The position numbers and the translations under genes were made by a program. From the NCBI GenBank assembly GCA_028286805.1, contig JAQBQW010000025.1, positions 1 to 35,215 of the forward strand: a stretch of 35,215 nucleotides of DNA. The letters run 5' to 3'. The notes under the pieces were generated by a model. It saw only the letters and a program-made list of their open reading frames with translations. It had not been told where the DNA came from and ran no database searches. The stretch is from Parcubacteria group bacterium. GTDB taxonomy: Bacteria > Patescibacteriota > Minisyncoccia > Phycocordibacterales > Zambryskibacteraceae. Of this stretch, positions 1 through 35,215 are shown piece after piece. The stretch's first letter is position 1. Each line of letters begins with the position of its first letter.

Positions 1-1101
1 CGTTGTCCAGGTGACCGTTGCGGTTGTTCCGGCAGTAGTTGAAGCAACGGAAGAAATAACCGGAGGGGTAACGTCTCCAGCGGTAGTAGTTGCATAAACT
101 GTAGAAGATTTTGCAGACTGATTCCCCTGTTCGTCTGTTGCTGAAATTGCATATCCGTATGCGGTGCTCGTAGCAAGCGTTGTATCCGAATACAAAAGTG
201 TCCCGGCTGTTGTAGACGCAATCCCAACTGTTGGCGTACAGCTCGCGCCCGTACATCTAAAAATGTTGTAATAGCTCACCCATTCGTTATCCGTAGAAGA
301 TGCCCATGAAAGATCCACCCGGGTCGGAGAAACTGGAGTGGTGGTTGCAGATCCAGGAACCGAAGGCACAGTACTGTCAATGATCGCCCCATAAAATGAA
401 GCAACGGTTGCCTGCCACAATGAATTCGTGCTGAATACCCAGTTTGAATTGTAAGATCCGCTTGCTGAAGGAACCACCTGATACGATGCGCTCGGACCCG
501 TACCTCCAGGAACCGGCTGAGTCAAAAGAGAGAAGCCCGAAGGTTGGGAGCTGATCGTTCCTCCTTTTCTCGTACCCATGATCAACAGCACGTTTTTTCC
601 GGCAACCGGAGTAATCGGTCCGGCAGCCGGACTTGTAGTGATCGAAGAATCAGTGTTAACCGGTCCAAGAATCGTACCGGATATTTTTACCCCGCTCCAT
701 TCTTGCATTGAACCTGCCGGAACCGCACCAACCGTCGAAGACAACGTAGCTGTCGCAGTTGTGCCTGCACCGGCTCCCACAATTCCGTACCATGTTTCAA
801 CAGCTGTGGATGTACCGATAACTGCTCTGCGCCACGTTACTCCTGTTTGAGTGATACTGGAAATACTTGAAACTCCGCTATTGACCACGCTTTCAAATGT
901 AAGAAAATTTCCGTTCGTTGGAGCAGACGAAAATGTAATCGCATATACAGGATTGCTTGCAGCACCGAACCCAACAGCTTCTTGTATCGGAGTGCTTGAA
1001 ATTGCTGCAATAACTTTGCTGGCTCCAAAACCGCCTGCACCAACAAGAACAAAGAGAGCAAGAACCAAGAACTTTTTAGAGAAAGTGCCGCCGTATTTCA
1101 T
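1..1101 (-). CDS. secreted/cell-surface protein with fibronectin type III-like repeats (partial; C-terminus runs off the window start)
   Basis: Not in the ORF track. Hand translation of the minus strand from ATG 1101..1099 stays open for all 367 codons to position 1. N-terminus MKYGGTFSKKFLVLALFVLVGAGGFGA is a signal/anchor. PVSPTRVDLSWASSTDNEWVSYYNIFRC...YSDTTLATSTAYGYAISATDEQGNQS fits the FN3 pattern, and a second repeat begins (TATVTWTT). Track ORFs 578..850(+), 851..1177(+) and 837..1061(-) are its shadows. Confidence 0.75.
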   Translation of the reverse strand, partial: MKYGGTFSKKFLVLALFVLVGAGGFGASKVIAAISSTPIQEAVGFGAASNPVYAITFSSAPTNGNFLTFESVVNSGVSSISSITQTGVTWRRAVIGTSTAVETWYGIVGAGAGTTATATLSSTVGAVPAGSMQEWSGVKISGTILGPVNTDSSITTSPAAGPITPVAGKNVLLIMGTRKGGTISSQPSGFSLLTQPVPGGTGPSASYQVVPSASGSYNSNWVFSTNSLWQATVASFYGAIIDSTVPSVPGSATTTPVSPTRVDLSWASSTDNEWVSYYNIFRCTGASCTPTVGIASTTAGTLLYSDTTLATSTAYGYAISATDEQGNQSAKSSTVYATTTAGDVTPPVISSVASTTAGTTATVTWTT

Positions 1102-1110
1102 GTTTCAAAT

Positions 1111-1116
1111 ATTATA
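1111..1116 (-). promoter_or_regulatory. candidate -10 box for the surface-protein gene
   Basis: Minus-strand TATAAT at 1116..1111, 9 nt upstream of ATG 1101. No convincing -35 and no SD, implying a very short leader. Confidence 0.35.
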
Positions 1117-1365
1117 CTACCATTCCACCTTTAAAGGCACTGTAAAATACGAGGCTGTGTATATCTTTTTTCTTTAATTTTATTTATTTTTTATTGCTTC
1201 GAATGGACTGAATAACTCCAATATTTTAAACACAATACCGCTACCCTTCTTTTAAGATTTTTAGACAGATCAGGTAATCAATATAATTTGGTTTCTGCAG
1301 AATTCAAGAAAAAAACTATCAAAATAGTATTAATAGAGAGTTATAAACATTACTAATGCTTACTG

Positions 1366-3342
1366 TTAATCCTCTATAATTAAGCCATCTTCACCAGTTT
1401 GCTTTCTTTTTGGAGTAATACCGCTTGCTATTAAAATGTCCTCAAATTCTTTCTGTTCGATGGTTTCGACTTCAATTAAACGCTTCGCAATGATATCGAG
1501 AAGGGGTCCGTATTTCTTAATGGCATTTTCTGCGCGCTGCATTCCCTCTTGCATGATCTTTGAAACTTCCGAATCTATTTCAGCGCTGACCTTTTCAGAA
1601 TATTCTTTATCATCTACTCCCTGACCAAAAACAACTCTTCCGTTTGATGCTTCGAGAGCAATCGGGCCAAGCTTTTCAGACATACCGTATTTGGTGACCA
1701 TGTCTCGCGCAAGCGCGGTCGACACTTGGAGATCGCTTGAAGGTCCAGTAGTAAGATCTCCAAAAATATTTTTCTCGACAACGTATCCGCCGAGAGTAAC
1801 GGCAATTGAATCGAGGAATTCTTTTTTGGATTGAATCTTTCGATCATCGATCGGAAGTCTCATCACGTAACCTGCTGCACGTCCGCGAGAGATGATGGAT
1901 ATTTTATGAACCGGATCTGCGTGCGGAAGAACCGACGCAACCAGCGCGTGTCCGGCTTCGTGATACGCCGTCAGTTCTTTTTCTTTCTTCGAAAGAATAT
2001 GTGACCGTCTTTCAGGTCCCAGCATAACCTTTTCGATTGAGCGAATGAGATCAAACTGACCGACAGTTACCCTGTTCTCTCTTGCAGCAAGAATAGCGGC
2101 TTCGTTCATCAAAGAATAAAGGTCTGCTCCGGAGAAACCTGGGGTACGTTCAGCGATCAATGGAAGATTTACATCTTCGGCGAAAGGTTTTTTGCGGGCG
2201 TGTATTTTCAAAATTTCCTGGCGGTCCTGTCTGTCCGGAAGGTCGAGAGTGACGCGGCGGTCGAAACGGCCCGGGCGGAGAAGCGCAGGATCTAAAACAT
2301 CCGGACGGTTAGTGGCGGCCATGACGATAACTTTTTCATTGGGTTCGAATCCGTCCATTTCAACCAAGATTTGGTTCAATGTTTGTTCGCGTTCATCATT
2401 CCCTCCTCCCATACCTGCACCACGGGCTCGTCCCACAGCGTCGATCTCGTCGACGAAAATAATCGCTGGTGCGGATTTCTTTGCGACATCAAACAGGTCT
2501 CGAACGCGAGATGCGCCGACTCCGACAAACATTTCCACAAACTCAGATCCCGAGATTGAGAAGAATGCCACTCCGGCTTCCCCAGCCACCGCACGGGCAA
2601 GAAGCGTCTTGCCGGTTCCCGGTGCGCCCATAAGAAGAATGCCTTTGGGAATACGCGCTCCGATATCCAAAAACTTCTTTGGATTTTTAAGGAAGTCCAC
2701 AATTTCAGACAATTCTTCTTTTGCCTCTCTTGCTCCAGCCACATCTTTAAAGGTCACGCGATTGTTTTTATCATCAGGGAGCGTCATGCGGGCTTTGGAC
2801 TGTCCGAAAGAAAGAGCCTGCATGCCCGCGCCTTTCACCTGTTTTGAAAACATCCAGATGAAGAAAATAATAAACAAGATCGGAAGAATGATGGGAGTGA
2901 GAGACAGAACCCAGTATATGAATCCCTGGTCATTCTTTACATCGATCTTCACCGTCGCCAATGCTTCGGGCAATATATTGTAATTTTTGAGAGTGGTGGA
3001 AAGCGCAGTTCCCTCTTCTTTTTTTGAAGTCTTTTTTGTTCCGTCTATATAGGTGATATCGAGATTGTCTCCTTTCACCACGATACTCTCGACAGTTTGC
3101 GCGGAAACATTTTGTGCCAATTCAGATACGGAAATTTCCTGAATATCTTTTCCCCCAGCTAGAAACGAATACGAAGTGATGAGAATAAGGAAGATGATCA
3201 ACGCCAATATTCCCTGTCCCATTGGACCTTTGCTGCGTGGACCGGGAGTAACCTTTTGGATGGCATCCTTAAGCTGCTTCTTTCCCTTCTCGATTCCCTG
3301 ATCGACTTTATTCTCTTGCTTTGGTGGAGTTTTCTTCGGCAT
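1366..3342 (-). CDS. ftsH: ATP-dependent zinc metalloprotease FtsH
   Basis: 658-aa ORF with N-terminal TM segments, Walker [12 protein letters not shown], Walker B IIFVDEID and zinc site HEAGHA. Confidence 0.97.
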
Positions 3343-3350
3343 AGACCCGT

Positions 3351-3356
3351 ATTATA
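3351..3356 (-). promoter_or_regulatory. candidate -10 box for ftsH
   Basis: Minus-strand TATAAT at 3356..3351, 8 nt upstream of ATG 3342. No SD and a weak -35. Confidence 0.35.
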
Positions 3357-3384
3357 CCGATAATCGCTTATTTTTCCATATTTT

Positions 3385-3393
3385 TGTTATTAT
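3385..3393 (+). promoter_or_regulatory. candidate extended -10 box for smpB (leaderless geometry)
   Basis: TGtTATTAT at 3385..3393, then exactly 6 nt (TCTTTC) before ATG 3400. No SD. Confidence 0.4.
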
Positions 3394-3399
3394 TCTTTC

Positions 3400-3837
3400 A
3401 TGCCTACATTTGCCGAAAACCGCAAAGCCCGGTTCGATTACGAAATCCTCGAAAGCTTCCCTGCGGGCATCGAGCTTTTTGGAAGCGAGGTGAAATCGGT
3501 GCGGGCCGGGAAAATATCTCTGGCGGGTTCATTCGTCATCATCCGAGGCAGAGAAGCCTTTCTTCAGGGTGCAAAAATAGAGCCGTACCAGCCGAACAAC
3601 GAAGCGTCTGACCAAGAACCCGAGAGACCAATAAAGTTATTGTTGAGGAAAGACGAGATTGAAAAACTGGAGAAAGCAGACTCTTCCAAAGGATTGACAA
3701 TAGTGCCAATTAAGGTGTATAATAATGGCAGGTTTCTGAAGCTCGAGCTTGCAATTGTCCGCGGAAAGAAGCAATTCGACAAACGCCAGACAATTAAAAA
3801 GCGAGACGTTGAAAGAGACCTGAAAAAAGATTTTTAA
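3400..3837 (+). CDS. smpB: SsrA-binding protein SmpB
   Basis: 145-aa ORF (MPTFAENRKARFDYEILE..., basic C-terminal tail), typical SmpB length and sequence. The tmRNA gene starts 3 nt after its stop. Confidence 0.95.
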   Translation: MPTFAENRKARFDYEILESFPAGIELFGSEVKSVRAGKISLAGSFVIIRGREAFLQGAKIEPYQPNNEASDQEPERPIKLLLRKDEIEKLEKADSSKGLTIVPIKVYNNGRFLKLELAIVRGKKQFDKRQTIKKRDVERDLKKDF

Positions 3838-3840
3838 AAT

Positions 3841-4239
3841 GGGGATGACTTGCTTTGACAATATGTCTATTCCCCCGACGCGCGAGAGAGCTGAAGTGAC
3901 TCTTTAATCCGCTTCACAACCAACTGCAAAATCAGTTGCAAAAGTTATCTCTCCGTTTTATACGGCGAATGACTTCCAGTTCGCATACGCTCGAGTTTAA
4001 TTACTCGCGTTCCGAATCGGCGTACTTCGAGATGGGTGCTTGATACTCTCGTCTGTGCGTAATACCCCAAGATAGAAACCGCAATTCCTCGTCTCGGTTT
4101 TGAAACTAAGAGGATAGGTTGAAAAGAGCTTTCGTTTGTTTTGTATCTTTTTGACCGAAACACATGAAGCAAACTACCTCGCGTAGACCTCTCGGGAATC
4201 CCATGTTGCACCCGGGTTCACTGCCCGGCATCTCCACCA
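3841..4239 (+). ncRNA. ssrA: transfer-messenger RNA (tmRNA)
   Basis: Starts GGGGATGACTTGCTTTGAC and ends CCCGGGTTCACTGCCCGGCATCTCCACCA. 5-prime GGGGATG pairs with CATCTCC to give a 7-bp acceptor stem with a G3:U wobble (alanine identity). T-arm is CCGGG/CCCGG with a 7-nt loop, and CCA is encoded. It sits immediately after smpB, has an internal tag frame ending TAA 3998..4000, and is followed by a terminator. Confidence 0.85.
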
Positions 4240-4247
4240 TACTGCAG

Positions 4248-4273
4248 ACCGCCCCACGGGCGGTTTTGCTTTT
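4248..4273 (+). terminator. intrinsic terminator of ssrA
   Basis: ACCGCCC-cac-GGGCGGT hairpin (4248-4264) followed by TTTGCTTTT. Confidence 0.6.
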
Positions 4274-4283
4274 ATATACCCCT

Positions 4284-4312
4284 TTGACTTTTATACATAT
4301 TTGTGATAATGT
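4284..4312 (+). promoter_or_regulatory. sigma70-type promoter of the GC-rich cassette gene
   Basis: TTGACT (4284-4289), 17 nt, TAATGT (4307-4312). An alternative reading is TGtGATAAT. It lies about 35 nt upstream of ATG 4347. Confidence 0.55.
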
Positions 4313-4346
4313 ACAACCAGGCCCATCACCCACACCTGGACAACAC

Positions 4347-4676
4347 ATGCGTAACCGCATCCCGATCTTCGTCTTTGCCCTTGCCTTTGCAGCCTCTGGA
4401 TTCGCCCTTCGTGTCGAAAACCTCACGAAGGATGCGCCGATGATTCGAGCTGCTCAGCTCGCCTCGGGCATCGACTCGGATCATCTCGACCAGAGATACT
4501 GCGCGTACTCGATCACGACACTGGAAGAAACCGCCGACCTGCGCAACCAAGCGCAAAAGGCCGGCACCATCATCCTGTGCGACGTGAACGGGAAGATCCC
4601 GGACAATCCGATCAATCGCCTTCGGATCGCCGAGGCAAAGACCCTGGTGCTGAACCAGTACCCGGACTTCAAGTAG
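4347..4676 (+). CDS. small secreted protein, unknown function (GC-rich cassette)
   Basis: Internal ATG of track ORF 4164..4676; the upstream part of that ORF overlaps the tmRNA and its terminator. The 109-aa product starts MRNRIPIFVFALAFAASGFAL (signal peptide). It has its own promoter and terminator. A sampled line (4561-4620) is 36/60 G+C. Confidence 0.6.
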   Translation: MRNRIPIFVFALAFAASGFALRVENLTKDAPMIRAAQLASGIDSDHLDQRYCAYSITTLEETADLRNQAQKAGTIILCDVNGKIPDNPINRLRIAEAKTLVLNQYPDFK

Positions 4677-4697
4677 TCCGTGACCCGACGCATTACC

Positions 4698-4731
4698 CTG
4701 CACCTGCCTCCGGCCGGTGCAGTTTTCTTTT
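4698..4731 (+). terminator. intrinsic terminator of the 4347 gene
   Basis: CTGCACC (4698-4704) and GGTGCAG (4716-4722) form a stem, followed by TTTTCTTTT. Confidence 0.6.
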
Positions 4732-4927
4732 ATCTTTTCTCCAGCTGTTCGATTCTTTTTTCTAATGCTTCCAACTTATCATCGTCGTCTTTGTGGTGCT
4801 TTGTAAATCGTTGAAACAGCGGCCAAATAATGAGACCGATGAGAACATCGAAAATAAAAATGAGGAATAATTCAAATTCCCAGTGAGGCAAATCTCTCAG
4901 GAGTGTCCAGAATGTTTCTTGTTCCAT
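4730..4927 (-). CDS. small membrane protein, unknown function
   Basis: 65 aa from ATG 4927 (MEQETFWTLLRDLPHWEFELFLIFIFDVLIGLIIWPLF...) with one hydrophobic helix and an acidic tail. The GTG start at 4948 in the track overlaps the -10 box, so ATG 4927 is preferred. Confidence 0.5.
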   Translation of the reverse strand: MEQETFWTLLRDLPHWEFELFLIFIFDVLIGLIIWPLFQRFTKHHKDDDDKLEALEKRIEQLEKR

Positions 4928-4936
4928 AATATATGG

Positions 4937-4945
4937 ATTATACCA
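4937..4945 (-). promoter_or_regulatory. extended -10 promoter element
   Basis: Minus-strand TGgTATAAT (4945..4937), 9 nt upstream of ATG 4927. Confidence 0.45.
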
Positions 4946-5011
4946 CACGTTGACGCATATTTAATTCACTTGTATCGTAATGATAGAACCCTAACCTGGA
5001 GGACGTGCGCC

Positions 5012-5305
5012 ATGTGGAAGAAAAAGCTGCTGATCCTTCAGATTTTGTATCGGGAACCCAACCAAGAAGCTTCGGGCCAGGAAATTGCTCGTCAGGTTAA
5101 TGGAGAGATTCCGAAACGTCTCTTTGATGCTTATCTGTATTCCCTGGAAGCAGAGAAATACATTCTCTGTAATCTTAAAAGTTCTTCACTTCCGGGACCA
5201 GAGGAATGCGTATACAAGTTAACCTCCTTGGGTGAGAAACATTTTAAGAAAGCTCTCAAAATCTACGAGCCCAGCTTCATTGATCGATTCTTCCGCCGTT
5301 CTTAG
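5012..5305 (+). CDS. small winged-helix (PadR-like) putative transcription regulator
   Basis: 97 aa from ATG 5012, preceded by GGAGGA. The pattern LILQILYREPNQEASGQEIARQV ... YKLTSLGEKHF resembles PadR/wHTH proteins. The assignment is by eye only. Confidence 0.5.
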   Translation: MWKKKLLILQILYREPNQEASGQEIARQVNGEIPKRLFDAYLYSLEAEKYILCNLKSSSLPGPEECVYKLTSLGEKHFKKALKIYEPSFIDRFFRRS

Positions 5306-5306
5306 T

Positions 5307-5335
5307 GCCAGCACTATGTTGGTACTTTTTATTTT
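5307..5335 (+). terminator. weak intrinsic terminator
   Basis: GCCAGCA-cta-TGTTGGT (two G:U pairs) followed by ACTTTTTATTTT. Confidence 0.35.
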
Positions 5336-5403
5336 GCTTTTTTATATAGAAAGAGTAATGTGAATTTAGATCCATTCTATCTTCCCCTTCAACGAAGGTT
5401 CCC

Positions 5404-5964
5404 ATGACTTGGCAAGAAGAGGAAATAACGAAATGCGACATATGTGGAGAATCCGCTCCCACAAGTGAATCTAGATTTGTGGAAGGCAAGTCTGGAACAA
5501 TCTGCGAAGATTGTGTAGGAGTAGCTAACAAAGCACTATCGTATGTCCACCTAGGTACAGATTCCCTAGAAAAATTTCCCTTCATTCTTCAATGCCTGAC
5601 GTACGGAAGTATCATATCAATCGAGGCAACGGATCAATTAGGACTAGGTAATCCGGCATTCATTACACGAGCATTGCTGAGTCAACGATTTGGATCCATG
5701 ATGGAATTCCTGGAGTTCGTTTTCATCACAATCAACACTCAAGTAGAGTCTGCAATATCGCTCCCGGATGGTTTTGAAAACGGACTTGTACACGTGCTAC
5801 ATGAAGGAATGTCTCTATGTGGTTTTTCAAGGAACACTCCCACCTGTTGGCCGAAGAATCACACGTTCACTACTGCAGATAATAATTTTGAAGGAGTGAC
5901 TTGCATGCAATGCCAAGCACTTATTCAAGATCGTTTCCCAGATCACCCTGCACTGACCCAATAA
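5404..5964 (+). CDS. hypothetical protein with N-terminal ClpX-type C4 zinc ribbon
   Basis: 186 aa. KCDICGESAPTSESRFVEGKSGTICEDCV matches the CxxC...CxxC ClpX zinc-binding-domain pattern. The rest is unrecognised. Confidence 0.55.
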   Translation: MTWQEEEITKCDICGESAPTSESRFVEGKSGTICEDCVGVANKALSYVHLGTDSLEKFPFILQCLTYGSIISIEATDQLGLGNPAFITRALLSQRFGSMMEFLEFVFITINTQVESAISLPDGFENGLVHVLHEGMSLCGFSRNTPTCWPKNHTFTTADNNFEGVTCMQCQALIQDRFPDHPALTQ

Positions 5965-5979
5965 GTCCGTGCTTTTTTC
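5951..5979 (+). terminator. intrinsic terminator
   Basis: CACTGAC (5951-5957) and GTCCGTG (5965-5971) form a stem with one mismatch and the stop codon in the loop, followed by CTTTTTTC. Confidence 0.45.
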
Positions 5980-6025
5980 TTTAGATTCAAATTACACTCT
6001 CATTCGTCTATATTCTGTACACCCC

Positions 6026-7372
6026 ATGACGTTTGCTTTATACCAGCATCTCAGGAACATCAGCAAATCCAGCCCTAAAATGGTCACCGCCCTCATTATC
6101 ATCGGATTCTTTGCAGTCTTACTGACCATCATTTCATGGTTCACTCCTCTGAGCGATAACTCGGTAGATTTTTCCACCACCGTCCCTACCCCCTTGGGAA
6201 GTCCGGAATTCTTTCTTGCTGCAGAAAGCATTGCGGGCTCCGCTTCGTATCCAATTTTAAAAGATGAGCCGGTTACAATCCTGAACAACGGTAAAGAATT
6301 CGTGCCGGATCTTTTGAATGAAATCCAAAACGCCAAGCATTCCATTACTCTGGCAAATTACATTTGGAAAAAAGGAACGCTCACCAACCAGATATTCGAC
6401 GCCATCACCGCAAAAGCGAAAGAAGGGGTACAGGTGCGGGTTATCATGGACGCAACCGCAAGCTTGAAAGCTCCCCACGATAAAATCGAAGCATTTGAAA
6501 AAGCCGGAGGAAAGATGGAGAAATTCAGGCCATTCGGATTGAGAACTATCACCCGCATGAACAAACGAACTCATCTTCGTGCGATGGTGATCGACGGCAT
6601 AGTCGGATATACCGGAGGAGTAGCCTTTGATGACGAATGGCTTGGAGACGGAACCAAGCCAGATGAGTGGAGAGACATCATGTTCAAGTTTCAAGGACAA
6701 GGTGCGCGAAGCATTCAAAACATGTTCAACGCCTTATGGAGACAAACGAGTGGAGAAATACTGTCCGGCCCAGATTTCTATCCCGAACTTCCTCCTTCAG
6801 TAGTATCAGACCCATGTACAGATTCATGCTTCATTCCCCTCCTGCAAATCCCTTCTCCGGATCTTGAAAAGAATCTCAGCCAGTTTCTGTGGATTTCAAT
6901 CATGGGTGCAAAGGATCATGTATATATTGAAACTCCGTATCTGTTGCCAGACAAAAATATCTTGAGCGCGTTAAAACAAAAAGTGGAGGAGGGAGTGCGG
7001 GTAGACATCATTATCCCCGGACCGCATGTGGATTCCCGAATCGTACAGCTTGCTACCCGTTCATACTATAAAGAAGTGCTCAGCATGGGAGTTCATTTAT
7101 ACGAATACCAGCCGGCGCATATGCATTCAAAAATTATGACTGCAGACGGACACTGGTCTGTGATCGGCTCGGCCAACTTAGATAACCGCTCGAGCACATT
7201 GAATGTCGAAGGAATGTTTGGAGTGGAAGACAAAACACTCGCCAAAGGTATTGAGGAGCAATTTGAATTGGATAAAAGCAGATCAGTTGAGATTACAGAC
7301 CAATCCTTTGTCGCCACAATCCGGGACCGCATCTTTGGAAGAATTTCCCGCCTATTTGCCAAACAATACTAA
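6026..7372 (+). CDS. cls: phospholipase D-family cardiolipin synthase
   Basis: Second HKD motif is HSKIMTADGHWSVIGSANLDNRS; the first copy is degenerate (HLRAMVIDGIVGYTGGVAFDDEW). An N-terminal TM segment is present. ATG 6026 is preferred to the GTG at 5969, which overlaps the upstream terminator. Confidence 0.85.
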   Translation: MTFALYQHLRNISKSSPKMVTALIIIGFFAVLLTIISWFTPLSDNSVDFSTTVPTPLGSPEFFLAAESIAGSASYPILKDEPVTILNNGKEFVPDLLNEIQNAKHSITLANYIWKKGTLTNQIFDAITAKAKEGVQVRVIMDATASLKAPHDKIEAFEKAGGKMEKFRPFGLRTITRMNKRTHLRAMVIDGIVGYTGGVAFDDEWLGDGTKPDEWRDIMFKFQGQGARSIQNMFNALWRQTSGEILSGPDFYPELPPSVVSDPCTDSCFIPLLQIPSPDLEKNLSQFLWISIMGAKDHVYIETPYLLPDKNILSALKQKVEEGVRVDIIIPGPHVDSRIVQLATRSYYKEVLSMGVHLYEYQPAHMHSKIMTADGHWSVIGSANLDNRSSTLNVEGMFGVEDKTLAKGIEEQFELDKSRSVEITDQSFVATIRDRIFGRISRLFAKQY

Positions 7373-7396
7373 GTCCTGTCCTTTGTATATAAAATA

Positions 7397-7405
7397 TGCT
7401 ATAAT
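7397..7405 (+). promoter_or_regulatory. extended -10 promoter of the infC operon
   Basis: TGcTATAAT at 7397..7405, 24 nt upstream of the TTG start at 7430. Confidence 0.5.
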
Positions 7406-7429
7406 ACCAACACTAAACCAACAGAGACT

Positions 7430-7936
7430 TTGCAAACCACTCGTATTAACCAGCGCATCACCTCACGCGAACTCCGCGTTATTGGCCCAACAGGTGAAAA
7501 CTTTGGAGTTATCTCACTCGAAGAAGCTCTAAAAAAGGCGGCTGAATTCGACCTCGATCTTATCGAGATCTCCCCTAATGCCATTCCTCCGATCGCAAAG
7601 ATTGCGGATTTCGGCAAATACCAATACGAAGAGAATAAGAAGCAGAAAGTGGCTAAATCTAAAGCCCACTCGGTTGAGGTGAAGAACGTTCAGATCAAGC
7701 TTGGAACTGGAGACCATGACCTCTCTCTTAAAGCCAAGAAAGCCTCTGAATGGCTTGGCGAAGGAAACAGGGTAAAAGTGGACCTTTTCCTCCCCGGACG
7801 TGCCAAATACCTCGATGAGAAGTTCCTCAGAGAACGCATTGAACGGTTCCTCAAACTCCTTACCGTAGCCCACAAAGTGGCTTCTTCCCCGGTCAAAAGC
7901 CCTAAGGGTATGACTATTATTGTTGAGAAGGCATAA
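7430..7936 (+). CDS. infC: translation initiation factor IF-3
   Basis: 168 aa (INQRITSRELRVIGPTGENFGVISLEEALKKAAEFDLDLIEISPNA...). First gene of the canonical infC-rpmI-rplT order. The start codon at 7430 is TTG. Confidence 0.93.
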   Translation: MQTTRINQRITSRELRVIGPTGENFGVISLEEALKKAAEFDLDLIEISPNAIPPIAKIADFGKYQYEENKKQKVAKSKAHSVEVKNVQIKLGTGDHDLSLKAKKASEWLGEGNRVKVDLFLPGRAKYLDEKFLRERIERFLKLLTVAHKVASSPVKSPKGMTIIVEKA

Positions 7937-7993
7937 TACTAGACATTTTAAGGGTTTCCTGTAATATAGGGTACCTAACCGAACCAGTGCTAT

Positions 7994-8185
7994 ATGGCAA
8001 TGAAATCGAATAAATCCTATGGAAAACGCTTGAAGGTCACCAAGACCGGCAAGATTTTGGCGCGCAAAACCGGCCAAAACCACTTCAACTCCAAAGAACG
8101 CCGTTCAGCAAAAAGAAACAAGGCGGGTACTGTTCCCTTTCATATGTCTAACAAGGAACGAAGCCGTTTCCTCGTCAACTTTTAA
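7994..8185 (+). CDS. rpmI: 50S ribosomal protein L35
   Basis: 63-aa basic ORF (MKSNKSYGKRLKVTKTGKILARK...) between infC and rplT. Confidence 0.93.
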   Translation: MAMKSNKSYGKRLKVTKTGKILARKTGQNHFNSKERRSAKRNKAGTVPFHMSNKERSRFLVNF

Positions 8186-8201
8186 TATTTAATATACTGA
8201 T

Positions 8202-8546
8202 ATGACAAGAGTTAAGAAAGGAGTAAACGCCCTCAAATCAAGAAAGAATATCCTCCGAAAGGTTAAAGGATACAGGCACGGACGCTCAACCAAGGAAAGA
8301 CAGGCAAACGAAGCTATCTTCCATGCTGGAACATATTCATTTGCACACAGACGAGACAAGAAAGGAGACTTTCGAAGACTTTGGAACGTTCGCATCAGCT
8401 CTTCTCTCAAACAGATGGGAACTTCATACTCTAAATTCATCCACGCTCTCAAACTAAAGAACATTGGTCTCGACCGAAAGATTCTTTCAGACCTCGCACA
8501 GAATCATCCTGAAATCTTTAAAAAGGTTCTCGAGGCGACTAAATAA
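8202..8546 (+). CDS. rplT: 50S ribosomal protein L20
   Basis: 114 aa (MTRVKKGVNALKSRKNILRKVKGYRHGRS...), typical L20. Confidence 0.95.
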   Translation: MTRVKKGVNALKSRKNILRKVKGYRHGRSTKERQANEAIFHAGTYSFAHRRDKKGDFRRLWNVRISSSLKQMGTSYSKFIHALKLKNIGLDRKILSDLAQNHPEIFKKVLEATK

Positions 8547-8547
8547 C

Positions 8548-8573
8548 AAAAAGCTCCCGAAAGGGAGTTTTTG
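8548..8573. terminator. bidirectional intrinsic terminator
   Basis: AAAAAGCTCCC-gaaa-GGGAGTTTTT is symmetric, with an A-run and a T-run. It lies between convergent rplT (+) and the 54-aa ORF (-). Confidence 0.7.
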
Positions 8574-8574
8574 T

Positions 8575-8739
8575 TTATCTCGTTACCTTATATCCAATAT
8601 AAATTCCCACTATCGCACCAATCGCACTCAAAAATATTGAAGAGAAAGAGAACGAACCTGCGCCCCAAAGATTCGGAATAAACCCACCAACCGTGGATCC
8701 CACAACCAATCCAAACATAATTATTTGTTTCGAGTTCAT
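8575..8739 (-). CDS. 54-aa hydrophobic peptide (below the track threshold)
   Basis: Hand translation gives MNSKQIIMFGLVVGSTVGGFIPNLWGAGSFSFSSIFLSAIGAIVGIYIGYKVTR. Its ATG (8739..8737) overlaps the TAA of the upstream RNase gene by 1 nt (TAATG), suggesting translational coupling. Confidence 0.45.
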   Translation of the reverse strand: MNSKQIIMFGLVVGSTVGGFIPNLWGAGSFSFSSIFLSAIGAIVGIYIGYKVTR

Positions 8740-10112
8740 TATAAATCGAGTTCGTACCGCACTCCCCGTTCAGGAAGAACAGTTTTCAGATTAAATTCAT
8801 CCTTCAACCGCTGCGCCAAATACATTGCAGATTTTGGTTCCGCCATGGTGATAAATACATTTTTAAGAGACTTTGCCGTATGCGAAACAAATTCAACTAA
8901 TCCGTCCGAATCCCTGTGCGCGCTGAACCCATCAATGGAGACAACTTTGGCTCGGACGTCTATTCGCTGTCCGTCTATCACCACCGACTTCTGTCCCTCT
9001 TGGATTTGTCTGCCGAGAGTTCCGGGAACCTGGTATCCAACAAAGATAATGGTGGCTTTGGGATCTGGAAGGTAGGATGCTTCGTGCATTTGAATGCGTC
9101 CGGCGGTAGACATACCGGATCCGGCCATGATAATCTTCGCACCTTTCACCATTCCAATATCTCGAGATTCCCTTCCGCCCACTGTTTCCATTAATTTTGG
9201 GAACTTGAAGGCATCATCGTCTGTTTTTAAAATATTTTGCACGACATCATTGTATTCGCTCTCAAACTTCTCATACACCTCCGTGATCTTAATCGCTAAA
9301 GGAGAATCGAGGAACACGGGGATCTTTGGAACCGTTCCGCTTTTAAACAGCTGATCTAATTCATACAACAACACTTGGCTTCTTTCTAATGAAAATGCGG
9401 GAATAAGAATGGTTCCTCCGCTTCGAATGGCATCAGATAAAGTGGCTGTAAAAAGCCGTTCCCTGTCTGCTTTGGATTCGTGGTTCCTATCTCCGTACAC
9501 TGCATCCATGAGCAAATACTTTAATCCTTCTGGCTTATCAATTTCTTTTTGAATTGGAGAGATGGCACTGCCCGTATCTCCTGTAAACAAGATGGAACCG
9601 CCGGGAAACGTAAACTTGTACATGGCGGAACCGAGAATATGCCCGGCATTTAACAATTCCACAATGCATCCAACCAAACTTTCCGGTTGGTGATACGGAA
9701 GCGACTTCCACTGCTTCATTGCTCTTTCAACATCCACCGCGTTATACAATCCTTTCCTGCCGTAGTTTCTTTCATTCGATTCTGCAATCTTAGCCATATC
9801 GAGGAGCATAAGAACAGATAACTCTTTAGTTGGTTCGGTGGAATAGACAGTTCCCTTGAACCCATCTTTCACAAGCTTCGGTACTTTTCCGATGTGGTCT
9901 ATATGCGCATGGGTGATAAATACGGCATCGATGGTAGCGGGGTCGTAATCGAACCTCTCGGCGTTCACCCTCTCCGCTCCCCGAGACCCTTGGAGCAACC
10001 CGCAATCGATTAGTATTTTAAACGGCTTGCCGGATGTCGGGATCTCAAGCAAGAAGTTTGCTCCGGTTACCGATTCAACTCCTCCCCAGCATGTCAGGAC
10101 GGGTTTATTCAT
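8739..10112 (-). CDS. metallo-beta-lactamase-fold beta-CASP ribonuclease (CPSF/RNase J-like)
   Basis: HxHxDH motif ITHAHIDHIG near the N-terminus, about 457 aa with a beta-CASP-like architecture. ATG 10112 (MNKPVLTCWGG...) is preferred; it overlaps the upstream stop by 8 nt. Confidence 0.85.
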   Translation of the reverse strand: MNKPVLTCWGGVESVTGANFLLEIPTSGKPFKILIDCGLLQGSRGAERVNAERFDYDPATIDAVFITHAHIDHIGKVPKLVKDGFKGTVYSTEPTKELSVLMLLDMAKIAESNERNYGRKGLYNAVDVERAMKQWKSLPYHQPESLVGCIVELLNAGHILGSAMYKFTFPGGSILFTGDTGSAISPIQKEIDKPEGLKYLLMDAVYGDRNHESKADRERLFTATLSDAIRSGGTILIPAFSLERSQVLLYELDQLFKSGTVPKIPVFLDSPLAIKITEVYEKFESEYNDVVQNILKTDDDAFKFPKLMETVGGRESRDIGMVKGAKIIMAGSGMSTAGRIQMHEASYLPDPKATIIFVGYQVPGTLGRQIQEGQKSVVIDGQRIDVRAKVVSIDGFSAHRDSDGLVEFVSHTAKSLKNVFITMAEPKSAMYLAQRLKDEFNLKTVLPERGVRYELDL

Positions 10113-10500
10113 ACAGCGCTTTATTTTTCCCCACAAGTCCCGCACATATTCCCCCCACTATATCCGAAATCAAATCTCCCAAAGTATCCATGGGATATTT
10201 TGAGGACCAGAGCACAATCTTGAATCCGTATTCAAACGCTTCCCAGACTATTCCCACAGACAAGGCGGAAAGAAGACACAGCAGGAAAACTTCTTTTACT
10301 GAAGGAATCCTTTTGGGAAATAATCCCGAAGCAAAACAAAGCCATAATCCTAATATGGAAATAGCCATGGCTCCCACGATATGAGTGACATGATCACTCC
10401 CGGAATCGGTCCAATATAAATAAAAAAATGTGGAAATTGCGTGGAACCCTACAAGAAGAATGATGAGAAAGAGGCTGATGAAAAGAAGTTTTGCTCGCAT
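10105..10500 (-). CDS. small integral membrane protein (possibly VanZ-like)
   Basis: 131 aa with four hydrophobic segments. WEAFEY...DTLGDLISDIVGG is loosely VanZ-like. The family call is weak. Confidence 0.55.
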   Translation of the reverse strand: MRAKLLFISLFLIILLVGFHAISTFFYLYWTDSGSDHVTHIVGAMAISILGLWLCFASGLFPKRIPSVKEVFLLCLLSALSVGIVWEAFEYGFKIVLWSSKYPMDTLGDLISDIVGGICAGLVGKNKALYE

Positions 10501-10513
10501 TGGGTAAGTATAA

Positions 10514-10544
10514 CAAAAAAATTCTTCTAAGAAGAATTTTTTTG
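10514..10544 (-). terminator. intrinsic terminator (symmetric hairpin) 13 nt upstream of ATG 10500
   Basis: AAAAAAATTCTTC-taa-GAAGAATTTTTTT has a long perfect stem with U-runs on either strand. Confidence 0.6.
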
Positions 10545-10546
10545 TT

Positions 10547-10667
10547 AGGGCTATTTTCAGTATGCCTAGTCTTAAGACTAGGTGGGTGCCCGCAGAGTTA
10601 ACCCAAAGGTTAAAACGATATAAGACTCCCTGAAAAATGTTTGCTAGATAATACCTCCAATAGCCCT
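10547..10667 (-). ncRNA. candidate structured RNA or riboswitch-like leader (unclassified)
   Basis: A perfect 9-bp closing helix AGGGCUAUU (10667..10659) / AAUAGCCCU (10555..10547) encloses two perfect hairpins, CCTAGTCTTAAGACTAGG (10565-10582) and TTAACC-caaa-GGTTAA (10598-10613). It is preceded by a promoter and followed by a terminator. I recognise no known family. Confidence 0.35.
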
Positions 10668-10673
10668 GCGGCC

Positions 10674-10703
10674 ATTATACTCCCTACTCCAAAATACCGT
10701 CAA
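10674..10703 (-). promoter_or_regulatory. candidate promoter of the structured RNA / downstream operon
   Basis: Minus-strand TTGACG (10703..10698), 18 nt, TATAAT (10679..10674). The predicted start falls on the first base of the closing helix (10667). The -35 lies inside the 3-prime end of ndk. Confidence 0.4.
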
Positions 10704-11286
10704 TGTTGACGTCGTAGAGAATTGCTTCTTGAACTAATTTGTAGTTAATCATCTCATCTTTCTTAAACCAGAGATCGATTTCTTTTGCCGAATCTTCGAC
10801 TGAACCTGATGCGTGAACCAAATTTCTAATAGACCGATTATCACCATCAGACATTGCATAGGAATCAAGCACAAAGTCTCCTCGAATGGTACCGACGTCA
10901 GAGGTTAATGGTTCTGTTCCGCCTACGAGTTTGCGTACAAGTTTTACGGCATGTGCTCCTTCCCAAACCATGGCTACAACTGGACCGCTGGTCATAAAGC
11001 TAATCAAATTCTTAAGTACTCTATCTGTTACTTCAAAAGGATCCTCTGTCCATGGAACCAATCCTTTGGCTTTGTAGCTTGCAATGGTCTTTTCCCCAGT
11101 AATCCTCCTCCATTCTGGATCAAGGGTGTAGTGCTTCTCTATGTGTTCCTGATCTACGACAACCATCTTCATTCCTACTAACTTCAATCCCACCTTTTCA
11201 AATCGTCCGATGATTTCTCCAATAAGAGATCTCTGTACCCCATCCGGCTTTACCGCAACAAACGTTCGTTCTTTTTTTGGATGCAT
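10684..11286 (-). CDS. ndk: nucleoside-diphosphate kinase (long form)
   Basis: ERTFVAVKPDGVQRSLIGEII at the N-terminus and an active-site region NLVHASGS. At 200 aa it is longer than the usual ~140-150 aa. Confidence 0.9.
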   Translation of the reverse strand: MHPKKERTFVAVKPDGVQRSLIGEIIGRFEKVGLKLVGMKMVVVDQEHIEKHYTLDPEWRRITGEKTIASYKAKGLVPWTEDPFEVTDRVLKNLISFMTSGPVVAMVWEGAHAVKLVRKLVGGTEPLTSDVGTIRGDFVLDSYAMSDGDNRSIRNLVHASGSVEDSAKEIDLWFKKDEMINYKLVQEAILYDVNIDGILE

Positions 11287-11319
11287 ATTAATTAAATTAG
11301 AAGCAGAGTATACCAGAAG

Positions 11320-12087
11320 TTAACGGGTCAGGACAATGTGTCCGTCTTCGGTAATAGCCACCGTATGTTCAAAATGCGCACTGCGTGATCCGTCTCTGGT
11401 TTTAATGGTGTATCCGTCTTTTGCTACCTTGATCCCCGCCTTCCCAACGTTGACCATGGGTTCGATGGCAATGACCATTCCCGGCAATAATTCCTCCTCC
11501 ACTCCTCGAATACCGAAGTTTGGTACAAACGGATCTTCGTGCACTGCATGTCCCACTCCGTGTCCAGCAAGATCTTCTGCTAAAGTAAACCCGGTTGGTT
11601 CCACCACTTCTGAAATAGCCGCTCCGATATCTCCAATGTGATTACCGGGTACAGCTTCTCTGATTCCGGCTTCCAATGCTTCTTCCGTAATCTTCAATAA
11701 AGTTTTAGATTCATCGTCTATTGTACCGACAGCCACCGTAATAGCAGCGTCGGTAATCAAACCTTTGTGTATTAACCCGAGATCGATCGAAACAATATCC
11801 CCATCGTTTAAAATTCGTGCGGCTTCGTTTGGAATACCGTGCACTATTTCATCATTAATCGAAACACAAAGTGATGCCGGGAATGGACGATGTGCTCCCG
11901 CGGGAGTATATCCAAGGAACGCAGACTTGTCTCCGTGAGCTTTGATAAGTCTCAACGCTTCTTCTTCAAGAATGAGAGTGGACATTCCGGGTTCAATCAT
12001 TTCTTTTAAGGCGCGCAAAATCTCCGAGTGTCTTTTGCCACCTTCGATCATAATTTCTATTTCTTCTTTGGTTTTATAGCGAATCAT
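11320..12087 (-). CDS. map: type I methionine aminopeptidase
   Basis: 255 aa with a typical MetAP-I sequence (metal-ligand regions DIVSIDLG, GHGVGHAVHE, IEPMV). It follows adk as in spc operons. Confidence 0.95.
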   Translation of the reverse strand: MIRYKTKEEIEIMIEGGKRHSEILRALKEMIEPGMSTLILEEEALRLIKAHGDKSAFLGYTPAGAHRPFPASLCVSINDEIVHGIPNEAARILNDGDIVSIDLGLIHKGLITDAAITVAVGTIDDESKTLLKITEEALEAGIREAVPGNHIGDIGAAISEVVEPTGFTLAEDLAGHGVGHAVHEDPFVPNFGIRGVEEELLPGMVIAIEPMVNVGKAGIKVAKDGYTIKTRDGSRSAHFEHTVAITEDGHIVLTR

Positions 12088-12662
12088 AGATACAGCTCTA
12101 TCTTTTCGAGCACTTCTTTGAATACGGTTTCAGGGTCCGGTTCACCGTTGATTTCAATTACTTTTCCCACCGACCTAAAGTATTCGAGAGCGGGCATGGT
12201 TTCGGCGTCGTAATGGTCAAACCTGTTTTTCAGTTTGTCGCCCTTGTCATCCTCCCTGCCACCAATCGCTCTTCGTTTCTCGAGACGGTCTGTCACATTT
12301 TTTTCAGAGACATCAAGGTAGATTACTTTGTAATCTCTGCCAATCCATGTGTTGATGTCATGGAACAACTGCGCTTCCGCCACTTTTCTTCCCACCCCTT
12401 CGAATATCTGTCCCTCGTTGTCTTTCAATTCAAACAAAGACTTCTCAAAGAGGTACGAGGCAAACCAAAATGGAGTAAGCCCTCCAGCATTAGATACTTC
12501 GGCAATTTTCTTTCCGAGCAGAGTATCCATAGCTGCAATTCTTCTTACTTCGGATCCGGTGGAAAAGATCGGGAAACCGGTGTGTTTAGACAAGAATTCA
12601 GACTGTACCCCCTTCCCGGCACCAGGACGGCCCATGAACACAAAAAGATGTGATGTAGACAT
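12084..12662 (-). CDS. adk: adenylate kinase
   Basis: 192 aa with P-loop GRPGAGKG. Its stop overlaps the map start by 4 nt (ATGA). It follows secY. Confidence 0.9.
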   Translation of the reverse strand: MSTSHLFVFMGRPGAGKGVQSEFLSKHTGFPIFSTGSEVRRIAAMDTLLGKKIAEVSNAGGLTPFWFASYLFEKSLFELKDNEGQIFEGVGRKVAEAQLFHDINTWIGRDYKVIYLDVSEKNVTDRLEKRRAIGGREDDKGDKLKNRFDHYDAETMPALEYFRSVGKVIEINGEPDPETVFKEVLEKIELYL

Positions 12663-12686
12663 GCATCTACTCTACCACAAACATTT

Positions 12687-13958
12687 TTAGTATTCCCGAG
12701 CTGAAACCTGCGCGTCTATCTTCTTCAAGAGATCAATAACTACTGAAACAACGATAAGGAGAGCTGTTCCTCCGATAGCCAGAGACTGGATACCAGTTAA
12801 TCCGCGAACAATGAGAGGCAAGACTGCAATACCGCCAAGGAAGAGCGCTCCAACGAGGGTAAGGCGGGTAAGGATGTTTGAGAGGTATTCAGCGGTAGGC
12901 TGTCCGGGGCGAATGCCGGGGATAAAGGCACCGGATTTCTGGAGGTTCTGGGAGATCTGGTCTGGATCAAAGGTAATGGCGGTGTAGACGTAAGTAAACG
13001 CTACAACCAAGATAAAGTATGCGGCACCGTAGAACCACTGGTTTGCCCAAATACCGAGAAGGGTTGTGGCAAAGCTTTTCACACTAACCGAAGCCGAGTT
13101 AGCCAAGAACTGCAGAATAACCTGAGGGAACAAGAGAATAGAAAGAGCGAAGATGATAGGCATCACTCCGGATTGATTCACTCGAAGAGGAAGGTATGTC
13201 GAACCTCCGCCCACGGTTCCCTGTCCGCGGATTTGTTTAGCATAGGTAACAGGAACCGGACGTTCTCCTTCGGAGACAATGACCACGCCGAGAATCACAA
13301 GGATAATGGCAACCAACGCCGCAATGTATATTGGAAGTTTGGAGGGATCGTATGTGAAGAAAAGCTGTCCGATGGTTGCGGGCAAACGCGAAACGATACC
13401 GGCAAAGATAATGAGGGAAATTCCGTTTCCAACTCCGTATTCGGAGATGAGTTCTCCGATCCAGACGACCAAGAGAGATCCGGCTGTGACAATCAAGAGA
13501 TCAACAACTAAAGTTGTAAAGGAAAGCGGAGGAAGGGCTCCTTGTTTCTGGAAAAGCGTAATGAAAGCGTAACCCTGTAGGAGTGCCAAAGGAACGGTCA
13601 GCATGCGGGAGTATTGGGCAAAGCGTCGGCGTCCGGCATCCCCTTCTTCCTGATACATGGCTTTGATCTTTGGAACCATGACGGTCAACAACTGCATAAT
13701 AATCGAAGCTGTGATGTATGGGCTCACCCCGAGCATGATAATGGAAAGGCTCGAAAGACCTCCTCCGGAGAACACATTCAAAAGTGAGAGGAGCTGGTTA
13801 CCGGAGAAGAGGCTCTGCAATCGCGCGGGATCGACTCCGGGAATTGGAATAACTGCAAGGATTCGGGTAATAACAAGGAAACCGAGGGTCGCAAGGATCC
13901 TGGTTCTGAGAAATGCATCTCCGAACACGAGGCTGAGCTTTTGTGTAAACGCTTTCAT
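12687..13958 (-). CDS. secY: preprotein translocase subunit SecY
   Basis: 423 aa, about ten TM segments, canonical position after rplO. Confidence 0.97.
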   Translation of the reverse strand: MKAFTQKLSLVFGDAFLRTRILATLGFLVITRILAVIPIPGVDPARLQSLFSGNQLLSLLNVFSGGGLSSLSIIMLGVSPYITASIIMQLLTVMVPKIKAMYQEEGDAGRRRFAQYSRMLTVPLALLQGYAFITLFQKQGALPPLSFTTLVVDLLIVTAGSLLVVWIGELISEYGVGNGISLIIFAGIVSRLPATIGQLFFTYDPSKLPIYIAALVAIILVILGVVIVSEGERPVPVTYAKQIRGQGTVGGGSTYLPLRVNQSGVMPIIFALSILLFPQVILQFLANSASVSVKSFATTLLGIWANQWFYGAAYFILVVAFTYVYTAITFDPDQISQNLQKSGAFIPGIRPGQPTAEYLSNILTRLTLVGALFLGGIAVLPLIVRGLTGIQSLAIGGTALLIVVSVVIDLLKKIDAQVSAREY

Positions 13959-13959
13959 G

Positions 13960-14400
13960 TTATTTTATATTTCCTCCTGCTTTCTCTATGGCTGCTTTGG
14001 CTGTTTCCGAAACGAGTACTCCTTCGAAAGTTAATTTCTTTGTAAGGGTTCCTGTTCCAAGAATCTTAATGATGGTTGCTTTGCCGTTCTTAACGTCAAT
14101 AAGCTTCTTAGACATGATAGCATCGATATTCACTGTTTCCCCTGCGTTGAAGTGAGCTTCAAGCACATTCAAGTTAATGGCAGTAGCTTTAGTCTGATAT
14201 GACTTGAAAGGAGAAACTCCTCGTCCGCGAAGTTTTGGAAAACGCTTGATGAAGTCTCGGAGTTCTGGTCTCTTCTTGCGTCCAGATCGGGCATTTTGTC
14301 CCTTGGTTCCCTTTCCTGAAGTTTTACCACGAGTACCGCCGCGTCCCACCTGCTGAGATGTGATTCGCTTTGTTTTTGCTTTAAGAGTGTGGAGTTGCAT
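13960..14400 (-). CDS. rplO: 50S ribosomal protein L15
   Basis: 146 aa with a Gly/Arg/Lys-rich N-terminus (GRGGTRGKTSGKGTKGQNARSG), typical L15. It directly follows rpsE, with no L30 gene between. Confidence 0.95.
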   Translation of the reverse strand: MQLHTLKAKTKRITSQQVGRGGTRGKTSGKGTKGQNARSGRKKRPELRDFIKRFPKLRGRGVSPFKSYQTKATAINLNVLEAHFNAGETVNIDAIMSKKLIDVKNGKATIIKILGTGTLTKKLTFEGVLVSETAKAAIEKAGGNIK

Positions 14401-14411
14401 GGTAGTAAATA

Positions 14412-15029
14412 TTATTTAGACTTCTTGATCTTTGTTCTCTTCAATTGTTCAAGAGCTGCAATGGCAACGTATGCGTTGTTGATGTTGTTTTTTGATCGGG
14501 AAAGGAGTTTTGCTGACACTTCGCGCATGCCGGCGAGTTCGAGAACGGTTCGAACAGATGATCCGGCCAAGATACCTTTTCCGGGAGCTGGCATGATTTT
14601 TACCCGTGATGCTGCAAACTTTGCATCGATTTCGTGAGGAACAGACATTCCTTTGGTGAGGTTGATGGTGATCATATTCTTCTTGGCATCGCGGAATGCT
14701 TTATCGATAGCGAGAGGAGTGTCTGTAGCCTTACCCTGTCCAACTCCAACCATGCCCTTTCGGTTTCCTGCCACGACACAGACTGAGAAAGCGAATCGGC
14801 GGCCTCCTGAGGTCACACGAACCACTCGTCTGAGGGAGACGATCTTCTGGTCGAATTCAGGCTTCTGGCGGCCTTCTCGTCGAGGTCCTCGACGGTTTGA
14901 GGGGCGGCGTCCGCCGCGGTCATTGTTTCTGTCGCCTCTCTGAGGACGAGCGTCTTGAAGAGCCGCTTCAACAACTGGAGCGTCCGCGGGAATCATATCT
15001 GGTGTAGTTTTTGTATCGTCCATAATCAT
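14412..15029 (-). CDS. rpsE: 30S ribosomal protein S5 (with N-terminal extension)
   Basis: 205 aa. The S5 core is VVRVTSGGRRFAFSVCVVAGNRKGMVGVGQGKA, preceded by about 60 aa of Arg/Gly/Pro-rich extension. Its ATG overlaps the rplR TAA by 1 nt. Confidence 0.93.
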   Translation of the reverse strand: MIMDDTKTTPDMIPADAPVVEAALQDARPQRGDRNNDRGGRRPSNRRGPRREGRQKPEFDQKIVSLRRVVRVTSGGRRFAFSVCVVAGNRKGMVGVGQGKATDTPLAIDKAFRDAKKNMITINLTKGMSVPHEIDAKFAASRVKIMPAPGKGILAGSSVRTVLELAGMREVSAKLLSRSKNNINNAYVAIAALEQLKRTKIKKSK

Positions 15030-15343
15030 TAAAATGTAAGTCCGGCTGCTCTGGCTGCATCTGCGAGCACCTTAATCTTTCCCGTGTAAATGTATCCTCC
15101 GCGATCGAACACAACTTTCTCGATCTTCTTTGCAGTTGCAGCCTTGGCAATTTCAGTTCCAACCTTGGTGGCATCAGTTCCCTTTGCAGCTCCGATAGTT
15201 ACTCCGTTTTCATCATCGATGAGCTGAACATACAGAGCGGTATTCGATTTGAATACAGAAAGACGAGGTCGTTCCGAAGTACCCGCCACCATGGTGCGGA
15301 TTTTCTTGTGGTTTCTGTTTCGTTTTTCTGAAGAGGTAGCCAT
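15029..15343 (-). CDS. rplR: 50S ribosomal protein L18
   Basis: 104 aa (RPRLSVFKSNTALYVQLIDDENGVT...), in the expected operon position. Confidence 0.93.
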   Translation of the reverse strand: MATSSEKRNRNHKKIRTMVAGTSERPRLSVFKSNTALYVQLIDDENGVTIGAAKGTDATKVGTEIAKAATAKKIEKVVFDRGGYIYTGKIKVLADAARAAGLTF

Positions 15344-15352
15344 ATAGTTTTA

Positions 15353-15886
15353 TTATGCGGATTTCTTTCCCTGCTTTCGTTTAATCACTTCGTCTGAATA
15401 GCGCATTCCCTTACCCTTGTATGGTTCTGGCTTCTTCAAAGCGCGGATCTTTGCAGCGAATTCTCCCACTTCTTCTTTGTTGATGCCAGAGACAGTGATG
15501 TTGTTTTTCTCTGCAGTTACCTTAAGAGAAGATGGAATTGCGACGTTGACTGGGTGAGAGAATCCGAGAGCGAACACAATCTCACTTCCCTTCACTTCTG
15601 ATTTGTATCCGATACCTTCGAGGATAAGTTTCTTTTCAAAAGGCTTGTTTACGCCGCTGACCATGTTCTTCAAGTGTGAGGCGTATGTACCCCAGAGAGC
15701 TCGAGATTCGAGAGTTTCTCTTTTTGGAGCAAGAGTTACTTCGCGTCCGTTGATGGTGACTTCAATAATAGGATTAAATGATTTTGAAAGTTCTCCCAAT
15801 GGTCCTTTGACCAACACTGAACCCGCTGAGATGGTGACATCTGTTTTTTCAGGAAGAGCGATTACTTGTTTTCCGATTCGTGACAT
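15353..15886 (-). CDS. rplF: 50S ribosomal protein L6
   Basis: 177 aa (MSRIGKQVIALPEKTDVTI...), typical L6. Confidence 0.95.
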   Translation of the reverse strand: MSRIGKQVIALPEKTDVTISAGSVLVKGPLGELSKSFNPIIEVTINGREVTLAPKRETLESRALWGTYASHLKNMVSGVNKPFEKKLILEGIGYKSEVKGSEIVFALGFSHPVNVAIPSSLKVTAEKNNITVSGINKEEVGEFAAKIRALKKPEPYKGKGMRYSDEVIKRKQGKKSA

Positions 15887-15898
15887 AAAAATATTGTT

Positions 15899-16285
15899 TT
15901 ACCAGATAGTGAAGAGAGCTTCTCCACCGAGTTTTTCTTTTCGTGCATCTCGTCCGCTCATGATTCCTTTAGGTGTTGAAAGGATAAGTGCGCCGTATCC
16001 GGACTTTACCAAACGGATTTCAGAAGATTTCTTGTATACGCGCTTTGAAGTCTTTGAAATTCTTTGAACTCCCTTCACTTTAGGAATGCGATTTTCAAGG
16101 ATGAGGGTGATGACGAGGGTTGGTTTGCCGCTGACCATCTTCATCTGAGCACCTTTGATGAAACCTTCTTTCGTAAGAACGGTGGTGATGTTTTCCTTCA
16201 TCTTTGAGTAAGGCACGGTAACAGTATCTCGGCCGGCGTTGCCTGCATTCTTGATAGCTATGATCATGTTACCGAGTACGTCCAT
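15899..16285 (-). CDS. rpsH: 30S ribosomal protein S8
   Basis: 128 aa (DVLGNMIIAIKNAGNAGRDTVTVPYSKMK...), typical S8. Confidence 0.95.
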   Translation of the reverse strand: MDVLGNMIIAIKNAGNAGRDTVTVPYSKMKENITTVLTKEGFIKGAQMKMVSGKPTLVITLILENRIPKVKGVQRISKTSKRVYKKSSEIRLVKSGYGALILSTPKGIMSGRDARKEKLGGEALFTIW

Positions 16286-16305
16286 TGTGTTTATTTATAT
16301 GTGAA

Positions 16306-16491
16306 TTACCAAGAAGATTTCTTAATACCCGGGATCTTGCCTTCGTTGGCGAGCTCTCTAAAGCAAATACGGCAGAGGTCAAAGTCTCGCATGTATCCTC
16401 GTCCGCGGCCGCATTTGAAGCAGCGATTAGTAGCCCGAGTGCTGAACTTAGGCGTCTTTTTGGATCTTGCGATTACTGATGTTTTTGCCAT
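16306..16491 (-). CDS. rpsN: 30S ribosomal protein S14, zinc-ribbon (type Z) form
   Basis: 61 aa with [20 protein letters not shown] (CxxC...CxxC). Confidence 0.93.
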
Positions 16492-16523
16492 TTGAAATAA
16501 AAAGGCTCGAAAGCCGTTCCGTA

Positions 16524-16552
16524 GAGCTTATCAAGAGAGGGGTGGGTTGTCA
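16524..16552 (-). promoter_or_regulatory. sigma70-type promoter driving rpsN and downstream spc genes
   Basis: Minus-strand TTGACA (16552..16547), 17 nt, TGaTAAGCT (-10 at 16529..16524). The 32-nt leader contains GGCT-ttcg-AGCC followed by TTTTTATTT. Confidence 0.55.
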
Positions 16553-16574
16553 AATGAAGGTAGAAGTGCAAATA
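16546..16574 (+). promoter_or_regulatory. divergent promoter for the 75-aa ORF
   Basis: TTGTCA (16546-16551), 17 nt, TGcAAATAT (-10 at 16569-16574). Its -35 overlaps the -35 of the rpsN promoter on the other strand. Confidence 0.4.
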
Positions 16575-16604
16575 TAGCCCCAGAACCCTCTACCACGGAG
16601 CCTC

Positions 16605-16832
16605 ATGTTTGTCACCAAAAAGACCTACACAGTCTATCGAAATCCCCGTGACAATGCAGCTCTCGGAATGGTCAACGAATTCCGAAGGAAAGGAATCACA
16701 ATCAGCCTAGTCCCCGTATTTGGTCTTCCCAAGCCTTACATGTGGACCGAAGGCAGAAAAGCTGAAGGACTCATGGAAATCCGTACGATTCTACATGGAT
16801 TGCTAGCACCTACCTCACATCACTCTTTGTGA
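16605..16832 (+). CDS. hypothetical 75-aa protein inserted in the spc operon
   Basis: A plus-strand ORF among minus-strand genes, with a GGAG 4 nt upstream of the ATG. Its layout loosely resembles a glutaredoxin-like fold but has no CxxC. Function unknown. Confidence 0.4.
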   Translation: MFVTKKTYTVYRNPRDNAALGMVNEFRRKGITISLVPVFGLPKPYMWTEGRKAEGLMEIRTILHGLLAPTSHHSL

Positions 16833-16862
16833 TATGGGGTATTTTTATTAAAAAACTGACGG

Positions 16863-17081
16863 TTATACCGCCAGTCGAGGAGAACAGAAGCTCATATATT
16901 GCTGCAAAATTCTCGCGAGCAATGAATCTTGAAGCACTCCTTGAAGAGTCTCTGGGATCTCGTAATCAGAGCCGGCTTCCATACTTTCACAAAGCTCTCG
17001 GAATGCTTGTCTGACCCGAATCTCTTGAGCTTCTGTCGTACAAGCGAAAACCATCTCCTCCCAATCAATACCGTCGTTCAT
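16863..17081 (-). CDS. hypothetical acidic 72-aa protein inserted in the spc operon
   Basis: ATG 17081 (MNDGIDWEEMVFACTTEAQEIRVRQAFRELCES...) is preferred. The track start at 17144 is a TTG that overlaps the rplE terminator hairpin. Confidence 0.4.
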   Translation of the reverse strand: MNDGIDWEEMVFACTTEAQEIRVRQAFRELCESMEAGSDYEIPETLQGVLQDSLLARILQQYMSFCSPRLAV

Positions 17082-17114
17082 AAATCTCCCGGAAAGAGTG
17101 TTGTTTCCTAAATC

Positions 17115-17140
17115 AAAACTACCCCTTTCGGAGTAGTTTT
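17115..17140 (-). terminator. intrinsic terminator after rplE
   Basis: Minus-strand AAAACTAC-tccgaaaggg-GTAGTTTT then GATTT, starting 8 nt after the rplE stop. Confidence 0.5.
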
Positions 17141-17147
17141 GCAAATA

Positions 17148-17681
17148 TTATTTCTTGAAAGGAAAACCGAGATGTGTGAGGAACGTCTGCACTTCTTTCT
17201 TAGACTTTGCAGTCGTCACAACTGTAATTGCCATTCCGAAGACATCTTTCAACTCTTCATCAGCTGTTTCAGGGAAAATGGTGTGTTCTTTAATACCAAG
17301 AGTATAGTTACCCATCTCATCTGCCGCTTCGATAGAAATACCGCGGAAGTCTTTGGTACGAGGAAGTGAAATGTGTACCAACTTATCGAGGAAATCGTAC
17401 ATTCGCTGTCCGCGAAGGGTAACCTGGTATCCAACGAGATCCCCTTCTCTTGATTTAAAGTTAGCGATAGCGACCTTGGCGTTTCGAGGAGCAGCTTTCT
17501 GTCCAGTGATCTTGGCAAGTCTGTCTTCGATCAACTTAATCTTGTTCTTGTCTTTAACTGAACCGACTCCAACTGAAACAACCACCTTCTTGATTCGAGG
17601 AGACTGCATGACATTTGTATAGCCTTCAGTGGCTTTCATGGGTTCAAATGCTTTCTGTGTTTTTGTTTTGAGAGTGTCCAT
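17148..17681 (-). CDS. rplE: 50S ribosomal protein L5
   Basis: 177 aa, typical L5 sequence, following rplX. Confidence 0.95.
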   Translation of the reverse strand: MDTLKTKTQKAFEPMKATEGYTNVMQSPRIKKVVVSVGVGSVKDKNKIKLIEDRLAKITGQKAAPRNAKVAIANFKSREGDLVGYQVTLRGQRMYDFLDKLVHISLPRTKDFRGISIEAADEMGNYTLGIKEHTIFPETADEELKDVFGMAITVVTTAKSKKEVQTFLTHLGFPFKK

Positions 17682-17696
17682 AGTGGTATATAAATG

Positions 17697-18002
17697 CTAT
17701 TCGAAGCTTGCGCCTGATTTCTTTGAAATGCGAACCATCTTTTCTCCAACCATTTTCATTCCCACACGTGTAGGTTTCTTGGTTTTTGGATCAATGAGTG
17801 CAACATTCGAAACATCCATTGGGTGGGATTTTTCAACGATGCTCCCCTTCTTTCCCTGGGTTGGCTTGCGGTGGATTTTACGGATGTTCATGCCTTCAAC
17901 AATAACCTTCATTTCTTTTGGAAATGCGCGAAGAACTTTAGCTGTTTTGCCTTTGTCTTTTCCAGAGAGGATATATACTGTGTCGTTTTTCTTGATATTC
18001 AT
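17697..18002 (-). CDS. rplX: 50S ribosomal protein L24
   Basis: 101 aa (IKKNDTVYILSGKDKGKTAKVL...) with a KOW motif. Confidence 0.95.
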   Translation of the reverse strand: MNIKKNDTVYILSGKDKGKTAKVLRAFPKEMKVIVEGMNIRKIHRKPTQGKKGSIVEKSHPMDVSNVALIDPKTKKPTRVGMKMVGEKMVRISKKSGASFE

Positions 18003-18007
18003 ATAAT

Positions 18008-18379
18008 TTATACGACTTCAGGGGCCAATGAAATAATCTTCTGGAAACCTTTTTCACCGATTTCTCGAGGAATGGGACCGAAGACGCGTCCTGCCTGAGG
18101 TTCTTTCTTAGCTTTGTCCAAGATAACAACTGCATTTTCGTCGAATCGAACGTACGAGCCGTCTGCACGGTGGAAAGGAGCACGGGTTCGAACGACCACT
18201 GCATACAAGATGTCCTTCTTCTTAACCACTTTTCGAGGTTCTGCCTTCTGCACTGAGAGAACAACGATATCTCCAATGATGGCCCAGCGCTTCTTTGAAG
18301 CTCCGAGTACTTTGAAGACGCGTCCGATCTTTCCTCCGGAGTTGTCTGCTATTTGTACGATGGATTGTGGTTGGACCAT
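18008..18379 (-). CDS. rplN: 50S ribosomal protein L14
   Basis: 123 aa (MVQPQSIVQIADNSGGK...), typical L14. Confidence 0.96.
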   Translation of the reverse strand: MVQPQSIVQIADNSGGKIGRVFKVLGASKKRWAIIGDIVVLSVQKAEPRKVVKKKDILYAVVVRTRAPFHRADGSYVRFDENAVVILDKAKKEPQAGRVFGPIPREIGEKGFQKIISLAPEVV

Positions 18380-18392
18380 TGGAGTTGAATGA

Positions 18393-18632
18393 CTACACTA
18401 TCATAAAGTGCTTATCTTTTGAAATAGGGCGGGTTTCGATGATTTCAACCTTGTCCCCTATCTTCTTTGTATTGCCTGCATCGTGCGCCTTGAATTTCTT
18501 CTTGTGCTTGATGAACTTGCCGTATTTAGGGTGCTTTTCGTATCGTTCGACGAGTACGACAACTGTATCCTTCATCTTGTCTGAGACGACGGTTCCCTGG
18601 AATACTTTCTTTTTGTGATTAATTTCGGTCAT
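18393..18632 (-). CDS. rpsQ: 30S ribosomal protein S17
   Basis: 79 aa ([32 protein letters not shown]...), typical S17. Confidence 0.95.
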
Positions 18633-18637
18633 GGTAT

Positions 18638-18817
18638 TTATTTATGTTTGGTGAGCTCTGTCATGATGCGGGCAATGTCTTTCTTCATGATTGAAGTAGA
18701 CTTGGTATTTTTTGAAGCCTTGCCTCCAAAACGAGATTCACGAAGAGTAATTCTCTTTTCAACAAGAGCTTTCTTCAAATCTGCAACCGGCGTATTTGTA
18801 TAGGAAGTTTTTTTCAT
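18638..18817 (-). CDS. rpmC: 50S ribosomal protein L29 (missing from the ORF track, 59 aa)
   Basis: Hand translation gives [59 protein letters not shown]. It fills the gap between rplP and rpsQ exactly, with 5-nt spacers on both sides. Confidence 0.88.
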
Positions 18818-18822
18818 AATGA

Positions 18823-19242
18823 TTACATTCTAGCGACGATCTTGGTTTTCACCGGAAGTTTGGTACCGGCTTTTCGAAGGGCTTCCTTTGCGACAGCTTC
18901 AGGAACTCCGTCTACTTCAAAAAGAATTCTTCCAGCACGAACTGCGGCAACGTATCCTTCGAGATCTCCCTTACCCTTTCCAAGCTTCACTTCCGCAGGC
19001 TTTTTGGTGAATGGCATGTCTGGGAAAATACGAATCCACAAACGTCCAGATTTTCCGATTGATCTCGAAAGCACCTTTCGGGCAGCTTCAATTTGGTTTG
19101 ATCTTATTCTCTGAGGAGCCATAGCTTTCAATCCGAAAGAACCGAACGCAACTGTTATTCCTCGGGTATCAGCACCAACCTTCAGAGGATTTTTCCTCAT
19201 CGTGTGCCATTTTCGGAATTTAACTTTTTTAGGGAATAACAT
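18823..19242 (-). CDS. rplP: 50S ribosomal protein L16
   Basis: 139 aa (MLFPKKVKFRKWH...), typical L16. Confidence 0.96.
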   Translation of the reverse strand: MLFPKKVKFRKWHTMRKNPLKVGADTRGITVAFGSFGLKAMAPQRIRSNQIEAARKVLSRSIGKSGRLWIRIFPDMPFTKKPAEVKLGKGKGDLEGYVAAVRAGRILFEVDGVPEAVAKEALRKAGTKLPVKTKIVARM

Positions 19243-19252
19243 ACGCGTTTAA

Positions 19253-19933
19253 TTATTGTTTCTGGATCTGAGCATCCTTTTCAAAGATATCTCCTCGATA
19301 TACCCACACCTTCACTCCAATAGATCCATATGGCATGTTTGCCTTGGTGGAGCAGTAATCTACATCGGCACGGAAAGTCTGCAAAGGAATTCGTCCAAGC
19401 TTTCGATCTTCGGTTCGGGACATGGTAGCTCCTCCAAGGCGTCCTGCCAAGAAGACGCGAACTCCGAGAACGTCTCGGTTTGCCATAACTTTTTCCATAG
19501 TGGATTTGGCAACGCGGCGGAAAGGCATGCGTTTTTCGAGTCCTTCAACAACCATCTGGGCAACAATCGCCGCATTTGATTCAGGAGATTTGATTTCCTT
19601 AATATCCAATTTCAATTCAACCTTTGGATTCAAAAGTTTGTGTTTTTCGAGGAGTTTCTTGAGTTCAAGACGGAGTTTTTCTGAACCATCTCCTTGGCGA
19701 CCGATGATCATACCTGGGCGGGAGCTAGACATAATAACGCGAACGGCCTTTTCGCTTCGTTCGATTTCAATATCTGCTACGTAAAAACCTTTCATCTTTT
19801 TTTCAAGGTATTTTCGGATCAAGATGTCTCCACGGAGGTTTTCCTGGTACTTGCCCTTAGGAGAAAACCATCGAGATTTCCAATCTCTGAGGATGCCGAG
19901 GCGGTGTGAATATGGATGAACTGTATGTGTCAT
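19253..19933 (-). CDS. rpsC: 30S ribosomal protein S3
   Basis: 226 aa (HPYSHRLGILRDWKSRWF...) with KH and S3-C regions. Confidence 0.96.
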   Translation of the reverse strand: MTHTVHPYSHRLGILRDWKSRWFSPKGKYQENLRGDILIRKYLEKKMKGFYVADIEIERSEKAVRVIMSSSRPGMIIGRQGDGSEKLRLELKKLLEKHKLLNPKVELKLDIKEIKSPESNAAIVAQMVVEGLEKRMPFRRVAKSTMEKVMANRDVLGVRVFLAGRLGGATMSRTEDRKLGRIPLQTFRADVDYCSTKANMPYGSIGVKVWVYRGDIFEKDAQIQKQ

Positions 19934-19938
19934 ATAAA

Positions 19939-20304
19939 TTATTTGGTCTTCTTAGACTTCTTTACCTTAGGAATGACTTCCGCAAGCACAATGTTAACGT
20001 GTGAAGTTCTCTTTCGCATAACGAATGCTCGTCCTCGGGACATTGGAAGGCGGCGGTAAAGGATTTTACCTCCATCAACTGCAATCTCCTTTACAACGAG
20101 GTTTTCCAAAGGGATTGAAAGGTTCTTTGCGTTTGCCACTGCTGATTCAAGAAGCTTCTTTAAAGGTTCCGAAGATCGTTTGGCAACAAAAGAAAGGGTG
20201 ATGATGGCATCTTCCACCTTCTTTCCGCGCACCATATCGGCCACAATACGGACCTTGCGGGGAGACTGTCTATAATTTGAAAGTGTTGCTTTAGCTTCGG
20301 CCAT
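19939..20304 (-). CDS. rplV: 50S ribosomal protein L22
   Basis: 121 aa (AKATLSNYRQSPRKVRIVADMVRGKKV...), typical L22. Confidence 0.95.
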   Translation of the reverse strand: MAEAKATLSNYRQSPRKVRIVADMVRGKKVEDAIITLSFVAKRSSEPLKKLLESAVANAKNLSIPLENLVVKEIAVDGGKILYRRLPMSRGRAFVMRKRTSHVNIVLAEVIPKVKKSKKTK

Positions 20305-20309
20305 ATAAA

Positions 20310-20648
20310 TTATTTTTTAGCGTCTGAGCCTTTTGCGGCCTTAGCAGCTGAGAGTTCGGCTTCCTTCTTCTTCATTTCGAGGTCTTTCTGCATCTTACCT
20401 CCGTGTTTGATGAACTTCCTGGTAAGGGAGAATTCACCCAATCGGTGTCCGATCATGTCTTCGGTAATGAATACCTCGACATGGTCCTTACCATTGTGCA
20501 CGCCGAAGGTAAAACCGATCATCTCGGGAGCAATCTGCGAAGCCCGGGCCCAAGTCTTAATAACGCCGGTGGTTCCGGGTTTCTTTCCTTCGATTTTCTT
20601 CATTACTCGAGGGTCGACGTATGGGCCTTTTTTGGCTGAGCGTGTCAT
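20310..20648 (-). CDS. rpsS: 30S ribosomal protein S19 (with Lys/Ala-rich C-terminal tail)
   Basis: ATG 20648 ([19 protein letters not shown]...) is the conserved S19 N-terminus. The extra 41 codons in track ORF 20310..20771 cover the promoter and an upstream terminator. Confidence 0.93.
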
Positions 20649-20684
20649 ATAAGAAAAGTAAAAGCTCCGAGAGAGCTTCGAGAT

Positions 20685-20713
20685 ATAGTATAGAAATGAG
20701 GGAGGAATGTCAA
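20685..20713 (-). promoter_or_regulatory. sigma70-type promoter re-starting the S10/spc operon at rpsS
   Basis: Minus-strand TTGACA (20713..20708), 17 nt, TACTAT (20690..20685). The 36-nt leader has an AAGCTC/GAGCTT hairpin. Confidence 0.55.
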
Positions 20714-20730
20714 ACTTACTTTTTGTACAA

Positions 20731-20768
20731 ACGAAAACCCCACGAAAACCGATGAGGTAATCGTGGGG
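20731..20768 (-). terminator. intrinsic terminator of island gene C
   Basis: Minus-strand CCCCACGA (20768..20761) / TCGTGGGG (20745..20738) stem with a 15-nt loop, then TTTTCGTTTG. Confidence 0.55.
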
Positions 20769-20792
20769 CAATGCCCCGGTGGAGCCTGCCGC

Positions 20793-21548
20793 CTAGGCGG
20801 ACTTGCGCTTCTTCCCCTGCTTCTTCTCCACAACCTGACGCCTGGCTGCGCTACTGGCACGGATCTGCGTCCGGGTGCCACGACGCTTACGCCGATGAAC
20901 AGGAGCAGTGTCCAGCGAAACCTTGTTGGCCTGGGCGGGTGGCTGGTAGCCAACCCGAGAAACCAACTCACAGTTCGCTTCGCCGACCTTGTTGTCCAGA
21001 TCATAGGAATATTCCCCCACGAGACGGACAATCCAGGTCTGTCCGACTTCCGGCTGCGGTCCGGCCTTTGTGGGTCGGAGCGTTGCGAGAATCCCGAGGA
21101 TGTTCACGTAGGCGATCACTTCGACGCCCGAACGGACAAACGTAACCGACACCTTGAAGGGCTTCTCGTCCTTGAAACGTCCCTTCGAAATCATCGGGGT
21201 CACGGGCTTTGTCGCGACGACCTTGCTCGGCTTCTTGATCCGCGGCTCCTCCTTCTTCGCTGGCGGAGCCGCGAGAATCGGAACTGGAGCCTTGATCGAG
21301 GCGGGCTTGGGTGCGGGCTTCTTGATCGGGGTCAACTCGTGCACGTCGACAGTGATGAGCTGGAAGTTCGGCGTGTTGACGATCCTGAGCCGCTCGATTC
21401 CGCGACACCGTTGTCCCTCCACAGGCTGGAGCGTCGTGTAGTCATCCAGGATGAACACGAAATCCACTCCATCCTTCTGCTCTTCCATCTTGAGCTGGGG
21501 ACCACCCTTTGAAAGGTTGGTCTTCATCTGGAAAACGAAGTCGCGCAT
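20793..21548 (-). CDS. orphan protein C of the GC-rich island (two small domains, Pro/Ala/Lys linker, Arg/Lys tail)
   Basis: 251 aa from ATG 21548 (MRDFVFQMKTNLSKGG...), with AAGGTG 5 nt upstream. The track start at 21584 is a TTG. The linker is PIKKPAPKPASIKAPVPILAAPPAKKEEPRIKKP and the tail is HRRKRRGTRTQIR...KKQGKKRKSA. No recognisable family. Confidence 0.6.
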   Translation of the reverse strand: MRDFVFQMKTNLSKGGPQLKMEEQKDGVDFVFILDDYTTLQPVEGQRCRGIERLRIVNTPNFQLITVDVHELTPIKKPAPKPASIKAPVPILAAPPAKKEEPRIKKPSKVVATKPVTPMISKGRFKDEKPFKVSVTFVRSGVEVIAYVNILGILATLRPTKAGPQPEVGQTWIVRLVGEYSYDLDNKVGEANCELVSRVGYQPPAQANKVSLDTAPVHRRKRRGTRTQIRASSAARRQVVEKKQGKKRKSA

Positions 21549-21617
21549 GTCGGCACCTTGCCCTATTGGGCGGTTATGCTGCAAGAAAACAAGAACTGCA
21601 AACGTGGTACTGGGTTA

Positions 21618-21646
21618 ATACTATCACATAATTAAACTATTGTCAA
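21618..21646 (-). promoter_or_regulatory. sigma70-type promoter of island gene C
   Basis: Minus-strand TTGACA (21646..21641), 17 nt, TGaTAGTAT (-10 at 21623..21618). Confidence 0.55.
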
Positions 21647-21652
21647 TATATG

Positions 21653-21680
21653 AAAAAGGCCGGGGTCAAGGACTCCAGCC
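21653..21680 (-). terminator. intrinsic terminator of island gene B
   Basis: Minus-strand GGCTGGAGTC-ctt-GACCCCGGCC hairpin (21680..21658) then TTTTTC. Confidence 0.5.
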
Positions 21681-21690
21681 GTCAAATTCA

Positions 21691-22194
21691 CTAACTAATG
21701 ACGCTGATCCCGCCATGATAGAGGGTCAGAATCTGAATTTCACTCCTGTGCACATTCAAACGATGCCGAGGATTCGAGAAGCGAATCACCGCATGAGGCG
21801 GACGCCTCCTCGTTCCAGCAAAGTGGTACTCCTCCACGCTATAAATGCGATCCCCTGGCGTTGGATGGTCTGGGTCGGACAACCTATCCCCGAGCACTTC
21901 CTTGATATGGTCGTCAACGAAGTGCCCCGATGCATCCCGATCAAAAATGATGATGGGTTCATCGGCGTGGGAAAATCCGCACTTTCGCTTGAGCAGGCTT
22001 GTGATGGCATACCCATCGAGCACGAGCTCCCGCATGAAGTAACCAATATCCACGCTTGGAAGCTTTGTCACAGCCACGGGATCGGACAGGGCGCTTTTCC
22101 GCAGCCAGTTATTGCAACCGGAACTGCAAGAAAATGTCCAGTAGATTCTTGGATGACTGATGAGAGTTTTGTCTCGGACTTCGTGCGAATACAT
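21691..22194 (-). CDS. orphan protein B of the GC-rich island
   Basis: 167 aa (MYSHEVRDKTLISHPRIYWTFSCSSGCNNWLRK...IIIFDRDASGHFVDDHIKEVL...). GAGGAC sits 6 nt upstream of the ATG, and the ORF is bracketed by its own promoter and terminator. A longer in-phase antisense ORF, 21640..22278(+), also exists (see findings). Confidence 0.5.
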   Translation of the reverse strand: MYSHEVRDKTLISHPRIYWTFSCSSGCNNWLRKSALSDPVAVTKLPSVDIGYFMRELVLDGYAITSLLKRKCGFSHADEPIIIFDRDASGHFVDDHIKEVLGDRLSDPDHPTPGDRIYSVEEYHFAGTRRRPPHAVIRFSNPRHRLNVHRSEIQILTLYHGGISVIS

Positions 22195-22242
22195 GAATCG
22201 GTCCTCAAATCGGGTGATACTCAGCTGAGTGAGTCTGATAAA

Positions 22243-22271
22243 ATAGTAGCAGGTAAATTGAAGAGTGTCAA
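22243..22271 (-). promoter_or_regulatory. sigma70-type promoter of island gene B
   Basis: Minus-strand TTGACA (22271..22266), 17 nt, TGcTACTAT (-10 at 22248..22243). The leader contains the perfect palindrome ACTCAGCTGAGT (22219-22230). Confidence 0.55.
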
Positions 22272-22290
22272 TTTTTGATTTTTACGATAC

Positions 22291-22318
22291 AAAAAAAGAC
22301 CGAGAACATTTCTCGGTC
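22291..22318 (-). terminator. intrinsic terminator of island gene A
   Basis: Minus-strand GACCGAGA-aatgt-TCTCGGTC followed by TTTTTTT. Confidence 0.65.
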
Positions 22319-22345
22319 TGGACCCAGTACAGTCCCTGGCTGTAC

Positions 22346-22897
22346 TTAACGAGCTACCGCCTTGTGACGCCGACGCTCCTGAATCCACTGAGGCACTAGT
22401 GCCATCATGTGGTCTGGGAGATTGTCGAATGCCACTCGGACCATTCCCACACTGCGGATGTCGCAGTTGTGGAGCGGGTCCGACACCTCCTTGTCTTCCC
22501 CTTCCTTGACGAGCGTATTCAGGACGAACCTGCCGCCGTTCAGGTCGAGACTTGGAGTTGCAATCGAGGGCTCGACTGGTCGGTAGCACCAAATGAAGAT
22601 GTGCCGCGGCACGCCTTGATTCAGTTCGCTGGTGGCTGGGACTGCGTCGTTGAGACTGATCTCGACGCACCAGGCCTTGCCGCCCGCCTTCTTCTCCTTG
22701 GCCTTCTCGGGATCGCCGACGAAGGGATCGAGGAGTTCCTTGCGCTGTTCGAGAGCGACTTCCAGCTTGTCATACTCGTAGATGAGCATGATCTGGCGGT
22801 CCTTGCGATGCGCGCGGTTGAGGCGGAAGCCGTAGTTACCAAGCATGCTCTCGAGGTCGATCATGTCGACGGGGTGGTTCAGGCGAACGAGACGCAC
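22346..22897 (-). CDS. orphan protein A of the GC-rich island
   Basis: 183 aa from GTG 22897 (VRLVRLNHPVDMIDLESML...), with AGGAGA (22909..22904) 6 nt upstream. The track start at 22975 is the TTG of the -35 hexamer itself. No recognisable family. Confidence 0.6.
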   Translation of the reverse strand: MRLVRLNHPVDMIDLESMLGNYGFRLNRAHRKDRQIMLIYEYDKLEVALEQRKELLDPFVGDPEKAKEKKAGGKAWCVEISLNDAVPATSELNQGVPRHIFIWCYRPVEPSIATPSLDLNGGRFVLNTLVKEGEDKEVSDPLHNCDIRSVGMVRVAFDNLPDHMMALVPQWIQERRRHKAVAR

Positions 22898-22946
22898 GGT
22901 ATTTCTCCTATCTAGGGATGACTGGGAACGATCTGCTTCTGGGGTA

Positions 22947-22975
22947 ATACTAGCACGATGATAGGTAAATGTCAA
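22947..22975 (-). promoter_or_regulatory. sigma70-type promoter of island gene A
   Basis: Minus-strand TTGACA (22975..22970), 17 nt, TGcTAGTAT (-10 at 22952..22947). Confidence 0.6.
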
Positions 22976-22997
22976 GTAACGAACCTGACTGTACTAG

Positions 22998-24512
22998 CTA
23001 TGAAATTGGTGACCACAATTGTTCAGAAAGACCCAATTCGAGAACCTTACGGAATTCAAAACGGGGAATATTAGAGGTAGGGACATCCTGGGGGTTGGGT
23101 CCCCCATTCAAGAGCGAGTTGGTTGCCGTGTCGTAATACCATTCAGGGAATTGTGGCAATGTGCCATGAGCTGCTAATGCAATAGGATCTTCATCAAGGG
23201 AAATATTTTTAGCTTCAGCTTCTTGAAGCCTGATAAGTACAATGAGCGAACGTAGGTCTGGACGTTTTTTCCCCGTGAGAATATTTATATGGCCAGTGGT
23301 TAAGCGAATAGCAACAACATCAAAATTACCTCCTAGATTTGAACGCAAGAACCCGGCAATACTTGGATTATCGGACTCGATAATCATACATTTAAGTTTT
23401 ACTCCTCTTTGGTATACGAAAAATTCTTCGGCCTTGCCGCTTTGTCGTTTTTCTTGAACTTCTTGAGGCATTTCAAAAGTACGTTTTTCTTCCTCAATAC
23501 ACACAGCCTCGAAAATGGGCAGTACAAGATCGATAATTTTCTGCTGGTCCTTCGGATATGTTTTGTTTAGAGTTCCAATAAGACCGGAGATACCGAAAGC
23601 TCTATCAAGAGAATCCAGGGAAATAGTTCCTTTTCCATAGAAGTCACATCTCTCAGCGAGTTGGATAAGCTTATGCAACGCAGGATTACTTCGCACGCCT
23701 AAATACTCCGCAATTAAACCAGATGCTGTAGTCTGCAAAGATCGAGTATGGTGATCGAACGCTCCCTTTCCAATATCAATCAATATGATCCCCTTTTTTG
23801 CTAATGTTTCCTCACTCTCTCCTTCGGGCAACCGGGGAAGCAACATATAATCAGCATCTTTAATACCTGGAAAAAACTTCTCGCCGAAGCGCTTGAGGAT
23901 CATAATGGCAATTATGGTGTCAGTCTGTGGTCTCGTCGGTAATGCAATACTTTTAACAGATCTCGGTTCGCTCGATGGAAAAATAATTGCGTACAATGAA
24001 TTTCTCAAATCTTCATCCGAGTTAACACCGATTCCACTGAGTGCAGACTCCTTGTCAGTACTCTTTCCAAATAAGGTAACATGTGCAGGTGGTACTTCGA
24101 GATTAATTTGGGCATACTCCTGCAATCTGGTTACGAAATCTTTAATTTCCGGAACATCTACCATTTGAATAATGGTTTCTCTTTTTTCTTTTCCGGTTTT
24201 CGAAGAATAATTTTTGAGAAGATGATAGAACTCATCCTTTGCTTCAATATTCCAATTAATACTTTCTGCTATTGATTTTACTTGGTGTAGAGCTTCCTCT
24301 TTTGGAATTCCTTTGGATTCGAAATGGGTCGATAATTTAGCTCCGACAGAATAACCTATGAGAGTAATGTGAAGTTCTTCCTTTTTTAAAAAATGGCTCT
24401 TTTGAGCATATGTAACAACATATTCTGGAATCTGCAACGATTCTGCAGATAAAGAGAGGAGAATGGAAAATTTACTCTCGTTGATTATGATTCGTTCGAA
24501 TTTCAGGTTCAT
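22998..24512 (-). CDS. two-domain protein: N-terminal 2H phosphoesterase-like domain fused to a DHH-motif (MYG1/UPF0160-like) domain
   Basis: 504 aa. Two H-x-T motifs in the usual context and spacing, LHITLIGY (H48) and AHVTLFGK (H144), mark the 2H (LigT/cyclic phosphodiesterase) superfamily. Downstream, ILIDIGKGAFDHHT resembles the metal site of MYG1/DHH-type hydrolases. G+C is host-like. Confidence 0.6.
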   Translation of the reverse strand: MNLKFERIIINESKFSILLSLSAESLQIPEYVVTYAQKSHFLKKEELHITLIGYSVGAKLSTHFESKGIPKEEALHQVKSIAESINWNIEAKDEFYHLLKNYSSKTGKEKRETIIQMVDVPEIKDFVTRLQEYAQINLEVPPAHVTLFGKSTDKESALSGIGVNSDEDLRNSLYAIIFPSSEPRSVKSIALPTRPQTDTIIAIMILKRFGEKFFPGIKDADYMLLPRLPEGESEETLAKKGIILIDIGKGAFDHHTRSLQTTASGLIAEYLGVRSNPALHKLIQLAERCDFYGKGTISLDSLDRAFGISGLIGTLNKTYPKDQQKIIDLVLPIFEAVCIEEEKRTFEMPQEVQEKRQSGKAEEFFVYQRGVKLKCMIIESDNPSIAGFLRSNLGGNFDVVAIRLTTGHINILTGKKRPDLRSLIVLIRLQEAEAKNISLDEDPIALAAHGTLPQFPEWYYDTATNSLLNGGPNPQDVPTSNIPRFEFRKVLELGLSEQLWSPIS

Positions 24513-24531
24513 TATTGTTCAGTATACAACA

Positions 24532-24557
24532 AATCTCCCCGCTTTCGCGGGGAGATT
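24532..24557 (-). terminator. strong hairpin between the membrane-protein gene and the 504-aa gene (weak U-tract)
   Basis: Minus-strand AATCTCCCCGC-gaaa-GCGGGGAGATT followed by TGTTGT. The stem is perfect but the T-run is poor. Confidence 0.4.
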
Positions 24558-24589
24558 GCCTATTCGGGTATTATCTAGCTATACCAGAA

Positions 24590-25291
24590 TTAGTTGTGAT
24601 CGTGATGCTTGTCGCTCATCTCGCCTCGAAGACGTTCGATGAAACGGGATGCTGCATCCTGTCCGCCAAGACCGAATGAAAGTCCGAGGGCAAGAGAGAT
24701 AGCAATAACGATACCGGTGAAGAGAGTCTGTGAGAATGCTGCTGCGATACCGAGCTGCGAAAGCGCAACCAAGATAGCAAAGATCCAAACTGCCCATTTC
24801 GAAAGCGAACCTGCGAAATTTGCTGAATGAACTCCTGCTGTTCTTGCAGCAGTAACCACTACTCGTTCGATGATGTCCCCTACTACACCTCCGATGAGAA
24901 GGATAAGAGCGGCGACAATAACACGAGGAAGGTACGCGATGACCACTTCCTGGAGGAAGAGGTTAACCTGTGTAAGACCGAGAAGATCAAATACAGGAAT
25001 AAGAACTACCAAGATAACAAACCATTTGACCAAACCACCGATGAACGCACCTGCATCGAGGTTGATTCCACCTCGGCGAAGGAACGAGTCAAATCCTGCA
25101 CGTCGGAGCGCTTCATCAACGCGGAGCGAACGGAAGATCTGCCAGATAGCGCGGCCCAAGAGAGAACCGATAAGCCATCCGAGAATAAGGATAATGATCG
25201 CAATGATCAGGTTTGGGACAAAGTTCACAACTCCGATCCAGAGGTTCTGGAACGAAAGAGCCAACACTTCTCCCCAATTGTTAAGCAACAT
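24590..25291 (-). CDS. membrane protein with conserved-TM-helix repeats (CmpX / MscS N-terminal-like)
   Basis: 233 aa. Repeated hydrophobic helices are each preceded by short amphipathic segments (NFVPNLIIAIIILILGWLIG, LVKWFVILVVL, PRVIVAALILLIGGVVG, LSKWAVWIFAILVAL). The family call is by pattern only. Confidence 0.6.
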   Translation of the reverse strand: MLLNNWGEVLALSFQNLWIGVVNFVPNLIIAIIILILGWLIGSLLGRAIWQIFRSLRVDEALRRAGFDSFLRRGGINLDAGAFIGGLVKWFVILVVLIPVFDLLGLTQVNLFLQEVVIAYLPRVIVAALILLIGGVVGDIIERVVVTAARTAGVHSANFAGSLSKWAVWIFAILVALSQLGIAAAFSQTLFTGIVIAISLALGLSFGLGGQDAASRFIERLRGEMSDKHHDHN

Positions 25292-25397
25292 GTGTTACAA
25301 AAATGGTGTGCGAATGCACTTATTGGTAATGTACCTCTTTAGGGTAACGAATATAGTATACACCTTGTTCTTCCTTTCCAGGCAAGGGTGTGGATAG

Positions 25398-25955
25398 TTA
25401 TACCCCCAGTTTGTTCACAATTTTAATATGATTGAAATCGAGAATGTCTCTGATCAGCTTGTCATACAATCCGTATCTATACTGAAAATCCGCCGTTTCA
25501 AAGGAGGCATACCGAAGCTCTCTTCCGAGTTCTGCTTCCATGCTCTGAATAGCTGAGACGAGTACGCCTTTTTTAATATGATCCCCCACAACCAACAGAT
25601 CGACGCGCGCTTCTGAATCATGCAGAAACACTCCCGAGAGAAGAATCATCTTGATAACACCTGCCCGAGCGATCTTTTTAATAATTTCCTTGTCTGTCAG
25701 AGGACTGGCGTCGATAAGAAAGTGTTCGATAGCGGTCAAATATGGATAACTTTTATTTAACACATACCCCTTAGCCATCTTTTTAACTAGTCCGGCTACC
25801 GCAAGGTTTCTTAATTCTCTCGAAACAGTTGGTCTCTTCTCTTGGGTTCGGTCTGATACGGTCTGGGCATCAAAAGCAGCTTCTGGATTAAAAACAAAGA
25901 GGCGCATGACCTTTACCTTGGCCACTCCTCCGAATATATGGGAAACGGATTTCAT
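25398..25955 (-). CDS. winged-helix DNA-binding protein with a C-terminal domain weakly reminiscent of minimal nucleotidyltransferases
   Basis: 185 aa. The N-terminus (VSDRTQEKRPTVSRELRNLAVAGLVKK) looks like an ArsR/MarR-type wHTH. LSGVFLHDSEARVDLLVVGD loosely resembles the G[SG]...DxD NTase strand pair. Confidence 0.5.
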   Translation of the reverse strand: MKSVSHIFGGVAKVKVMRLFVFNPEAAFDAQTVSDRTQEKRPTVSRELRNLAVAGLVKKMAKGYVLNKSYPYLTAIEHFLIDASPLTDKEIIKKIARAGVIKMILLSGVFLHDSEARVDLLVVGDHIKKGVLVSAIQSMEAELGRELRYASFETADFQYRYGLYDKLIRDILDFNHIKIVNKLGV

Positions 25956-25961
25956 CTGGCC

Positions 25962-25967
25962 ATTCTA
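25962..25967 (-). promoter_or_regulatory. candidate -10 box with leaderless geometry
   Basis: Minus-strand TAGAAT (25967..25962), then exactly 6 nt before ATG 25955. No SD. Confidence 0.35.
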
Positions 25968-25995
25968 CACATATACCCCTGTCTGCGCCAGCGCA

Positions 25996-26020
25996 ACAAA
26001 AAACCGCCCGGAGGCGGTTT
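25996..26020 (-). terminator. intrinsic terminator after rplL
   Basis: Minus-strand AACCGCC-tccg-GGCGGTT followed by TTTTTG. Confidence 0.7.
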
Positions 26021-26039
26021 CATGTGTGAAACAGGGAGA

Positions 26040-26441
26040 TTACTTAAATGTAACCTTTCCTCCAGCTTCTTCAATTTTCTTTTTGAGTTCTTCTGCTTCT
26101 TCTTTCTTCATGTCTGCTTTGAGCATAGAAGGAGCTGCATCAACGAGGTCTTTTGCTTCCTTGAGACCAAGTCCGAGAACTTCCTTCACCACTTTGATGA
26201 CGGCGATCTTCTGCGCACCTCCGTCTGTAAGTTCAACGCCCATGCTTGATTTAGCTTCTTCGGCTTCACCGGCTCCTGCTGCAGGACCTGCGGCTGCAAC
26301 TGCTGTTGCTGAAACTCCGAATTTCTCTTCGAAGATCTTAACGAGTTCGTTGAGGTCGAGTACTGACATCTCTTCGATTTCTTTTACGATCTTTGCAAAC
26401 TTTGCGGGAACCGCTACGTCTGCTTTCTGTGCTTCGTCCAT
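26040..26441 (-). CDS. rplL: 50S ribosomal protein L7/L12
   Basis: 133 aa with an Ala-rich hinge ([17 protein letters not shown]) and the conserved C-terminal domain ([24 protein letters not shown]). Confidence 0.96.
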
Positions 26442-26459
26442 TGTATTAATGTTAATTGA

Positions 26460-26945
26460 TTAAGATTTCTTTGCTGCTATCTGTCCGAGCGCGATAGCGA
26501 AACGCTGTATTGGAGAATTGATGATATTCACGAACATTCCTCGAAGAACCGGCGTGGTTGGGATGGTGGCGATGCCTTCCATCTCAGATTTTGTCATATA
26601 TCTTCCTTCAAACATTCCTCCAAGGATCTTTAATCCTTCGGGGAATTTTTTCTGGAATCCATATACACCTCGAGCCGGAGCGATGAGGTCTTCAGACCAC
26701 GCAAGCGCGAGTTCTCCGGTGAGTTCAGGCTGTACACCTTCGAACTTATCACCGAGGATACGTTTGGTTAAAGATTTCTTGGCAACTGAATATGAAACTC
26801 CCTCATTCTTGAGAGATTTTCGCATTGCTGTAGCTTCGGAAACTTTAAGACCGTGGAAGTTGACGAAGACCAATGATTTCGCGTCTTTGAGAGCTGCACT
26901 GAGCTTATCTACAATTGCTTCCTTCTTGGCTTTGGATATTGCCAT
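26460..26945 (-). CDS. rplJ: 50S ribosomal protein L10
   Basis: 161 aa (KAKKEAIVDKLSAALKDAKSLVFVNFHGLKVSEATAMRKSL...), immediately upstream of rplL. Confidence 0.95.
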   Translation of the reverse strand: MAISKAKKEAIVDKLSAALKDAKSLVFVNFHGLKVSEATAMRKSLKNEGVSYSVAKKSLTKRILGDKFEGVQPELTGELALAWSEDLIAPARGVYGFQKKFPEGLKILGGMFEGRYMTKSEMEGIATIPTTPVLRGMFVNIINSPIQRFAIALGQIAAKKS

Positions 26946-27067
26946 GCTGTTAATGGTTAACGAACAAAATAGACCCGTATAAGGCCTCGACTTCCAATAT
27001 GTAAATGGAGTGAGAGAGATCTCGGGAGGACTTATGGATGCCTCCTGTCTTAGACCTTACGGGGGTT

Positions 27068-27095
27068 ACTTTACCTTAATTTGTGAAAAATGCAA
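27068..27095 (-). promoter_or_regulatory. possible promoter of rplJ-rplL
   Basis: Minus-strand TTGCAT (27095..27090), 16 nt, TAAAGT (27073..27068), followed by a leader of about 120 nt. The match is weaker than the other promoters listed. Confidence 0.3.
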
Positions 27096-27097
27096 AT

Positions 27098-27127
27098 AAA
27101 AAAAGCCGGGCGCAATCTGCGCTCGAC
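27098..27127 (-). terminator. intrinsic terminator of the 104-aa cassette gene
   Basis: Minus-strand GTCGAGCGC-agatt-GCGCCCGGC (one G:U, one mismatch) followed by TTTTTTT. Confidence 0.55.
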
Positions 27128-27134
27128 TCAACCT

Positions 27135-27449
27135 TCACTGTGTATACCCGAAGGTTCTTTTTACGAAGCTAACCTTGTCCGCCGTCGACACATTCTTCAA
27201 TCGAACGTGTGTTCGGACTTCGATCAGCCTATCTACCAGTCTTTCTCCTTCAAGACATCGATTCAGACCTTGTCGTACAGCCAGGTCGCAGATCTTGGGG
27301 GCCAGATACGGATTCTTTAGAAGTGCTTGTCTCGCCAACTTACTGAAAGTTGAGATTTTACACCTTGCCTCCAGTAAATGTAGGAGTTTGTATGCACTTC
27401 TTCTTTTCTTTGAATCTACTGGTCTCTGCAGGGTCTGAGCCGATGCCAT
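27135..27449 (-). CDS. orphan basic 104-aa protein (GC-enriched single-gene cassette between rplB and rplJ)
   Basis: ATG 27449 (MASAQTLQRPVDSKKRRSAYKLLHLLEARC...), with GAGGTG 6 nt upstream. It has its own promoter and terminator. A sampled line (27241-27300) is 31/60 G+C. No recognisable family. Confidence 0.55.
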   Translation of the reverse strand: MASAQTLQRPVDSKKRRSAYKLLHLLEARCKISTFSKLARQALLKNPYLAPKICDLAVRQGLNRCLEGERLVDRLIEVRTHVRLKNVSTADKVSFVKRTFGYTQ

Positions 27450-27489
27450 CGAGCACACCTCGGTGAGAGTATGATCTATTCCTCAGACG

Positions 27490-27518
27490 ATACTCTCACA
27501 AGAGAAACATGAAGTCAA
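27490..27518 (-). promoter_or_regulatory. sigma70-type promoter of the 104-aa gene
   Basis: Minus-strand TTGACT (27518..27513), 17 nt, TGaGAGTAT (-10 at 27495..27490). An 8-bp inverted repeat GAGAGTAT/ATACTCTC (27497..27490 and 27472..27465) includes the -10. Confidence 0.55.
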
Positions 27519-27544
27519 AAAAGAATCCCACCTTGCGGCGGGAT
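27517..27544 (-). terminator. intrinsic terminator directly after rplB
   Basis: Minus-strand ATCCCGCC-gcaa-GGTGGGAT (GNRA loop) followed by TCTTTTTT, beginning 5 nt after the rplB stop. Confidence 0.7.
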
Positions 27545-27549
27545 CTTCT

Positions 27550-28389
27550 TTATTTCTTTCCAACCTTTCGTCTTCGAACGATAAACTTGTTTGAGTATTT
27601 TTTGGATCGGCGAGATTTCTGTCCCTTTCCTGTAGGTTTTCCGTATACGGAGATTGCACGCTTGCGTCCTCGACCCTGTCGTCCTTCTCCTCCTCCGTAT
27701 GGGTGGTCCACTGGGTTCTGCGCAGTTCCTCGAACTGTTGGGCGAATACCGAGCCATCGGGAACGTCCGGCTTTACCGAGGTTTGTTAATCGGTTTTCAT
27801 CATTTGAAACTTCTCCGATAGATGCCCATGCATTTTCAGGAACCTTACGAACTTCGCTTGATGGCATCTTGATGTCCACGTATCCCGCATCTTTCGCAGA
27901 GACTTCGGCGTAGTTGCCTCCTGAACGAGCTATTTTAGCTCCTCCTTGGTACTTAAGTTCAATATTGTATACAAATGTACCAACGGGGATATTCTTCAAA
28001 GGAAGGCGGTTTCCTGGGGTAAGGGCGGCGTTTTCGGAAGCGATAAAGGTATCTCCAACCTGTGCGGATTTGTGGATCAAAATGTATCGTCTTTCTCCAT
28101 CTTTGTATGCCACGAGTCCGATGAAACCGGAACGGTTTGGATCGTATTCAACGGTTTTAATGGTAAAAGGAATGTTTAATTTATTGTATGTGAAATCGAT
28201 ATCTCGGAAGAGTCTCTTGTGTCCACCTCCTTTGTGTCGAGTGGTAATACGTCCGGTGTTGTTTCGTCCGTTTGCTCGGCGAAAACCACGGGTCAAAGAT
28301 TTGACGGGTTCGCTCGACGTGATGAATTTCTTGAATTCAACGTGAGAAGTCTGGCGGCTCGATGGCGATGTTGGTTTGTATCTTTTCAT
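27550..28389 (-). CDS. rplB: 50S ribosomal protein L2
   Basis: 279 aa (…GRNNTGRITTRHKGGGHKR…, …HPYGGGEGR…), typical L2. Confidence 0.97.
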   Translation of the reverse strand: MKRYKPTSPSSRQTSHVEFKKFITSSEPVKSLTRGFRRANGRNNTGRITTRHKGGGHKRLFRDIDFTYNKLNIPFTIKTVEYDPNRSGFIGLVAYKDGERRYILIHKSAQVGDTFIASENAALTPGNRLPLKNIPVGTFVYNIELKYQGGAKIARSGGNYAEVSAKDAGYVDIKMPSSEVRKVPENAWASIGEVSNDENRLTNLGKAGRSRWLGIRPTVRGTAQNPVDHPYGGGEGRQGRGRKRAISVYGKPTGKGQKSRRSKKYSNKFIVRRRKVGKK

Positions 28390-28394
28390 GACTA

Positions 28395-28685
28395 TTATAT
28401 GACGTCGATCGTGTCGCCTTTCTTAAGGTAAATGTATGCTTTCTTTCCACCTCCCTTCACTCCGGCTTTTCCTCGTCGGAATACTTTCTTTGTTGGGATA
28501 GCAAGGAGACGAACTCGAAGAGGAGTAACCTTGAATGCATCTCGGATTGAAGCTTTGACAGAATTTTCTGTAGCATTATCTGCAACTTCGAAAACGTAGA
28601 CGCCTCGTGCATTAGACTGCAACGCCGCCTTTTCGGTAACTCGAGGACGAACAAGTACTGTATCTCGTTTAAGGTTGTGTGTCAT
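28395..28685 (-). CDS. rplW: 50S ribosomal protein L23
   Basis: 96 aa (LVRPRVTEKAALQSNARGVYVFEV...), in the expected operon position. Confidence 0.94.
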   Translation of the reverse strand: MTHNLKRDTVLVRPRVTEKAALQSNARGVYVFEVADNATENSVKASIRDAFKVTPLRVRLLAIPTKKVFRRGKAGVKGGGKKAYIYLKKGDTIDVI

Positions 28686-28690
28686 GGCAG

Positions 28691-29413
28691 TTATTTTGTT
28701 CGTACTTTACCCGACTTCGATTTGTTAGTAACTGCAGTCTTTGCAGCACCGAATAAATTCTGTCCAGGCAATACTTTGAAAGATTCTTCTGGGTTTTCGA
28801 TGATCACAAACTTGTGCTGGAGAAGAGTAAGAGGATGAAGGTTTCGTGCTTCGAGTACTTCCATGTTTCCAAGGTTAGACATGGATCGTTCAACTGAAGT
28901 GTTTTTTGTTGAAAGGGCAACCACCGCTGCATTTTTCTTTTTCTTTGAGATCATTTCAAATCCTTTGATCGAAGCGAGGGTTCCGAATGCAGCAAGAGCT
29001 GATTTGGTTTTTGCTTCAGGGAATGCAATTGAGTCCACAAACAACACTTCTCCGTCTCGATATTTTCGGGAAAGGATGGTGAAGAAAGCTTTGGCTTTCA
29101 TCTTCTTTGAAACTTTGCGGTCAAAGTTCTTTTCGTTTCGTGGTCCGTGAGTTACTCCTCCTCCAACCCAGATAGGTGATCGTGAAGAACCGTGTCGTGC
29201 GCGTCCGGTTCCCTTCTGCTGCCAAGGCTTCTTTCCTCCTCCGCGAACGTCTGCACGGTTTTTAGTGTGTGCAACGGTTTTTCGTTTTGCAGACATGAGA
29301 GATGTCGCAACCTGATGCACCAAGTCTGAATTCCAAGGAAGTCCAAAGAGCTCGTCACGAAGAGTGACGTTTCCTGATTCCTTTCCTTTGATATCGTAGA
29401 CTTTTGCTTCCAT
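28691..29413 (-). CDS. rplD: 50S ribosomal protein L4
   Basis: ATG 29413 (MEAKVYDIKGKESGNVTL...) lies 1 nt after the rplC stop. The track's longer start at 29464 lies inside rplC. The 240-aa product has a C-terminal extension. Confidence 0.93.
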   Translation of the reverse strand: MEAKVYDIKGKESGNVTLRDELFGLPWNSDLVHQVATSLMSAKRKTVAHTKNRADVRGGGKKPWQQKGTGRARHGSSRSPIWVGGGVTHGPRNEKNFDRKVSKKMKAKAFFTILSRKYRDGEVLFVDSIAFPEAKTKSALAAFGTLASIKGFEMISKKKKNAAVVALSTKNTSVERSMSNLGNMEVLEARNLHPLTLLQHKFVIIENPEESFKVLPGQNLFGAAKTAVTNKSKSGKVRTK

Positions 29414-29414
29414 G

Positions 29415-30032
29415 TTATTTTTGTTTGATTTCAACAAGAGTGCCTCGGCGTCCTGGAACTGCACCTCGAATCATAATTTCATTCGTTTCAGGAATAATCT
29501 TAATAATTCTTTGGTTGGTAACAGTAACACGATCCCCTCCCATTCGGCCAGCCATGCGCATACCCGCCATAACTCGACCTCCCGCTCGTCCGCCTCCTCC
29601 AATAGATCCGGGTTCACGTTCAGAGTGTTTCTGTCCGTGTGAACGACGTCCTCCTTTGAAACCGTGTCGCTTCACCACTCCTTGGAAACCTTTTCCTTTT
29701 GAAACGGCGGTAACGGTAACCATGTCCCCTTCAGAGAAGATAGAGGTGTCGAGAGTAGATCCAACTTCTGGAGTTGTATCTGCATCTTTTACTCGATATT
29801 CCTTGAGGTGAGCATGCTTCGCTCCTTTCATGTGACCCAAGAGGGCTTTAGAAATATTCTTTTCTTTCTTCGTACCGGCTGCCACTTGAACAGCTTTATA
29901 TCCGTCTCGTGCAGAGTCTCTGACCAAAGTAACGGTAACAGGAGCAGCCTGAAGGACCGTCACAGGAAAGGCTTTTCCTGCTTCATTGAAGACTTGGGTC
30001 ATATTTACTTTTTTGGCAAGAAGAAATTTCAT
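29415..30032 (-). CDS. rplC: 50S ribosomal protein L3
   Basis: 205 aa (KKVNMTQVFNEAGKAFPVTVLQA...), typical L3. Confidence 0.96.
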   Translation of the reverse strand: MKFLLAKKVNMTQVFNEAGKAFPVTVLQAAPVTVTLVRDSARDGYKAVQVAAGTKKEKNISKALLGHMKGAKHAHLKEYRVKDADTTPEVGSTLDTSIFSEGDMVTVTAVSKGKGFQGVVKRHGFKGGRRSHGQKHSEREPGSIGGGGRAGGRVMAGMRMAGRMGGDRVTVTNQRIIKIIPETNEIMIRGAVPGRRGTLVEIKQK

Positions 30033-30047
30033 GTCTGTATCTGTCTC

Positions 30048-30413
30048 TTATACTAGCTTTACGTCAATGTTTACACCGGAAGGCAAACTAAGGTTTGTGA
30101 GAGATTCGATAATCTTTGGTGTGGGATTAACAATATCGATGAGTCTTTTGTGGATTCGCATTTCAAACTGTTCTCGCGCGTTTTTATATACGAATGCCGC
30201 TCGGTTCACCGTGTATTTCTTAATCTCCGTTGGCAAAGGAATCGGACCCTGAATTGTCGCATCGTAGCGAAGCGCAGTGTCGATAATCTGCTTAACCGAG
30301 ACATCGAGGATCTTAGACTCATAGGCACGAACACGGATGCGGAGCATTGAAGATTCTCCTTCTCCGGTCTTTGCTTTGGGGGTCTTTTTAGCTTTGGTCT
30401 CTGAAGGTGTCAT
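30048..30413 (-). CDS. rpsJ: 30S ribosomal protein S10
   Basis: The core [25 protein letters not shown]... is typical S10. The ORF carries 22 extra Lys-rich N-terminal codons, so the true start may be ATG 30347. Confidence 0.92.
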
Positions 30414-30433
30414 TGTAAGGTGCTGAGGAAAAC

Positions 30434-31627
30434 TTAGGCGACGATCTTGGTCACAACTCCCGCTCCCACAGTCTTACCTCCTTCTCGGATGGTGAAGCGC
30501 TGCTGGTCTTCAATGGCAACTGGGGCTACCAATTTAACTTTGAAGGTAACGGTGTCTCCTGGCATAACCATTTCAACTCCTTCGGCCAAAGTAACTTCTC
30601 CGGTAACGTCAGTTGTACGAACGTAGAACTGAGGTTTGTATCCGGTGAAGAATGGAGTGTGGCGTCCGCCTTCTTCTTTCTTCAAGATGTAGACTTCTGC
30701 TGTGAATTCAGTGTGAGGAGTAACGGAACCTGGTTTTGCAAGCACCTGTCCTCGGTGGAGGTCTTCTTTCTTAACACCTCGGAGAAGGATTCCGGCGTTG
30801 TCTCCGGCTTGTCCCTGCTGAAGCTGCTTGTTGAACATTTCGATACCGGTGATAGTTGTCTTCGAAGTATCTTTGATACCGACGATTTCAACTTCTTCAC
30901 CAACCTTACAAACACCTCTTTCAATACGTCCGGTTACCACTGTTCCACGACCTTCGATAGAGAAGATATCTTCGATAGGCATGAGGAAAGGCTTGTCGAG
31001 TTCACGAACAGGCATTGGAATGTATGTGTCGAGAGCATCTGCAAGTTCAAGGATCTTCTTGGACCATTCGTCTTCGTTTGATGTAGCTTCGAGTGCCTTA
31101 AGAGCTGAACCTCGGATAACGGGAGCATTTTCTCCGTCGAAATCGTATTTCTTCAAAAGGTCGCGAACTTCTTCTTCAACGAGGTCGATGAGTTCAACAT
31201 CAGGAACCATGTCACATTTGTTCAAGAAAACGATGATTTTAGGCACTCCAACCTGCTTAGCAAGGAGAATGTGCTCACGAGTCTGAGGCATAACACCGTC
31301 AGTAGCGGCAACCACGAGGACTGCACCGTCCATCTGAGCTGCACCGGTAATCATGTTTTTGATGTAGTCGGCGTGTCCAGGGGCGTCGATGTGAGCGTAG
31401 TGACGTGCGTCAGTTTCGTATTCTGAGTGTGAAAGAGAAATCGTAATACCTCGAGCCTTTTCCTCAGGGCTCTTGTCGATATCGTTAACAGACTTAACAG
31501 TTGCCATCTTACCCGCGCGGTGAAGCACGTTAAGGATTGCGGCGGTGAGGGTGGTCTTACCGTGGTCAACGTGTCCGATGGTACCTACGTTGACGTGTGG
31601 CTTTGATCGATCAAATTCTGCGGCCAT
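30434..31627 (-). CDS. tuf: elongation factor Tu
   Basis: 397 aa with [15 protein letters not shown] and NKCD GTPase motifs. Confidence 0.98.
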
Positions 31628-31808
31628 AATTTATGTAATAAGTAATGAGTAAATTTAAGTGAGTTCTGAAACGGAGGGAAAGCGCGAGAACACTGTTTCT
31701 CTTCGGTTCAGAAGCGAACAAACCGCTTAACAGAGCCTTTTTTATTCGGTCCAATAGAGAAAATCCCTCAAAGAGCCAAATCAAAACGACACGTAATGCG
31801 TAACGGCT

Positions 31809-31836
31809 ATCTTAGCAAAGGGCTGGGAATAGTCAA
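31809..31836 (-). promoter_or_regulatory. sigma70-type promoter of tuf / S10 operon
   Basis: Minus-strand TTGACT (31836..31831), 16 nt, TGcTAAGAT (-10 at 31814..31809), followed by a leader of about 180 nt. Confidence 0.5.
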
Positions 31837-31848
31837 GGCTCGTAAGGA

Positions 31849-31879
31849 TAATAAAAGACCCTCTTCCGAAGAAGGGGTC
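31849..31879 (-). terminator. intrinsic terminator of the two-gene module
   Basis: Minus-strand GACCCCTTC-ttcg-GAAGAGGGTC (one bulge) followed by TTTTATTAT. Confidence 0.65.
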
Positions 31880-31891
31880 GAGTTGTACCAA

Positions 31892-32164
31892 TTAGAGCGT
31901 CCAGCGAAGCTCTTGCTTGTCGAAAACTACACCCCGCAGGCACCTTACAATGCGCCATTCGATGCCCGCGCTCTTGAGAACCCGGTTTATGTGGTTCGTG
32001 TTGTTTCGTAAAGCCACACGCCGCCCCTGCCACACCTTCACGGAAATTCGATTGCCGTGATCGAGGCAGGAAATGATCTCGTCATGTCTCCTTTCGGGAA
32101 ACAGGCTTCGAATCCGATCGAGAGTTTCCCCTGTCGGATACTTCCCGTCTGAGATATCGCTCAT
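31892..32164 (-). CDS. orphan 90-aa protein (second gene of the overlapping pair)
   Basis: MSDISDGKYPTGETLDRIRSLFPERRHDEIISCLDHGNR... Its ATG overlaps the upstream stop (ATGA, 32164..32161). No recognisable family. Confidence 0.5.
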   Translation of the reverse strand: MSDISDGKYPTGETLDRIRSLFPERRHDEIISCLDHGNRISVKVWQGRRVALRNNTNHINRVLKSAGIEWRIVRCLRGVVFDKQELRWTL

Positions 32165-32670
32165 TGAGACACGGAGTGAGAGGGTGGAACGTGAGATTGA
32201 ACGGATGCAGGTTCGTGGTTGAGTTTCTCAGCTTCCTCGAGAAGCTTTCTGAACTTGAGGTATGCGGCCCGAAGATTCCTTACTCGGGCGGAACTGCTCA
32301 TCTTCACCCATATCCAGAATGCATCCATCATTTGCTGGCGAATAGCAACCTTTGGACGGATGCGCGCGGTACGTTCCTTCATCAGCTCATGGAACGATTG
32401 TGAAGTGAGCACTATGCGTTGCTTCCGAAGAAGGTAAAGAAAAGACTGCGCAAGCTGTCTCTTCAACGACGCGAGGGAAACGAAATCTTCGGGTGACCGC
32501 AAATTCCTGCCTTCGAATCCTTCTGCAATTTTCTTTGCATTGAAGACAAAGTTAGGAATCTGGATCTCATCCAGAAGGATGACGTTGTCGATCTCGTCTT
32601 GCAGCCTTTTCAAAGCTACTTTTACCTCATTCGCGTGATACTGAGAAGGTGAACTCACATCTCCCTCCAT
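32161..32670 (-). CDS. orphan 169-aa predicted helical protein (first gene of the overlapping pair)
   Basis: MEGDVSSPSQYHANEVKVALKRLQDEIDNV... has heptad-like, Arg/Lys-rich helices. Its own promoter lies 38 nt upstream. No recognisable family. Confidence 0.5.
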   Translation of the reverse strand: MEGDVSSPSQYHANEVKVALKRLQDEIDNVILLDEIQIPNFVFNAKKIAEGFEGRNLRSPEDFVSLASLKRQLAQSFLYLLRKQRIVLTSQSFHELMKERTARIRPKVAIRQQMMDAFWIWVKMSSSARVRNLRAAYLKFRKLLEEAEKLNHEPASVQSHVPPSHSVSQ

Positions 32671-32707
32671 GCAACCAAGGTGATAAATCGTGTGCAGACC
32701 GGAGAGG

Positions 32708-32735
32708 ATTATCTATTAAAACAGCCTTAAGTCAA
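32708..32735 (-). promoter_or_regulatory. sigma70-type promoter of the two-gene module
   Basis: Minus-strand TTGACT (32735..32730), 16 nt, GATAAT (32713..32708). The -35 begins 3 nt after the stop of the 572-aa gene. Confidence 0.5.
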
Positions 32736-32737
32736 TA

Positions 32738-34456
32738 CTAGAGATCTTTAAATACAACTCCTCCGCCAGCCATGATTCTTTGTTTCAAGAATTCTTTCAC
32801 GGTCATGCCGAGTTCGTCACCTGTCGGTTTGAGAGAGTCGAGAGCAAGAGCGGGTTTAACAACATCTTCTGATGCGCCCGCATCGCTAATCTTATTCAGC
32901 ATTTCCTGGACGCTGGTGTGGTCCGCATCAATGGAGTTATACATTCCTTCGGGAATACCGAGCTGGTTGCTTAGTTCCAGAGAACCTATTTCATGCAAAG
33001 GAGCAATATGAGTATCAATACCCATATGTTCAGCCGTAGGCGACGATATGACAGGTTCGTGAGTGGTAATATCAGGTACACCCCCTACTTTTACATGCAC
33101 AGGATCCACATGAGGATGAAATGCGGGAGCTTCGTGTACCGGCATGGAAGAAATATTATTCAAATGCATAGGGTTGTGGCTTAGATCTGGAGTAGAAGCA
33201 ATGTCAGGATGTGAAAATTCTGGCACAGAAACATGTGCACTCGCGTGCGGAACTTCGATTGTTCCGGCCAGCTGATGGAATATCATTCCGGCAACTGCTG
33301 AACCTGCAGCACCAAGAACCGCTCCGTAGAGAGAAGATCTTGCAACTTTTTTCCAATTTATTTTAATCCCCGCTTCAGCTTCCAACTCTTTTTTAATTTT
33401 CTTAACATCTCCTGATACCATTTCGGCATATGCTTTTAGACGATCAGTTCTTTTTAGTGAGTTTAATTTTTCACGATCAAGAGCATCTGTAATCTTTATT
33501 TCTATTGCGTTTCGTAAGGCTACATCTCTTTCTTCGTTGGTTCGCTTTCGTTCGGCGTAATATGATTTACCGAATCCCATAATACCTCCGGTACCTGCTC
33601 CCAAAGCCAGCCCCGCACCTAAACCAAGGCTAGCCTGCAAGGCTTTTCTAACTGCGTAACTTGCTCCCATATTTGTTCCTGCTCCAACAAGAATGCTGGG
33701 TAAGGCAACTCCCATGATTTCAGTCTTAGCAGTTCGTGCCCATTCTTTTTTGAGCAATGCAAACATGTCTCTCTTTACTTCAGGGGTAGCGTCCGGAGGA
33801 GCAAGAAGTTCAACTGCGTTCGTCTGAGCCCGGGTTTCTTCTTCTGGAGATAACTCAGCAGATTCAGATCCTGCGCTATCAAGCAAGGCTTTGTGAACAA
33901 TATTTTCATCAAAAGCCCCAGGACTGGGGTTCTCTACAACCCCTCCTTTCGAAAACATCCCCGAGAATTTGCCTTTTATTTTAGACCATACACTTTCTTT
34001 TTTCTCCTTACTTTGTGATAAAGGTATGAGAGGTTCGGCGTACGGTTCATCGATCTCCTCCATACTTGGCGAGACAGGTATAAGAGTTGTAGGTCGTGGT
34101 CCATCGATTTTCTCAAGAAAAAGAATCCTTGCTTCACATCTGTCTATCTCAGCTCTTATTTCTTGTCTAATTTCAGTCTTAACAGAAATAAGAGAATCTT
34201 TTTCAGCTTCCTTTAAAAAGTTAACATATTCCCTTAAATCTCGTGGTGACACAGGACCCAATGCTATCTTGGCTCTTACATGGCGAATATAATTTTCCAC
34301 GGCCTCATCTTCTGAATGAGTCTCTGGTGCAACTTCGGTCTCTTGTGTCATTTCCACTTCCTTATCAGCAAGCACTTCCGGTTTAAGAGGTACTTCAACA
34401 TCACCTTTTATTTCTGGGTGTTCTGGATTTTGTTCTCCGAATTCAGGGGTTCTCAT
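32738..34456 (-). CDS. large hypothetical membrane-associated protein
   Basis: 572 aa with an acidic N-terminus, Gly-zipper-like hydrophobic segments (ALPSILVGAGTNMGASYAV, GLGAGLALGAGTGGIMGFG, GAVLGAAGSAVAGMIF) and a His/Pro-rich region. No recognisable family. Confidence 0.6.
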   Translation of the reverse strand: MRTPEFGEQNPEHPEIKGDVEVPLKPEVLADKEVEMTQETEVAPETHSEDEAVENYIRHVRAKIALGPVSPRDLREYVNFLKEAEKDSLISVKTEIRQEIRAEIDRCEARILFLEKIDGPRPTTLIPVSPSMEEIDEPYAEPLIPLSQSKEKKESVWSKIKGKFSGMFSKGGVVENPSPGAFDENIVHKALLDSAGSESAELSPEEETRAQTNAVELLAPPDATPEVKRDMFALLKKEWARTAKTEIMGVALPSILVGAGTNMGASYAVRKALQASLGLGAGLALGAGTGGIMGFGKSYYAERKRTNEERDVALRNAIEIKITDALDREKLNSLKRTDRLKAYAEMVSGDVKKIKKELEAEAGIKINWKKVARSSLYGAVLGAAGSAVAGMIFHQLAGTIEVPHASAHVSVPEFSHPDIASTPDLSHNPMHLNNISSMPVHEAPAFHPHVDPVHVKVGGVPDITTHEPVISSPTAEHMGIDTHIAPLHEIGSLELSNQLGIPEGMYNSIDADHTSVQEMLNKISDAGASEDVVKPALALDSLKPTGDELGMTVKEFLKQRIMAGGGVVFKDL

Positions 34457-34481
34457 ATGTGACTAATATACCACACGAGGT

Positions 34482-34775
34482 TTAAGACATCACCTCTTTC
34501 ATCAGCTTGTATTCTTGACTGAGACGCATTTCAATAATTTCAGCAAGCCCTGGGACTCCAGCCGTCACGGCTGCAATACCTTCTTCGGGGTTTTCACTCT
34601 TTAAAGCTGCTTTAAATGCTTCGTATTGTTCGGGAGAAAGATGATCTAAGACGGTGGAGAGAATGACATCATCAAATCTCTTTTCCAGTGTGGCGAGCAC
34701 GTCTTCCCTTTCTTTTCCTTGGAGGTCTCCGAGGTTTAATTCTTTGAGTAATGCGTCTGTGTTTTGTGTGATCAT
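34482..34775 (-). CDS. hypothetical acidic 97-aa protein
   Basis: A clean ORF 25 nt upstream of the 572-aa gene, co-oriented and helical/acidic. Function unknown. Confidence 0.5.
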   Translation of the reverse strand: MITQNTDALLKELNLGDLQGKEREDVLATLEKRFDDVILSTVLDHLSPEQYEAFKAALKSENPEEGIAAVTAGVPGLAEIIEMRLSQEYKLMKEVMS

Positions 34776-34805
34776 GGTTATTTTATTATATCGCTGCTCC
34801 AGGTT

Positions 34806-35215
34806 TTACGCCATTTTATCTTTCTGAGTGACAAATTCTCTATATGCTTCAGATGCTCCCGGAAGGGTACTGATTACAAATGCAGCATCTTCTATTTCTG
34901 AACGTTCTTTTGTTGATGCTTCATATGACTCCCATGCTTCGAAAAGGTTTCCGAAAAGAGTTGAGTAATTGGGATTCTCACTTCTTAACTCATGTTCAAT
35001 AAAACCAATATCCATTTTAAATAGAAGCGGCATTGTTAAATCTCTTGATATCTTCATTCTCTTTTCTTCATCTGTCAGTTGAGCAATGCGTATTGGAGTA
35101 TTAGCTTCATCCAATTTTTTATTTAATGCTTTGGATGCTTCTGTTTCAACTAGCGGAGATTCTTCCTTTGTTTCAATCTTAGAAACAATATCTTCAACCA
35201 CAGGAGAAGCTTTAT
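34806..35215 (-). CDS. hypothetical protein (possibly 5-prime partial)
   Basis: The track start at 35201 is a GTG with no SD. The frame stays open through the last in-frame codon (35213..35211) at the window edge, so the true start may lie outside the window. Confidence 0.45.
   Translation of the reverse strand, partial: KASPVVEDIVSKIETKEESPLVETEASKALNKKLDEANTPIRIAQLTDEEKRMKISRDLTMPLLFKMDIGFIEHELRSENPNYSTLFGNLFEAWESYEASTKERSEIEDAAFVISTLPGASEAYREFVTQKDKMA

Follow-up and report, generated by a model that had tools for sequence, protein, structure and literature searches.

CPR/Patescibacteria genomes are tiny, consist mostly of unknown genes, and are poorly understood in how they gain and exchange those genes. 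The locus described here, on a stretch of DNA from an uncultured Zambryskibacteria-like (Patescibacteria/CPR) bacterium (35,215 nt, called the window below), raises the question directly. Just upstream of rpsS, within a cluster of ribosomal-protein genes, lies a GC-rich island of three genes, here named A, B and C. A preliminary description of the sequence had taken them for orphan genes forming a self-contained, recently acquired accessory module. Are these genes a recent import, and if not, what keeps them so different from their surroundings?

A GC-rich island of three predicted transcription units

Computed over positions 20731-22994, the GC content of the island is 0.547, vs. 0.452 upstream and 0.448 downstream, and the counts made by hand on single 60-nt lines (39/60, 37/60, 24/60 and 25/60) were all exact on recount. 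Across 569 other 2264-nt segments of the window, GC averages 0.453 (sd 0.015, maximum 0.491), placing the island ~6 sd higher. The GC profile, GC3 and codon usage all show the compositional shift. GC3 is 0.755 in A, 0.595 in B and 0.746 in C, vs. 0.34-0.57 in host genes, and a codon model trained on the host scores A at -0.20 and C at -0.10, vs. +0.32 for rpsS. In this model the sense frames of A and C score far above their antisense frames, and B shows no strand preference. The three minus-strand open reading frames have the lengths first assigned to them (Table 1), and an Rfam search of the island returned no match. An independent Logan contig (SRR13312974) matches the window exactly from 20604 to 26203; because this match runs across every junction, the island is not an assembly chimera. 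In the A and B regions, the genes called on the Logan contig are opposite-strand ORFs.

The three proposed promoters lie exactly where they had been placed, each agreeing with the consensus at 10 of 12 positions and carrying a TG before the -10 element. A search of the 35 kb for TTGACA-N17-TAnnAT gives four occurrences in all (0.03 expected by chance), the predicted promoters of A, B, C and rpsS. The likeness seen earlier between the A and C promoter regions is real, with 19 of 23 nt identical. By consensus, the promoters of A, B and C belong to the same class as the host rpsS and tuf promoters (extended -10 sigma-70), a class native to the heads of rpsS and tuf operons across Paceibacteria. 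Each gene also has the Shine-Dalgarno (SD) site ascribed to it, amid SD-poor neighbours: an SD-like motif of any kind is found in only about 4 of the window's 41 other genes. A hairpin and T-run terminator of its own is predicted for each gene, that of B by folding, since its 11-nt loop caused the terminator scan to miss it. Less can be made of the palindrome in the B leader that had looked operator-like. ACTCAGCTGAGT is present, but it is one of 13 perfect 12-nt palindromes in the window, which puts it within chance, and the leader folds no better than its shuffles (z = +0.6).

Table 1. Positions of the slot, its genes and their predicted signals in the window.
Feature	Position	Strand	Description
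Whole variable slot	20769..24566		3.8 kb; MscS-like gene 3' end to just upstream of rpsS promoter; holds p504, A, B and C
MscS-like gene terminator (predicted)	24532..24557	-	11-bp stem; left-hand slot edge
p504	22998..24512	-	504 aa; 0.40 GC; also slot cargo
A promoter (predicted)	22947..22975	-	TTGACA-N17-TGcTAGTAT
A SD	22904..22909	-	AGGAGA, 6 nt upstream of GTG
Gene A	22346..22897	-	183 aa; GTG start; lineage-restricted alpha/beta family
A terminator (predicted)	22290..22319	-	10-bp stem then U7; scan match 22319..22297; fold z = -3.1
B promoter (predicted)	22243..22271	-	TTGACA-N17-TGcTACTAT
Palindrome in B leader	22219..22230		12 nt, ACTCAGCTGAGT; statistically unremarkable
B SD-like site	22201..22206	-	GAGGAC, 6 nt upstream of ATG
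Gene B	21691..22194	-	167 aa; ATG start; promoter, SD and terminator all on minus strand (predicted)
B terminator (predicted)	21653..21680	-	GGCUGG...CCGGCC, 6-bp stem, 11-nt loop, UUUUU; -15.9 kcal/mol, z = -3.4
C promoter (predicted)	21618..21646	-	TTGACA-N17-TGaTAGTAT
C SD-like site	21554..21559	-	AAGGTG, 5 nt upstream of ATG
Gene C	20793..21548	-	251 aa; predicted beta-barrel domain 1 (1-72), Pro/Ala/Lys linker (73-119), OB-like domain 2 (120-199), Arg/Lys tail (200-251), last residue Ala
C terminator region (predicted)	20735..20793	-	Two hairpins then U-run; scan match 20758..20737; -31 kcal/mol, z = -4.0
rpsS operon promoter (predicted)	20685..20713	-	TTGACA-N17-TACTAT; conserved in relatives; right-hand slot boundary

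Slot boundaries and occupancy among relatives

The island makes up the GC-rich two-thirds of a longer variable slot. Nucleotide homology to L090, a contig of a sister species from the same sample, stops at window position 24567 and restarts at 20768. Comparison of two further loci, L003 and L006, shows the same boundaries, with homology restarting exactly at the -35 box of the rpsS promoter. Gene order is conserved in the lineage (rplB-L10-L12-HTH-MscS-gap-rpsS), and in one relative a ComEC homologue lies ~10 kb from the slot. A comparison had been proposed to see whether the rplB-to-rpsS interval is empty in related genomes. Presence/absence variation does occur there, but L10, L7/L12, the HTH gene and the MscS-like gene are constant, and only the gap between the MscS-like gene and rpsS varies.

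This gap is flanked by the MscS-like gene and rpsS in 35 loci. It is empty (134-190 nt) in about 21 related species and filled with other unknown genes of the same build in about 12; the window's clade holds at least six different sets of contents, drawn in varying combination from a few lineage-restricted families. The L003 and L006 hosts share five flanking proteins at 97% identity (81-86% in DNA), and their slot contents have no detectable similarity, with sharp breakpoints, and differ in gene number and orientation (an antisense-strand TruD gene in one, p504 in the other). Within the same boundaries L090 holds a C-family gene only, while L008 carries a gene of family FY in a clade whose slots are otherwise empty. 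The window's own slot combines two modules that are found apart elsewhere, p504/A and C, with B. Judged by these sequence comparisons, what the ribosomal-protein supercluster contains here is an accessory slot whose contents can be swapped.

The slot genes share more than a location. In 12 species their GC content is 0.54-0.63 regardless of a host GC of 0.43-0.55, and slot genes elsewhere are built alike, with TTGAC(A/T)-N17-TGnTAnnAT, a GGAGG SD and a terminator ahead; leaders in the slot-gene units are 45-65 nt long. All eight species of the window's clade have some A/FX/FY-type gene next to rpsS. The profile links within this superfamily (hhalign probabilities of 92% for FA-FY, as also for A against family FY, 58% for FX-FY and 20% for FA-FX) are weak apart from FA-FY.

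Proteins encoded in the slot

Homologues of A are P0003, P0008, P0010 and P0012 and those at loci L006 and L019. At least four other genomes have an A-family gene in the equivalent position, with a p504 homologue upstream and rpsS downstream; these genes are 30-40% identical to A, have a GC3 of 0.81-0.86 and stand beside AT-rich p504. The AF2 model of A (pLDDT 82, pTM 0.81) had no structural match in Foldseek (best E 1.4 in PDB, 0.5 in BFVD), and the modelled fold is apparently new.

Homologues of p504 were found only in L006, L019, L088 and one JGI contig, and an A-family gene follows each of them. The pairing is present in five genomes, p504 always being paired with an A-family gene, and the divergence of the two is broadly parallel. 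Two H-x-T/S motifs mark 2H phosphoesterases, and a DHH motif marks DHH phosphoesterases; H48-I-T50, H144-x-T146 and D253-H-H255 are invariant in three p504 homologues. Searches of Pfam, NCBIfam and PDB returned no match for p504, and we take these motifs, by motif reading, to suggest a 2H-phosphoesterase and a DHH enzyme.

No protein search that we ran returned a homologue of B. Aligned with the A family by hhalign, B scores 25.7 (E = 2e-3); shuffled versions of B score 12.9 +/- 2.3, and the antisense ORF reaches 17.8. It is probably a very divergent paralogue of A, its putative coding status resting on the transcription and translation signals and this weak profile score. The label of orphan thus suits B, but not A and C, which have distant homologues.

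For C there are seven of these, and C-family genes on five to six other contigs lie either before rpsS (L082, L086, L090) or in the fusA-tuf gap (L083-L085). The domain plan first read from the sequence, two small domains with a Pro/Ala/Lys-rich linker and an Arg/Lys tail, is borne out by the AF2 model, which has two confident beta domains (pLDDT >90 in both), a disordered linker and a basic tail. The pI is 10.2 overall and 12 for the tail. OB folds (HIN, S1, TRAM, RsgA, RPA), which are small five-stranded beta-barrels, dominate the top 50 Foldseek matches of C, all with weak scores (E at least 4.6e-3, TM at most 0.28), and no OB-family sequence profile (Pfam) or PDB sequence matched. The first reading of two domains and an Arg/Lys tail fits the predicted OB-like fold, and the model suggests that C most likely binds RNA or DNA via its two OB-like barrels and basic tail. 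PADLOC, PHROGs, Pfam and NCBIfam assigned none of A, B and C to a recognised family.

Origin of the slot contents

A search of 1.84 billion representative proteins returned no homologue of the slot genes outside the lineage, and a word-indexed search of 5.8 billion proteins returned none outside Zambryskibacteria ribosomal-protein clusters. No match was obtained by tblastn against 50,697 phage records (INPHARED), in plasmid DNA or in PHROGs, and no relatives were found among IMG/VR viral contigs. PADLOC matched no family to A, B, C or p504, and Pfam searches of ten slot and neighbouring genes found no integrase, transposase, known toxin or antitoxin domains. The window contains no tRNA gene, and the slot has no terminal or flanking repeats and no repeat family between its genes. 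Ribosomal-protein profiles (Pfam, NCBIfam) did not match the slot genes.

We think it reasonably probable that the island belongs, as its GC-rich portion, to a variable Zambryskibacteria slot with exchanged, lineage-restricted cargo, and is not a recent foreign import. The contents would be swapped among Zambryskibacteria by homologous recombination via the conserved flanks, plausibly after DNA uptake, with no integrase or repeats. Between near-identical hosts the whole slot is replaced, homology breaking off at the 3' end of the MscS-like gene and restarting at the -35 box of rpsS; we infer flank recombination from such breakpoints between species-level genomes (species representatives, one sample). 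B would be a diverged copy of A, and high GC3 and SD dependence would be maintained family traits.

Of the alternatives, the best placed, although we regard it as unlikely, is that the slot genes are ancient, vertically inherited residents evolving so extremely fast that orthologues look unrelated, with no need for horizontal exchange. It is hard to reconcile with L003 and L006, where near-identical flanks enclose dissimilar slots differing in gene number and orientation, or with the FY gene of L008 in its otherwise empty-slot clade. The FA-FY homology and the co-occurrence and broadly parallel divergence of p504 and A do speak for it. Because all eight clade members carry an A/FX/FY-type gene by rpsS, part of the pattern could be due to vertical inheritance accompanied by extreme divergence.

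It is quite unlikely, in our judgement, that the island came recently, by horizontal transfer, from a foreign donor richer in GC and using SD sites, and has yet to drift towards host composition, the origin that "recently acquired" had implied. The sharp 10-point GC step, the unhost-like codon usage of A and C, the SD sites in an SD-poor genome and the lack of B and C in the p504/A genomes would all fit it. However, homologues of A and C sit in equivalent slots of relatives at 30-45% identity with an equal GC3 excess, none was found beyond Zambryskibacteria ribosomal-protein clusters in either of the two large searches, and the promoters are host-type. The GC anomaly has outlasted synonymous-site saturation, because homologues at 30-45% identity keep the GC3 excess. 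Moreover, because diverged slot genes keep high GC in all hosts and have no outside homologues, we read the composition shift as a maintained family property and not as evidence of recent import. What stands of the accessory module first described are its three stand-alone predicted transcription units, present or absent among relatives.

We also consider it improbable that site-specific recombination inserted the island here as what is left of a prophage or as some other mobile element (true morons, a satellite, a miniature island). The failure of the phage, viral, plasmid and PHROG searches, the lack of a tRNA gene and flanking repeats, the core ribosomal flanks and the use of the same slot across the lineage argue against such an element, even though by promoter, terminator and deviant GC the units would count as morons, and they turn over fast between close hosts.

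We give similarly little credence to the view that these genes encode housekeeping proteins peculiar to the lineage, associated with the ribosome or translation and placed here by shared function. The genes stand before rpsS or tuf with promoters of the ribosomal-operon class, C has predicted OB-like barrels and a ribosomal-protein-like tail, and other slot genes are RNA-related (TruD; the p504 motifs). Yet they are missing from most related species, predicted terminators separate them from the operon, their contents are replaceable, and no ribosomal-protein profile matched. An artefact, either an assembly chimera or GC-rich non-coding DNA with composition-driven long ORFs, is very improbable: the opposite-strand calls for A and B and the lack of strand preference in B would suit it, but the exact Logan match, the protein homologues, confident models and sense-frame codon scores of A and C, and the empty Rfam search do not.

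Possible roles and significance

Under the exchanged-slot reading, the products would be abundant cytoplasmic proteins, and A and B may share a new alpha/beta fold and function together with the adjacent p504. Our best guess at their role, held with low confidence, is that they take part in conflict or partner interaction (with phage or host) directed at RNA or translation. A more far-reaching proposal, which we consider speculative and unlikely as a whole, is that the slots hold a private set of exchangeable genes in which ribosomal-operon-strength promoters, an obligatory SD and selectively kept GC3-rich coding would give a cell otherwise devoid of SD sites a second, distinct channel of expression. 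The new fold of A and B and tandem OB proteins with degron- or docking-like C-terminal tails would then act on RNA or the ribosome in phage or partner-cell conflicts, as an unrecognised class of CPR accessory system, of which the island would be one example, and not as assorted hotspot cargo.

The locus is of interest as a sharply bounded, integrase-free exchange slot inside the genome's most conserved gene cluster, filled by lineage-private, "expression-ready" families whose composition and translation signals are systematically unlike those of the host. Automatic gene callers sometimes choose antisense shadow ORFs, which hides such families from protein catalogues. The families are now defined, one with an apparently new fold, and the analysis yields predictions on transcript ends, nucleic-acid binding and breakpoints. 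It also cautions that a GC step alone is no proof of recent transfer.

Comparison with known systems

Like defence islands and toxin-antitoxin loci, the slot holds fast-evolving small genes that are patchy among relatives; its genes differ in having no PADLOC match and no known toxin or antitoxin domains, and in forming separate units instead of bicistronic pairs. Integron cassette arrays resemble it as tandem, small, unrelated and exchangeable genes at one site, whereas the slot has neither the attC-like repeats between genes nor the integrase (IntI) of such arrays, and has a predicted promoter and terminator on every gene. C resembles OB-fold modules (the tandem OB of HIN-200, S1/CSD of RNase II, TRAM of RumA/RlmCD, the OB of RsgA, and RPA) in its two small predicted beta-barrels, its best structural neighbours and its strongly basic tail. 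It differs from them in lacking a sequence-profile match, in its weak structural scores, and in its own domain order and Pro/Ala/Lys linker.

Phage morons and core-flanked transfer hotspots without mobile elements are the slot's nearest analogues. A moron, such as gene 15 of HK97 (PMC3594210), has a promoter and a terminator to itself and differs in GC from the genes around it. Phage morons and the slot genes are alike as single genes between conserved genes, with their own promoter and terminator (here consensus matches), deviant GC and a patchy distribution in relatives. In contrast to morons, the slot genes lie in a cellular ribosomal-protein cluster, with no phage genes or phage homologues, and all cargo has the GC excess whatever the host, even where proteins are only 30-40% identical.

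Chromosomal transfer hotspots devoid of mobile elements, in which exchange depends on recombination in the flanks, are recognised as a category of their own (Oliveira et al. 2017, PMC5635113). The slot shares with these core-flanked hotspots a fixed core-gene interval, rapid turnover, the absence of an integrase and, by inference, likely flank recombination. It differs from them in its setting, a ribosomal-protein supercluster in a CPR genome of ultra-small size, and in drawing on a few lineage-private families of uniform build, each with a native strong promoter, an SD and high GC3.

Island composition and assembly

Across the window, a 500-nt GC profile reaches 0.50–0.59 solely over 20.5–23.0 kb and stays at 0.42–0.46 elsewhere, so that the GC step claimed in the preliminary description is a computed shift confined to the island (20731–22994); the four hand-made GC counts given there were all exact on recount. 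The island has a GC content of 0.547, against flanks of 0.452 and 0.448 and a mean of 0.453 (s.d. 0.015, maximum 0.491) for 569 other windows of island length. Its three minus-strand ORFs, here genes A, B and C, were borne out with their corrected starts (Table), and their GC3 of 0.595–0.755 compares with 0.34–0.57 for host genes. A public Logan contig (SRR13312974), separately assembled, is identical to window 20604–26203 and crosses every junction, which excludes mis-assembly as the source of the island.

The opposite strand of the A, B and C region also contains long ORFs. As a strand test, a codon model was trained on related cargo genes, that is, genes filling the same interval in other genomes. 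A and C were strongly favoured on the minus strand, scoring +0.36 and +0.39 in the sense direction and +0.12 and -0.01 in antisense, while for B neither strand was preferred. Because GC3-rich genes avoid TTA, CTA and TCA codons, their antisense frame stays open. The gene caller of the Logan contig reported two antisense shadow ORFs and missed A and B, and a C-family gene in one relative (L083) was called on both strands. Such calling places wrong-strand translations in protein catalogues, and for this reason families such as B may be hidden from protein-only searches.

Expression signals

The promoters proposed for A, B and C lie precisely where they had been placed, and with that of rpsS they are the best four sigma-70 matches within 12 kb. 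TTGACA-N17-TAnnAT matches four times in the whole window, at these same promoters, against a chance expectation of 0.03. The SD-like motifs reported upstream of the three genes are present; a similar motif precedes about 4 of 41 other window genes. The terminators assigned to all three genes are supported by fold z-scores of -3.1, -3.4 and -4.0. The A and C promoters are identical at 19 of 23 nt, and in the relative L002 two cargo promoters are near-identical (27/29 nt), with the match extending into the leader. Promoter regions may have been duplicated together with their units, or may act as recombination joints. The 12-nt palindrome described in the B leader exists, but its operator-like role found no support: the window contains 13 such palindromes and the structure of the leader is not unusual, so neither an operator nor a 5' hairpin goes beyond chance. 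The 2.3-kb island holds four of these 13 perfect 12-nt palindromes, against an expectation of ~0.8. Rfam returned no RNA family in the island at gathering or permissive thresholds, and no tRNA was found in the window.

A variable slot upstream of rpsS

The best match to ribosomal protein S3 of the window shares 88% identity with it, and the close matches include many MAGs that carry the label Zambryskibacteria or Parcubacteria. In the window's lineage the usual S10 operon is interrupted, and the order rplB - L10 - L7/L12 - HTH - MscS-like - gap - rpsS - rplV - rpsC is kept in 35 loci. The sole variable interval in this order is the MscS-to-rpsS gap, hereafter the slot, which measures 134–190 nt in about 21 species and 0.8–2.8 kb in about 12, with a single instance of 5.4 kb. 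Comparison with L090, a same-sample sister species whose slot holds one C-family gene alone, places the slot edges at window 24567 and 20768; the island therefore makes up two-thirds, the GC-rich part, of a variable slot 3.8 kb long. The window carries the fullest version found in its clade, comprising p504 (a 504-aa gene directly upstream of A), A, B and C. We found no flanking direct or inverted repeats marking a mobile element and, by profile search, no integrase at the slot. Exact look-ups of the rpsS and MscS proteins for strain variants returned the same contig alone.

The main cargo genes of most filled slots are co-oriented with rpsS. Cargo GC3 is 0.6–0.9 irrespective of host, and cargo GC is 0.54–0.63 where host GC is 0.43–0.55. 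Upstream of nearly every cargo gene stand a terminator, a TTGAC(A/T)-N17-TGnTAnnAT promoter, a 60–80 nt leader and a GGAGG-type SD. This promoter class also heads the rpsS and tuf operons across the wider Paceibacteria, together with an apparent third operon that starts with a 61-codon ORF. The cargo promoter class is native, not foreign.

BLASTP groups the cargo proteins into families FA (A with proteins of L006 and L019), FX, FY and the helical FZ; profile comparison relates FA to FY at 92% probability (E = 8e-7), FX to FY at 58% and FA to FX at 20%. None of the four has a match in Pfam, PADLOC or PHROGs. Among the relatives' slot genes, TruD and DUF5667 were the sole useful profile-library matches, and Pfam, PHROGs, PADLOC and NCBIfam gave nothing useful for A, B, C or p504. 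In alignment with the rest of its family the FX member of L003 is circularly permuted, its N- and C-terminal halves having changed places, and that of L014 is divided between two abutting ORFs (90 and 89 aa). In L022 and L037, unrelated cargo proteins of one genome have a common C-terminal motif, which suggests a docking, sorting or degradation signal; A and B of the window have no such tail. The window also contains a tmRNA gene, whose putative tag, hand-read from a GCA resume codon, is atypical and does not have the usual Ala-Ala end. Mimicry of tmRNA tags by the cargo tails was dropped, the hand-read tag (…FAYARV) being dissimilar.

Table. Coordinates of features in the window and in related loci.
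Feature	Locus	Position	Strand	Remarks
Gene A	window	22346-22897	minus	GTG start, 183 aa, GC3 0.755
Gene B	window	21691-22194	minus	167 aa, GC3 0.595
Gene C	window	20793-21548	minus	251 aa, GC3 0.746
p504	window	22998-24512	minus	AT-rich, 0.40 GC; found solely alongside an A-family gene
rplL, rplJ (L7/L12, L10), HTH, MscS-like membrane protein	window	24590-28389	minus	inserted between rplB and rpsS
Antisense shadow ORFs	window	22409-22915; 21715-22278	plus	168 aa; 187 aa
Island palindromes	window	20789; 22219; 22392; 22601		GC-rich, restriction-site-like; CCGCCTAGGCGG, ACTCAGCTGAGT, GGCACTAGTGCC, GTGCCGCGGCAC
tmRNA gene	window	3841-4239	plus	Rfam 85.7 bits; missed by ARAGORN; putative tag AKSVAKVISPFYTANDFQFAYARV
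Zn-type rpsN	window	16306-16491		
rplE-rpsN stretch	window	16492-17147		650 nt, without annotation
tuf promoter	window	31836	minus	TTGACT-N16-TGcTAAGAT
tuf promoter and leader	window	31627-31836	minus	leader unusually long, ~180 nt
Second unit	window	31893-32735	minus	~0.5 GC; TTGACT promoter ~32735; overlapping ORFs of 169 and 90 aa; terminator ~31880
Cargo promoters	L002	7402-7440; 8425-8463		near-identical
FX family members	L003; L014; L015	7156-7722; 6647-7188; 7041-7649		
Cargo with common C-terminal motif	L022	7616-8359; 8524-9108		tails ...RTRGRSVLAQLSA; ...RTRGREALSQISA
Cargo with common C-terminal motif	L037	2490-3077; 3223-3822		tails ...EKGREILALLSA; ...ERGLEILKSLSG
Cargo	L019	123-734		listed with the L022 and L037 proteins
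C-family gene	L083	10007-10699	minus	called on both strands
Homology gaps vs L006	L003	2067-3590; 4749-5587; 12791-13065; 18204-19156		rplB-L10; L12-HTH; two further downstream

Relatives of A, B and C

A word-indexed search of 5.8 billion proteins recovered C itself alone. An exhaustive HMMER search with A, B and C concatenated as the query found four relatives of A, seven of C and none of B among 1.84 billion representative proteins, so that of the three genes originally called orphans only B keeps the name. A search of JGI metagenomes for B was also negative. Against the A-family profile B scores 25.7 (E = 2e-3), compared with 12.9 ± 2.3 (maximum 19.6) for 40 shuffles and 17.8 for the antisense ORF; from these scores B is probably a highly diverged A paralogue, a reading that we hold with low confidence.

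Two database relatives of A (P0003 and P0008) have a p504 homologue on one side and rpsS on the other, an arrangement shared with L006 and L019, so the p504-A pair recurs in five genomes. In L088 an A-family gene with a GC3 of 0.86 adjoins a p504 homologue of 0.45 GC. C relatives are found immediately upstream of rpsS (L082, L086, L090) and within the fusA-tuf gap (L083, L084, L085), and at both sites all share the cargo promoter type. A PDB sequence search with the family profiles gave nothing significant. Nothing was found by tblastn against phages, blastn against plasmids or pattern scans of IMG/VR; the C-family alignment varied too much to supply a pattern for the last of these. The HMMER search detected no donor lineage for the GC3-rich cargo.

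Predicted proteins

Built from an eight-sequence alignment, the model of C (mean pLDDT 77) shows two beta domains with pLDDT >90 (residues 1–72 and 120–199); its Pro/Ala/Lys linker and its basic tail are both disordered. Its structural neighbours are mostly OB-fold nucleic-acid binders (HIN-200, RNase II S1/CSD, TRAM, RsgA, RPA), all weak (best E = 4.6e-3). The pI is 10.2 overall and 12 in the tail. Throughout the aligned family, which comprises C and seven relatives, the tail is rich in Lys/Arg and closes with an invariant Ala. Nucleic-acid binding by C would be a reasonable inference. A, modelled from five sequences with relatives taken from database proteins only, is predicted to be compact with good confidence (pLDDT 82, pTM 0.81); structural neighbours were lacking both in the PDB (best E = 1.4) and in BFVD (best E = 0.5). 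Its conserved residues include R28, H30, K32, Q35, H99, R154, W171 and R175. In p504 the motifs H-I-T (48–50), H-x-T (144–146) and D-H-H (253–255) are invariant, which we take to suggest a fusion of 2H and DHH phosphoesterases; Pfam, NCBIfam and the PDB gave no match for this reading. Patterns of p504 8-mers found nothing in GTDB genomes or JGI metagenomes.

Probable exchange of slot content

An old resident gene inherited vertically would fit the distribution among species, as the slot is filled, with an A/FX/FY-type gene, in each of the eight nearest species and empty in the majority of distant ones. Against such descent, the L003 and L006 hosts share 97% identity across five flanking proteins, yet differ in slot content: the former holds an FX gene and an antisense TruD, the latter p504 and an FA gene. 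At the DNA level their flanks are 81–86% identical, homology ends ~35 nt past the MscS stop codon, and it restarts precisely at the rpsS promoter's -35 hexamer. The window slot combines the p504-A pair with C, modules found apart in other genomes. The L003/L006 difference and this union of two modules favour the replacement and accretion of whole units. An integrase, a tRNA gene and terminal repeats are all absent. Exchange would likely proceed by homologous recombination through the conserved flanks. A ComEC homologue lies close to the slot in one relative.

Homology between L003 and L006 is also lost at other intergenic sites of the ribosomal-protein supercluster, which may contain multiple variable slots, not one. 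A second small unit of the window lies between a 572-aa gene and tuf, a place corresponding to the fusA-tuf gap that holds the C-family gene in three relatives; its two ORFs have no link to other cargo families. The tuf leader has no Rfam match at the gathering threshold. The only ORFs between rplE and rpsN in the window are short, 93 aa (minus strand) and 75 aa (plus strand); in a JGI relative the corresponding place is occupied by genes of 345 and 87 aa.

Meaning of the GC3 and SD anomaly

The GC3 excess occurs in every cargo family and every host. It is kept between homologues of only 30–45% identity, and in genes still adjoining the AT-rich p504 in five genomes. With no donor detected, this universality and persistence mean that it is not a sign of recent import, and the island cannot be called recently acquired on these grounds. 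The GC3/SD anomaly is a maintained trait, which may stem from selection tied to SD-dependent high expression, from biased gene conversion at a recombination hotspot or from residence in an unsampled shared gene pool. That the genes form an independent, strongly promoted accessory module holds, as they have their own predicted promoters and terminators and the slot is empty in about 21 species. The systematic linkage of native strong promoters, SD sites and high GC3 is unusual in an SD-poor CPR genome.

Comparison with known systems

We found no match of the slot genes to a catalogued defence system or ribosomal protein, and no literature on Zambryskibacteria gene slots or on the sample accession; the cargo families and the slot appear previously undescribed. 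Our confidence is fairly high in the structural and evolutionary account of the slot and low in any biological role of A, B and C, which form a well-characterised gene set. Phage morons are defined by their own promoter and terminator and by deviant GC (PMC3594210). Each island unit likewise has a predicted promoter, a terminator and deviant GC, but the phage context that a moron requires was tested for and is absent. Unlike an integron array, the slot has neither attC sites nor an integrase, and each of its genes has a promoter. Transfer hotspots without mobile elements show a pattern of homologous recombination through their flanks (PMC5635113), and it is such a core-flanked hotspot that the slot resembles in its dynamics.
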